The notes below the pieces were generated by a model that saw only the letters and a program-made list of their open reading frames with translations, was not told the DNA's origin and did no database searches. From the NCBI GenBank assembly GCA_004764695.1, contig SMSO01000037.1, positions 4,812,747-4,876,746 of the forward strand: a DNA stretch of 64,000 nucleotides, given 5' to 3'. Numbering within the stretch: position 1 is the first letter of the stretch; each line of letters starts with the position of its first letter. Position numbers and translations under genes: made by a program. This document shows, piece by piece, positions 1 to 64,000 of this stretch. The DNA comes from Schizochytrium sp. TIO01 (taxonomy: Eukaryota; Protista; Bigyra: Labyrinthulomycetes).

Positions 1-184
1 GATCGAGGCCGAAGAAGCAGATAGCGGTAATAAGAGATCTGCCAGGTTATCGTCGTCTGCTTACTGCTTGCCGCGCTCGAGCTTGGCCTACTCTGGCGCC
101 AGTTCGACTGGCTGTAAGCTCTACTCCCGGCACAGTTTCCTCTTCTATATACCTTTCCTATTCTCCACTTGCCCTTCTCTATAA

Positions 185-234
185 CCTACAGTGTGATCTT
201 TATATCCTACAGTGTGATCTTTATATCCTACAGT
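185..234. repeat. 21-bp direct tandem repeat (CCTACAGTGTGATCTTTATAT x2 plus a partial third copy)
   Basis: Copies at 185-205 and 206-226, partial copy at 227-234, read directly. Confidence 0.9.
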
Positions 235-674
235 ACCTAAGGTACGTCATTTCTTTCCATGCTAAACAATGCTGCTTTTTATTAGCCTTTTGACATTTTA
301 GTAGGTAGGTAGACCCATGCTCTCGGAAAACCTCAGAATGAGACCGATGCGTTCTGACACGAAACAGCGTATTTTTTCAAACCCTTCAGAAGTTAAAGTC
401 TTCCATTCTGCTGAGTAGTCCTGCCCAAGCTTCGGATTGAAAATCAATTTGAGAAGCGAGATGGAGGAAGGCGAAGAAGCCCGCACGGCACCGTGGATGT
501 GGTATAATGAAAAATAAGAAGAAAAAAATTACACTTACTCTTTATAGTGAACAAGGGTGCAAAGAAGGAATAGGGCCCATCATAAAAAGAGTGTAGTTGG
601 TGGAGCGGAGCGATAAAACCTGGAGCACCAAAACGGGAACGAAGAACTGCGCAAAGCAGATCTTGAGACCGTGG

Positions 675-1952
675 ATGCTTGCAAAAGAACTTCGCTCGGC
701 CGGTCGCAGAGGTTTGACACGAGGATTTCAGGCTTCTAGCGGCGCGATGGATCGTCTGGGCCAGGATGGCGGAGTTCGTCGGTCGCAGCGCAGCTCGCCA
801 GAGCTATCAGTGGCGCCCATGATGGCGTGGACTACGCGGCACCAACGATACTTCGCGAGACTCCTTGCGCCCACCACCACTCTATGGACTGAAATGGTTG
901 TGGACCAGACCGTCGTGCACTGCGGAGACCGCCTCTGGCAACACTTTGGGCACCACGATGTCGAGCACCCACTCGTTCTCCAGGTTGGAGGCAATGACGT
1001 TGAAGCAATGCGTCGAAGCGCAGAACTTGCTCAGGATTGGGGTTTCGACGAAATCAATCTCAACGTAGGATGTCCCAGTAAAACCGTTGCCAAGAACGCA
1101 TTTGGAGCCAGCCTTATGCTCAAACCCGACCTTGTTCGTAACATCGTCACCAGCATGCAATCAGTGTCACAAGTTCCTGTGACCGTGAAGTGCCGTCTTG
1201 GCGTTGATGATTGTGATGATTATGCGTTTCTTTACAATTTTGTGGCGTCTATTCCGGAGTGTGATCATTTTATTGTACACGCAAGAAAAGCACTCTTGAA
1301 TGGAATCAATACAAGGCAGAACAGAGCAGTCCCACCTCTCATGTACGACCGTGTCTACCAGCTTTGCGAGGACTTCCCGGACAAAAAATTCACTTTGAAT
1401 GGAGGCCTTTCATCTGTGCAGGACGTCCAAGAGGTCCTGGCGGCACAGCCCAAGCTGCAGGGAGTCATGCTAGGCCGAGCGGCCTACAAAAACCCGTGTT
1501 TGCTGACAAACCTCGAGTACCACGTGCTCGGTGAAACAAGTGTTGCTTCACTCACGCGCCGTGACGTTTTTGACCGCTATGAGAAATACGCCATTGAGAT
1601 GGTGGATAAGGGATTCCGCCACCGCGACATTATTGCTCCCCTTGCAAACCTTCTTGCAGATCAGAAGTATGGAAAGGGATTCCGCAAGGTACTCATGTGC
1701 AGTGAGAAGCCCAAGGGACAACGGACACCCGACATGGAGTCCCTTCTCCAGGAAGCTCGTGAATGCGTCTCTGATGAGATTTTTGACAGGCCTATCGTTG
1801 AAGAACTCACTGAGGCGAGCGTTTTTGCAGAGACCAAAAGCACCACAAGCACTGACTCCAAGCCAGTAGCGGAAGCAGAGAACGCTCTTGATGATTCTCT
1901 TCTTGAAGACTGCCCTTGCGAAGCCGCCCTCGAAGCCAAGGCATCTGCTTAA
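675..1952 (+). CDS. dusA: tRNA-dihydrouridine synthase, DusA-type (FMN-dependent), probably organelle-targeted
   Basis: Motifs LSVAPMM, LWTEMV, LQVGG, EINLNVGCPS (catalytic Cys), PVTVKCRLGVDD, HARKA, NGG, GVMLGRAAY. The ORF-track start at 597 is TTG; the first in-frame ATG is 675 and gives an Arg-rich, acid-poor N-terminus (MLAKELRSAGRRGLTRGFQASS) resembling a mitochondrial presequence. Confidence 0.9.
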   Translation: MLAKELRSAGRRGLTRGFQASSGAMDRLGQDGGVRRSQRSSPELSVAPMMAWTTRHQRYFARLLAPTTTLWTEMVVDQTVVHCGDRLWQHFGHHDVEHPLVLQVGGNDVEAMRRSAELAQDWGFDEINLNVGCPSKTVAKNAFGASLMLKPDLVRNIVTSMQSVSQVPVTVKCRLGVDDCDDYAFLYNFVASIPECDHFIVHARKALLNGINTRQNRAVPPLMYDRVYQLCEDFPDKKFTLNGGLSSVQDVQEVLAAQPKLQGVMLGRAAYKNPCLLTNLEYHVLGETSVASLTRRDVFDRYEKYAIEMVDKGFRHRDIIAPLANLLADQKYGKGFRKVLMCSEKPKGQRTPDMESLLQEARECVSDEIFDRPIVEELTEASVFAETKSTTSTDSKPVAEAENALDDSLLEDCPCEAALEAKASA

Positions 1953-2673
1953 ACATTTTTTGTCAACCTCAAAACACGCCATCGTTTTTAATTCGCAGGA
2001 AACGCCAAATCTGCAAATGACTTTCCACATCACCTCGCTTACCTGCTCACCAACACTCAACTATATACATACATTCATCACTAGAATTATTTGCAAGCTT
2101 ATGTATGTCACTAGAACCATTAAACCCAAAGGGAAGATATATTACCACCTTGTACATTATTTTATACATCCATCCCAAGCAAGAACTGAAGCGCATGCCC
2201 TTATTTCCCTTATTTGATCAAACTTTGCTTTCACTTAACTAGACCTCTACTTGAACGTATGCGTGCCCACCTCGTCGATGAATTAAATGACGAACCGAGT
2301 GAATAAAACAATCTCCGTATTGCTCAACCAGGGACCCCTCATTGGAAAATTCTTCCCCACACAGAATGAGCGCACACCTCTGCGGAGACTCCTACTAGCA
2401 TCTAGGCCTTGAATTGCCCTACCACTTCGCCACACTAGGGGCACCTTAGTAACTCCTATGTGTTTAATATAGTACAATTGCTTAATTAATTTTGCCAGGG
2501 ATAGAGGCGTTTCGGGCTCAACTCCGAGCGAAATAACAGCTTCACTCCGTTGCTGCTTGGGCTGGCAATGCACAAAATCAGGTTTCGGTGGAGGCGGTAG
2601 ACTTTCATACGCGTATTTGCCGCCCAAGGTGGTAGTAGCTAAGTTTGTCAGTGTGCTTGACTGGAAAGTGAAG

Positions 2674-3174
2674 ATGATGGCGTGGCCCGAAGTGGCAGTA
2701 TCGTCTTCGACATCGGCGACCTTGAAGAACTGTATTAATAATGGAGTAATTGCGCATGTCAGATGTGGCGACGAAGATGGTGACGAATTGGAATTTGGGA
2801 AGGATACGGAAGAGTTCCAATTCCCACTGCAACAATTTCCCAGTGAACTCGTGCGGCACCAGATTGCACAGTTCCTTGAGGGAAGGGATCTTGTGCGACT
2901 TTCAATGTGTTCGCGAGGCGCGCATATGATGGTGCCCGGGTGGACCCATCTATGGAGGTCGCACATTATGTCTTTCGAGCTTGGACCAGAGGCAGAAATC
3001 GTACTTCGCGGCGAGCATGCTATGGCCTGGCCCGAGATTTACGCCCGTCTCTGGTGTCATAAAAACAAGTTGTGTGTTTACTGCGCTCAGCCGTGTGAAA
3101 GACCAGAGCTGCCAACTACTGTTACAAAGGCCCATCGGCCGCTGTGTATGTGGGCTCGTCGATTACAATGTTAG
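2674..3174 (+). CDS. Small F-box-like protein with a C-terminal Cys-rich segment
   Basis: FPLQQFPSELVRHQIAQFLEGRDLVRLSMCSR...LW fits the F-box pattern (LP.El...I..fL...dL.rls.vcr.W). CVYC...C follows. The first in-frame ATG is 2674. The 3' end may be spliced (GTATGT at 3146), but I found no acceptor that extends the frame. Confidence 0.6.
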   Translation: MMAWPEVAVSSSTSATLKNCINNGVIAHVRCGDEDGDELEFGKDTEEFQFPLQQFPSELVRHQIAQFLEGRDLVRLSMCSRGAHMMVPGWTHLWRSHIMSFELGPEAEIVLRGEHAMAWPEIYARLWCHKNKLCVYCAQPCERPELPTTVTKAHRPLCMWARRLQC

Positions 3175-4095
3175 GTAGGGAATATCTCATGCGTGCTTAC
3201 TGAGCCAACCTCCCAGGGTGAAGACAGAGACCTTTTCCGGTCCCACGCAAACACCCCCACATGTTGCATACAAAAATTAACTTCGCACCACCAAACTTAT
3301 CAAACAACGAAATCCTGCACACTTCACCTACCTTTCGCATGCACGCACCATGTTTGCTACAATTCACGATATTGTATCTTGAGCTGGGAGCCTTTCGTGC
3401 TATTATATTGAGAGAAGAGCGCATGGCGAAATCTACTAGATTTCTCCTCACCTTTCGATTTCTTAGAGCCTTGTACTTCATCCCTAAAAATTCATATCTG
3501 CTTAAATGGTGTATGCTGCAAAATTAATTAGTGATTATGAACTGCTGAACTTCAATCACATATCTGCCCTAACCTTTCTTTTGCTCGTTTTGTTCACACG
3601 AGGACACTGTATAAGATCTGTGCTACTGTACCAGATTAAATATTAAAGTGTCTTTCGAATCTTAAACAAGAGACTATATGGTGTCTCTTTGTGTCCAAGA
3701 CTTAATACGCGCTATTACTTTTCTCTCGTAAACAAGAAAGAAAAAAAAGCCAAGTATTGTTACCACTACTAACAGTACTACCAATGTATTGAAGCTGTGC
3801 TAAAAGGGTAATATATAGATTTCAAGTTAATAGATTGGTCATTCTAGTGGAAGTTAGGATGGTGCAGAGATTCATTAAAAGTGCTTATGAAGTTTTTTCT
3901 TATCTTTTTAAATTAAAAAAAGTTGTTGATCAGTAAATATACAATTGACAAAGGGAGGAAGAGTTTAACTCAACGTTTGAGAGAATATTGCAATTCGGAA
4001 GAAGAGTAAAAGTGTTGTACATTATTGTAACTTCCCATTCTCTTTCTCTGTTACCAAGAGAATCTATTTTCACTCATATAAGATTTTGAAATGAA

Positions 4096-7000
4096 TTATG
4101 TCTGCAAGGACTCTGGATCGATACCGAGGTCCTTTAGACAAGCATAGTGAACAACCTTTCCACTAGGTAATCTTGCTACAGCCTGCCCATCAAGAAAGTG
4201 TCTGCCACACTTTGGATTTGCGCAGGTAGAAAATTGAGTGATAACAGAGTAGCGACGGCGAAGAAGTGACAATGATTGACGTGCAGAAACCTCTTCCTTT
4301 TTCAACAGTTGTTTCACTACTTGAGAATCTCGGTATCGAGATTCTTGATATCGAAATGTTGCTTTTAAGAGTGAGTGAAGTTTCGCTAAAGGCAAGTCCC
4401 CTGGCATAATCTGAAGAACCTTGCTAGTATCTATCTCGCGAGGGTGTCGCTCGGTGAGACGCAAGGCCTCATCAACACGGCCAGAGCTCACCATTGCTTG
4501 AACAAGTAGATTGAATACATCGCCGCAACCAGAAGAACCAGAAGAATAAACCCGAGAACAATATGCCTCAGCTTTGGAAATAGAGTTGAGCTCATCAACG
4601 TAAATACGAAGAGCTTCCTTGTGACGATTCAGACGACTTAGCACAATGGCATAAGCCGCGTGCAATGTTGTGGGTTTGAGGCACAAAGCCAATTCACTAG
4701 GGTTATAATGTGTTGAAGTCTCCAGAAATCTTAAAAGCTTATCCATCGTCTTCTGCGCCAGAGGAAATGACTTGGCTTGCAGATATTCAACCTGCTTCAT
4801 GTATAACAGACCAAGCTTATTGTGCGCGTTCGGTGTCATGTCTCCCGTACTATCGATTACATATTCCAAATATGCAATAGATATTGGATTTTGGAACGCT
4901 TCACCGTTCTCTTCAGCTTCAGTTCTAGCTCTTTCATCAAGTTCTTCAAGCCGATCAGTAACTTTGCTAACAGAAAGAGCACTGACGTTCGGCGGAGGCT
5001 GGAAAATAGCAAGCGAATCTTGCACGATGCAAGCATCAATGATCCAACCACAATACTCAAGAATGACTTTTTCATGTTCTGCACCTAGGCGGCGAAGGTA
5101 CTCAATCGACCTAGCAACAAACGGTGAGCTTGCTGCGCGTGCTTTTCGAGGTGCTTTGCGTCCCGTAGCCTGCACCTGGGACAAAACACGTCCTTCATTT
5201 TGTTCCAATTTATGCAACCAGCTTAGACCATTCTCGTGTAGCCCTTTACCAAAGTAAAGCCAAAGTAGAGTCTCCCACGACTCCGGATACTGAAGTAAGA
5301 GTTGCTCACATTGGTCGACCGAACACCAATTCTGGCCCCGCAAAAATTGAGTTTTCTGGTCGCGGACATGGGCCACCATTGCGCGCATTTCTGTTGCTTC
5401 AGTTGTTGATGTTGTCATGGTTGAGGGGCCCGAACTTGCGTCACTCAAAACTAATCCTCGTAGTATAAGGTCATCTACTATGCACAAAGTCTCTTGGATA
5501 ATTCCATCAATTGATTCGAGACGGCGGCCTTCATTTTTTTCCTGCTCCTCAAGTAATTGATTCACAGCGGCCTGCATTGATAACAACTGTTGACGATATT
5601 GAAGAGCGTATGGTAAAAAGACCGTCAAAATTGCTCGAGCAAACACGGCACCTCGTAAAAAAGAGAGGTCGTCTGTTGCCTCAATGATAGAGCTTTGCAC
5701 AACATATTCTGGCTCGTAGTCTAGGGCAAGTATAGGCGCAGACGCGAGCGATACAGGTGGCGGGGTTGAAGTGCGGGAAGAAGGCTCCGCTGAAGACGCT
5801 TCACGGCTAGCTTTGGTTGCTGTGATACGCATAGCATGCAAATATGCATGATAAAGTTCTCCTAGCTCTGTTCGCAAGTCTGCTAAATTCAAAGATGTTG
5901 TAACGGCAGCCTCGGGGGCATCAAAAAGCTCTGTTCTCATGAAAAGCAATGCCACAAAGTCGAAGGGAAGCCTGCCAGTAGCCTTTGCGCCATTTAGCAG
6001 CTGCGCTGCATGCTTAAAGTCATGGCGAGGAGCGCAGTCACGAAAATAATAGAGCGCCGCGTGAGCACGTGCTTTGGCTTGCAGCAAACGCAGTCCCTGC
6101 TGAGTTACCCCAGCACCAGGATAGACCATAAGGTTCTCTCCGCTACCACTATGTGATGACCCCTGGTCCCATGCAGCCATTTCAGCTGCATCAAAAATTT
6201 CAAGTGCACAACCCAAGTAGTTTTCGTCAAGTGCTTGATCTAAAAGTATATCTAGCATCTCCGGCAAGGTGCGTAGAAGTAGGACATGAACATACTTCTC
6301 ACTAGCCATAAAAACTGCTGTACGCCGAGTTTGCAGATCTTTGCCAGAGTTTTGAGGCGCACTACTCAAACGCTCCGTTGTCTTTGCAACATGTGTACAT
6401 CCCGGTAGTGTAAGAACTTGAACCCTACGGCACGTTGTTGCAAGGTGAATCTCGATTTTCCTATGCAAGAGACCGACCATAAACGGCTGACATGCAATAA
6501 CAGCGCTAGGTACCTCAGTCCACGATACGCATTCCCCGGAGTCTAGACTAGTGGAAGGTTTGACCCTGCCATTCCAGCTATTGCTAGAAGCACTAGTCGA
6601 ACCAAACGGGGCACCCTCGTTGCTACGCGAAGAGCGGCTTGTTCGCGAAGGCTGTCCATCAAATCCTACAAAGAAACCTTGATTATCTTTACATAAAAGC
6701 AACTCACCTGCAGAGTTTGCTCCAGCCATTTCTGCAAAAGCACCAGGCTCTTGCCATGCGCCACCACCTGACCCTGGGTTCGTTTGTGTGGAGGCTCCAG
6801 TGGGTTTATCGATACTTAGTAACTGAGCGGAAGAGCTGCGAACATTGCACATGAGTGGCTGTTTGCGCCCCCCGGTGCGCATGCGTGGTCTTTTATTCTC
6901 CGCACCTGTGCGCAGATTGAAAAATGCATAGTCTTTAGCAAAGCCCACGCAGACCTGGTCAGGCCCAGTCCATTGTAAAGAACGGACAGTTTCGGTCATA

Positions 7001-7878
7001 GGTATATGATAAACAACCCGAAATTTACCAGGTGGACTGCGCCCTCGAGCACCTGGCGCAGCACTTCCAGTGATGGCTCCACCGTTTGGGTTTGGAGAAG
7101 TTGGAGAAGAAGCTGCTGTTGCACCACCACTTGGACGCCTTGCGGAGCTGTCACGGTTCACCTTGTAATGAAGAACTACTAGAAGTCGTTTGAAGGCAAC
7201 GCAAATGAAGTCACTCTCGGTATCGACTGCATAGCACAACACGGTGCGTGAAGAGGAGAAGATGTCAGCAGTTCCAAGCTCTAAAGTTATAGTCTCAGAA
7301 GGACCAGGGGCCACAACTTGTAAAAGAGGGTCTCCTCCGAATTGGTGCGCCACAAGATCGCCATCATGGATGCTGAAAAGAAGACCAAACTTTTCTACGA
7401 ATTGCAGCTGCGAAACTGGCTTTTTGGACGGGTTAAACCTCTTTAGCGAAACTCTCATTCGCAAAGACACGCTGGCGCTGTTCAGATCACTCGAAGCTCC
7501 AGAAGAAGAAGTCACCACATCGGTGCTGGATGATGTTTTGGGGCGACTTTCGTAGACGAGAAGCATGCCATCCGCAGTGCCAATGAAGATAGTGATTTTT
7601 TCTAAAGGCACAGCATCAATATCGATTCTATCTTTGTTGCTTGAGCTGGAGCTTCCTGAGGAGGAGGTCGTGCTGGACTTAGCAAGGCTGTCATTGCCAG
7701 TGGAGTTCGAGTTGGCCGAAGTTGAGTTAGCTCCGAGGCCTTGCGAGTATATTGCCAGGCCCTCGATGCGTGCAGACAATGGAGGTTGAAGGGTCTCTGC
7801 TCGAAAGCAGGCCGTTTGGACTGGCGTCGCAGCATGACCCTCTCCAAGCCCTCCAGCGCCGCCTAAGTGCAGTAGCAT
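4096..7878 (-). CDS. Vam6/Vps39/TGFBRAP1-like HOPS/CORVET tethering subunit (CNH beta-propeller, helical repeat, C-terminal zinc finger)
   Basis: 1260-aa ORF. N-terminal CNH-like motifs (IFIGTADGMLLVY, KKPVSQL, ICVAFKRLL, VSWTEVP). Vps39-like middle (LLWLYFGKGLHENGLSWL, SIEYLRRLG, IAYLEYVI, HNKLGLLY, LLRFLETSTHY, LSRLNRHKEALRIYV, AEAYC). Terminal C-x4-C...HxxC (TCANPKCGR...VHYAC). Confidence 0.88.
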   Translation of the reverse strand: MLLHLGGAGGLGEGHAATPVQTACFRAETLQPPLSARIEGLAIYSQGLGANSTSANSNSTGNDSLAKSSTTSSSGSSSSSNKDRIDIDAVPLEKITIFIGTADGMLLVYESRPKTSSSTDVVTSSSGASSDLNSASVSLRMRVSLKRFNPSKKPVSQLQFVEKFGLLFSIHDGDLVAHQFGGDPLLQVVAPGPSETITLELGTADIFSSSRTVLCYAVDTESDFICVAFKRLLVVLHYKVNRDSSARRPSGGATAASSPTSPNPNGGAITGSAAPGARGRSPPGKFRVVYHIPMTETVRSLQWTGPDQVCVGFAKDYAFFNLRTGAENKRPRMRTGGRKQPLMCNVRSSSAQLLSIDKPTGASTQTNPGSGGGAWQEPGAFAEMAGANSAGELLLCKDNQGFFVGFDGQPSRTSRSSRSNEGAPFGSTSASSNSWNGRVKPSTSLDSGECVSWTEVPSAVIACQPFMVGLLHRKIEIHLATTCRRVQVLTLPGCTHVAKTTERLSSAPQNSGKDLQTRRTAVFMASEKYVHVLLLRTLPEMLDILLDQALDENYLGCALEIFDAAEMAAWDQGSSHSGSGENLMVYPGAGVTQQGLRLLQAKARAHAALYYFRDCAPRHDFKHAAQLLNGAKATGRLPFDFVALLFMRTELFDAPEAAVTTSLNLADLRTELGELYHAYLHAMRITATKASREASSAEPSSRTSTPPPVSLASAPILALDYEPEYVVQSSIIEATDDLSFLRGAVFARAILTVFLPYALQYRQQLLSMQAAVNQLLEEQEKNEGRRLESIDGIIQETLCIVDDLILRGLVLSDASSGPSTMTTSTTEATEMRAMVAHVRDQKTQFLRGQNWCSVDQCEQLLLQYPESWETLLWLYFGKGLHENGLSWLHKLEQNEGRVLSQVQATGRKAPRKARAASSPFVARSIEYLRRLGAEHEKVILEYCGWIIDACIVQDSLAIFQPPPNVSALSVSKVTDRLEELDERARTEAEENGEAFQNPISIAYLEYVIDSTGDMTPNAHNKLGLLYMKQVEYLQAKSFPLAQKTMDKLLRFLETSTHYNPSELALCLKPTTLHAAYAIVLSRLNRHKEALRIYVDELNSISKAEAYCSRVYSSGSSGCGDVFNLLVQAMVSSGRVDEALRLTERHPREIDTSKVLQIMPGDLPLAKLHSLLKATFRYQESRYRDSQVVKQLLKKEEVSARQSLSLLRRRYSVITQFSTCANPKCGRHFLDGQAVARLPSGKVVHYACLKDLGIDPESLQT

Positions 7879-9851
7879 CCTGAGAAGCCACCAAACTCAG
7901 GAATACTGAGTCGGCTTTGCAGGAGATGCACTGCTCGCAGCTTGATGCTGGAAACGGTCCGCAGGTCGATTGGGAACTGAAGTCTACAAGCGAGCAAACG
8001 TCAACGATGATCTTTTCTATCTTAACGTGGTACCAGGGTATTTATTACCTACCCTATCATCGATGATAAATCTCATGTTTTTCTCTTTTTCTTTTTCTTT
8101 TTCTGCTTCGTGTTCCTCTTCTTCTCTAATAGCAGGAAGTAGGAGGTCAACTCGTCCTAGGTAGGGTATATACCTACTAGCTGTCATGCTATTTACGTGA
8201 ACTTGAGCACCAATTTTCATGACACCTTTTCATTCACGAAATGTGAATGCTTCGGCTCACGGTTCCCATCGAAGGTAGGCCTACAATTATTCAAGACTTT
8301 CACCAATTGCTCACATAACTATGACTGAAGAATGCACGCCCTGTGTTGATCTTCTCAAGGCAAAATTAAGATTCAATTATCACAGAGCCTCAATTATTTT
8401 GTAGTACAGAATATTATCAACAGAGAGATGGACTTTAAAAGATAACGAGGTAGTGAGTCTACCACTGCAATGCCCTAATAATAGAGAGAAACGGAGCTAC
8501 TAGAACTTATATGGAGCACATTTGTGGTCCAAAAAAATTAATTCAGTCGGAAACTGAAGGTATTACATGAACACAGTGCAAACAACATTGGACCATAACG
8601 AAAAGATGCCTTCTATCTCACTTGGCGTTAGTAAATGTCTACCTATGGCGAGCTCAATTGCCTTTTAGCTGGTGTGTGATCATGTTGGTCCAAGCTTGAG
8701 TTCGTCCCAATGACATAATATGTCCAAAATTCGGGTGAGTCTGAGTTTCGTGTGAATCGTTGATTGAGAGAAGTTTCAATCATACTCAAGGTGTTACTTA
8801 GTCCACGCAGTATGCATAATGGGTGAACTAATTGAGTCCGGGCTTATTTTCTGTAGAGAGAGTGTAAAGAACCCGACAACGTTGCAGGATGTATTCAATT
8901 GTCATTCATTTGTTTCTAGGAAACCATGGGATTTCTAAGCAAGGCGAATAGCAATATGTACAAATCAAGCCCCCCTGATTAGACAAACTCAACAAGACCA
9001 ATATAGCCGACAAAGCATTGCTATTTGTGCAGACAGTATTGCTGAGAGTAACAGAAAATTGTCTTGCTCACTCTATGGGGCACAAGCTTGCACTTGACTC
9101 TGTGAAAACTATCGTGTTATACTTTTATCTAAATTTGGAACCTCCATGATAGTCAACAATTTAAGTGGACGGATCAAAGCAAGACAGTCTCAAATGATTT
9201 GTCATTGGGGGCACTTTAGTTTCCGTCAAGCGCTCTTTTTAAAAGTTGACCCCCCCCCCCCACACCCACACCCCGGTTTATTTTTACCATTTGCCGAGAG
9301 GATTACACTCCCAAGACATGCAATGAATATGGTACCATCCACGACAAGCTCGGAATAACACATTCAAGGTTTTCAAATGACGTAAATGCACACACAAAGC
9401 CGATCGTAATTTCCACTCCACCAGATGCATTCTTTTGCTCTACACATCCAAGGACATGATTTTAAAATTGTCAGTGAGTCGCGGGTTGAAAAGCAAACCC
9501 GCGATCGAGCCTTGACACCATAGGAAATGCAAGCAAGTCTTGCAAACTTTATTGGTTAAATACTAAGTGAGCATCTAAGATTTTCTTAATAATACGAGAG
9601 GCAAAGCAAAAGTAACTGTGATTCTAGGATTCATGAAATGAATCTCTTTAAGCAAACAAGAATGAATTGCTAGAGAGTAAAGAACGATAAGCTAATCGGG
9701 ATAGAAAGAGGGAGAACAAGATTATTGTTGTAGGGCCCTCTTGTTAATGTGGTAGCCTGGAATTTCGAAATTCTGTTTCTTCAATAGTCGAGAATAGTTG
9801 CGACTCCGACGAAGTCTGTCTGCGTGCTTATATGTGAATGCTTGTTAGTGC

Positions 9852-12035
9852 CTAGCGAAGAAGAATTTGTTTTCCAGTGTTGCCACTCCACTTCTCGAAA
9901 GGAAAATCCTCAACATAATTGGGAATTTTGCGGCGATTTTCAAACCGAGGAACTAGTGTGTCTGCTGTCACTAGCACTCCAATGTATAGACGACGGCGAA
10001 TTAGAAAAAAAGTGATAGCTCTTGGTTCCAGAAAAAGTGCCGCAATCCGGACAAAAAAATAAGTATCAAGTGGTAACAATAGGGTGCCCCACATCGTGAG
10101 GTTGTCTTCGATAAGTGAAATGAAATGGTGATATGTTCCAAACACCGTAGTTACGGGTGACGCCCAGATACGTGAAAAGTGAGAAATGGACCTTCCTTCA
10201 AAGGCAACCGTTCGCTCGTAACTACTTAATGCATTAGCGCCAGGGCTAAATCCGCTATTTGGAGATAGTATTGAGCTTGCCGAGGCAGTAATGGAACCAC
10301 GGCGACTTGCACTGTGCACAATACTGTTATTTGTACTTGCATTCGTTTTTCGCCGTCCTTGAAACGCAACTGTAACCACCAAAATACCTTCTGACAGCAG
10401 GAAGAAACACAAAGCAAGGCCAACAGGTCGCCAAAATAACAAGGTGATTACTTCAAGACCTGAAACGCTTACAGGATAGAAATGATGCCAGTCCAAAATT
10501 TTACAAAAGGAATCACTCGCGCATCGCACAAGGCATTCTTCATTTCTGATCTGACCGAGCAAGTAAGCTCGTTTGATTGCTTCTTCTAATATTTTCCCTG
10601 CGACCATGGGTACAGTGGGTATGCAATACATAAAGAGCATGATGCCTGAACTGCTAAAACGAATTCCAGAGAGTGCACCAACTGCTCCAGCAAATACAGC
10701 TACAATACAAGCAACAGATATAGAGCTACCCAGAATGAACTTTGTTTCCAGTGTTTCGCCTAAAATTACTGTTCCTACATAAACATGTGAAGTCATCAGG
10801 GCGAAAACACTAAACGTAAAAAAGGCAACAGGAGGTGACGTAATGAGACTTCCAACAATCTCACCTCTGATTGCGATTCGAACGTTATAAAGAGTTGTAC
10901 CGGTGAACAGGAGATGCGTTAGCAGCATGCGTGAGAATATATTGACTAGAACAACTACGCTAAAGGCTGCAAAAAGAAAATCTTGCCAGTACCCTAATCT
11001 GCGACTTGCATTAGATGCATGTGATGTCCTTATTGAAGCAACAACCTCCACAGAGACAGTCTTCTCCAATGCGATATCAGGCCATGCAAAAGGTTCGAGA
11101 AGCGATATTCTTTTGATCGTTTTATATGAGCTTGCAATTCCAAAACCATAGGAGCTACGCGTTTCTATAGCTCCGGTAACTGTTATACTATCTGAAGCCA
11201 ACTCCAAGGGCGTAGTTCCAAAACAAACCAGCGTACAATCTTCACTAGTTAAAAGATTGCAAATCGCGCCAAGCTGACCGGAGTGAGATGAAGTTTCGGT
11301 GTAGTTATCAACGTAGCAGGTATGAGAGCTTATAAGAGAAAGGTTCCCAGTGGCAAACATTATACCAACGAAACTGAGCGAACTGTCAGCTATAGACACA
11401 ACTGAGTATGGAATAGGTTCATTTAGCGTACCGATGATTATTGATTCTTCTTCATGATCCCCTCCCGTGATTCTAACATCGATATCACCCGTAACATTCT
11501 CGATCACGCCACTAAGCTGTGTCATAACAAGGCGGTTTGTTGTTTTGCTCACATGCGCATACCACCCCGCAATAAAGCTCAAAAGAAACACCAGCAAGAA
11601 ACACGAGAGAAGGAGCACCCCAAAATTCCCCAAACCTAAAGCGATCGAAATTGCTTGCTTTCTTCTAGATTGCTTTGCTATTTTTGACTTTCGTTTCTGC
11701 GCTTTTGGAAAACGAAGCTCAGCTGGCCTTACTTTTGTCGGATTTCGAGATTTGCGCGTGGAAGAAGCCCTGGATGGATATAAAGTTTTTATGTGTGTGA
11801 CAAAGTCTTCGAGTTTGCGTTGGCGTTTAGTAGGGCGCTCAATATTAAGTGCCTCGAATATATCCCCGTGACCTTCGAGCTGGTGACGCAAGTCGGCTAT
11901 TTCTTTGGCCCATATTGACGTTGGTGCACCTGCTCTCCCAGCATTCAATTTATTGAATCCACTACTTCGCCTTCGCTTGCCCACCTGCGAGTCACCCCCA
12001 AACTTGATTGAGGATTTTGGTGCAGTACTATACAT
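9852..12035 (-). CDS. Uncharacterised multi-pass membrane protein (about 727 aa)
   Basis: Long ORF with first ATG at 12035. Basic N-terminus, a hydrophobic segment (LGLGNFGVLLLSCFLLVFLLSFIAGWY), a Cys-containing likely extracellular region with N-x-S/T sites, then about six more hydrophobic segments. No family recognised. Confidence 0.7.
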   Translation of the reverse strand: MYSTAPKSSIKFGGDSQVGKRRRSSGFNKLNAGRAGAPTSIWAKEIADLRHQLEGHGDIFEALNIERPTKRQRKLEDFVTHIKTLYPSRASSTRKSRNPTKVRPAELRFPKAQKRKSKIAKQSRRKQAISIALGLGNFGVLLLSCFLLVFLLSFIAGWYAHVSKTTNRLVMTQLSGVIENVTGDIDVRITGGDHEEESIIIGTLNEPIPYSVVSIADSSLSFVGIMFATGNLSLISSHTCYVDNYTETSSHSGQLGAICNLLTSEDCTLVCFGTTPLELASDSITVTGAIETRSSYGFGIASSYKTIKRISLLEPFAWPDIALEKTVSVEVVASIRTSHASNASRRLGYWQDFLFAAFSVVVLVNIFSRMLLTHLLFTGTTLYNVRIAIRGEIVGSLITSPPVAFFTFSVFALMTSHVYVGTVILGETLETKFILGSSISVACIVAVFAGAVGALSGIRFSSSGIMLFMYCIPTVPMVAGKILEEAIKRAYLLGQIRNEECLVRCASDSFCKILDWHHFYPVSVSGLEVITLLFWRPVGLALCFFLLSEGILVVTVAFQGRRKTNASTNNSIVHSASRRGSITASASSILSPNSGFSPGANALSSYERTVAFEGRSISHFSRIWASPVTTVFGTYHHFISLIEDNLTMWGTLLLPLDTYFFVRIAALFLEPRAITFFLIRRRLYIGVLVTADTLVPRFENRRKIPNYVEDFPFEKWSGNTGKQILLR

Positions 12036-13864
12036 GATAAAGAACCCCAAAGAGGGACTTGTGTCGAATTTAGATGAGCTGTGTTTTCGATATTCTTCTT
12101 GTATTCCTATCGCCTTTTCCTTGCAGACCTAACGCAGTGCAGGACTTCCAGTACCTGCACCAATAGGAAAATTGGCAGCGATAATAGCGCCAACAACGCC
12201 ACCGGCGTTACCAGCTCCTCTAAAAAGTGCTCTTTTCACTGATGCAATTGCAAATTAGATCAGCTTGTATAACAGAACCTTTGTTCAAAATGATGAGCAT
12301 CAGCATATCTATGGTTGTTAGGAATCTGATTAGTGGTTTATTCACGAGAGAACAAACAGGTGTGTACGCGAGCGTTGATTGTGTACATGAAGTTGAAGTG
12401 TTAACTCTGTTGTGTTTGCATTATCCTTGCTACAGCAAAAGATGCCTCTTTAGCCGTTCGTACTCTAGTCTAGATAAGAACTCACAGTTTTTACTGGGGG
12501 CTCGCTCTGCTGTGTGTATATCGTTTTCTTTTCATTTTCTTCACAAAGCCCCACGACTCCCTGTAATGATAAAATATATATTTGATTTTGAAATCAGTGT
12601 TCTGCCTGCTGACCAGCACACTCTATTTTATCAACCTACAGACATTTTCGTAAACAAGCCTATAGCCCTCTCACAAATTTTTATTTATTTTTACTCAACG
12701 GATCTTTTGCGAGTGGAGGTCATTAGGTTATTTCTATTCTTATTTTTGTTTTATTTTTGACATTTTTATTTTTATTACTGGATAGGTAGTAGTGGTAGAT
12801 GGAATGTTATTGTTGTTGTTTTGAATAAAGATTTGCCATGTATAATATCGTGTTATGCAATGATGGCGAGGAGCGATACATACGCAAAGAACGAATATGC
12901 GCGCACTATTTAATTTTTTTCTTTTAAATACTTTTTCTTCTTTCTCTCGATTCTTTCTAATCATTCATTCATGTGTTTGTTAGTAGTATTATCTCAAATA
13001 AAAGTCAACTACTTTATCAAAGGAAGAACTAGAAGAAAGCAGAGCCTCTTTGAATTTTATTCATTTTCTGATATCAGCGGTTCTCAATAATTGCAAAGAG
13101 TATAAATCCACTATATACATATACTGAAGTAATCGACATACAATGTTAGAGTAAAACTCCTTCAAAACAGTGATCAAACAGATTGTGAGTTCTGTGCAAT
13201 ATGTGACTCAGACGAAAGCTCATATCTATAAAGTTTACTATGTAGGCCTAGTAGGAAAAAATATTGATTTGTAGGAGAATCATGTTTCATAAAAATTAGA
13301 ATGCTTCTTTCGCTTCATTGATAGATCGAATGGAATTCAGCAAGTAGAATTCCCAACAAAAGAGACTATCGTGTGCTTTCATAAGCGAGGCACTTCAATT
13401 TTTGTGGTTATTACTTCTCTTATTTCCATCTCATCATGTTTCCTTTTGTGAGAGGACCATTTGCTGTTGTAAAGAAAGACTACTTCTTATTTATTACACA
13501 ATCCCAAATAAGTCGATAAAATTTGAGACGGTATACCTTAAATTCTAGTTTGAGGTGGATTTATACTTTCTTATTGGCTACACCCATAAGTAAAGGCAAG
13601 ATAATATTTAGCAAATGCAAGTAAGGAATTAATCAGGAAAAGAACCATGGTTCCTAGTATCAAGAATAACGTGCATGCAAGCTGATTGCACAGGGTATTT
13701 GAAAAATTCATTTGAAAATTTCATCGGTGTATGAAGAACATCGAATTTCATTTAGGAATGATGTAGTAGTAGTAGCATCAATATATTCGCGAAAGTTGAA
13801 ACCCTGCTCTCTTTTGTAGAATCTAATAATATCATGCTCGTCTGGTGGTCGCTTTGCTTCCTGT

Positions 13865-14436
13865 TTACTCCTTATTCTCCTCCTCCTTGGCAGCCTCTTC
13901 CTTAGTCTCCTCTTCCTTAGCAGCCTCTTCCTGAGCAGCCTCTTCCTTAGTCTCCTCTTCCTTAGCAGCCTCTTCCTTAGTCTCCTCTTAGTCTCCTCTT
14001 CCTTAGCAGCCTCTTCCTTAGCAGCCTCCTCCTTGGCCTCTTCCTTGGGCTTGTCCTGCTCATTGGCCTTCTTCTCAAGCTTGCGCTGCTTACGAACACG
14101 AGCAGTCAACACATTAAACTTGCCAGCACCAATGGCATCCTTGGCAAGGTGAAAGTAAACACCTCCAGGGGTCTTTCGGCGTGACCCATCTGCGGTTTTG
14201 ATACCCTCCTCGGACTTCTCGACCTCTTGTGCCTTGGCGAGGAGCTTCTCAGCCTCCTCAGCGCCAAGCTGCTCCACGATGAGCTCCACAAGGAGCTCGT
14301 TCTCCTCCTTCAATTCCTCACACACCTTCTTTGTGATAGCGCTCACCTCAGAGCTAGCCTCCTCAGCGCTGCGCTTAGTGCCCTTGGCGACCTCATCGGC
14401 CACCACGGGGGTCTCTTCAGCCTTGGAATCACTCAT
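13865..14436 (-). CDS. Small acidic protein with a PHAX-type RNA-binding domain; apparent frameshift near 13988
   Basis: LKEENELLVELIVEQLG...GIKTADGSRRKTPGGVYFHLAK matches the PHAX RNA-binding motif (G...dg.RrRTpGGvf..L). The EEAAK/EEETK repeat loses frame at about 13988. Restoring it gives ...KEEENKE-TAA with the stop at 13865-13867. Confidence 0.78.
13875..14046 (-). repeat. 15-bp coding minisatellite (AAGGAAGAGGCTGCT / AAGGAAGAGGAGACT; KEEAA/KEEET)
   Basis: About 11 imperfect units read directly; one unit (13981-13991) is 4 nt short. Confidence 0.9.
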
Positions 14437-16212
14437 GTTGACAACCTTTTTCAGCTCTGCCTGCGAACTACAAAAGACAGATCTCTGTCGTTGGCGTAAA
14501 GCTCCACCACGGCCTAGGACTGCCTCGTTGCACTGGTCTCAACAACGAATGGTTTTGCTTTAACTTCTGCTCCCAACTCTCTTTAAACATCAAGTCTCTC
14601 GTGGCTTGCCACTTGCACCAACCTTATTATAGCCATCAATGCTACATATTAGGCTAATAGTACCTTACTGCCTAACAGGAATGAATGACAATGTGGATTC
14701 TGAGTGTCAGGAATTATGGTTGCCCAATTCGCTTGGGTTGTCAATCGACTAATTTTTGACACCACTTATGTGTCATAGTGTGGCAATGGCTGATCCTTAA
14801 GTATGAAGAAGTGCTTAGGTTCTGAGAGACAGTCGTTGGATTCTTCATTGTATGCTTACAATATTTTATTGTCTTCATGAGTATGAGGACCTAGCAATTA
14901 GTTAGTGCCTAGATAGGCTTAGAGCCCGCATTCACTGGACATGAATGATGGTTCTAGGAGTGGTAGAAAGAAAGAGTAGGCTTCCTTCATATACTGCGAA
15001 GAAACGTGTTACTTTCAGTTAATAGTTGACCTGGTTGTTTAGAGAAATAGCATTGAAACACTTCGTTGTTTTTTTTAACAAATGGGCTGAGAAGTGGGAG
15101 CCTAAGAAGAGCAAGTACAAATAGAACGAAGCAACGAAAGATGAACCTTGAAAGTATGGGTTCGCGGTCGAATAGGTTGTGCACAATGGTTAGTAGTACT
15201 TATATAGCCCTACCAACTAGCCTAGAGAGGCTTCCTTTGTGAGAATTTTGCTGTAAATCATGTTAAGACTTAGTAAAATTCTGCAAGAAAGGAGTCAAAG
15301 TGTAGACTGATTGTTGCTACCAAACTCTAGAGGTTATGTTTGGTGTCAAATTACGGGATGGGCACTCTTTCTACGTTGCAAATCTGGATTTGACATGCCA
15401 CGATTTTGTTTACTTCTTTGGAGGCTTTTTCAGAAGAAGTATATGCGATTGTTTCTTACCATGATACTCTTTTAGTTGAATCAATTGCTAATGTTACCAT
15501 CAAACTTCACGTTACAAAGCTTGGAAGGTCATTTTCTTTATGCCTTTTTAGGAATATGTCCGAATTTCGGAAACCTTTTTTACATCACTAGTAAACGTTG
15601 TTCTCCCAATACCATCATCTTGGAATTTGCCTCAACGTTGGTTTGGTGTGCAAACTGATTTTGTCCTCATTTTCTCAACAGCACGAAGATAAAAACGAAT
15701 TCCTTCGTTTTCTTCGCCCCCTTATGATGTTTATCATTTAGTCTATGAAAGAATGCATATAGTATTAAGTGTTGCATTATAATTCCATAGGACAGAAACT
15801 ATTTCGGTAGTTTGCTTAATTAGAGTCTGTAACTCTACCTCGTGAACTATATGTCCATACTTTTATGACAGATTGTTACTGCCGCCCCTTCTTGAGTAGG
15901 CCTTGAAGTCGAGCGATTCCCCCAGGCAGGTCTCTCTCTGCCTTATCGGCAATCGACAATTGACTACCTTCGGCTGCTATTAGTAGCAACAACTACCCAT
16001 TGCTTAAAGAGCCTAGTGCCTATCTTTCTATCCTATATATAGGCCTATTCTGAGTTCAAGCATTTTACAGTTTGAGCACCAAATACAAACCCAATAGAGC
16101 TACAACTACAACTCTGGGATTGCTCCTCGTGCAGAGCTTTAGAGCTACGTTGACTGTGGAAGAACACAACGACCAAGCTTGGAAGCTACGGACGTTTGTG
16201 GGGGTGCCCAAA

Positions 16213-17274
16213 ATGGCATTCTCACAGTTGAGCAGTAACGAACTTCGGCTAAACCTTGGCAATCTTGGAGGTGGTTCGCCAGCGCAACCGAACAACACCA
16301 GCTCAGCGGCTACACGCAAGCTTGCTCGCAAGCAAAAGACCTATGTAATGCTCACACTATTTGTATTCATGGCCGTGGCACTTGGTGGGCTTCTTTGGCG
16401 AACTCTTTCATGGCTCCTGTTGGGCCCAAGTGAGAGTGAGCTGGCATTTCAACGGGAGCAGTCATTTCTGCGACATCAACGCGTAATTGAACTCGGCGAC
16501 TTTAATCAGGAGCTCGCAAGAGGTACCCAAAACCTGATTCTGGTCGCTTGCCATAGCATTACCGTAGGTGAGAACCTTGATGACGCTGATATTCGCGATG
16601 ACAAATGGATGTTGGTGGACTATCAAAAGCACGCTGATATGCCGATGGCTTTCACTGGTCATATTCGAAAGGGTATTGAGCTGGCTCAAGAAGATCCAAA
16701 GTCTCTATTAATGTTTAGCGGAGGCCAAACTCGACTCCACGCTGGGCCAAAGAGTGAGGCTGTTAGTTATTTCTTTGTAGCAGATCATTTTGGGTGGTGG
16801 TCTCCCAAGGCTGCGAAGTCTGTGCGGGCCCGGACTGTCATAGAGGAATACTCAACTGATTCTCTTGAAAACCTTTTGTTCGCTCTGTGCCGTTTTCGAG
16901 AAGTCACCGGATCCTACCCAGCGCATGTTACAGTCATTGGATACTCATTTAAGCAGGAGCGCTTTCAGGACGTTCACCGCTCTGCACTTCGCTACCCACT
17001 CGAGCGCTTTACATATGTTGGTGTGGACCCTGATACTCCAGCGTTCCTTGCTCGCTTGCCTCAGCTTGAGCATTTCGAGTCCAAGGCTTCCATTGAGCCA
17101 TTTCGCTCAGACCCATATGGCTGTTATAGTGAGGTGCTTCGTCATAAACGAGTTGACCGCAACCCTTTCTACCGCCAACCAGGCTATATTCTGAGTTGTC
17201 CTGAAATCTCAACATTACTTCGGTATTGCGAGCGATCTCTCTATCCAGCGGGTGAACTTCCATGGGATTCTTAA
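16213..17274 (+). CDS. DUF218/YdcF-like (Rossmann-like fold) single-pass membrane protein
   Basis: N-terminal TM (VMLTLFVFMAVALGGLLW), then LILVACHSI, LLMFSGGQTR, SEAVSY, EEYSTDSLENLLFALCRFREVTGSYP, FKQERF, DPYGC, RNPF, as in the conserved eukaryotic uncharacterised family of this fold. First in-frame ATG is 16213. Confidence 0.78.
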   Translation: MAFSQLSSNELRLNLGNLGGGSPAQPNNTSSAATRKLARKQKTYVMLTLFVFMAVALGGLLWRTLSWLLLGPSESELAFQREQSFLRHQRVIELGDFNQELARGTQNLILVACHSITVGENLDDADIRDDKWMLVDYQKHADMPMAFTGHIRKGIELAQEDPKSLLMFSGGQTRLHAGPKSEAVSYFFVADHFGWWSPKAAKSVRARTVIEEYSTDSLENLLFALCRFREVTGSYPAHVTVIGYSFKQERFQDVHRSALRYPLERFTYVGVDPDTPAFLARLPQLEHFESKASIEPFRSDPYGCYSEVLRHKRVDRNPFYRQPGYILSCPEISTLLRYCERSLYPAGELPWDS

Positions 17275-18329
17275 GGAGGGAATTATGTTTTTTAAATCTG
17301 TAAAATGCTTCTTTTTCTCGTTGAATGTACTAAGTTGCTGCCCTAATCGTAGTATATAACGCTTGCTCTTTTCAATATCTCATCGAATCTCACGCATCAT
17401 AAGGGGAACCGAGGATTGGTGATAGTACTTGCTCCGATGTCATTTCTGTATTGATGTTGGCTAATTTAGTTGCCCGGCGCATAATTTGTCTAGTCTTTTA
17501 AAATTAGTACATATAAGGCAACGCCTCTTTCAAGGATTTAAAGATGCTTGCCCCAAGCTTATATTCAGAATTTAATTTACAATCATGCTTAATAATTTAT
17601 AGCCGGTGCTCTCACAAGAGTTGGTCTATTATGTTGATTAAGCACGAGTGAGCTCAACTTTAGCAAAGATCAAATTTGGGGTACTCTAATTTTGTAATTG
17701 TTGAAGGCTAGATAGTACAAGAGAAGTAACGCTGCACGGCAGTGACTTGCAAGTCAGGTTGTTTATTATCGTGAACTTAGTACGTTGCAACAAGAAAAAT
17801 TCAATCGAAAAATCGCCAGTCGCTTGTGAAGGTGATAGTATCAGCAAACAGGTAAGGCTAGAGAATAATAAATACCAAATAAAGCTCAGTAAAGTTGAAG
17901 TGGATAGATCAAACTAGTGGCAATATGTAGTGACTTTGGCTACTAGTCATCTTCACCCTGCCTTCTAAAACTTTGTAAGTATGGGCTTATATATGTTTCA
18001 GTCTCAAATTCGAGACTGATACCAGAATCCGCTAAATATCTGTCCTTAACAGTGATATCTATAGAATTTAGCTTAGCTGAGGAAACTATTCTCCTAGTAA
18101 TATTTAATCTATCAGACAACTAGTTACTTGAAATTCGTAATATGCACTAGTTAATGTGAGGCCAAACTTCCAAGATGGAGGGATAATAGACAGAATATAC
18201 AAAAGCGCTCTTTCAAAGTATTTGTTCAAGACAAGGCCATTTTATGCAAATCTCTGCTTTTTTATTCCCCAAGTGAAAGATTCACGGGGTAAGCCTCTAG
18301 AATTTTGGTGACAGTGTGTATTCCAGATT

Positions 18330-18670
18330 GTCTCTCTGTCTCTCTCTGTCTCTCTCTGTCTCTCTCTGTCTCTCTCTGTCTCTCTCTCGCTCCCTCTCTC
18401 GCTCCCTCTCTCGCTCCCTCTCTCTCTGTCCCTCTCCCTCAGTACCTCTCTCGCTCCCTCTCTCTCGCTCCCTCTCTCGCTCCCTCTCTCGCTCCCTCTC
18501 TCTCTGTCCCTCTCCCTCAGTACCTCTCTCGCTCCCTCTCTCTCGCTCCCTCTCTCTTTCTCACACTCTCTCACACACTCTCTCTCCCTCTGTCCCTCTC
18601 TTTCTCACACTCTCTCACACACTCTCCCACACACTCTCTCACACACTATGCCTCTCTCTCTCTCTCTCTC
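18330..18670. repeat. Compound CT/GA-rich microsatellite with an internal 78-bp higher-order duplication
   Basis: (CTCTCTCTGT)n, (CTCTCTCGCTCC)n and (CTCTCTCACA)n blocks. The marker AGTAC recurs at 18441 and 18519. Confidence 0.95.
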
Positions 18671-18832
18671 TGAAGCAGAGCATATGCACAGACAGACCCA
18701 CAGGACCAAATGCACAAATAAGAAAATTAGTTGCTGGCAGGCTATAATGAATAGCATAACCCAATCTTAACTTTTGGCCGCAAGCTATCAGTGCCTGGTG
18801 CGGGCATATGCATCTTTGAAGAAAGGGGTGGG

Positions 18833-20254
18833 ATGATGCGACCTTTTCCAGGAGACTCAGACACAGGACCAATTCACGGGCTAAATGGAAACAGTCGCAA
18901 TGATGATATAACATCAGATGGCATCAATACCAACCACAGAAAGTGGTTCAAGTTTTTCCCCATTCTAAGTCTACCTCTAGTATTTTTCCTTCTCATTCTG
19001 GTTTCCAAAGATCTGATTGCAGAGGTTTATTTCAAACCAATATTGTTTAGCGATGATCCGCTTCAAACGACATACGCGAAGTACCTTCAACCAGCCTTTG
19101 GCAAAAGTCAGGTATGGACGTCTTCCACGCGCGAGCTATTAGATATGTACTGGCACCATGAATCGACAAGGACACGGGCACTTGTAAAGTATCAAAGATC
19201 ACAACAGCAAGCATCGACTGCTCATGCTTCAAAGGAAGATGGTGTCATGCTTGCTGTGTGGAGCCAGAAAACACCAATCTTCCATGGCAATATTCATGAG
19301 GGAAAGTATCAATGTGCACTTCCATGCGAGATTTCCTTCCAGCGTAGCAAGGCAGACGATGCCGACGCTCTCTTGCTCATGATGGACCGACCTGAAGATG
19401 AATTGCCAGGAAACAAGCCATTTATTGGTATCACATGGGAAAATCTGTCTAACATGCAGCGTTCTGACACCTACCGCACATGGTTACATTGGAACTCAAA
19501 CTTAAACACACAACTCAACTTTGCGCTTTGGAGGGGTCTTCGCCCAAACAAAGTGTGCTCATATGAGTTGGATGCAGATATTGTAAGCCCATATCCTTTT
19601 ATCAAAATGTTTGTCGAGCAGTACCGACCAGTTCCCCGTGCAAAGCTAGTGAAGCGTGCTCAGAATCAAACGAAAGCAGTTTTTGTTCTGATAAGCAACT
19701 CTAAAGCACGTATTATTCCCGATAGACTTGGCCTTTTAGAAGAAATTGCAAAGACCTATCCTGTGGATTCTTACGGGAAGGCTATGTTCAACCCGCATTT
19801 TCACAAAAAGCTCGAGGAGACCGTTTGGGAAAAGAAAGATGCAAAGTACTTGCAAGGGCAATACCTGTTTAGCAACGCAATAGAGAACTCATACGGAGTT
19901 GACTATGTTACAGAGAAAGTTTTCAATGCACTTTCTGCAGGAGGTGTACCCATATACTTGGGGGCTCCAAATATCGTAGACTATTTGCCAGATCGCAACG
20001 CTGTAATTCATGTTGGAGACTTCGAGAGTCCAAAGCAACTCGCTGAATATCTTCATGAGCTGACCAACGACATCGACCTTTACGTTGACCGTCACCAGAT
20101 CTGGCGAACTCGTGCAGAGTTGCCTGAAATGATGCACGAAATTGCAAGTCTCCTTGACAAGCCTCTTGCTTGCTCGTTTTGTGAAGCAGCAGCAGAGATC
20201 CGCCGTGAGAGCCGTATTGGGAAAGACGATGTCCGTTCCTCCTTAAGACACTGA
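18833..20254 (+). CDS. Glycosyltransferase family 10 (alpha-1,3/4-fucosyltransferase-like), type II membrane protein
   Basis: N-terminal TM (FFPILSLPLVFFLLILV). GT10 motif YLFSNAIENSYGVDYVTEKVFNALSAGGVPIYLGAPN, plus VDSYGK and DFESPKQLAEYL. First ATG is 18833. Confidence 0.9.
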   Translation: MMRPFPGDSDTGPIHGLNGNSRNDDITSDGINTNHRKWFKFFPILSLPLVFFLLILVSKDLIAEVYFKPILFSDDPLQTTYAKYLQPAFGKSQVWTSSTRELLDMYWHHESTRTRALVKYQRSQQQASTAHASKEDGVMLAVWSQKTPIFHGNIHEGKYQCALPCEISFQRSKADDADALLLMMDRPEDELPGNKPFIGITWENLSNMQRSDTYRTWLHWNSNLNTQLNFALWRGLRPNKVCSYELDADIVSPYPFIKMFVEQYRPVPRAKLVKRAQNQTKAVFVLISNSKARIIPDRLGLLEEIAKTYPVDSYGKAMFNPHFHKKLEETVWEKKDAKYLQGQYLFSNAIENSYGVDYVTEKVFNALSAGGVPIYLGAPNIVDYLPDRNAVIHVGDFESPKQLAEYLHELTNDIDLYVDRHQIWRTRAELPEMMHEIASLLDKPLACSFCEAAAEIRRESRIGKDDVRSSLRH

Positions 20255-20878
20255 CTGACCTGTAAGACGTCAACAAAGAACTAAAGAACTGACCAACAAT
20301 CTCTTTTTTTACGAATCCAACCTCTTCTCTCACCATGCTATGGAATAAATAGCCTAGCTCTCGATTTTTATTGCAAGGAGAAGTCAAACTCCTCCCAAAT
20401 TATTGTTTTTCGCAACAGGACTCACTGGGCTCAGTATTTGTGTTCTGTGTTCTCTCTGTTTCTTTAATGATTTGTTTGTTTAATTATTTGTATTCTTTTT
20501 TAGACAATTCTACTGCTTAGCTAGGTAGCTCTAAACTAGTATCAGCCCTAGCAAACAAAAAAAAGTATGATTGAGCAAGGGATGAGTAGTAGTAGTGATA
20601 TGCTTTCTCACTCGGTCCAAGTCTGAATCGACCGTGGTCAACGTTTGGAGTCGCACCCCTTGCTTTCACCGTGTACCTGTAGCGATTTAGCGCGCTACCT
20701 GAGCTGAAAAGTCTAAAGTTGGGTGGTGAAACTTCTCCATTCGGTCTAGTTGCAGTAGCCTCAAGAAACTCAACTCTCTCCCGGGTTCTCCTTGCTCGAC
20801 TCTAACATACGTGTCTATAGGAAGACTCTGCAAATCGTGTCGAAGAGAAATTAAAAGTTACTTTGATATGCTACAAGC

Positions 20879-22021
20879 ATGAACATCTTCGCTTCGAAAA
20901 GGTGGAAAAAGGTGCTCCTTCTAACCTCTCTAGTGACTGTTCTCGTTGGATACTTCCTCGGAACACAGAATGAAGGCCTGCCCTCTGATGCCAAATCGCT
21001 CTCATACATGACACTGTACGGCCTTAAATCTTATTGGGAGGATAAGGGAAGCATCCAGATGTTGCAAAAGGACTTATTACAGCGTCATCAACCTCTTCGG
21101 GGGAAGTTAGCACTGGTTACAGGTGCAACAAAAGGTTTGGGCCGTGGGATTGCTGCACAACTTCATGCACTAGGAGCAGACCTAATTCTTCCTTGCCGAA
21201 GTATTCCGGCCGGCCTTGCTCGCCGTGTAGAGCTAGACTCTGACGAACTTTACAGACAGAATGGACTCGCGGTACCCTCTAGCGAGCACCCTACTGTTCT
21301 TCCAGTAATTATGGATCTTAGCGACCTTAATTCCATTGATAAAGGTCTCATTGACATTGAATTGAACGTAAAGGATCGTCCCATTGAAATCCTTGTTAGC
21401 AATGCTGGCCTTATTGTCAAAGACGATGTCCGTTCACCACAGGGGTTCGAGCTCATTTTCGCAGTGAATTTCCTAGGTGCAGCATATTTGACCTCAGAGC
21501 TGAAAGACAAATCAATTCTTCGTGCTGGGCCTAGCGGCGAACCTGCTGTTGTCGTTTCAGTATCCTCTGGTGAGCACCGAGCTTGGAAATCTCTGAACCA
21601 AACAGGCCTGCCATTTGGAACACCATTCTCAAATGGTATTTCAGATGTTTTTCATCGGTACGCATACAGTAAACTTGCGATTACTACTTGGATGCTGGCA
21701 TTTGCGAACAAACACCCTGAACTTCGTGTGCTTGATTTGTGTCCTGGGCCAGTAGGATCGGAGATTGCAGGTAAAAACGGAATGCTTGGACAGGTTGTAG
21801 TCCCCATTATGCAGGCTACATTGCCCTCTATCTTCCACTCAGCAATCTTCATCATTCGACTAATCACTGAAGCAGAGTTCCAACATGTATCTGGACGGCA
21901 CTACCATATGTCCAAGGACTTTAACGCTCGAAGTGATGCTCTCGATCCTTCAATCCAAGACTGGGTATACAAACAAACAACAGCTCTATTTTCAGCCCGT
22001 GCTCCTCCTTCAATTCCTTGA
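20879..22021 (+). CDS. Short-chain dehydrogenase/reductase, retinol dehydrogenase/WWOX-like
   Basis: ALVTGATKGLG (TGxxxGxG), MDLSDL, LVSNAG, GFELIFAVNFLG, VSVSSGEH, catalytic YAYSK (YxxxK), CPGPV. N-terminal membrane anchor. Confidence 0.9.
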   Translation: MNIFASKRWKKVLLLTSLVTVLVGYFLGTQNEGLPSDAKSLSYMTLYGLKSYWEDKGSIQMLQKDLLQRHQPLRGKLALVTGATKGLGRGIAAQLHALGADLILPCRSIPAGLARRVELDSDELYRQNGLAVPSSEHPTVLPVIMDLSDLNSIDKGLIDIELNVKDRPIEILVSNAGLIVKDDVRSPQGFELIFAVNFLGAAYLTSELKDKSILRAGPSGEPAVVVSVSSGEHRAWKSLNQTGLPFGTPFSNGISDVFHRYAYSKLAITTWMLAFANKHPELRVLDLCPGPVGSEIAGKNGMLGQVVVPIMQATLPSIFHSAIFIIRLITEAEFQHVSGRHYHMSKDFNARSDALDPSIQDWVYKQTTALFSARAPPSIP

Positions 22022-22865
22022 AATTCTGAAGATAACTACCTTAAATTATAAAATTGCTGTTATATGACTGGATTCAATTTGTTATCTGGATTTAACCACC
22101 TCTCTACTTCGACAAGCATGACACAGTGAAAAGGTAATACTAGATTCTTCCGTAGTTCTAGTACACCCAGCCCAATTTGCCCCATGAAGAATCAAATTAT
22201 ATAAGAGGCTTCTACAAATATCTTGCTCGCAAGAACTAGCTTTTTAATTTGCAAAATGCTCATATACACCATCTAACGGGATACCCAATACTCCTGTACA
22301 CACTCCCTATACAAACTACCAAACATATAAGTTTCTCATCAAATTTATCATCATTCCCACAATCATAGCCTATGTCCAACTAAGCTGAAGCAAGACAGCT
22401 CTTTCAGTTTCCAACACATGGCATTACCAGAGCCCATCCTTATCCATTTTCCTCGCTTTGACTAAGTCTAGCTAGTATGGTCCCCTGGGACTCTGGTGAC
22501 TGGTGCTGCCCATTCTAAATATCTGTTAGGCTAATAGGATCCGTTGAAACCTATGAGTTGATATATATTATTAAATAAGAAAAGACGTCAAGAGCAAAAC
22601 TAGAGTACTCAGAGCATGCCCATAAACCTTGCGTAGCCAGCAAAAGTTGATATTCGTGGCAAATATCAAATTTTCTACATACGCAAAACTCGCTTTCTGC
22701 ACGGTTAGCTCTGCATGGCTGAGCTACGAGTGTGTAAGCCTTGTTTCGCCATAGACTGACACCTTGCCAACCCAAGACGCTGAGCGATTGAAGCTTGCCA
22801 AGACTTGAAAACTTCACTCCAAACGTCTAAAAGAATATAATATCTATCCCTCGCATATTTTTTTC

Positions 22866-25448
22866 ATGAAATCCACCATGATTGAAGACAAATTGATTAC
22901 GGCGCACGAAATGGTAATGGATGAGCTCCGCAATCGTGACCAGGGCAAAGTTTTTCAAGCAGTGGCTTCTATAGAAATGCGACTATGTAGTCATAACAAT
23001 CCTTCTACAGACGCACCTAGCAGTTTTCAACAGACTAATGAAATGTCTGAGGAGACATCAATGAAAAATGAGACTGCTGCCCTTGAAGGGGACCTTTCTC
23101 CGACAGAAATATCAAGCTGGGAGCGCCATGAGACCGAAGAAGGCTTTGAATACTGGTACAACTCAGTTTCGGGCCAGTCTCAATGGGAGAAACCTGCTTT
23201 AATGAAAGATATTACAAAGTCTGAGGTTATTGGAGATCATGATGCTGATCGAACAGCTAACGATTCAACCTCGCAAAATCTTAACGTTGCGCCAGCCACA
23301 ATCTCAGATTCTGAAAATGATTATGCACAAAGGGCTCGTCTACAAGCATTGAAGGTTATTATAATGGTGCATGACGCTGTGAGGCGTGATGCCACCGAAG
23401 ATGTTCGTGGCATCGTACTAGCTGGCATCGATATTAATGCAAGGGACGAGGATGGTCTCACTCCAATGTTCCATGCAAGGTCTCAGACCATGGTTAAACT
23501 TCTCCTTGAACTTGGCGCAACTGTTAACAATGTTGAAGAAGGTTCCGGACAAAGTGTACTTCATCACTTTGTCAAAAATGGCCGTCTTGACCCCCTCCGA
23601 GCGCTTATAGAAGCACTCATGGACTCACAATCTCGAATTCCACTTGAATGCGGCCTTCTCGATAATTCTATGGAGACCCCCTTGCATACTGGTGCACGGT
23701 GTGGACTTCCTGCCAAAGCATGTCTTTCACACCTTGTTGGTTTAAAATATGTTGACAATAATCAGGAAGCAGATGGATATATTGCTGACCTACGTAATAA
23801 GGATGGAAAGCGAGCAGAGGATCTTGATGAAGATGGCTCGCTTGCAAATGTCTTTGAAATATTCACGAAACAGAAAGATGCTAGAGTTATCGAGGAATGT
23901 CACCAGCAGCTTAAAATATATGAATGGGAACTACAGAAGGCTAATAGAAGTCGTGATGAATGGGAAGCAAAGGCAGTGTCTGCGATCGCTGAGCAGGAGC
24001 GACTTCGTGAGGAGAATACTCAACTTCGTGAGGAGAATACTCGACTTGGTGAAAGTATAGCGGCGTATGAATATTATCAAACAGGCAATCAATATTACAC
24101 GGGTCCAGGGGGCTCTGCTGATCAGTCTGGCCCTGATATTTACTCAACAGCATACAGTGAGCAAGAAGAGAGCTTTGGAAACAACACGACAAATTCGTAC
24201 TATTCTTCATATGCCCAATATCAAGCAAATCCTGAAACTGGGACTATTCAGCAACCTGTAAATGACGAGGATACTTGGCATCAGACGAATCTTGATGACA
24301 CGAGACAGCTCCTACGTCCAGAAACTGATGAAAAAGCGTCTCCACCCACTTTGCATGAATCTGGTATTGGCCACACGCAATATAGCGAGGAGCCTGTCAC
24401 TCAAAAAATTTCAGCAGAAAAGGTAGGCAAAGTCTGGGCGAAGTTCTTTGAACGAGCTGCCAAAGCATCCCTGAGCCGTAACAATGGTCAAGAACAGAAT
24501 TATGTTGAGACTTTCCATCAAACAGCTGAAAATATGCTTGCAGATGCGATTGACGATGCAGACCCTGATTCTGCGCTTGATGCAATGATACAAGGTGCCA
24601 ATCTCGAAGATCTCGGGGACGGGTCGATGTTACATCGATGCTGTGGGCAAGACGTTGGTGCGAGCAAAACACTGCAACGAAAACTTGTAGAAATTGCGAG
24701 CTTGCTTATGGAGTATGGAGCAGACCCTGAGCAAGCTGACTCGCAAGGTACTACTCCTTTACACGTTGCCTGCTTAGCAGGCAATTCTCTCTTGGTGCAG
24801 TTTCTTTTACAAAGCGCTGTTTCTCCTCACTCTGTGGATGAAAATGGGGATTCTCCGCTACATTGTGCTGCTGTTGGTATCACCAAAGGGCATTTCAAAT
24901 GTGTCCAGCTTCTCGCACAATACGGAGCTAACTTGACATGTCAAAACACACAAGGGAACACTGCTCTTGATTGTGCTCGTCTACAGTTAGTCATGATCGA
25001 TGAGCCGCCCAAAGCACTGCGTCAAACAGTTGACCTGCTCGACCAACTGGTGACTATAGCAGGAGACGAGCCCAATCCTCTGCAAGGTGAGATCCAATCC
25101 GCTAATCCGTATCGTGTAGCAAACATTAGAGATGCCTACGCACGTGTCCCCCAGTCTGTGTCTGGATCCGATGATCAACTCAGACACGAGACGAATGAAC
25201 TTAATTTAGATACAGGCAGCATGGATCAAGATCAGATTGTTGAGGAGGATGGATGGCTTACGAATATTTTTGGTAGAGTACTCCCTTTGATACGACAGCC
25301 GCCTGGTTCTCCTGCAAATAGATCACGCCATGAAAATGACCCGGGCAAAGAATCTAGCTCAAAGCTGAACCTGTCAAGACCTCCCACGGATCGCCAGCTT
25401 GCAATGATGGACGTGACTACAGAAACCACCTCAGCTAAAGAACCGTAA
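22866..25448 (+). CDS. WW-domain plus ankyrin-repeat protein with a central coiled coil
   Basis: WW: SSWERHETEEGFEYWYNSVSGQSQWEKP. Ankyrin repeats: GIDINARDEDGLTPM, GQSVLH, ETPLH, GTTPLHVAC, GDSPLHCAA, GNTALDCA. Heptad region LREENTQLREENTRL. Confidence 0.85.
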   Translation: MKSTMIEDKLITAHEMVMDELRNRDQGKVFQAVASIEMRLCSHNNPSTDAPSSFQQTNEMSEETSMKNETAALEGDLSPTEISSWERHETEEGFEYWYNSVSGQSQWEKPALMKDITKSEVIGDHDADRTANDSTSQNLNVAPATISDSENDYAQRARLQALKVIIMVHDAVRRDATEDVRGIVLAGIDINARDEDGLTPMFHARSQTMVKLLLELGATVNNVEEGSGQSVLHHFVKNGRLDPLRALIEALMDSQSRIPLECGLLDNSMETPLHTGARCGLPAKACLSHLVGLKYVDNNQEADGYIADLRNKDGKRAEDLDEDGSLANVFEIFTKQKDARVIEECHQQLKIYEWELQKANRSRDEWEAKAVSAIAEQERLREENTQLREENTRLGESIAAYEYYQTGNQYYTGPGGSADQSGPDIYSTAYSEQEESFGNNTTNSYYSSYAQYQANPETGTIQQPVNDEDTWHQTNLDDTRQLLRPETDEKASPPTLHESGIGHTQYSEEPVTQKISAEKVGKVWAKFFERAAKASLSRNNGQEQNYVETFHQTAENMLADAIDDADPDSALDAMIQGANLEDLGDGSMLHRCCGQDVGASKTLQRKLVEIASLLMEYGADPEQADSQGTTPLHVACLAGNSLLVQFLLQSAVSPHSVDENGDSPLHCAAVGITKGHFKCVQLLAQYGANLTCQNTQGNTALDCARLQLVMIDEPPKALRQTVDLLDQLVTIAGDEPNPLQGEIQSANPYRVANIRDAYARVPQSVSGSDDQLRHETNELNLDTGSMDQDQIVEEDGWLTNIFGRVLPLIRQPPGSPANRSRHENDPGKESSSKLNLSRPPTDRQLAMMDVTTETTSAKEP

Positions 25449-26572
25449 GCCTAGAGATAAAAACCAAGAAAGACAGGGGTAGTTATGGTATTTTGGATAA
25501 GCACAAAAAAATCAAGAAAACGAAGGTGCCAAGCTCAAATCAACGATCGAAGGCATATTCATGACTTGCATCTTCTCTTGAGGACTGGAAGATGGTAACA
25601 TAATACACGTGGAGCTAGATAACAGAACAACCTAAAATGTGATATAAAAGGAACATCAGGATACTACAAATATCCAGTGTTCTCGAGGAATTGTGTGACA
25701 ACTTAACATTAAAAAATCTCCTACAAGTATGATCTTGGAAATCCTCGACTGTTTTCTATCATGGTCAAACGATGAATCGTATCTCCAGTGTAGGTGGAAA
25801 GAATCATCAATGTCTCTTGACTCGACGAGATACCTTTGAAGGGAAGGAATCAAGGTCTTCTTCCTTGGTATCGAAGAGGGTATTTCGAGAGAAAAAGAAG
25901 AAATTTGTTTCGAAATTGAAGTTCAGGAAACTACCTGGCAGTCCAAGAAAGATCCTCCATCGTAAAAACTAGTTTTCCTTTATTTTGTTTTAGCCTACTT
26001 TCAAAGAGCTTTTGCAGTAAGAGAGAATTCTAGGTTGTCCATGCGCAAATGCAAAGATTAATTTGGGCTTAAGTTGAAACTACTACCAGGAAAGAGCACT
26101 CTGAGCCGTGCTCAAACAAGCGTATCTCTTCAAGTTAACCTGATGAGTATGTAGATGGCGCTTTTAGGTTCCTGTCGGTAGTGCAAGTTGAGTACTATTC
26201 TGAGCATCGTTGGTCTGGACGGATCAAGGATGCGCTATTTTTTTCCGTCACAAATGAAAAGCTTTATTTTTCAAGCTGCATGTGCACATACAGGTAAATC
26301 TGGGATTCTGTTAGCGTGTACAGAACAAAGGAGAAATAAAGGGTTTCTTTGCATCCCAAGACGCCGTCTAATATCGGGCGAAAGTCTTCCACTAGGTTTA
26401 TTCATGGAGTTTTGGGGAGAGTTCTAGTTGCTTCTAGGAAATTGCATGAGAGAATTGACAGCCAATTGGTGCAAGCAAAACAAAAGCATTATGAAGAAAC
26501 AAAAGCATTAACGACGCTCTGCCTCATCAACTAAATTTAATTTTCAATAATTGAGGGGATGCTACACTTAGT

Positions 26573-29500
26573 CTAGGCGCTCTTTCGACGCTTTTTTGAG
26601 ATCAGAGTTGGTGCATTGGATGAGCGTTGTGGAGTTCTACGTTTGCTCGCTGCTCGCGTGGTAGTCACTCTGTCTTCAACATCAAACTCTTCATCACTAT
26701 CTTCTGGTTGAAAATCACTCTCCGCATCGATAAAATCTTCATCAGAATCAGAATGATTGTCAACCCCCTTGATAGACTTGCTGTTTTGGGAAAACTTCTC
26801 TCCAAAGAAGACAGCACGGTCGTGCTCAATATGATCGAGGAAACTCTCCAGCGGCGGAGTTCTTTTACCAAAGGGCATGAGACGTCGTCTAGCAACTTTG
26901 ATGCTCTTTGATTTATCACCAGTGGTGCCTAAAAGAAAGTCTTCACTGCCACGAACAAACTTATCTGGCACGAAAACAACATACTTGCGTTTGTTGCCAT
27001 ATTTCACTAGATATGGGGATCCAAGTTTTACTTCCACTTCAATCTCAGATTGAATACTAGCAATATCCGATGAGGCGTCTGATGAAGAGGCCTTTGAAGA
27101 GTTGTTACCAGACTGCTCCAAATTAGAGCTTGGCACACTACTGCTTGAGACCATGTCCACAATGAATGGGGGCTCTTGTGTGTGGGAAGTGCGTGTCGTT
27201 GGCACAATCGAATCATCAGATTTGTCAAGGATGAGTGTTGATGGAGACTGAGATGATTGTCTCAAGGCTTGCCCTGGAGGATTGGAGGGCTCAGGATTTA
27301 CCATCGATTGTGAATCTACCATTGCAGTTGACTCTAGTTTAGGCCTTTTCCTTACGTCACTGATAACATCTTTAAGACGATGAAACTCACGTTCAGGGTT
27401 TTCAAGCCAATTGGCAGGCCAAACTTGGAAAAACTCATAGCCGAGCCTTTCTAACAATGATTTTCTGTAGATACTCTGTCGATAATTGTCGAACGAGTTA
27501 CATTGAATAACCAAGGTACGCTGGTTACCCAATCGCACAAGAATACCCTGGAGGAGTGTGTTGGCGTCCGTTACTCGATCAATCTTAGTTGATCGGAAAT
27601 GATCCTTTCGGACAAGTGCATTGTAGATCACAGCCTCTAGTGAAGCATTAGCGGAGGAAAGCTTATTCGCAGATATTGTTTCGTCCACAGAGAATTCTCT
27701 GAGAACTGTGCGCACACGTTTTTCATCACCGTTACTGACAGCATGTGCATAAGAGAGATAGCCAAATAACATGGACTTGCCACTGAGCATGCCTCCCTCA
27801 TCAAGTTCACGCTCTGGCGAGAGATACTCAACTTCAGGAATACTTGTCACAATATGTACCTTTTCTTTGGCTCGTGAGAAGAGAACATTCAAGTAGCGAT
27901 AACCAACTCCAGCAAACGCAATTCGTCCAAAGCGCTTCTCAAATACTCCGCGAGCATTGGGCCCGAAGGTGGTTCCTACAATAAGAGTGTCAACTTCGTC
28001 ACCTTGTAAATTCTCAAGGTTTTTCACAAAAAATTGTTGCTTATTCTGCAATGTGCGTAGCTGCTGCAGAAAGACTCGGTCAGGGTGATGCTTGATGACC
28101 TTGAGGATCTGCTTTTTTTGAGCTTCATTGAAAGTTGCAACTGCGATAGAACTATTTATGACCTGCTTTGCAACGATTCTTCGCAATAACTCGGTGATCT
28201 CCTCAGCTTCAGTGACATTTTGCTGGTCTTTATATTTACCACTAACTTGCTTCAGTTTAATGGCTGGATCATCAGAACTAGACGCTGGACGCTCAGGGCA
28301 CAAGGCTAAGGTTGGGTAAATTGCGGCGCAGTGAAACCTCATCAAATCAGGGTTCAGGCTTCGGTAGTGAAAGCACAAATCAACTGAGCGAAAGGAAAAT
28401 GAGTGATCCTTGGCATAGTCCAAAAGGGATTCAGCGTTAGCGGCGTTACGACGGCTTCGAAGAGCTTGCGTTTTACTTGCTGAAGAGGCAGGAATGCGAG
28501 GATTGCGCTCTTCACCATCAAAATCATGAAAGAGAAAGTCATCGTCGATAGGATCAGAATCAGGAACGTCTGGCATACCATCTCCTGCACCACTGAACAA
28601 AGTCGTTGGTGGCATTTGCTTATTGTCACCAGCAATAATAACTTTCCTTCCTTTTAATAGGGAAGCATACGCGTCGTGAGTAAGGCTCTGCGAGGCTTCA
28701 TCGAAGATCACAAGGTCAAACAGTTGGGCTTTGCCCTTGAACAACGTGCTTGCCACCTCTGGAGTGCAAAAAAGGATGGGGAAACAACCACAAAAGAGCG
28801 CTGCGTCGCCAACAAGCTCTCGTAGTGAGTTGACTTGGATATTTTTGGCCTTGCGGTTAAAGAACTGTTCGAAGCGCTGACGACCGTGGGACTCAAAAAT
28901 CTTGATACTATTCGCCATTGCCTTGGCTTGGCGGATGCAAAACAGCATTTGGACCATCCGTTGAATCTGAGTCAACGCATCGCTAAGATGATCCAAAACA
29001 AAATCAGAGGTAATAAGTTCCCGGCATGTTGGCTCCACCTCTTTGACTAGAACGCACAGCTTCACTCTGTCTCCCCAAGTGAGGGTATCTAACTTTCCAG
29101 CTTCAAGAAAGTCGGTAAAGAAGCTTTCATTTTGAACGAGGCCAAAATCTAGCAAAGTTTGAATAGATTCTGCACACTGGCGCCAGCGTCCCGTATTCTC
29201 ACTGTTGTAAGGTTTCAGGATTTTTTCAATCGACCAGTATGCATCGTTGTTGTTAGTTAGTTCTAAACAAGGATCAAAGGCTCTTATCGCGGGCTTAGTG
29301 CTAAAGGGACTTTGTATGATCGCATCCTTCATTTTCTCATTGACTTCCTTGTACTCCATAAAACCTTTCGCACGAACTTCATAAAATTCTTTCCATGCCT
29401 CAGAGGAGCTCTTACTTGTCACCTCTAATAAATACACCGCGGTTTTTTCGTGCATTTTTTTACTCCACTTAACAATACGATCAATATTTGAAAGTGTAAA

Positions 29501-31567
29501 GTTCGTTGGGAGTTGGGCGTCAGCGATAGGGTTGCCCCTTTTCTTCCGTGCAGAACCATTCTCATCATCATTACTCGCAGCTTTCGCAACCTCATGTTTA
29601 ATTGAATCTTCAATACGTTTCAAAGCCATGCGAAAATAGCGCAGACGCGTCTGAACAGGTGTAAAAAACAGAGATGAGATTCGATCAAACCATGATGGGG
29701 TATCTGAGCGTTGAATATCTTCGTTGGGGATATCCTTTAGACAAACTCCTATAGCTTGAAGTTCTTCGGCAAAGTTCTCCCAGGTAGCCAGTTTTTGGTT
29801 AAGTTCTTCAATAAATTCATGCTTGGCTTTTTCAAGAATCAAGTCTCGTTCATCGAGTTTGTGTTTGATGTCGCTCAGCAGAGTTTCCATCTGACTTTGA
29901 ATATTGTCTGGGTTGAAATAATCAGACTTAAATCTCGTAAAGTTCAATAATGAGAGTGCTTGGAGGAATTCACGCGGAAGGTTCTTTTGGCAACGATCAA
30001 TGCGCATCAGATGATCTTGCGCAAATACGCGGCCAATAAATTGTGCACCCTCTGGAGGGGTAAGGACCGTTGCACCATTGAGTTTGCGTTGAATAATGAA
30101 TGCAATCGCCTCTTGCACTGTCATATTAAAGGATACCAACCTGTTATTCACTTCACAGTGTTGAGTAAACTTGTGTTCCTCATTTGCAATGTCGGTCTCA
30201 AGACGACGGATATCTTTTAGAATTTTGTTTTCTTCTCGATCGTATTGCTCCAGAGGAATGGCATCAACATCAACACGATTCTCTCTAGCACGTTGGACTA
30301 GGGCTTCTCGGTCTTGTACATTGGTAATGAGCGCCGTAAATTTGTCACCTGTCCACCCGTTCCAGGAAAGTTCGGCAAGCTTTCGTTGTAAAATTTCAAG
30401 CGGGGTCTTTTTTTCGCAAACCACTAGAACCTTGAGATTATTTGCGCCTGCACAGGAAATGACCGAAGCGAGAGTTTGCGACTTTCCAGTACCTGGAGGA
30501 CCATTAATGACTAAATTACGGTTTTCAGCGAGCTGTCGAATGGCCTCAAACTGGCTTGGGTCTAGTGCTAAGCCGCCATGTAAAATATTGAAAGAGCCTC
30601 TGGCGCCGCTAATAACCGGTCCAGTTCCTATGGAAAGTTTGCGTTGTTTCTGGTAGGCACGAAGGTCCTTGAGAATTGTGTTATTTCCAGTTTTGAAAAG
30701 TGCTAGTACAGCTGCCCAAACTACCCGGCACACAACACGAGTAGACCCCGAGCTCGAAGTTGAACTGTGTGTGTTTGCTTTGGTAGTCTTTGGGGCCGCT
30801 GGGAGTTCTTGCGGAAATTTCCTATCCAAGGGGTCCATGACTCGCCTCAACGCCTCACTGATGTCTTCCCGACCCGAAAAAATATTCTTTCGCGCCGCAG
30901 GTAAGAGAGAGAGAATAATGTTTTCCACGTCTACGTCATTGAACATATCTTTATCAGCATATCGGCGGCCCTGCTTTAGGTCAAGCTCTGCCTCTGTGAG
31001 TAAAAATTGATAGAGAGCATCGTTTATCTCTGCAGGATCTGAAAAATCCCGGCTAATCATTGTGCGCCCATTGACGGAGTCTAGGCGGACTTTCCACAAG
31101 ACGAGTGGACAGAGATATGTGCGACCTGTCTTCTCATCGAAACATTCAATTTGGGGAAATCCAAGCCGAAGAAGATCGACACCATAATCTTTCCTCTCCT
31201 CTTTGGTACGTTGGAGGAGTCCTTCAAGTTGGCGGACTGCTTGCTGAGCAGATGCGGACTTGGCAGAGCTTGGTTTAGCGGATATTTTCAAGTTGAATTC
31301 ACTTGTTGATAGTAAGCCACGCATGACATGTGTAGCAAGGTCAACTTTCACTAGCGACCCATCAAGAGTTTCGTGTGAGCTCTCTATATCAGGCCAATGT
31401 TTGAGATTGGTGAGGTCGAATTTGGTGGATGATTTATCTTCTGCATAGCAGCGCATGAAGTTGGATTGCTTAGTATCTCCACGAAGCTTAGCAATCAGTT
31501 GCTCAACGAAGGCATTTTCGTCAATTTCTCGCATGCTGATTGCACTGGACATTTCAGCCCTGCTCAT
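26573..31567 (-). CDS. DUF4011 - superfamily 1 (Upf1-like, AAA_11/AAA_12) helicase - degenerate Vsr/DUF559-like nuclease fusion; prokaryotic Hhe-type architecture
   Basis: 1664-aa uninterrupted ORF. DUF4011-like N-terminus (EERKDYGVDLLRLGFP...CPLVLWKVRL...AEINDAL). Helicase motifs: LDPSQ (Q), VINGPPGTGKSQT (I), VLVVCEK (Ia), FDLVIFDEASQ (II), AGDNKQMPPT (III), ESLLD, HYRS, VATFNEAQ, FFVKNLENLQGDE (V), YLNVLFSRAK (VI). Then VIQCNS...RKSLLERLGYEFFQVWPANWLENPEREF, the Vsr-like C-terminal signature. Confidence 0.88.
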   Translation of the reverse strand: MSRAEMSSAISMREIDENAFVEQLIAKLRGDTKQSNFMRCYAEDKSSTKFDLTNLKHWPDIESSHETLDGSLVKVDLATHVMRGLLSTSEFNLKISAKPSSAKSASAQQAVRQLEGLLQRTKEERKDYGVDLLRLGFPQIECFDEKTGRTYLCPLVLWKVRLDSVNGRTMISRDFSDPAEINDALYQFLLTEAELDLKQGRRYADKDMFNDVDVENIILSLLPAARKNIFSGREDISEALRRVMDPLDRKFPQELPAAPKTTKANTHSSTSSSGSTRVVCRVVWAAVLALFKTGNNTILKDLRAYQKQRKLSIGTGPVISGARGSFNILHGGLALDPSQFEAIRQLAENRNLVINGPPGTGKSQTLASVISCAGANNLKVLVVCEKKTPLEILQRKLAELSWNGWTGDKFTALITNVQDREALVQRARENRVDVDAIPLEQYDREENKILKDIRRLETDIANEEHKFTQHCEVNNRLVSFNMTVQEAIAFIIQRKLNGATVLTPPEGAQFIGRVFAQDHLMRIDRCQKNLPREFLQALSLLNFTRFKSDYFNPDNIQSQMETLLSDIKHKLDERDLILEKAKHEFIEELNQKLATWENFAEELQAIGVCLKDIPNEDIQRSDTPSWFDRISSLFFTPVQTRLRYFRMALKRIEDSIKHEVAKAASNDDENGSARKKRGNPIADAQLPTNFTLSNIDRIVKWSKKMHEKTAVYLLEVTSKSSSEAWKEFYEVRAKGFMEYKEVNEKMKDAIIQSPFSTKPAIRAFDPCLELTNNNDAYWSIEKILKPYNSENTGRWRQCAESIQTLLDFGLVQNESFFTDFLEAGKLDTLTWGDRVKLCVLVKEVEPTCRELITSDFVLDHLSDALTQIQRMVQMLFCIRQAKAMANSIKIFESHGRQRFEQFFNRKAKNIQVNSLRELVGDAALFCGCFPILFCTPEVASTLFKGKAQLFDLVIFDEASQSLTHDAYASLLKGRKVIIAGDNKQMPPTTLFSGAGDGMPDVPDSDPIDDDFLFHDFDGEERNPRIPASSASKTQALRSRRNAANAESLLDYAKDHSFSFRSVDLCFHYRSLNPDLMRFHCAAIYPTLALCPERPASSSDDPAIKLKQVSGKYKDQQNVTEAEEITELLRRIVAKQVINSSIAVATFNEAQKKQILKVIKHHPDRVFLQQLRTLQNKQQFFVKNLENLQGDEVDTLIVGTTFGPNARGVFEKRFGRIAFAGVGYRYLNVLFSRAKEKVHIVTSIPEVEYLSPERELDEGGMLSGKSMLFGYLSYAHAVSNGDEKRVRTVLREFSVDETISANKLSSANASLEAVIYNALVRKDHFRSTKIDRVTDANTLLQGILVRLGNQRTLVIQCNSFDNYRQSIYRKSLLERLGYEFFQVWPANWLENPEREFHRLKDVISDVRKRPKLESTAMVDSQSMVNPEPSNPPGQALRQSSQSPSTLILDKSDDSIVPTTRTSHTQEPPFIVDMVSSSSVPSSNLEQSGNNSSKASSSDASSDIASIQSEIEVEVKLGSPYLVKYGNKRKYVVFVPDKFVRGSEDFLLGTTGDKSKSIKVARRRLMPFGKRTPPLESFLDHIEHDRAVFFGEKFSQNSKSIKGVDNHSDSDEDFIDAESDFQPEDSDEEFDVEDRVTTTRAASKRRTPQRSSNAPTLISKKRRKSA

Positions 31568-34500
31568 GAGCTTGCGCTTTACAGCTTTGCGAGCTTTATT
31601 GCCAGTAGAGCTTTAAAAATATGAGACCTTGCTCCTGACAAATTGCTAACTCACGGATGATCAGAAATAGACTAAACTTAATCAACGATCCGTTCAGATT
31701 CACGTTCTAGCTGTGGAATTGTCGTAGGGTATCTTGGTTTCTAGAAAATACAAGAGGAGAATGACACGTTGTTGTGTAAAAGGGTAGCGCCAGAGCAGGG
31801 AGAGTGGGGTTGGCTAAACCGATGGAAAGAACTCTAGAGCTGCTCTCGCTTCGAGGCCTACCTGCCTCGAAGAGAAAGAAGAGCCAGCTGGAGAGTCGCT
31901 TCTCAACCAATTCAAAGAAACCTGCCAAAGCAGGAAACCCGCGGGGTTCGGGGCCGTCGGCGGGCTCAACGATTTGCAGAAACCGCGACTGCAGAAAGAG
32001 CAGAAAATACAGAAGCGGTTTTGTTCTGAAGAAAATTCAATCATACTACCAACTGTTCTGTACTTAGGTATGGTAAAAAAAAAAAAGAAAAAAGAAAAAA
32101 AGTACAGAAACTTTCTATTCAATGAAGGCACAGCTAACTCCTCGTTGATACATAAAAGCTCAAGAGAGCTCTTCCGGCACAGGGTGCAGTGCTCCTTCGT
32201 CTGGGTCATCACAATAATTGCAAATTTTGTCAAATGTCTCGGCAACCAGAGCAACTTTGAAAATAGAACAAACTCATGATAAACTAGCTTTAGAAAAAAC
32301 AAAGTTTAACTTTAAAAATAAAAACTGTTTCCATTACTCACTCTTATGAGTATTAACTAACGCGGGAAAGACAGAACAGACAAAACCAACAGCCTGAGAG
32401 ACTCGTAAGAGAAGGATCCAGCATTACATGAAACTTAGCTTCAAGCTGGTCACACGCATCATTCTCGTTATCTCTTTTAGATGGGCGTCAAATGTAAGAT
32501 ACCACGAAGCTGCACAGAGTTTATGAATGGTTGCTCTAATGATTGGCGACTTTGAATCGAATGCAGACAAGGAAACGAATCATGAAACCCCCGTTTTAAT
32601 TGCCTTCCTAATAGGCCGACTACCTAGCAACAGAACTACTAATGCTACACTGCATCCTACTAATTGATCCCTCAGCGTTCCTTTCGTTCTTTCTGTTGGC
32701 TGTTGGCCTCTGGAGGAAGTGTGGACACAGCGCTCTCAATTTCAGAAACCACCAACAACTTGAAGCATTGCTCTCAACCATTAAACCTCCTAACTTTGGA
32801 AAACTACTCGTGGCCTTTCGTTCTCAAACTTATTAGTGTTAGAGCTTCCTAGACATTGCGTAGAGTCTCGTTTCACGGAAATGCGGCTAGCCTTTACAAA
32901 AGTTATTTAGTAAACGCTATAAGTAGATAGTTTGGAACAAACTAGTTTAACTTGGATAGTTGGTTTTGCTTTCCGGGCATGCTTGCAAAGGTCCGCTTTT
33001 TCGCGTCTTTGTCCCCTTCCTTCTTTTTTCGAGGTGCGCACAGCTCCAAATCTAACATGGAGCGTAAAATGTAATGGTGTCTTAAAGCGGTGATGATTAT
33101 TATGGCTACAACATTTCTTTTGTGCAACGTAGCACTAGACAGTACCTAGTATATTGTAAAAAAACCACTATATCCACTATTTATCTAAAGTAGAGCACTC
33201 TCATCGCATCGATAAAGTGCTTATCCTTAGTTTCAGTTTTGCAAGGAAGTTGCTAGCAGTAGAGCATGGATATCCTGGGAGAGCAGTAAGGATTTATATA
33301 TCTACTTTTCAAAAGTTTCGACATGACTTTGAAAGAGATGGATTCTAATTATTATAAAATCATTCACTAATCCTGCAAAGGGTGTGACAACATAAAACGA
33401 AAGTGTCACTTTGAGGTATTGTCATCAGTTTGATAAACTCCAAACATGAAAGGAGCTCTGTTTTCCAGCAAACGCCATACATGACACGCCTAAAATATGC
33501 TAGTTTTCTGCGATCGAATGGGGATAAGATTTCATTCGTTGTGAACAGTAGCCGAATAACAACAGAGAGCAATTTTGCCCACCTCAACTGAACGATTCTA
33601 TTCTCAGAAAGGTAAGTTGTGGTTCCTCTCTATGCATTTAAAATCCGAGAAAGAGCGTTCCTAAGCTTAGTCTATCTTTAATTGCATTAATCCCTGTGGA
33701 TAATCTGATAAGTTAATCAGCGAAGTACTTTGTATGATTTCTGTATGTATCTAAACAGCGTATTGTTGGACTAGCTAATTTTGCCGAGTTCCCTCAATGG
33801 TAGTACAATTTTCTTATAACTGCATCTAATTATTTGCTAGATAGCAGCAAACCTTGCAGACATCTCACAGAAAAAAGGAACCGTTTTTGATATTTTTTTT
33901 TTAAATCATAGAGTTTTGTTTCCCACATGAATGTAATGCTGTTTGGACTAATCGGAAGGTCAGTAGGCAAGGCATAACCAGAGCCCTTGGCAGAATAATA
34001 GGTCCTGAACTATTATATATTGTATACGAGAAAGCTTGAGTAGCAGACACAAAGGTATGAGGCTAAGGTAACTCAAGAGTGAAAGTGCACTCCACAATTA
34101 AGTAAATATAAAAGGGCAAACCTGAGGTGGTACTTGAGGAAACAAGTTAACCAACCCCCCTGAATTTTATGTAAACAGATGGGGTGGGTTCTGCCTTAAT
34201 CTCCTAATTAGAATATGAGCTGGCCACTCTCTAGTTGTTCATCTCTACTCCAAGGTCAGCAGATCGCTAAATCTTAAAAGCTAAAGTTTGTCAAGCCTTC
34301 TTCAAGCCTTCCTCGAGCCTCTTGCCTTCATCTTTATAATCACTATCTATCTGACCAGAACCATCTATCAGCGTGTAGTTCCTGTGATATTATAACTAAC
34401 TAAAAAATGTTGTTCACCCTCGAACAACAATTGACTTACGCTTACTCTCCAAGAAAACCATCAAATTAATATAACCTTCACGTCTCAAAAGAGAGGAAAT

Positions 34501-37035
34501 CAAGTTTGCAAGCCTAGAAGCGTCATGTTCTACACATAAGCCAAGTCCAACTTGTTAGTGTTGCCTAATTGCAATAGCAGGTAACCTGAAAAGTACTGAG
34601 CTGTCTGTAGATACTGTACAACATAATTTTAAAAATCGTATTGTAGAGCCAAAGAGCAAGTGTTCATTGATCAGATGTGATGGGCGCGGTGAATTTCAAC
34701 TTCTGGGAGTTGGTCAAAATATCAAAAGAATAAAACCAGACGTGTCAACTTCATGGTAGCTGTATCAATAATCAATTCTGACTATCCACTTATGGTTGTA
34801 CTTAACGTGGTGACAACCAGTCTGAAAGAGAGTGATGTCTTCTCTGTCAAAGAATTGTTAGCCGCAAAGAATTAGCAAAGATTTGGGCTGCATGAAAAAT
34901 AAACCCGTGTCCCCAAGCTACTTGGAATACTTTCATACCGCTCATAGTCTGTGCGTATAGTCCAAGGTTTCATGGGCCCTGGAAAGAATAAGCGTTTCGC
35001 TGTTTTGTGGAGATGCAATTTTTATCTGACTCATTCTGGCGTCGCACTACTCCAAAGCAAAATGGCAATGCCTGGTACTTTAATTATCTCTTTAAAAGAC
35101 GTAGACGGCCTCACGGTGTGGAGAAGGTTGTCATTTGCTTTGGTCGTGACAATCATGCTTGCGTATACACTCAAGTTCAGGTGTCTTTTCCAAATACCTA
35201 GACTGGCCATCGCTCAAGACGGAAGGAGGGGGAGGTTTGAAATCCTTTGAGTGGCGACGACAGTTTTTGTTTTAGTGTACCTTTAAAGTTGCGCAAAGTT
35301 AGCGTGCCAGGCGTCTGTCTACTCACAGCAAAGTACACCATTTCTGATTTGCAAATCGCCGCAGCACCACTGCTCTGGCGTTTAACTCGCACACAAGTTC
35401 AAGAGACTCGCTTTCTGCTCCGCTCTGCATCTAAAACCTCACGGCTCGTCCTCATTGTACCTTATTGCCGCTCCGCTTTTAAAGGCGGTGTCAGTCCGTT
35501 GATGGGAGATGCACATTTCTCCATTGTAATAGATACGGCCATTCTGAGTAAACGATGTTGACGCTACTGAGTAGATCTCCAGCTTGTTGGAGCTCAAAGC
35601 ACCACAAATGCGGCTACAGCTTGATTGGCAGCGCAGGCAAGCATTGAATTGTTCTGTTTCTCTCCGAGACCTGCTGCAAAACCCAGCAAGCAAGTCTTTC
35701 GCCAAAGCTTTCTTTATTTCAAGTTGTGAGTCCCCCCTTCATAAACCTCTAGCTAGCTAGCATTACTACTACTAGAAGCTAAAAGTCAGATCTGATCATC
35801 ATACTAACCATCTTTAATCAAAATTTGAAAAATTAAAATTGTTAGCTAACAAAAAGAAAAAGGAAAAGATAGGGAGCTAAGAATCGAATAGTTTAATTTT
35901 AAAAAAAGGATTCGAAAAGAAGAAAGATCTCTCTCTATCTCTTAGCACTATAAACGCTATAGATTACTATTGCCTAGCATGCCCAGCTAGTAAAAATAGT
36001 AGTTAAGAGCTCCGGCCTAAAGATTGGGTCCTCTTCTTCTTCTTTTTGCTATTTAGGGGGTTGGAAAAGTTCTTTCCGTCTCGAAAATACTAGCGAGTAA
36101 GTACCTACTAGGAGGTGCTATTTAGTAGCTAGCTATGTATGACTATGATAAACAGGAAGGGGAGGTGAAGGAAGGTAAATAAGGAGGATGAAAGAGAGAA
36201 AGAGAGAATTGAAAGAACTCAGAAAAGAGAGAGAAACAAATCCAGATTGAAGTGCGGCGGACTTGCTTGCGCAGGACGGGTACGTTGCAAGGAAGAAGGC
36301 CTTGCACCCGCGGGGTGGGGTGCGGCGAAGAGAGAAGTCTGATGAGGACGCAGAGGGAAGTCTGGTCTGGAGGTCCTCGAGGCGAGCCAGTAGGTGGTCT
36401 TGCAAACTCGGGACAGACTTGGGTCCTCAGGCAACCAGGATATTCGTTCAATTGCGTGTTCAAACTTTCACTTTGTTTGTTATCTTTTCTCCTTTTCAAA
36501 TAAATCACTTTGGACTGGTAACCAACCTGTTTGGTAACCTTCTCCGAACACAAGGATTGAGGCTAGACATGAGCTTGCAGAAGCAAATGAGGGAGTAGAA
36601 GGCTTTCTGGGCCTGCGTGAAGGGAGGGGGCCTTTCCTGAAGACATTCATATTGGTTGAGGCTTGTTGGCTAACGTGTTTATGCACTTCTGTTGTTTTGG
36701 TTTGTTTAATTTGCTGGAGATGTTCACCTGGTTTTCGTGTTCAATCTTTGTGTCGAAATGTGGTGCATGTGGTAATCTTATCCTCGCCTATGTGGTGATG
36801 CTACATACGCCTTGATGCGATCGGGACTTGTTCGTCGGGAAATACAAACACGGCGCAAATTTCTCGGGTCACACGGGACGGTAGCTGGGCTTTCCCTCCG
36901 AAGGAACGCACTTTTTGCTCTTCATTTGTACCAATTCGAGCGATCGCAATCTTTCTGCACAAAATACACGTTGCGCAGAGAGCCAAGTGACTAGCAATAC
37001 CATAATAAAAGGCCTCAGTTTAAATCTTCGTCAAG

Positions 37036-38247
37036 ATGGGCAAGGAAATCTCGTTTGAGACTATTGAGCAAGGTCCACCCGATGCTATTTTGGGTGTGGT
37101 TGCGCGCTTTCGGGCTGATAAATCAGCAGATCGCGTCAACGTATCAGTAGGCGCCTACCGTGATGGCCAGGGCAAGCCTGTGGTTCTCAACGTTGTCCAC
37201 AAGGCGGAGAAAATGCTCATCGAGGACAAGACCCGCAATAAGGAGTACCTTCCCATTGCCGGTGACGGCGTCTTCTGCCAAGCTACAAAGGAATTCTGCT
37301 TTGGCAAAGATTCCAAGGCTGTCAAGGAAGACCGCATTGCGACGATTCAAGCCTTGTCTGGTACTGGTGCTCTTCGGGTTGGCGCAGAGTTCCTTAACAC
37401 GCACTTCCCAGGTACCAAGGTCTACATCCCCGACCCGACGTGGGGCAACCACTTTAAGATCTTTGGCAACGCTGGCCTCGAGACTGCCAAGTACACGTAC
37501 TTGGACACGGCTACCCGTGGTTTGGACTTTGATGGCCTCATGAAGGATCTTGGAGAGGCGCCTCCGGGTAGTGTTGTCATCCTGCATGTATGCGCTCATA
37601 ACCCGACTGGTGTGGACCCAACAGAAGAGCAGTGGCAGAAGATTGCCAACCTTTGTGCTGAGCGCCAGCTGATGCCCTTCTTTGACTCTGCTTACCAGGG
37701 CTTTGCCTCCGGTGATGTGGACAAGGACGCCTTTGCCGTACGTCTTTTCGAATCTCAAGGTCATCAGATGATGGTAGCCCAGTCTTACAGTAAGAACATG
37801 GGCCTTTACGGTGAACGGATTGGCGCCCTTAATGTGGTATGCCCTTCTGCTCAGGCTGCTGTTCGTGTTATTAGCCAGCTAGAGTTGGTTGCGCGTGCCA
37901 TGTACTCCAACCCTCCCAAGCACGGTGCTGCAATTGCAAGTCTCATCCTCACAGACCCGGAGCTTCATAAAGAGTGGCGTGTGGAGCTAAAGGCTATTGT
38001 TGATCGTATTCTTGACATGCGCAAGGGCCTGCGTGAAGCTCTCGAGGCTTCTGGTGCCCCTGGCGACTGGAGTTTCATTACCGAGCAAATCGGCATGTTC
38101 ACCTACACTGGTCTTAGCGCTGAACAGGTTGCCTCAATGGAGGAGAAATACCACATTTACATGCCCTCGAACGGTCGCATCAGTGTTGCCGGGCTTACTA
38201 GTGACAAGATCGACTACGTGGCAGAGGCTATCCGCTCAGTCCTTTAA
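37036..38247 (+). CDS. Aspartate aminotransferase (class I PLP-dependent), no targeting presequence
   Basis: PPDAILG, VGAYRD, EYLPIAG, QALSGTGALR, PTWGNH, HVCAHNPTGVD, FFDSAYQGFASG, SYSKNMGLYGERIG (PLP lysine), YSNPP, QIGMF, GRIS. An in-frame stop at 37021 fixes the start. Strong C/G-ending codon bias. Confidence 0.97.
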   Translation: MGKEISFETIEQGPPDAILGVVARFRADKSADRVNVSVGAYRDGQGKPVVLNVVHKAEKMLIEDKTRNKEYLPIAGDGVFCQATKEFCFGKDSKAVKEDRIATIQALSGTGALRVGAEFLNTHFPGTKVYIPDPTWGNHFKIFGNAGLETAKYTYLDTATRGLDFDGLMKDLGEAPPGSVVILHVCAHNPTGVDPTEEQWQKIANLCAERQLMPFFDSAYQGFASGDVDKDAFAVRLFESQGHQMMVAQSYSKNMGLYGERIGALNVVCPSAQAAVRVISQLELVARAMYSNPPKHGAAIASLILTDPELHKEWRVELKAIVDRILDMRKGLREALEASGAPGDWSFITEQIGMFTYTGLSAEQVASMEEKYHIYMPSNGRISVAGLTSDKIDYVAEAIRSVL

Positions 38248-39046
38248 GTAGAGATTTGTGCTTCTCTATCACATTGTCATTTCGCAATGTGTCAAGATTC
38301 TCTCACATCTCACGTAATAGTTGGTCGTGGAGTGGAGAAGATACTCTTTTGGGTTGTCAAAAAAATCTTACTCACCTTTCCTTTTCACAAGTTCCTTTTT
38401 AATGATACTAGGGTGGTTTTAGAAAGTTTTCGTCTCCTTTAATTTTTTAAGTCCAAACAACGCTCGCATGTTCGTTTTATTTCACAGCTAGCATCCTTTA
38501 CTATTTTACAGAGTATATATATATGATGAGAGATCTCTTCTCTTAAATGAGACTCATTTAAAAAAAAAAAACTTCTTGCGGTATTCTCAGTCAGTCTTGG
38601 AATTCTTTGTGGCAAAAGTGTCTAATACCATTCGAATATGAATATTTTACGATTTTTTTTCCATATTGCTATGTCAACGTGGGCAAATCGACAATTTCAT
38701 TGGCTAGTGGTCAACTCTATGAAATTCTTTAATTTGGGTAAAAATCCACTCCAAGCGTGAGATAAAGCTGTAGATGATAACACTAGCTATTGCTATGTTA
38801 ATGCAACCGTACGGTATTGTGGATAACATGTACGGTAATGAGGTTACTTGTACGATATTGCACAACGGACACATGAATAAGATGAGAGCTCCTTGATGAC
38901 TTCGCAGGAATAGTGAGCCGCCTTTCCTGTTGGTAATCCTTGCCATTGGTTGCTGGGCGTGGTGTCTGCGTCAACAGCGTAGCACAACTTATTTTTCGGC
39001 TGGGTACGTCTGAACGTGCAGCTCTTTTCGATTAGAGTGATTGAAA

Positions 39047-42000
39047 ATGGATGCTTCGCAGATCCAGCAAAACTCGGAGTTCAAAGCCACCTCAGAGCAG
39101 GAAGTGGTTGCTGAGCAGGAACAAGAAAAAGAACAAGATGACTCAACAGATTCGGCTGCTGCAGGGATTCTGATCCAACCAGAGCCTAGCTCGCTACAGT
39201 TCCAAGAGGAGGCTTTCGAGGAGAATGACATACAACAAAGCGTCAAGCTAGCAGGTTCGTCACAAAATTTCCAGAGGCACGGCCATGAGATAAAAGACAA
39301 TACAAAGATCATTAGTGCTGAAGACCACCTTGCATCAAATAACCAAATTAAGACAATAGACCTTAACGAACTGGATAGTAGCTCGATCGAGGGATTCAAC
39401 AAATCACAACAGGTACCAGTTTTCACACCAGATACGCGGCCAAGAACATCTGAAGGAGCAAAGAACCAGAACTCCGAGTTAGGGATTATCTCTAAATTTG
39501 ACAACTTAAATCTTGTACCAGGTTCTCAGGAGACACTTGCTGGTGATACTGATACTCTTGCCTCAGGTAGAGGAGACCAAACATCAGCGGAGACAACGAT
39601 TTTGGCAACAGAGGTTTCGGCAGGTAATGATGGTATGATGCAAGCTTCTCGTGGCGAATCTGGGGTCTTGAAGATATCAGTACCTGCAATGAAGCCAGAT
39701 GGTCGCAGCACAGCGCAGCATCGAGCAAGTCCACGTTATGGAAACAATCTTCGAGCTCCGCAGCACCCTGCGCCATCACCTATGAGCAAGCTAGCGCAAC
39801 GTATTAACAGACAGATGAGTGCAGACAGTGCTGATGATGAACAATCTACCTCCTCAGTGGCCATTTTGTCACGGGATGAACTCAAATCAAGAGATCGAAA
39901 TATTGATGAAGACGAGGTTCCATTAACGAGATGGGATGCTGATGCTGGACAGGAGCAACCGCAAAAGGTAGATCTGGAGAGGGATTCGCAGGTCGTACAT
40001 GATGACAAAGGGCTCCATCCTCCTGTCGGTAAGGATCCTTCAGCAGCCGCGACCTCTCCCCGAAAAACGAGTACAACAAATGCATACATGCTGACTCCAG
40101 TGAAAGAAAATGAACTTAAAATTCAAGATCAGTTACTTCACGAGCTGCATAGAGAATATAATAATCGAAAAGAAGAGATGGGAAACAACTCCAATGAAAT
40201 TAGCTCCGTTGCTGAGACTTTAGCTGATTTAGAGGTCCAGATTGCCAAATACAGAGAGGTTGAGTCGATGCTTGCGACGAATGGACGGGTGAGCCAGAAA
40301 CAAGCACAAGAGCTAGATCGTCTAAAACGCGCCGCTGATTCAAAATTGAGCTATGTAAAGACCCTCAAACATATGTGTGAAAGGTTAGAGCGAAACAAGC
40401 TGGTGCAGGACACACGCATTGAAGAGCTAAAACGCGCCAATATTGACCTAGAGAAGGAGCTTATTACACATAACATTAGTCTTCGCGAAGCTTTGAATAG
40501 TGAGCGTGTAGCAGAAGCTGATCTCGAGCGAGTTCGGCAGCAAACGACTCAAGAGGAAGCAGAGTGGCTGGATCGAGTAGAAGCACGACGCCAAATTATG
40601 CACGAAACTGAGGAAATTCTAGAATTTCGGGAGAAGCAACTAGCACAAAAAACTGCAATTATCGCCCAAGTCAAGGGGGACTTGGACGCAGAGGGTGAGC
40701 AGAATCTCCAGCGAAAGGTTGTCACCAATCGTTTACGACAAATTCGATTGCAACATGACATATCAAAGAAAACGGAGAGGATTGACGAGTACGAGCGAGC
40801 CTTCAAGCGTATTGTAGAAGCTACCGGGAACACCAGCATGGGTCAGATTGTAGAAAAGTTTATGTCCCAAGCAGATACGGTGGGAAATCTCAAGTCCATG
40901 ATTGCCGAGGCTGAGAAGAAAATTGTGAAACTTTCAGAAGATCGACATATTCATAAAAAGGAATCAGAGAGTATTCGTTTTGGCGGACTGGGGCATGCCA
41001 GCAAACAGCGCAAATTAATTGATGACAAAGAGGTTGAAATTGAGACTGCTGCAAAATTAAATAAGCACCTTTCTGAACGAACTGCCCTTCTACAAAATGT
41101 GATGCGCGGGATCAAGGATGGAGTAAATCATATTATCATGCAGCTTGACGAAGCACAGGTCCCTTCTGTTGCTAGTATGGTTACTCCACACACCGCTGAT
41201 GCAGATAGTATACTCCAACTAGGAAATAACAACTACATAGGCAGGGTCCCTTCACTTGCTGGAAACGCTAGCGTGGCAAGTTTGGCCACAATTGGACCAG
41301 GTAATAATAATATTGGAAGCAATAATAACAACGGTGGAGCCAGTGGCAATAACAATGCTAATAGCAAGGGTGTTGCAGGGCCTGGAGGCGGAAATTTGAC
41401 TGCAGGAGGCAATACCAATGCAAACGGTAATGCGGAAAGTGTGGCTGGGGAGCAAGGAGATCTGTATGGAGACGTCGATCCTGCAGACGAGAGTGGAACT
41501 GGCTTCAATCTCGGAACAGGAGCGGACTGTGACAATAACCCCCAGGCAAAACAGCCCAGTTCAGAAGATGTAGCCTGGTATCTTGAAGCACTTTCACAAT
41601 GTGAAAAGCGAATCGTCAAGGTGCTTGAAGGTCTTCCTGACAAAGGCTTACGAATTGATGATATCGATGATACTATGCTTGATACGATATGGAGAGGTCG
41701 ACTTGCAAGCAATCTTCGTTCTGAGCATGACTCTGGCAAGGGAAGTCAGCTACAAGGTAAGGGAGCACGAATTAAAAAGATGCTCCGCACAACTAAAAAG
41801 GGCGGTGCTAGCGATGCAAACAGTACTGGAGGAGGTGGCAATCCAAACGGGAACCAACATCCAAATCGTAAAAGCAAAATGCGACCAAATGGACTGTCAG
41901 CGTCAAAAGCTGCAGCAAAATATAAGACTCTTTTGGGGCAAGTGGAGAAGTTGCGTGCTCACGTCCATGAATCGAGTGTTCGTGCTCAGGAAGCACAACA

Positions 42001-42613
42001 GTACCTACAGGGTGTGAAGAAGGATGCTAATGCAACGCCAGATTTGCTCTTAAAAGCAGATGATAACGCACAAGTGGCAAGAGCTGATGCAGATCGTGCT
42101 CAGCGTGCGTTGAACAAAGCGTCAAATGACCTTGATGCACTTGAGGCAACACTCTCAAAGTCTTCTGGAGGCGGCCTTGATGGAAAGTCAGCTTTAAGTG
42201 GTGGAGAACTGGGATCATTAGTAAGCGACAGCGGCTCCGAGGAAGACGACGACAAGTCTGTTGAAGGTACCTTCGAGAAGCAGATCCCTATCATCGCAGA
42301 TAAAGAAGGCCGTGAGCTCATTAAAGCTGAGACCCGCCGAATTCTAAAATTTGCTGAGAAAAAACGAAAACGTGTTACTCGACTTCTTACTCAGCGAGGG
42401 TCTGGGTCATCTCTTATGGCCACTGGAGATGAGGAGGTGGGTACTCTTGAATCAGAGGTGGTCGAAGCTACAAAATTAGAAACACGTAGATTTTCAGTTC
42501 TTCGCCCTATGCATAGCTCTCGCCTTGCACTTGCAAAGGCGAATGCTATGCAGAGCTCCCGCGACAGTTTAATCAATATTCCCCAACCTACGCTGCAATC
42601 TATGCCCGAGTGA
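39047..42613 (+). CDS. Long coiled-coil protein, outer dynein arm docking complex (CCDC151/CCDC114, ODA-DC) family-like
   Basis: Extended heptad region with EYERAFKRIVEATGNTSMGQIVEKFMSQADT, resembling the ODA-DC motif (yEeaF.kI.eaTG...e.v.kF). Low-complexity N-terminus and an Asn/Gly-rich insert. First ATG is 39047. Confidence 0.62.
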   Translation: MDASQIQQNSEFKATSEQEVVAEQEQEKEQDDSTDSAAAGILIQPEPSSLQFQEEAFEENDIQQSVKLAGSSQNFQRHGHEIKDNTKIISAEDHLASNNQIKTIDLNELDSSSIEGFNKSQQVPVFTPDTRPRTSEGAKNQNSELGIISKFDNLNLVPGSQETLAGDTDTLASGRGDQTSAETTILATEVSAGNDGMMQASRGESGVLKISVPAMKPDGRSTAQHRASPRYGNNLRAPQHPAPSPMSKLAQRINRQMSADSADDEQSTSSVAILSRDELKSRDRNIDEDEVPLTRWDADAGQEQPQKVDLERDSQVVHDDKGLHPPVGKDPSAAATSPRKTSTTNAYMLTPVKENELKIQDQLLHELHREYNNRKEEMGNNSNEISSVAETLADLEVQIAKYREVESMLATNGRVSQKQAQELDRLKRAADSKLSYVKTLKHMCERLERNKLVQDTRIEELKRANIDLEKELITHNISLREALNSERVAEADLERVRQQTTQEEAEWLDRVEARRQIMHETEEILEFREKQLAQKTAIIAQVKGDLDAEGEQNLQRKVVTNRLRQIRLQHDISKKTERIDEYERAFKRIVEATGNTSMGQIVEKFMSQADTVGNLKSMIAEAEKKIVKLSEDRHIHKKESESIRFGGLGHASKQRKLIDDKEVEIETAAKLNKHLSERTALLQNVMRGIKDGVNHIIMQLDEAQVPSVASMVTPHTADADSILQLGNNNYIGRVPSLAGNASVASLATIGPGNNNIGSNNNNGGASGNNNANSKGVAGPGGGNLTAGGNTNANGNAESVAGEQGDLYGDVDPADESGTGFNLGTGADCDNNPQAKQPSSEDVAWYLEALSQCEKRIVKVLEGLPDKGLRIDDIDDTMLDTIWRGRLASNLRSEHDSGKGSQLQGKGARIKKMLRTTKKGGASDANSTGGGGNPNGNQHPNRKSKMRPNGLSASKAAAKYKTLLGQVEKLRAHVHESSVRAQEAQQYLQGVKKDANATPDLLLKADDNAQVARADADRAQRALNKASNDLDALEATLSKSSGGGLDGKSALSGGELGSLVSDSGSEEDDDKSVEGTFEKQIPIIADKEGRELIKAETRRILKFAEKKRKRVTRLLTQRGSGSSLMATGDEEVGTLESEVVEATKLETRRFSVLRPMHSSRLALAKANAMQSSRDSLINIPQPTLQSMPE

Positions 42614-43407
42614 GCTCCTTTCATTTGTGCGAATGATTTCGAGATTTGGTTTAAATCAACAGAAGTCATAATCGCACATGCCATAATCCCATTCTAAGCA
42701 GTGACGCGACGCTTTTCGCTTGAAGTATTCTTCCTTTCGAATCATGTCAAACATCTCTGCTTCTGGTGCTATTCCCCCCCTCCCCTTTCAAAAAGGGAAG
42801 ACATAGTAGGTACTACATCCATCTCTGTTCTAAATATATACGCAGTAATCTAATTTTTTCTAGCTTAGGCTGAACTAGTTTTGATTAAAGGATGGAGGAA
42901 ACCCCAAACTCTGAAAAAGAGAGGACCAGAGAGCAAAAAGAAGTTCATGACGACTCGTCTCTACCATAAATCACAAAAAGGCAAATATGAAAAGTCACAT
43001 TTAGTTTTAAAAAAAAAGGATTATACTACTACTAGCATGAGAAAAAGATATTACAATCAACAGACGGGACCATTCGGTGTTGAAGTTATTGAGTTGGTAC
43101 AATTCTTTGGCAGAGTTTGTGGGAAATACTTGAAAAACTTATAGAGTACGTGAGTGCATCTGCACTAAAAAAATAATTCGAGCGCTTATCTCCTCCATAA
43201 ATGGTTCAGACAGAAGACAACACGGCTGATACGCTGTAGAAAACGCACGGTCTACAAAGTTCGCAAATGCTTTCCCAGATCATATAATGTGGTAATATGA
43301 CATTGGATGCTTTAATTGTTCTTGTTTTTGGTAATGAAAAATATAAACATATTACAGATGTATGCTTACTCATTCCAACGGTATATCTCGCCCCCAAGAA
43401 TACACTT

Positions 43408-46135
43408 TCAACCAAATGCAATAAACATAAGAAGACGATCACGAAGCTGAGCGACCGACATTTGGTTGATTAAGTCTTTGTCGTCTCCACCGAGACGAAC
43501 GTTTGCGGAAGCTACATAAAGGTCTCTTAAAGATGCACCCCCAACAAATTCTTTAGTGAGAGCTACAGATCTACAAAATGCCTCACGGGGAGCGCCGGCA
43601 TATTGCTTGACACCACGAAGAAATCGGCATTGTTCGCGAGCACTCCATGGTCTTGTGATCTCCACAAATTTGTTACCTCTCTGGATGGCCTTGTCAAGAG
43701 CTGTTTCTAATTGCACTTTGCGCTCAGCATCAGCTGCAAGTTCAGCTTCAAATTCTTTGCGACGTTCGTCAATTCCTTCTAGTGCTTCAGTGCGACCAGC
43801 AGATTGTAGAGTGATAGCGACAATCTTATCCATTGGATGCGAACGTGTTGGCGGGCGATGCACCTTTGTGCGACAAATAGGACAGTTCAAAGTTTTACCC
43901 AGCCAGTGGCCAATACATGGTTCACAGAACATATGATTGCACTCGAGTGTGGAAGTGTTAAAGAGAGGCTCTTGGCAAATTGGACACACAAGTTCTGAAC
44001 AGAGTTCTGACATGCCCGATTTTCGAGCACGAGTCATACCCTTTTCATTAGACTCATGTGAAAGTTCTTCTTTCCCGCACAAGTCTTTCACACTAGTGTC
44101 AGGAGAGGGTGAAGGAATACTCTCAGGGGCCGGAGATGAACATCCGCCTTTATCTGACCCTGTACGGCACGCATTTTCATCAGTCAAGGGCATCACTGCA
44201 ATTTTGCGGGTTGAAGTTTGGTCATCGTTGGGACGTACCCGCTTTCCTCGGAAATGCACTTGAGCAATGCTTGCTTGGTGAAGCTTTTTGTTGCCAATTC
44301 GAGTTTCTTTTGGCCTCTTGAGATTTACCCATGTCAGTACCATTCTGTACCTCTGCAGCAGCACCTTCAGCAATAGCTTGCGCAAATGTCTGTTGAGCTT
44401 CCGGACATTGTTTCGCAAAAACTGCCTTTGCCAATTCCTTCTGAGTTTCTGTAACAGCATGACACGCAGCATCTGCAGCAGCCATGACTTCAGCGGCCCG
44501 TGAATCAGCACCTTTACACAACATCATGGCATGTGATTTTACCATACGCATGAGGCTGGAGAATGGACAATCCTGTTCATTCATGGGTGAAGTCACTACG
44601 CCTGTCCCAGTAGAAGTAGTCACAATTGCACGAGGTTCTTCAGATGAAGGAACCAGTAGTTGCTGTTCTGACTGCTCAGGCTCCGTAGCTTTAACTACTT
44701 GGGTGGGTGGTGAAGGCGTGTGGTGAGGGTGCACGTGATGCGGAGAATCATGGTTGTGCTTTGAAACATTGTCATGATGATGACGTTGGGGGCTGTGGTG
44801 GTGGTGGTGGTGGTGGGGCCGGTGATGGTGATGGTTGTGGTGGTGATTAGAGTGACGTTCTTCATGGTGCGGGCGATGATGACCAGGGTTATGGTGATGA
44901 GGGTGGTGATGATGACTGATGGGTGGGGGGACAGGGGAAGCCTGACTATCAGTGGATTCACTTCCGTGAGATTGTAATGTACAACGTTTGCGCTGGCTAC
45001 CGTTGGCGGCAGCGGAAGCAGCGGCACTTGGATCACCCGGAGACCACCGCCTCTTCAAGCACTTTGCTAAGCTGCATGGAGAAAAACAGTGTTTTTGCTG
45101 TTCTTCTGCTTTTACAGCATCAACTAGATTAGAAGTCGGCGCATCTGAGACTGATGAGGAAGACGAGGAGGGCTTAGAGCAACGAAATGCAAAAAAAGAC
45201 CCACAATTATTGGATGAACGTCCAGATTTTGCTCCACATTGAAATTTACTAGAAAAGAATGAAGATGATGAAGACGAGGTAGGCGGGTTTTCCATTTGCT
45301 TCGAGGGTTGGTGCGATGGTAAAGGGGAATGCAAACTTAATCCTGACAAACTAGGCCCAGAATCAGCTTCGGCAATATTCGGTTGACTACTACCACCATG
45401 ACTATCAATTAAACTACTTTTGCTGCTCGCGCTTGCAGCAGTCTGGGACTGGTCTTCTTGCAAGGTTTGTGAAGAAGACTGAGAGGGCAAAGCCTGGGTG
45501 CCTGTCAACTCGTTGTCATCCATGTTAACATCCTGATTCTGACCAGTTCCGTATTCACTTTCCGTATCTTCACTTTTATAGCTTGACAGCTCTTCGAATC
45601 GGTACTTCAGTTTACCTCCAGTAGCCCAGGGCGGGCCAAAGCTAAGTACATCGCCAGTTCTGATCATAGTGTCCTGCTGCGCAGCAAGTTTGCGCTCATT
45701 AAGAAATGTTCCATTGGTACTACCCTCGTCACAAAGAGCCCAGCCGAAGCTAGGTGCATGCGTGGGTTTGAGGGTAAGATGGCGACGAGAAAGTACTTTG
45801 GGAAGTGACGAGAAACAGACGTCGCTTTGATCGGCACTACGACCCAGTGAAATAGGTTTTCCGTCCAGATAAATTTCTCTTGGCACATCTGCAGGTCCTT
45901 GACCGCCAATCTCAGGCGCTGACACAAGTCTCAATAGTGCGATTGCAAGTTCCTCTCTCTGATGCGCACGAGCGGTAGTTTCTCTTGGAGTGATATCATC
46001 ATCAATTGCCTCTTCTTCAAGGGTACTGCTGCTGTCTCCATGGCGAACTTGCCATGATGCGTCTGCAAGAGAACTGTTGATACCAGGAATTCCACGGCGA
46101 GCGTCGCTGGGTGCGGCAGCCTCTGAGGCTTGCAT
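43408..46135 (-). CDS. FHA domain - RING (C3HC4) E3 ubiquitin ligase, RNF8/CHFR-like; two exons
   Basis: FHA: ISLGRS...LSRRH...LCDEGSTNGTFLN (ORF 44222-46135). RING: CPICQEPL...ECNHMFCEPCI...W...CPICR (ORF 43408-44511). A GT-AG intron ending at 44196 joins the two frames. Confidence 0.85.
44196..44238 (-). other. Predicted 43-nt spliceosomal intron (an alternative donor at 44328 gives 133 nt)
   Basis: On the minus strand, GCGG|GTACGT...AAAATTGCAG|TGATG. Removal gives ...RKA-V-MPLTDEN, removes the TGA and enters the RING frame. G|GTAAAT at 44328 is in the same phase. Confidence 0.6.
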
Positions 46136-46826
46136 CGCGACCCAGGACGCTGCCAGCAGATGTGAGCCACTTACGGGTAAGTTAACTCCACTACAATTGT
46201 CAGAGTTTTTCGGGGTCGCGAACTCTGCCCACGATGAATCTTTCCTTTAGACTCAACGCAGAAGGAAGAATCTCAAGCTGGATGCCTAACTAATGCAAAT
46301 GATACCTTTCCACGGTCCCTCGTCTATGACAGAACTTATTTTTAGTGTCTGAAAATTCCCCAAATGTGTTGGAAACCTATAAAACCAAAGCCCTTAATTC
46401 CCTTCGGAACTGAAATTAAAGTTAGAGCGGATTCCACAGAAATGATTCTCCTGAGCGTTTTCAGAGCTTTGCGACACTCACCAAGTATTTACTTCTTCCC
46501 TCCTCCTTATTGAGAGAGGAATCCCGTCACCCAGCAATCAGCAAGAGCACCTCCTTTAAGTATTCTCTGGTAACCCAGGCACTTGGACTTTGGACAACAG
46601 TCCGAGTGACGGTGGCTGCTTTGTTAGAAGGTTCACAAGCAGCGGTCAGAAAGTGGGGTACCTCGTGGTCGATTGAGGCGGAATCGATCAGAGTTGGTGA
46701 CAGAAACTGCGCTCCAGAGAATTACGCCGCGTAGAGTCAGGTTTCCCTTTCTGGCGTCAGGCTAAGCAGATAGGCAGAATTATCTCCTTTTCAAATATGG
46801 TCTCTTTGTGAGGACAGGTAAGCCAC

Positions 46827-46869
46827 CAAGCACGTGGGCAAGCAAGCAAGCAAGCACGTGGGCAAGCAA
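46827..46869. repeat. 24-bp tandem duplication carrying two CACGTG (E-box/G-box) sites
   Basis: CAAGCACGTGGGCAAGCAAGCAAG followed by CAAGCACGTGGGCAAGCAA, about 700 bp upstream of the FHA-RING start. A regulatory role is unproven. Confidence 0.7.
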
Positions 46870-47958
46870 AAAAGCAGAGTCGAGGTCGCTCGCTTCTTTG
46901 CTTGCTTCTTTATACTTTGGGTTGTTTGAATTATAAAATCGATCGCTTTTCCACTTCTCCTTTCGAATAGGTTTTACTTTCCCTCCGGCAAGGCGATCCG
47001 TTCCCCTGATGGAGCTGGCAGGCACGCAGGTAGGCAAGCACACTCTTTATTCCCTCGCGGGCCTCACGCTCGGCAGCTCGGGTGCTCGCTCCCTCGCTAT
47101 GGAAATGGCAGTCTGCCCAACTACTGTCTCTGTTGGTTTGTTGTTTGTTTTGTGTGTTGTTTGTTTCTTTATTTCTATTTATTTCTCTTATTTCTGATTC
47201 TTTTGTTATTTGTATGTTTATGTTTCTTTCTAAGTGTTCTTTTCTTCTCCTTCCTCTTTTCCTGTCTCCCGAATAAATTTTTATTGTCAAAAAACCAAAT
47301 TAAACAGTGAAAACAATTTTTTTTATTTTATTTAAAAAGAATGAATACCAGAATGATTTATTCAATTCTAATAAGAACGTTTAGTTTATCACATTCTTGC
47401 AAACGAATTTATGCCTTCATTTACGTGGCGGCCTTCTTCTTCCCTCGCCATGATCAGAGCCTTGTTCTCTTCACGCTGAGACAGTCGCCCCTGCGTCTCC
47501 CCTGCTTGCGCTTCTCTGGCTGGAGTTTATTTTGCTGCTTCTTCGTCCAATTTACTGTGCTCTCTAAATCGGTCAATCAATCAAATGTTCATTTGTTCAT
47601 TTATTCATTCATTCGTTCGTTTGCTCAATGACATCATAGCAACTAATAGGTAGGCAGGCATCCACTTAGGGTTATTTCTAGTATGCCAAGCGTTCTAAAA
47701 CTTTGGCAGAATAAGAAGAAAGCGAAAACCAGAAAACGAGAAAGAGAATTGAATTGCCCTTCGTAGGACTTCCTAAGCAGTCAAATAGGACCCCAGCGAA
47801 CGAAGAACCCTCGTTCCCGCTCGCTCTCCCGCTCTTCGGACACTACGAAATAGGGCCTCATAGGCAATACTATAGCCTCGCGCTAAAAATCCATCGATAA
47901 ACCGAGAGGGCCACTTTCTGTCTGTCTCTCTCTTTCTGTCTCCATACATTTCGACCAA

Positions 47959-47999
47959 CTTCTTCTTCTTCTTCTTCTTTCTTCTTCTTCTTCTTCTTC
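47959..47999. repeat. (CTT)n microsatellite
   Basis: Read directly; one interruption. Confidence 0.9.
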
Positions 48000-48842
48000 A
48001 AAATGTTGGTCTTGCTTTTACTTCCCCTCTTCATTGTTTGTCTCTCTTTCGGCCGAGTGCGTTCAATTTCTTTCCTTCATTCTCACCGTCGATGGCTTTA
48101 TTATTATTTTATTGGAAAAAATAAAATAAAAATGCTTTAGTCCTGTCTATCCTTTGAGAGAGCCTTCTTTCAAGAAAGAACACAGAATAGTACCTGTACC
48201 AACCAAAAGAATGTTGATTGATGGGTTCTCCTAACTTAACTGGCCTATTCTCCTATTCTCCTTTTTCTTTTTGCTTAAAATAATGATAATAGTAGGTTAT
48301 CGTATTCATACATTAATTATTAAGTGTTAGACCTTGTTTATACATAGTATATGTATGTAATTTAACACTAATAATAATAATAAAAAGCAAAAAAGGAGGG
48401 TCCTCTTCAAAGACCTACTTCTGGGAACATAGCTGTCAATATGTTCTTTAAAGCAAGCTTCTCAGTAGTGGTTTTACTTTATTCTGTAAAACTTTTACTA
48501 CTACTTAAAGAACAAAACCAACAAAACTAATGATACAATGATTTCAAAAGACTGTTTAAAGTTTGTCAAAAAGTGGGTGCGCGCGAAGAGAGAGAGAGAG
48601 AGATAGAGAGAAAGGGCATAAGAGTGAAGATCTCCAATTCAAACAAACTGCTTCTCCTGCTCCTTTCTATTTGGTCGTCGGGGTCATTTGCATGCCACAG
48701 CAGGTCAAAAGCAGGCTCGCAGTTGTAAGCAATGCACAGGAGGGTCCCGATAATCGCCATTTCATTCCAGTCAGATCATTCTGCGTTACGTTCAATGAAT
48801 GCAATTTTCGAAATAACTAAGAACTCGAAGCCAGAGGTTCTC

Positions 48843-48843
48843 T

Positions 48844-48898
<55 letters not shown>
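48843..48898. repeat. (TTTC)n microsatellite
   Basis: About 13 units read directly. Confidence 0.95.
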
Positions 48899-51800
48899 GT
48901 TCTCTCTTCATGTTCTCTCATGTTCCTGTTCCTGTTCCTAGCCTACCTATGGCGCGTAGGTAGTACCTGCTACCCGGTGTTCCACTCGAGAGAGCAAGGG
49001 AAATCATAGCATAGATAGATAGATAGATACCTAACGATGTACCGCGGTACATATGTCTCTCGGGTCGTCTCGCGATTTTGCACGAAGCCCACTCCGGTCT
49101 CGTTCCGATGCATTGAAAAAGGCGGGAAATAAGCCACGAGATGGCCAGAGGAGCAGCCAAGAGCACTCGCAAATCCACCGTAGCCACGGCAGGCTGCTGC
49201 ATTTCACCTCTGATTGAGAGCGAGAGCTGGCGGCGCGAAACCTCGAGTCTTGAAGTTGGAGAGGCATACGTACTCATACGTAGGATACATACATGCTTAT
49301 AAATGAAGTACCAGGAAGCTAACCTCTAGCTAGCTATTATTATTGCTACCAGTGATCTGTTCTAATGCATTGCATTCTTTCAACTGTTCTCTTACGGCTT
49401 TGGATTTAGAGATAATAGGCCTTTAAAAAATAAATAAAAATGAAATTCAATTGAAAAAATAGTCTCATTAATAATAGTATTATTTTGAAATTGAAGTCAA
49501 AAATGAAAATGAAAATAATATCAGAAGAAGAAAAACAGGTAACTAGTAGTACTGATGATTGCTACAGTTGCTTTGGTCGATTTCCTTTGTTTCTTCGGGT
49601 TGGTAGGTAGGTAGGTAGGTACATAGTTCCCCCTTACATAGACAGGCACGTAGTGTTTACTGATAGAAAGTCACCTTTAATTTACGAGCTAGCTTTTCAC
49701 TTGAAATAAAAAGGAAAAGAGAATAACTTCGGCTCGCAAGTCTCCTTCGCTGCGGGGGTGACGAGAGTGAAAGCCCACCTCTACAATGGCAAAGCTGTGG
49801 GAGATTCAAACACGATTAATAGACATGAACATGGTTTTGTTGCTCAGTGGAGAAGGAGAGAAGGAGAGATGAGAGGTGTATCGAGCAATGGAGCCCGAAG
49901 AGGCAGAAAGTGTACTGCGGGGGGCTGTGAGGGCGGTAAGGCAAACGAACAAAGAAGGCTCCTTCGGTGCCGACAGTCAAAGCCCGCTGATGATGTTACC
50001 TGGAACTCCAATATTGAGTAGCACCCAACATGGAGCTTTCTCTAAGACTGCGGCTTCACTGTCTCCTGATTGAAGTTCCTGTTGTTAGGGGTATATAGGG
50101 CAAACGGGTAGGGGCCTTTGGCGGCGATTGGGGCGAGGCCTTCTGTTTCTTGGGCAAAGCTGCGCAAAAGCCGCTCGAAGGTAGCTGGAGAAAGGCCGCT
50201 GCGACGGGAGAAAGAGCGAGTTCCATGCTTCGAGGGGTTTTGGGGCTTTGAGGAGTGTCGAAAGCAGCACCTGCTGCGTTCTCACGGCGGTGCTTGCCGC
50301 CAGTCTTGCCGCGATGCTCTGGCGGGGGAACGAAGAACCCGATTCCTGCTTCCTGTTGATTCCTGGATAGGAGAGTCATAGTTATGTACCTTTATTTTAA
50401 AAAGTTGATGATATTCGATTTAGGCTATTTATTCTGAGATTTTTAAAAAGAAAAAAAAGAAAAACAATTATATGTACATACCAGTAATATTATTGAGGAT
50501 AGTGTTTCGTTCTTTTCGAGATTGGACATAAAAAGTCAAGTTGGCTTAAAATATTTGAGTTAAAAAAAAGAGGATGTTCAAGTGTTTAGAGCTAGAAACG
50601 ACCATCATACTATAGGTTTTTAAAAGTCGCCAAGTTTTGTTTGGACTCCGTGGTTAAGTGGTCAGCACAGTCATTCTCTGTGCCTATGTATTGGTATCGA
50701 GTAAGCTCAAAGCTGCGGGTAACTAGCTATGCATGAGTGAAGATTTAGTGGACCTCAGATGTCTGGATATGGTCCTTACATTACACCGACTCGGATGGCG
50801 TACAGCTAGGTACCTAAAAAATACTTTCTCGTTGGCGTTTTCTGTTTTTTTTTTTTTTCTTTTTTTTTTTTCAATAAAAGCTGTCGAATCAATTGATCTT
50901 CTATTCAACTTGGTCCATGTTTCGTAGTCCATCCACGGCTGATAGCTTAGGTTCCCACTGCTTTGAGGCCTCTGGTGGAACGAACTCAGAGGTCGATCGA
51001 TGGCGCCGTTTTGCTTTAAAGAGTTTTTGGCCGCCAGTTTATTCTTTATTCCCTGGAGGTTGAACATAGTCAGAAGGAGGAAGTCGTGCCAATGCAAAGT
51101 GTGGGGAGCGGGACGAGAAGAACAGTGCCTAGGAGTGGGATAGTGTCGCTACTTAGTGCCTACCCGTATCAATCGTTGCTTTTGCTTGCTTGAAATTAGT
51201 TAGTTCTGTTGTTCCGATTAAGGAAGAACAGCGTTGGTATGAGGTGTGCGCCGCTTGGTGATAGGATGATATTAGTTATTTGCGGTGGTGGTCACGTTTG
51301 TATGGATGAATATGGGAAAGTATATTCTTCAGGAAGACTTTGTTATCATCATCGAAGAGGACATTTCGTTGACGATGCTCATCAGGAAAATCATCCACCA
51401 CGACGTTGGTCTTCATGAGACCGCTAATTATTCTGCTTGATGTATGTGAAGCTACGTAGGTACTTGATAGTAAAACTTGAAAACTTGTTATTTTAAAGTT
51501 AGCATATTTTAATCAAAACTTTTTATCATCATCAGGAAAAAAACTTAAAAAACTAAACAAAAAACAAAAATATATTTTAATATACATGGAAATATGTATC
51601 TAAGAAGTAATGAAGCTAATATTCAAGAACGACTTGTTTTGACTCCGCCCGGCTGAATCGTTGGAGAGAGAGCTTCAGTGATACCTAATTAGCAACTTCG
51701 TTTTCAACCTCACGACTCCGAGATAATAAGTTAAAATCTGTTAGCTTGGGTAAAACTCAAGCCGAAACAATCGCTCGTTGACCCTTTTGCTCAGGCTCTG

Positions 51801-54800
51801 CGCGGCGAAAGTACAATAGACACCCGAGTCGGAGCGGAGCTTGCTGAGGCTTTCGTTCAAGAAGTCTTCCGGACCTTTCTTCTCACACCTATCCTCGTTT
51901 CCCCTTTGCAAGACTTCGCAATGATAGTAACGGTTGTCGCAGGTTGTGCTCTGCCTCGAACTAGCAAATCCACTTCACCAGCGCGAACCTTCCTCGGCAA
52001 TAAATGACAGATGAAAACCAAATATTCAAGTTCATTCATTCAATCCCGTTTGGTGCTTCAATTGCCGACTTTACCCTTCACATTTGCCGATATCTTTCTT
52101 GCTGATCGGGCTTCAATGAGGGGAACCTAAACCAAATCGTAAAGCGATTGTTTGTGGGTACTTGAAACAATCGAGCAAGAATATGCTTTACGGCGAGCTG
52201 CTCACAGGTATTGCAGATGGCGGTACTGCTCGACACCGCCAAGGTGCTAGACTAAGGCAACTTTGACAATCTGCTGTACACAACGTCTTATCTTGATTGA
52301 AAGAAAGTGTTTTTGCAGACAAGGCCAGGATCTTCTAGTCAATAAGCGACATGATTAGTAACGAACAGCAGCGACGAAATCTGCATACCTGAATTCCTCT
52401 TTAGTGAATAGTATGCCACGTTCCACATTATAAAGTGAATGATCGCGGTACAACTAAACCATTTTGGGAACAACTCTATGGCAGCAGCAACAGCAAAATC
52501 ATATATTGCAATGAGCTACAATATTCTGTCAGGTATCTCATACATATGCAGTGATCAAATTTTCAGCCGGCAACAAAGGACCACGCCCAAATTGGGTCTT
52601 TCAAAGAATTCACAGACATGTGCTAGTGACAACAACTGGGATTGGTTGATGGGCAAGTCGCTTGGTTTTTCAAGATCGATGCATACGATCTTGCGCAGCT
52701 TCTGTAATGTGAAATTTCAGATAGGCTTGGCATCATTAATGTAAATAGAAAATCTGTTAATTACAGTAGAATCATTTGCCCTGAGGATCGGCCTGTCGCA
52801 CAGCTTAATACTCTATTCTTGGGCAACTACTTTGTTTGGGTAAATAATAACTGCGCAATTTGATTGGGCATATCTTCTTCGAAAGATATCGTTGATCGCC
52901 TTTCAGCAATCCTCTCGCTGACAGTATAAATCTTAAATGCGGCATCAAGCTGAGCATCATAGTGATGCCGAGCTGATTTGTATCACCAAGCCACACTTGC
53001 TGTGCTATGTTTTGAAAATCTTGTTGTTCCTAGCGCAGATCCTTTCATTGGTTTAATGTGAGTCCTACGGAGGAGCCAGCATATGCCAAACGCTATCTTA
53101 AATGTTGTTGATGATGAGAGACGCGAACATTTTGTTGTGGCTATTGCGGTAAGCATAATGTTATCCGTGGCAACTCGAAGACCATCCTGCCTGATTGTCA
53201 AATTAATTGAAAAACGCAGCAGCTTAGTACATCTAAAGCATTCCATCCTTGAAGACCTTATCAGATCCATCAGCTTTGATGTGATGCCTCTGGATTGCTG
53301 GCGCTTTTCGAAGATCACGTGGTTAAAACGACATACGGATTTCGAGTAGTAGACTTATATCGAAGAGGTTGATGCTTCAGCATCGTGCAAAGACTGACTG
53401 GTTTAGAGATGTCTGACTTCGACGACCTTCTGATCAAGTACTTTCTTAGAGGGGGATGGGCTAGTTTTAAAACACCGTGACGTAACAATATAGTTATCTG
53501 GCAAAAATAGAAAAGAAAAAAAAAAGAATAGAAAAAAGTATTTCCATCTGAAACAAAACTAACAAAACTTTCTCTAAAAAACTAAAAAATAATATATAGC
53601 ACCATAGGTAATAATAGTATAATATTCGTGGCTGTGTCTGTTTGTGGGTTAGACTGATACGAAAGTGCAGCATGCTAGGATGATATATGAGAAAACTCAG
53701 AATAAACGGGGGTTGTGCTCGTTCCTCCGACGAGAAGCTACGAATCTGCCAAATTTAAATTCACTTTTTGACATAACTATGGATTCTGAAGGATTTCGGT
53801 GTGTGGATGGGGGTGGTGAGTGGAAATAGGATTATTTGTATCATCACGTTCAGCGTCGCAATTGATTTTGCTTTCTGAAAGGTTGTATTAGATAGGCAGC
53901 GGTAATTGCCTCTTTAGTAAGTATGACCTTCAAGTTGGGTGCGTGGGATAAATGAAAATGGAGTATTTCAATGCTAACTCATTGTAAAGAACACCAAAAG
54001 AACGGGCAAGGCCAGTCATCCTTGAACGAATGGATACTACTGCATCATGTGCTATATACTTGCAGACTTTCATCTGAACATACATTTCTGGTCATTGCGG
54101 TTGGAGTTATTGCTTCTTTGCTGAGACTTCGCCCAGCACCTTCTCTAGTTGATGACAGGAATAGTTTGTGGTGAACTTTACGAAAGAAACAAGAGAACAT
54201 AGCTGGCAATCTACGCGTTAATATGATCTGCTCTCCATACATAGCAAGAGTATAATGAGAATCACAATCCCGATGCTATCAAATTTGACCCCAGCTGACC
54301 CGTTTAAGATGGAGTCATAGCTTTCTAGATCTGCGATATACATGTCAGGGGCCTGAAATTAAACTGATCATGATCATATCTGATGTCTTTTCACCTTTGC
54401 AACAGGTTAACTAAAATGCCTTTAGTCTCACTTGAAAAAACAACAACGGTTAATGTTCATGGTCTCCACTTTCGTTGCCGTGCAAGTAGTACCCATATTT
54501 GACGAGTGACTGTTTCATAATAGACCAAACTATACACTAAGTCTTACTGCCTTTGCGATGCCTTATAAGTTTGCCTCCTTGCTTTTACGTCTTGGGTTGT
54601 GCTGCTACATGGTCTGCCTTGAATTCGCTTTGTAAGTTATATTTGCGATTCGAAAGACTGCATAAACGCCCACAGTGTCGGCAGCTGCGGGTGGTTTTTT
54701 CTTATTGTCCTCCAGTGTTACTTAGGTACCCAGCTATTTAGCACTAGGCGAGTTATCATTTTGACATGAACAACACCAGTAGTATTAACAATGATTAGAA

Positions 54801-57800
54801 GCTCAAGGTCTGTGGCAAGTTTAGGCTTGCCAATGTTCTAACAGCAAATGTGTCATGGGGACACGGGATAAGGCATGATAGAGGTCAATGGTTGCGTATA
54901 ACCAGCACAGGCTCTAGGGAATGCAGCAGCATCAGCAGCAGAAACTTATAGAGGGTCCTTTTTTATTTTTTATTTTTTAAAATTAAAATACTAGACAATA
55001 GTAATAATAAAAGAGCTGCGGTTCTATGTTCTCTTTTTGGAATCTTGATGCGCAATAGCCTCCTGTGATATTGCGGAATCTTGAAGTCAGCGCACCTGGT
55101 GCGGATTTTACTTACTTCAATCAATCTCTTACAGTTGAAGTACGCTTAATGGCAAACGTTTATAGCAAGCTTGGCGAGTGCTTCGTCAGTTTGTCCCAAG
55201 GAATGATGCAAAAACTTTACCATGCTCGAGGCAGGTTGGGGAATAGTTTGATTGAGTGGAAACGCTTTATTGAGCATCTTTTTACACTACTAGGCGTTGG
55301 TCTTCTGGCGGATTGATGTTGCCAAGGTACTCATGAAGAATTATGCCATTCATGGTACCTAAGAGATCTGATGTGTTTGGTCAAATGTTGCCCACAGTCA
55401 AAGCTTTGCCTTTGAATGCAAACTCAAATAGCTTTCGATATCGTTTGTTTTAAGTTTCCTCACGATAGCCTAAGTGATGCCCTTGTTGCAGGCCTATTTG
55501 CTGCTCCACATTTCGAGGTACCTACTTTAGAAAAACTCACAAAGTCACCTTGTACTCGGATCTAAGTTGGCCATTTATAAGAACTGGCCCGGGTTTATTG
55601 AAGGAGGATTGCTACCAAGAACCTCCATCGCCTTCGCACACCTGACAATTACATAAACATATGCTCCAACCTATCGTCAGAATAATAAAAACCAGATTTA
55701 AGGCCTTCCTGAGTTGGTCTTATCTCGAATTTGCTTGACAGAAATATCGAAAAGGTGGAAGCTTGCCATAGCGATGAAAGATCTCCCCTCTAATGCTGTC
55801 GAGACCGTGCTGAAATGCTAACTTGTGGCCGAGTTTCCGGATCAAGGTCACAGCAAAGCTTTGCTCATCCGCTGGCAAAACCAACGTCTTTGCTTGAGAT
55901 CCTGCGCTTCGCATTCACTTGCGGCGATGATGAGAACATTCCATCGATTTCGAAGGTGGTCAGTTTGAAAGTGGCAGGTCAAAGCTTATAGCAGGGGGGT
56001 GTTTCCAGTACCCAAGTCTCTCGCACCGGTCCAAATACGAGGCAGCAGCTAATCACGACAATGCTGCAATTGTGCAGATGCTCAAGCTTCAAATCATCGA
56101 ATAGTATGAGGAACAAGACTAATAAATGTCTTCACATAATCTCTGTGAATTCTTGTTCGTTCCTCTTTTCTCTTCGTTCTTCTCTCCTTGGTAGGTTAGG
56201 CGCCTACTAGGTTCCCACTACCAGCTTTGGACAACAGGATGCGACACGAGGTGGCGCTCAAACCCGCATCGCTTGAGTTCTTTCTTTTCCCCGACCCGGA
56301 CTTCCTCGCGTTCGCTTCGTCCGCGTGTGCGTTTCAAGAGACGTTTGGACATCTGTGTCGCCCCCGCTGCCAGGGAAGACCGCTCACGGCTCGAGGAGGT
56401 CCACGCTGTCCTCCATCTTCTTCTTGCGCTCTTGATCTTGATACTCCAGGCAAGTTGATCTGATCTTGCTTTGAATTCGAGGTCGGTTCATTCTTCAAGA
56501 TCACTCGAAAACGAGAATCAATTTCTAGAGAAAGCATATTTGACAAAATCCTCAAAAGCAAACTGAGCAGAAACAGCCTGCGCACAAAACGTAAACCGAA
56601 GTGCTGAGGACACCAGACTCGGCCTTTCGCCAGCAAGCTTGGGACTCCTGATCTCGATCGTTGGAACACATTCATAGAACCGTTCACACGGCCCTGACCT
56701 GCCCTAAAGCTGCCCAGCGAAGGCCGGCGCAATCGGCACTAAAAATCCCAATGGCCCAACGACAACTTGTACTCCAACGCGAGAGGCGGACTGAGCCCGG
56801 GTACAGGGCAGAAAGGGAACAAATCTGCAGAATTTGAACTCTTTTTCGCTTGAAGATGAATGAATCCATCCATATAGGTACTGGTACGCAGATATTTATG
56901 TATTGCCCTTTTTTTTCCCTTAAAAAAAGAAAGTATATCCTATTAGTGTTACTAGGGTCTATAATAAAGAAAAGAGAAGAAGAGAACACTATAGATAATT
57001 TTTTCTTTTTTTTTAAACGAACAAAGAACAAAGAGCAAAAATAAGAACACTTAATTTTCTATCCCTGGGAACGTAAGTATTGAGTGATTATTTTGACTTG
57101 AGTTTTTAACCCAATTAAATAAAATAAGATTTAAACTCAGTCCCTCAGACTGGTGAGAATATATTATACTTGAGATACTTTAAGAAACTATGTACACGTA
57201 GTGGCAATGGCATTGACGAACGCAGCTAGTAAGAGAGGGACTTTAGACAATGACTTAAATATACAGGCTATACGCCAGAATTTCGATTGTGAAAATCTTG
57301 CGAATTTCTTAACTTTAATTCGAGTTATAACAAATCTTCTTTTTACATGTAGTTTTTGATGGGTGAACGGAGCGCGCCATAGCAAAAGGAGTGATGGCGG
57401 CATCGGAAAAGGAGGACATTTTCGATGCGCAAGTCAAAGATACTTCGAAGCAGCCATACACTAGGAGTGATATTCACTATGTATGTTCCTTGGACACGAA
57501 GCTAGGTACACTGCTCTGACACCAATCCATGGTTGGTGAAATGGATAACTTGAAGAACTCTAAGCTGGTTGGGTTTGGAAAGGTCCAGCAGGCGAACTTG
57601 ACGACTCCATGACAAACATATGAAATTCAAGAAAAACTACAAAATGAAATAAGTATCCTCCGGGTTCACATGCGTTCAAGTTACACTTACGAGTGAGGTC
57701 AAAGATTGCGCTGTCTCCTGCTAAGTTCTTTTATCCCTTCGATTAAATACCCGAAGTCTTAATTGTGGCAGGGAATACTAATCGAACTCTGTTCAGTCGC

Positions 57801-59129
57801 GTCTTGGCACAGGGCAGAGTATGAGACACGGTTGCAATCTACGTGTCACGCGGAGGAGAACGGTCGATCTGGGGGGTGCTTTCGGCATCGGAGGAGTTGT
57901 TTATCTCTAAAAGGCATAGGGCTGTATATAGAGAAAGGATATGTTTTTGTTTTTTCTTCCGATTTAATTAAAAACTAACTTGAAATACTACTCTAGAGCA
58001 CATACCCTAATTTAAAGAAGATAGAAGAAGCAAGTGCACGGGGAAAAAAAGTTAGATACCTTGGTTGCTAATGAAACGAACGAGGCAAAAGGTTTCTCTG
58101 CAATGGAAACCGTCAGCCAGAGCTTCGACTACTTGAGCAAGCTCTATCTTTGCAAAAATGGAGCTGAAGCGAACTTTGAACAACATGAAAAAGAAATCAG
58201 CCCGCTCTAGTTTATGCTCAAACTATTTACAGATTTTGCTGGCATAGCAGGTCTGATCGAGCGGTTCTGGTACTTTGGCTGTGATTGTTGACGACACTGT
58301 CTTGCAAAGGATGGCAGTCAAACTCAAACTTCAAATCTCTCCGTCGAAGCACAGCTTGGAGCTTCTGTCGTGCATTTCTGCACGATGCAGTTTTAACTCA
58401 CTGGTGGTGTGCCAATTGGACTTAAGCAAACATTTTTACTGCTTGAGCAAAGTATACGATATTTAAAACGACGTCAGTTCATGGCGGGCTTCGCGCGGCT
58501 CTAAAGGTCTTTTTGCACCCGAGGCTTCTCCAGTAATACGTCATTCATTCTCAGACAGCCTCAGGGCCATGCTCGCTTTTCCGCTGCTCGCATGTATTGT
58601 GATCATAGGTTCAAGTGCCTGTTGATCATCTTGGGACAAAATACTACAACTGAATTCAAGTCCCGTCTTTGCTACATGAGATCGAAGACGGTCCTTTGGG
58701 TAAAGGATGGATTGCCTGTGTGAGAAGGTGTAGGTGGGTCCAACTTTGGCAGCTACTGGCGACGCCATCTTCTGATGCCTTCTTGCGACGCCAAACGCTC
58801 AAGAGGGTCAGAAGCCGAGCTTGCCCCCTGCGAGTCTAAAATTCATCAGAGCAGTGAAGAACACCCCCCTCCTCTCGAACTCTAGTTTGCAACGACGCCT
58901 CAGATGGACCGCTGGGACTCACGTTGAATGCATCTATAGTAAAATAGGGACATTCTGTGGCTTTCCAGTTTCTTTTCTTGTGTTCGCTCCCCCTCAAAGG
59001 CTAAAATTTATAGATCATCGTGTAGAGAACACGATGTTGCTTAAGCGCATGCCGCACCCCCCTTGGAGCTAAATCTTAACTGAGGTGGGGACCAACTTAC
59101 TTGACGTTCAATATCAGTACTCAAAATCA

Positions 59130-59304
59130 ACATCATCTTAACTAAGCGCTACGCATAACAAAGGGAAAATCTGCTGTCAATGCCAGCAAACCTACGATAA
59201 GATGAACATGTACATCACATCATGTACACTAAGCGCTACCTCATAACGAGCTAAAGCATGCTGCAAACGTCAACAAACCTAATCAAAACAAACATTCAAT
59301 AATC
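59130..59304. repeat. Diverged 87-bp tandem duplication
   Basis: ACATCAT..ACTAAGCGCTAC..CATAAC..TGCTG..CAAACCTA..AACAT occurs twice in the same order; ACTAAGCGCTAC is at 59141 and 59228. Confidence 0.75.
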
Positions 59305-61235
59305 AAAGTTGACATATCACCGCCTGCACTATTCCAATTGGTCTGCTCCTAGTTTCAACCTGTATACTTCGGTAAAAGCTCAAGTCAATAAGCATATTGG
59401 CATTTCACCCGCTATGCACGTGCATGTCCATCTTCGATAGCACTCAACATTTGTACATGTGGGTACCGCGCTGAGTGGTGCAAGCTCGAGCCAAAACACC
59501 AACGCATCGTGGCTGGATCAGCTGGGACAGTGGCCGCACTAGATTCTGGTACATACAGCCACAGTATCGCCTTACGCTCCTTACTGTGCAAAGTCTCATG
59601 AGGACTTCCCTAAAGACCTCGCTAAAGGGGCACGCAAAATAGACCCAACTCCCTACATCCTTATTACATGAAACTTGAATGCAACGTGGAGCAATTGATA
59701 CATCAGGCCTCGAACCTTGCAGTCAAGACCCCACTGAGCAAGCGTATAGATTGATTGTAGAGTCAAGCAAGCTTTTGCAGAATTGCTGGGCTCGTTTTTT
59801 TGAATGGCTTTCAGCTGCACAGACAAACTAAGCAAGCATTTCAAGTTATGGTCCCCACCAAGTCTTTGCAGAATTGCTGGGTTTAATTGCAGTGCCGGGA
59901 TGTAACCCTCGCCAGTTTTTGAGTAGTAGAATAATCAAACATTGTATTTGGTTAGGGTATATCTTCGGCCGTCTGACACAAAGGTTCAATTCGGTCTGAG
60001 AGCTAAGATTAGTCCAGGAATCTGCATGCGCGAGCCTATCGAGGCTAGCTAGGTTTGATCTTTACGATGATTAGCTTCATCCATGCAGAACCCCAGGATA
60101 TAGCTTTAGTTTTCTATCCGTTTTTCTGAACTTTCCTGCTGCAGAGCTTCAAGGTCATAATCGAGTTTTACAAAAATGCTTCTCTGGAAGCCAGTATAGT
60201 ATCTTCTTTTGCTAGAAGAAGAGACCTGCGAGGTCAAGCGGCACGTTCTTCAGAACCTAGCTACCGCGAGGGGTATCACGAAAAGATACGATACCATGGT
60301 ACGACACAAATGGAGAACCTGCCTTGAAGTTGCAGTTCACACAGCCATAGTGGCATCTTCGAGCTGCAGTGCAACTTGAAGATCCATCGGGATGGATAAT
60401 CTTGTCCCTGATATTAGGTTGGTTAAGCCCAAGGTACTACTAAATCTTTGGGCTCAACTCATCAGCTTGTGTCCTCAAGCCATCCTGTCGTATATCAAGT
60501 TCAACCTCGCTGAGAGATTCGACCCCAGGGAAACGACGATATTAAGCATGTGCCGAATCCAGGCCAGGCTCGCTTGCGAGTGCCAGCGGCTGAGAAGAAC
60601 CAGGAGCCATGATACACATCATACATGGGCCATTATTCACGTTTCTACTATCACGATGACGCCATTCCTCAGGATTCTACCATCGACTATTCTGCTCTCA
60701 ATGCACGCTGTGCTCCGCAAGGATACGTCAGTTGCTGCGTGCAACCTGATTCCCTGTAGCTTTCTGTAGCCCAGGTCGTGCTGGGCGCGAGCCAGCACGC
60801 AGAAGCCAAAACTTCGCACACCTGCATGGATGCATATGTCGCATAGCGTCCCTGTCATGATAATCTTCTATTGAACTATAGGTGGGTTCTAAAAGAGGTG
60901 GCCATCCTCTGTCATTCACGGCGCACTAGAGGCTCTTATGGGTTTAGCTTAGCACACCTGTCCTGCGAAGACTGGGTACAATATCGTTGGGGCTGGCTCG
61001 TACTACTGGTACTTTACAATTAGGTGCTACCTACAGAGTATTCTAGGTAGTGCCTAGATATCCAGAGATGAAAAAGGAGAATTTATCAAGTAGTCGTAGG
61101 TAGTTCGAAACTATGCGCTGTTCATTTCAGGAACTCGTTACTTTTTGCAAGCAAAACCGAAACTGAAAGTTGCGGCCAGCGTAGCGGAGGCCAGTCCTCT
61201 CTGTCCCGGGCGACGGGGCAAAGGAGAACTCGCGC

Positions 61236-62120
61236 ATGGCCTTCGAGCCGACAGCTCAAAATATGGGGGACCAAGGCCAGAATGAGACCGTTAGTCTAGT
61301 TCAGAATATGGATAGAGAAGATGAGTTTTGGGATGGAATGAAGATTTTGCCACCTGTAGCTGAAGTTGTTGATTCGGATTGGTTCAACATTGAAGGCAGT
61401 GATTTTTCTCAAATTTTGCAAATTCGTGTTCGACCGGGTGAGATCATCACGACGGAACCTGGTTCCATGGTCGTCATGTCGGATGGACTCGTGCCTAACG
61501 TTGATATGGGAGACTGTGGTCAAGCTTGCACTCGTTGCTGCTGTGCAGGTGAGAGTTTCTTCCGACTCGTGTTTACAAATATGACCTCAGAGACCAAATT
61601 CCTGGGTATCTCTCCTCCAGGTCCTGGACGCATTATTCCGATCGACCTGAACCGCTACTCTGGAATTACTTTTAACACTGGTGCATTTGTTGCAGCTGTT
61701 GGTAAGAACTGGCAAATCAGGCTCCGCGTAGTAGATAATCTTGCAACCGGCGCTTGTGGTGGCCAGGGTTTCATTCTCAATGAACTGCACGGTGATGGTA
61801 TGGCCTTTCTTACCGGCATCGGAGCTATTGAGCGTCTGGTTCTTCAGCCAGGCGAGAAGTACATTGTGGATAAGGAGTGCGTTCTTGCGTTTGAGAAATC
61901 TGTAAAGTTTGATGTTCGCTCGTATGGATGCTCTATGGTTTGCTGCTGCGGTGGATTCGGCCTGTTCCAGTCTGTTCTCACAGGACCGGGTCTTGTTCTT
62001 ATCCAGACACTCCCGATGTCCAAATTGCGTCGTGCAATTGGTGCAGGCGGCGGCGGTGGCGGCGGTGGCGGCGGCGGTGGCGATGGCGGCGGCGGCGGCG
62101 GCGGTGGTGGTGGTGGTTAA
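61236..62120 (+). CDS. AIM24/TRAP-like family protein with Cys clusters and a poly-Gly tail
   Basis: IEGSDFSQILQIRVRPGEIITTEPGSMVVMS, AGESFF, PGRIIPIDL, GGQGFILNELHGDGMAFL, LQPGEKYIVDKECVLAF, GGFGLFQSVLTGPGLVLIQTLP are typical AIM24-family motifs. Confidence 0.88.
   Translation: MAFEPTAQNMGDQGQNETVSLVQNMDREDEFWDGMKILPPVAEVVDSDWFNIEGSDFSQILQIRVRPGEIITTEPGSMVVMSDGLVPNVDMGDCGQACTRCCCAGESFFRLVFTNMTSETKFLGISPPGPGRIIPIDLNRYSGITFNTGAFVAAVGKNWQIRLRVVDNLATGACGGQGFILNELHGDGMAFLTGIGAIERLVLQPGEKYIVDKECVLAFEKSVKFDVRSYGCSMVCCCGGFGLFQSVLTGPGLVLIQTLPMSKLRRAIGAGGGGGGGGGGGGDGGGGGGGGGGG
62046..62117 (+). repeat. (GGC/GGT)n coding trinucleotide repeat (poly-Gly)
   Basis: Read directly; about 23 Gly codons interrupted by one Asp, immediately before TAA. 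Confidence 0.95.
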
Positions 62121-64000
62121 TAACAACGCTGTGTCGATCTATCCATCCCTATGGACCTTTAAGTATCCCTTCGTCTTCTTCAGCTTACATCTACAAAAAT
62201 TTACATTTTGTCAAGTCTTCTGGACCCAAGTTCTTATAAATCTTGACACAACTAGAAATATAATCATAAAACAAAATTTTAACATCAAAGCATTCTCCTC
62301 CTCCTTCTTTCCTGGAAGTATTATCATCAATAACCAAGAAGGAAGACATATTTTTTGAACGTAGGAGCTAGAAGGTTTACCCTTGGTATGTGTAAGATGA
62401 TGAAGAGGTGCGGCAGGCAAATTGAACAAACCATAATAGCTGTGTTCGTTCAAGAGCACGAATGATCATATCCAGGAGTTATACAGAACGAAATGCGTGC
62501 GCGGGATCTTTCTTTCAATACATACAGACGGTCGAGGAGACTTTGTTGATAAGTTTTATCAGATTTCAGGTTGCGAAGGATTCATATACTAGCATGAAAC
62601 TTTAAAGTCAAATAAATAACGAGTCTTTTCTGTGACGAAAATGTAGCGATTGGTATGCCAAATCACCTGATGTTTGATACTACATCCGCATTATATTAAT
62701 AGCACATATGCGAGCCGAAGCATGAGTTTTCCGTCATGCTATGAATCGGTTACCTTACTGTTGATATTTTGTTGTTACAGCCTTTATATTGCAATACGAG
62801 CCCTGTGCAAATAAGAAGACAGTGCTTTGCGTCTATGCAGGATATTAACCACTGAGTCCCTTTGACCGCTGGATCTGGAACACGAAAGATCGAAGTCAGA
62901 TTTTCTCATATCCTGCACGACTCAGAAACCCCCGCCCCATTTGCATGATCAAGACAGGTTGAACAATTACATAGCTAGCCAGAAATGTCATACAATCTCG
63001 TGAACGAATGTGGCATTTTTCGTGGCATAAGATATTGATCCTCCGAAGGTATAGGTACGCTTAAATATATAATGCCACTTGTACAAACACCTTTGCTGAC
63101 AAAAGATCCAGGGTGCTTCTCTCTCTGCCTTCATCACTCTCGTTACGCAACTAGAGAAGAGAGTTTAACTATTTTAAATTCAAGCAGGCTTAGCTCTGTT
63201 CAATACGAGCAATGATGACTTAGTTTCATCGACTTGAAGCCCTGGAAATGGTAAGTTGTAAAACTTCTAGCTAATTTTCTACAAAGCCATACCAAGAGCA
63301 CTAGATAGTGCTGCTACATACTTCCTGAAGGGAATCTCTGTTGGAATGATGTTGCTAAAATTCCTATCTACCTACTGTTGCTGCTCATATTACTATCTGG
63401 TGATTCATCAAGACATTTTTGCAAAGCACAGTGGTCGCTCCTTTACTCCAAAACCAGTTGCATTAGTAGGTAGCTACTTACTACATTGCAGCGTTTTCTC
63501 GTCTCCGTCCTGTAGAAGTCGTATCTGCCGTCGTCTCAAATTTCTCCTATGATCCATACCTGATCAAATTGCTCCTTCGTTATCCCAATTCTGACAATTT
63601 CCAACAAAATGCATGCATGAAATTCGATGCCAAGACAATGATCTCATTACCCGTAAAGAAAGAGCATCAATACGTGCAAATGAAATAAAATCCCACACAT
63701 GAAAGCTCCCAGTGCTTTTTCAAAATCCTCACCGACCAGCAAGAGCACCAGCCAAATGTCCTCCAGTTCTTGCTTTCTGTGCAAATTCCTCTCGACATCA
63801 TCTCACATCTCCTACTATATGATGATGGCCTCCGCGCCAGGTTACCCCTTCGAGTTGACACCTTGTCCCATTCTCCATATAACTACCCTAACCCTACCCT
63901 CCCGCGGCCCCTAGTACCTTTCTATATTGTGGGAACGCGGGGATCACCCCATTGGCTGGCGGCGGAGCGTGTGGATTTGCAGGTTTTCTATGCGTAATGA

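Follow-up and report, generated by a model that had tools for sequence, protein, structure and literature searches.

The Locus and Its Integrity

The window, a 64,000-nucleotide stretch of the Schizochytrium sp. TIO01 genome, carries at 26573..31567 on the minus strand a complete, intronless coding sequence of 1664 amino acids plus a stop codon, uninterrupted from its ATG start. The gene is single-copy in the 64.07-Mb, 37-contig genome (position C36:4.84 Mb). The initial annotation described both this ORF and the plainly eukaryotic character of its neighbours correctly: the surrounding genes encode WW plus ankyrin, Vps39, ODAD1, FHA and GT10 proteins. The WW-ankyrin gene (22866..25448, plus strand) is convergent with the gene studied here and is a conserved microsynteny partner, the same pairing and orientation being kept in locus L085, which holds the orthologue P0004/P0055. 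The WW-ankyrin proteins of the two loci align end to end (E 1e-80).

An ORF without introns whose nearest non-eukaryotic homologues are bacterial might be taken for contaminating bacterial DNA or for a chimera of the assembly. The locus lies, however, 4.8 Mb inside a chromosome-scale contig, and the base composition (GC and GC3) and codon usage of the gene are those of the adjacent genes. Contigs from four public runs are collinear with 26573..31567 with zero joints, and a 9.5-kb DNA-type contig of one public run covers the whole locus. An independent 22.8-kb Logan contig is recorded for both the helicase protein and the adjacent eukaryotic aminotransferase, which suggests that both genes lie on that contig. 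Independent assemblies thus span the locus together with eukaryotic genes. Given these observations, the WW-ankyrin synteny in L085 and a best bacterial identity of merely 31-35% to the TIO01 protein (tblastn, residues 45-1405), contamination or chimerism was rejected, and we regard its probability as negligible.

Two runs yielded collinear contigs of about 6 kb, possibly mRNA, within 25954..32010 (minus strand). X9 contributes a contig from about 25954 to 32008 and X17 one from about 26086 to 32010, with right ends within 2 nt of each other; the DNA-type contigs X4 and X19 extend beyond these ends. Among the runs searched that contain the locus, none is recorded as RNA. That the two runs are RNA is a guess, and reading their contigs as a transcript of the 1664-amino acid gene is suggestive only.

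Strain differences within the gene comprise 19 synonymous and 5 nonsynonymous changes (pN/pS ~0.08). None falls inside a helicase motif, and three of the five nonsynonymous differences (residues 1427, 1468 and 1501) lie in a low-complexity linker. Judged from this ratio across strains, the gene is under strong purifying selection.

N-terminal Domain and Split Helicase

Residues 1-335 (30563..31567, minus strand) form an N-terminal domain whose core, residues 108-199 (window 30971-31246), is probably a divergent DUF4011. The DUF4011-like N-terminus proposed in the initial annotation was thereby confirmed only in part. The orthologue P0002 scores 22.2 bits against DUF4011, exactly the gathering score, the orthologue P0067 scores 18.6 bits, and the bacterial sister P0075 scores 41.8 bits; hhalign of the eukaryotic N-termini against DUF4011 regions gave a probability of 86.7% (E 4e-6) over residues 108-199. 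The TIO01 protein itself, however, has no Pfam match to DUF4011 at E <= 0.1.

The SF1 helicase that follows is indeed split, and every motif previously listed for it was located, with residues ~440-900 parting motifs Ia and II. The first part of domain 1A (residues 336-440; 30248..30562, minus strand; Pfam AAA_30, AAA_19 and AAA_11) contains the Walker A motif GPPGTGKS (residues 356-363, window 30479-30502) and motif Ia, VCEKKTPL (383-390), which is invariant within the eukaryotic clade described below. Walker A reads GPPGCGKS in P0003, and its region is absent from two truncated gene models. A large, mainly helical insert occupies residues ~441-900 (28868..30247, minus strand). It contains alignment columns with at least 70% occupancy, and the tblastn alignment to bacterial relatives runs through it. 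Because much of the insert aligns with bacterial relatives of about 1300 amino acids, we consider it an ancestral feature of the family and not a eukaryotic one.

The remaining helicase core (residues 901-1250; 27818..28867, minus strand; Pfam AAA_11 and AAA_12) holds motifs II (FDEASQ, 955-960) and III (GDNKQMPPT, 980-988), the signatures ESLLD (1046-1050) and FHYRS (1066-1070), and motifs V (NLQGDEVD, 1186-1193) and VI (YLNVLFSRAK, 1225-1234). The SF1 ATPase is thus intact in motifs I, Ia, II, III, V and VI, whose catalytic residues are conserved through the clade wherever the sequences extend over them; those of the core motifs within residues 901-1250 are invariant in seven aligned sequences of the clade.

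A Vsr-like Domain without the Bacterial Nuclease Residues

The Vsr-like domain that had been noticed after the helicase, a Vsr/DUF559-like endonuclease fold at residues ~1300-1408 (27344..27670, minus strand), is borne out by modelling. An AF2 model (pLDDT 87) superposed by VIA-align on the catalytic domain of I-Bth0305I (Z 10.3), on 3hrl (9.8) and on Vsr (1cw0; 8.4). The model also matched RAP domains (Z 9.4-9.6), which share this fold and occur in eukaryotic FASTK-family and apicomplexan mitoribosomal proteins; these are organellar RNA-binding proteins without a helicase, and common descent with the TIO01 domain is not implied. Foldseek searches of PDB found nothing at E <= 0.001, either for this model or for that of the C-terminal barrel described below, so the fold calls rest on VIA-align Z-scores and on the folds that fill the match lists.

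At the level of individual residues the domain has diverged strongly. Against MTES_1575, the Pfam family of Vsr-like restriction endonucleases, the TIO01 protein scores 25.8 bits, below the 38.2-bit cut-off, and matches profile positions 54-95 only, whereas bacterial members match it over positions 1-96, with 65-95 bits. The bacterial residues D49, D80, G81, D94, R116 and S119 are 87-98% conserved among 98 bacterial relatives, and we take the conserved polar residues of the bacterial domain to be its active site. All six are replaced or deleted in each of the seven eukaryotic sequences examined, and the eukaryotic members lack a six-residue segment with part of the conserved ECDG motif. The Glu of that motif (E78) is Gln in the TIO01 protein, and most eukaryotic members keep Glu. 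In the orthologues P0055 and P0068 an Asp stands two positions from where the catalytic Asp was lost; given this Asp and the retained Glu, residual or altered nuclease chemistry is possible in eukaryotic members. Overall, to judge by its residues, the eukaryotic domain looks like an inactivated nuclease with the fold retained, a pseudo-nuclease.

Comparison with Hhe and Related Proteins

The initial annotation had named the gene product an Hhe-like defence protein. Hhe is the HheA of Gao et al. 2020 and is represented by the profiles NCBIfam NF042953 and PADLOC PDLC02194. It is a single-gene system of the same superfamily as the TIO01 protein, its domains are arranged alike (from DUF4011 through the SF1 helicase to the Vsr-like nuclease), and it is longer, its profiles having 1797-1911 positions. 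The assignment to Hhe did not survive scoring. Against NF042953 the TIO01 protein reaches 209.1 bits, the equivalog cut-off being 2000, and against the PADLOC profile 156.7 bits, the best match covering only profile positions 1439-1799. Its best library matches are instead to PDC-S37 and ProA, which are long DUF4011 plus DUF3320 proteins: 273 bits (E 1.4e-81) to PDC-S37 (a PADLOC candidate, PDLC05009) in three stretches, the best at 893-1228 of 1550, and 269 bits (E 7.5e-80) to ProA (NF058533), whose cut-off is 1500. For a true long member, Devosia P0012, the PDC-S37 score is 1114 bits. A Pfam search of the TIO01 protein found no match to DUF3320, and our literature search found no usable paper on PDC-S37 or ProA. 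The nearest kin belong to a shorter, Bacteroidota-type subfamily.

These comparisons bear on whether the gene still works as a stand-alone immune gene, in which the helicase would sense viral or mobile DNA and the Vsr-like nuclease would destroy it, as in bacteria. Homology to Hhe, PDC-S37 and ProA, the intact helicase motifs and the strong purifying selection are consistent with such a role, as is the presence of persistent DNA viruses in thraustochytrids (PMC12606086). In Hhe, however, the nuclease-domain mutation E1731A abolishes defence (bioRxiv 10.1101/2022.06.16.496414), and we infer that E1731 corresponds to the ECDG Glu. The thraustochytrid protein retains this domain with its conserved residues eroded, six of them having been lost in every eukaryotic member together with the deleted segment, with Gln in place of Glu in the TIO01 protein; the Hhe and ProA scores also lie far under the equivalog cut-offs. 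A functional Hhe-like immune gene is accordingly an improbable reading.

The C-terminal Linker, Barrel and Tail

The region beyond the Vsr-like fold begins with a low-complexity linker (residues 1411-1510; 27038..27337, minus strand), 54% of which is S, T, P, N and Q and which shows no conservation among orthologues. A small beta-barrel plus helix, Tudor/PWWP-like and confined to the eukaryotic clade, follows at residues 1512-1600 (26768..27034, minus strand). The barrel is present in all but one eukaryotic member and is conserved in seven of seven aligned sequences of the clade, where the aromatic residues of PYLVKYG and VVF are conserved in part. Royal-family domains consist of a five-stranded SH3-like barrel, to which PWWP domains add a helix after it. 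The AF2 model of the barrel (pLDDT ~90) has four strands and a helix.

VIA-align superposed the barrel on the PWWP domains of MSH6 (Z 7.3, 2.6 Å over 79 residues) and PWWP2B (7.1) and on the Tudor domains of PHF19 (6.7) and ERCC6L2 (6.6, 1.5 Å over 56 residues). The Foldseek list consists mostly of Tudor, PWWP and chromo domains with weak E-values (>=0.03). With Z at most 7.3 and such E-values, the resemblance to the Royal family could perhaps reflect just a common small-barrel arrangement. The barrel had no Pfam match at E <= 10, no paralogue of it was found in the genome, and an ESM Atlas search with it returned scores of only 0.79, below the noise level. ERCC6L2 and MSH6 would share with the TIO01 protein a design in which a nucleic-acid ATPase is tethered to chromatin. 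This is an analogy and not membership of a family, as the barrels show no sequence similarity, at 12-15% identity, and no common origin links the helicase cores. An origin of the barrel from a bacterial C-terminal domain by divergence was considered and rejected, hhalign against bacterial tails, including those of GreA/GreB type, giving a probability of 0.1%.

The protein ends in a tail that is first acidic and then basic (residues 1601-1664; 26576..26767, minus strand; 25% D+E, 17% K+R), and such a tail is present in most eukaryotic members. It carries KKRRK (residues 1658-1662, window 26582-26596), a putative nuclear localisation signal. Basic runs also end the orthologues P0003 and P0067 (KRRR and KKRRRR). 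From this basic motif we infer that the protein may be imported into the nucleus.

Relatives and Origin of the Gene

An exhaustive HMMER search of 1.84 billion clusters identified five close full-length relatives, with 45-55% identity to the TIO01 protein, the next matches having E 1e-88. The eukaryotic clade comprises at least six lineages. One member, P0067, is an MMETSP transcript of Mucochytrium quahogii. The close relative P0002 is labelled as the dinoflagellate Durusdinium trenchii, a label at odds with a purely labyrinthulomycete history unless contamination or a secondary transfer lies behind it. The genes in loci L086, L087, L089 and L090 are interrupted; they were read piece by piece, unspliced, and left out of the trees. 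L086 and L090 are both broken for about 50 nt after residue 361, and about nine such breaks occur in L090; the pattern would fit short introns gained within eukaryotes.

The nearest relatives outside this clade are short DUF4011/SF1 helicase/MTES_1575 proteins of about 1200-1500 amino acids, which occur in Bacteroidota, Ignavibacteriota and Balneolota. Examples come from Arenibacter, Flagellimonas, Flavobacterium taihuense and Chitinophaga loci and from the metagenomic sequences P0073-75. JGI annotates such proteins as 'very-short-patch-repair endonuclease', and their genomic neighbourhoods are variable and include a type I RM methylase. Compared with 401 Bacteroidota genomes, P0075 shows at most 45% identity. 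The TIO01 protein and the short bacterial proteins are collinear over residues ~45-1405 and have in common the N-terminal domain, the split helicase, the helical insert and the Vsr-like fold. They differ in that the bacterial proteins retain the conserved nuclease residues (D, E-C-D-G, D, R and S) that the TIO01 protein has lost. The bacterial proteins also stop at the nuclease or continue differently, as P0075 does with a GreA/GreB C-terminal domain; neither the Royal-like barrel nor the NLS-like end occurs in them.

Two trees were inferred, one under LG+G4 with 104 rows and one under LG+C20 PMSF with 50 rows. Both recovered the eukaryotic clade (SH-aLRT 100, all supports given here coming from quick searches only). 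In both trees this clade is nested inside the short Bacteroidota/Ignavibacteriota family (SH-aLRT 100), separate from the long Hhe/PDC-S37-type proteins. Its sister is formed by the bacterial-type P0073-75 (SH-aLRT 91 and 95), a relation that may suffer from long-branch effects because the eukaryotic stem is long (1.0-1.4). The horizontal acquisition proposed in the initial annotation, that of a bacterial immune gene kept intact, is thus upheld in its prokaryotic origin, in the gene's place in a genuine chromosome and in the intactness of the ORF; its identity as an Hhe-like defence protein found no support, and the nuclease residues have been lost.

The nesting also bears on an ancient vertical descent from eukaryotic SF1 helicases of the Upf1, Sen1, IGHMBP2 or ZNFX1 kind, with no more than a likeness to the bacterial family. 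Such helicases typically combine AAA_11 and AAA_12, as the TIO01 protein does, and IGHMBP2 is the nearest solved sequence (E 3e-12). This match, however, is limited to 45 residues around motifs II-III; with a Sen1-like chain counted as well, the matching stretches are 45-60 residues long. The score against TIGR00376 is 72.8 bits, the cut-off being 348.9. Residues 45-1405, including the N-terminus, the insert and the Vsr fold, align instead with bacterial proteins, and a vertical history is hard to square with only five close representatives in 1.84 billion clusters and a clade inside bacterial diversity. This alignment and the nesting inside bacterial diversity led us to reject a Upf1-like origin, which we consider highly implausible.

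Arrival by way of a large DNA virus, a mirusvirus or giant virus, instead of directly from a bacterium is suggested by the integrated and episomal mirusviruses and giant-virus relatives that thraustochytrids host. When IMG/VR was scanned with the clade alignment, however, just two distant matches came up (26-29% identity, C-terminal half only). Both group with the long bacterial family beside Bacillota, and the locus is flanked by ordinary cellular genes. We think a viral route very unlikely.

Membership of the clade, the WW-ankyrin synteny, the apparent introns, the neighbour-like codon usage and the pN/pS ratio together point to one old transfer from a bacterium to a labyrinthulomycete, followed by vertical descent. 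The gene is a vertically inherited labyrinthulomycete family, and neither a recent nor a private acquisition.

A Proposed Role as a Repurposed Nuclear Helicase

With its nuclease residues lost and a chromatin-reader-like domain and a putative nuclear-targeting tail gained, the protein looks like a repurposed helicase and not like a working bacterial immune gene. At a probability of roughly 60%, we propose that it is a nuclear, possibly chromatin-tethered, ATP-dependent helicase with a pseudo-nuclease domain, derived from one old bacterial transfer and kept vertically since. The donor would have belonged to the ~1300-amino acid DUF4011/SF1 helicase/Vsr-like subfamily mainly of Bacteroidota and Ignavibacteriota, a cousin of Hhe, PDC-S37 and ProA and not Hhe itself, and the recipient would have been an ancestor of the thraustochytrid labyrinthulomycetes, in whose descendants the gene was maintained by purifying selection. 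Before the known eukaryotic lineages split, the Vsr-like domain would have lost its presumed catalytic residues and the six-residue segment while keeping its fold, and a disordered linker and the Tudor/PWWP-like barrel would have been added, with an acidic or basic tail behind them in most members. The ATPase/helicase motifs would have stayed intact throughout. The protein would enter the nucleus, where the barrel may dock it on chromatin or on a modified partner, and would move along or remodel DNA, possibly RNA, by ATP hydrolysis in the manner of Upf1-like SF1 helicases. Nucleic-acid binding or regulation would be the task left to the DUF4011 domain and the dead nuclease fold, and the protein itself would cut no DNA. 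Its target may be foreign DNA, such as the episome or integrant of the Aurantiochytrium mirusvirus, or it may act in ordinary genome maintenance.

An immune role of the thraustochytrid protein is possible but unsupported. One form of it would be a rewired immune or genome-surveillance factor, in which the helicase and DUF4011 domain act as sensor, the Royal-like domain separates the chromatinised host genome from foreign DNA that is naked or bears other marks, and host factors that the protein recruits carry out the killing or silencing instead of its own nuclease. Descent from a defence-type family, a type I RM methylase among the variable bacterial neighbours, the gain of a chromatin-reader-like fold, the NLS-like end of the TIO01 protein and retention of the gene under selection in lineages with nuclear DNA viruses are all consistent with this. 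The same features would suit a repair or transcription helicase equally, and our literature search found no defence test of the short bacterial subfamily; on balance we judge a rewired immune factor unlikely, if worth entertaining. More speculative still is a captured defence-type helicase rebuilt as a nuclear surveillance factor that would tell host from foreign DNA, for example that of the Aurantiochytrium mirusvirus, by chromatin state, and would hand the latter over to host silencing or repair.

Current ideas on the origins of innate immunity give a central place to transfers of bacterial defence genes to eukaryotes. To our knowledge, most documented transfers have kept their chemistry, as in cGAS-like enzymes, viperin, and TIR or gasdermin-like proteins. 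The thraustochytrid case runs the opposite way: the motor is intact, the effector nuclease is apparently inactivated, and eukaryote-type parts have been gained. We found no paper on DUF4011 proteins in eukaryotes; the loss of the bacterial nuclease residues in every eukaryotic member and the gain of the barrel in all but one are new. The family thus offers a testable example of the domestication of a prokaryotic immune module, and it may reveal what the helicase and DUF4011 part of Hhe-like systems, so far little understood, does alone. Aurantiochytrium carries persistent nuclear DNA viruses, a mirusvirus episome and integrant having been reported for it, so the immune and housekeeping readings are separable in Aurantiochytrium. 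If the nuclear surveillance reading were true, the protein would be an innate immune sensor of a kind new to eukaryotes, one whose prokaryotic ancestor can be traced.

Location and integrity of the helicase gene

The helicase gene occupies positions 26573 to 31567 of the window on the reverse strand, as a single open frame of 1664 codons that begins with an ATG and stays open for merely 15 codons further upstream. It is present as a single copy in the genome (64.07 Mb in 37 contigs), and the window corresponds to 4.81-4.88 Mb on contig 36. For the A. limacinum assembly, a size of ~62 Mb in 26 chromosomes has been reported (bioRxiv 10.1101/2023.06.15.545109). The flanking genes are clearly eukaryotic and encode WW plus ankyrin, Vps39, ODAD1-type coiled-coil and FHA proteins, a GT10 fucosyltransferase and a class I/II aminotransferase. 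The helicase gene does not differ from its neighbors in GC content (0.448; 0.421 at third codon positions), and its relative codon usage correlates with that of the pooled neighbors (r = 0.81). A 9.5-kb DNA-type contig from an independent assembly covers the locus, and one 22.8-kb Logan contig was recorded for both the helicase protein and the aminotransferase 5.5 kb away, suggesting that the two genes lie together on that contig. On this evidence, contamination and chimeric assembly can be dismissed. The aminotransferase also has entries in MMETSP and EukProt. Flanks, codon usage and independent contigs thus agree with the initial annotation in placing the gene in the protist chromosome among eukaryotic genes.

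A 5.4-kb stretch (31568-37035) separates the helicase gene from the aminotransferase. No ORF longer than 162 amino acids, Rfam family or tandem repeat was detected in it, and it could be an extended promoter or intergenic region, or contain intron-rich genes or long non-coding RNA.

Polymorphism was assessed from four public runs with different organism labels. All of the contigs are collinear with the genome, so that the gene has no intron, as noted at first reading. Only 5 of the 24 differences in the coding sequence are nonsynonymous and 19 are synonymous (pN/pS 0.08); three of the five fall in a low-complexity linker and two in a helical insert. Variant density is 1.2% in the flanks versus 0.48% in the coding sequence. 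Two of the runs, guessed to be RNA, yielded ~6-kb contigs whose right ends, 32008 and 32010, agree within 2 nt and lie 440 nt upstream of the ATG; if the guess is correct, these contigs fit an unspliced mRNA of ~6 kb. The shared end is preceded, ~65 nt upstream, by a T-rich tract of ~35 nt (32075-32110, reverse strand), a possible promoter element for the helicase gene.

Helicase core and N-terminal region

Pfam matches in the protein are to AAA_11, AAA_12, AAA_30 and AAA_19; a match to MTES_1575 is sub-threshold (25.8 bits against a cut-off of 38.2). All of the helicase motifs originally quoted were found, including Walker A (residues 356-363) and motifs Ia (383-390), II (955-960), III (980-988), V (1186-1193) and VI (1225-1234). 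The split helicase described there is also evident, with an insert of ~460 residues between motifs Ia and II. Much of this insert aligns with bacterial relatives, making it ancestral to the family.

The proposed DUF4011-like N-terminus is weakly supported. The Schizochytrium protein itself has no Pfam match to DUF4011, and its orthologue P0002 scores 22.2 bits, exactly the gathering score, while the bacterial-type sister protein P0075 scores 41.8 bits. When profiles of the eukaryotic N-termini and of DUF4011 regions were compared, the match over residues 108-199 had a probability of 86.7% (E 4e-6).

Eukaryotic relatives

HMMER, run exhaustively on 1.84 billion cluster representatives, identified five close full-length relatives with 45-55% identity (P0002, P0003, P0067, P0004/P0055 and P0068), beyond which the next matches fall to E 1e-88. 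P0067 is a transcript of the QPX thraustochytrid Mucochytrium quahogii (MMETSP0098), so the family is transcribed in at least one species. The relative nearest by identity (50-55%) is P0002 (NCBI CAK9079766.1), labelled Durusdinium trenchii. Although the record comes from the assembly of a dinoflagellate, the protein groups with thraustochytrid sequences in the tree; it may reflect thraustochytrid contamination, or else a eukaryote-to-eukaryote or secondary transfer. In the locus carrying P0004 (L085), the helicase gene is convergent with a WW plus ankyrin gene in an arrangement identical to that of the window, and the WW-ankyrin proteins of the two loci align end to end (E 1e-80). With protein identity of ~44%, this pairing amounts to conserved microsynteny.

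Some members of the clade are interrupted and were read in pieces. The two loci encoding P0068 (L086 and L087) have a single break of ~53 nt after residue 361. A more distant member, with 36-37% identity and a GC content of 38-39%, is found on metagenome contigs Ga0105053_10017114 (L089:5385-8140) and Ga0209491_10011939 (L090:3451-7616). It has about nine short breaks or frame changes, one of them at the residue-361 site, and the breaks are identical in the two separate metagenomes. These interruptions look like short introns gained within eukaryotes, after transfer. In the last exon of this member the nuclease site is eroded as in the other eukaryotic proteins, and no C-terminal barrel (see below) was seen downstream. 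Our literature search turned up no publication describing eukaryotic DUF4011 proteins.

Phylogeny and direction of transfer

Two trees were inferred, one from 104 rows and 1079 columns (LG+G4) and the other from 50 rows and 1071 columns (LG+C20+F+G4, PMSF). The eukaryotic clade was recovered in both with SH-aLRT 100 and a long stem (1.0-1.4), as sister to the metagenomic proteins P0073-75 (SH-aLRT 91 and 95), of which P0075 has the bacterial architecture. Together these groups are nested in a short Bacteroidota/Ignavibacteriota family (100), away from the long proteins of the Hhe and PDC-S37 type. Both trees therefore place the eukaryotic clade inside bacterial sequences, in keeping with the prokaryotic origin first proposed. 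On the bacterial side diversity is vast, with 13,717 representatives recovered by HMMER at E <= 0.001. Because the eukaryotic clade is tiny and branches within the bacterial sequences, the transfer went from bacterium to eukaryote, and a single old transfer is the simplest history. IMG/VR gave just two distant phage-type matches, and hence no sign of a viral carrier.

Bacterial relatives

The initial annotation described the protein as Hhe-like; its scores do not support it as an Hhe. PADLOC ranks PDC-S37 (1.4e-81, 273 bits) above Hhe (1.2e-46). In NCBIfam the score for ProA is 269 bits (cut-off 1500), higher than the 209 bits for Hhe (cut-off 2000). The protein is far removed from an equivalog of either ProA or Hhe. 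When one genome was searched for each prokaryotic species, the best relatives came from Flavobacteriaceae, Chitinophagaceae, Saprospiraceae, Ignavibacteria and Balneolales; they are ~1200-1500 amino acids long, with 31-35% identity across residues ~45-1405. These short proteins score just 400-506 bits against PDC-S37, whereas a long Devosia protein with DUF4011 and DUF3320 scores 1114, and they constitute a separate, unnamed subfamily.

A short-type copy with a strong match to P0075 (E <= 1e-95) is found in ~8 of 401 sampled Bacteroidota genomes. In the few loci inspected, gene neighborhoods differ between genomes. In Arenibacter catalasegens (L014:10400-12145) it adjoins the gene for HsdM, the methylase of a type I restriction-modification system; it lies beside DUF2130 and DEAD-box helicase genes in Arenibacter sp. 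F26102 (L006:10499-11776 and L006:2285-4396), and elsewhere adjoins a BRCT protein. Such variable, defence-island-like surroundings fit an accessory, possibly defensive gene; no experimental test of the short subfamily was found. Two archaeal loci from Methanomassiliicoccaceae each carry two tandem long DUF4011-helicase-nuclease paralogues, with ORFs at 3288 and 8236 in L062 and at 1 and 3944 in L039.

Loss of conserved residues from the Vsr-like domain

The presence of a Vsr-like domain after the helicase is confirmed by an AF2 model of residues 1245-1415 (pLDDT 87). Among known structures its predicted fold best matches I-Bth0305I, whose Vsr-like catalytic domain scores Z 10.3 (2.7 Å over 92 residues), ahead of the endonuclease-like 3hrl (Z 9.8) and of Vsr (Z 8.4). 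Conserved polar residues were ranked by HMM alignment of this domain from 98 bacterial relatives. D49, in the motif G-f-r-i-D, is 98% conserved, E78-C-D80-G81 93-96%, D94 87%, R116 94% and S119 95%; from this conservation and the Vsr fold, these residues probably form the active site. In all seven eukaryotic sequences D49, D80, G81, D94, R116 and S119 are replaced or deleted, and a six-residue segment after the ECD motif is absent. The Schizochytrium protein has Gln at the E78 position ("VIQCN"). The structural residues R99, L103, G109, W118, W122 and E131 are retained. In E. coli Hhe, the nuclease-domain change E1731A abolishes defence (bioRxiv 10.1101/2022.06.16.496414), and E1731 would correspond to E78. 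Because the conserved residues are lost or deleted, the eukaryotic domain is most likely a pseudo-nuclease, with the caveat that in P0055 and P0068 an Asp lies two positions from the missing residue.

An added C-terminal module

Beyond the Vsr-like domain, the seven aligned clade sequences continue into an extension that bacteria lack. It begins with a linker (residues 1411-1510) that is rich in S, T, P, N and Q and not conserved in sequence, followed by a conserved domain of ~85 residues (1512-1600) and, in the majority of members, by a tail that is either acidic or basic. The Schizochytrium tail has an acidic stretch followed by KKRRK (1658-1662), and two orthologues also finish in basic runs. 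No trace of the conserved domain was seen in the distant member at L090. Residues 1512-1600 are modelled as a four-stranded barrel plus helix (pLDDT ~90), with best structural matches to MSH6 PWWP (Z 7.3), PWWP2B (7.1), PHF19 Tudor (6.7) and ERCC6L2 Tudor (6.6). The Foldseek list, with weak E-values, consists mostly of Tudor, PWWP and chromo domains. Since the Z values are middling, we call the barrel Royal-family-like rather than a proven member. It matches no Pfam family and lacks a paralogue in the genome, and comparison with bacterial C-terminal tails revealed no similarity.

Among the bacterial members, a GreA/GreB C-terminal domain follows the nuclease both in P0075 of the short sister group (residues 1341-1404) and in P0012, the Devosia protein of the long family (1732-1804). 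This hints that the proteins bearing it dock on RNA polymerase. In the eukaryotic clade the Royal-like barrel has taken the place of this region.

Possible functions

The gene has bacterial ancestry, long residence and vertical descent in labyrinthulomycetes, and is under purifying selection. Its motor is intact, the conserved residues of its nuclease domain are eroded and a eukaryote-type module has been added. To describe it as an intact bacterial immune gene was an overstatement, and it should not be filed as Hhe. A role in immunity or against mobile elements is possible, and a role in repair or transcription fits equally well. Aurantiochytrium has an expressed mirusvirus episome and an expressed integrant (PMC12606086). 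We suggest a domesticated protein that would be nuclear, an ATP-driven helicase or translocase which the barrel would tie to chromatin or to a modified partner, and in which the DUF4011 domain and the presumably inactive Vsr fold may serve as binding or regulatory parts.
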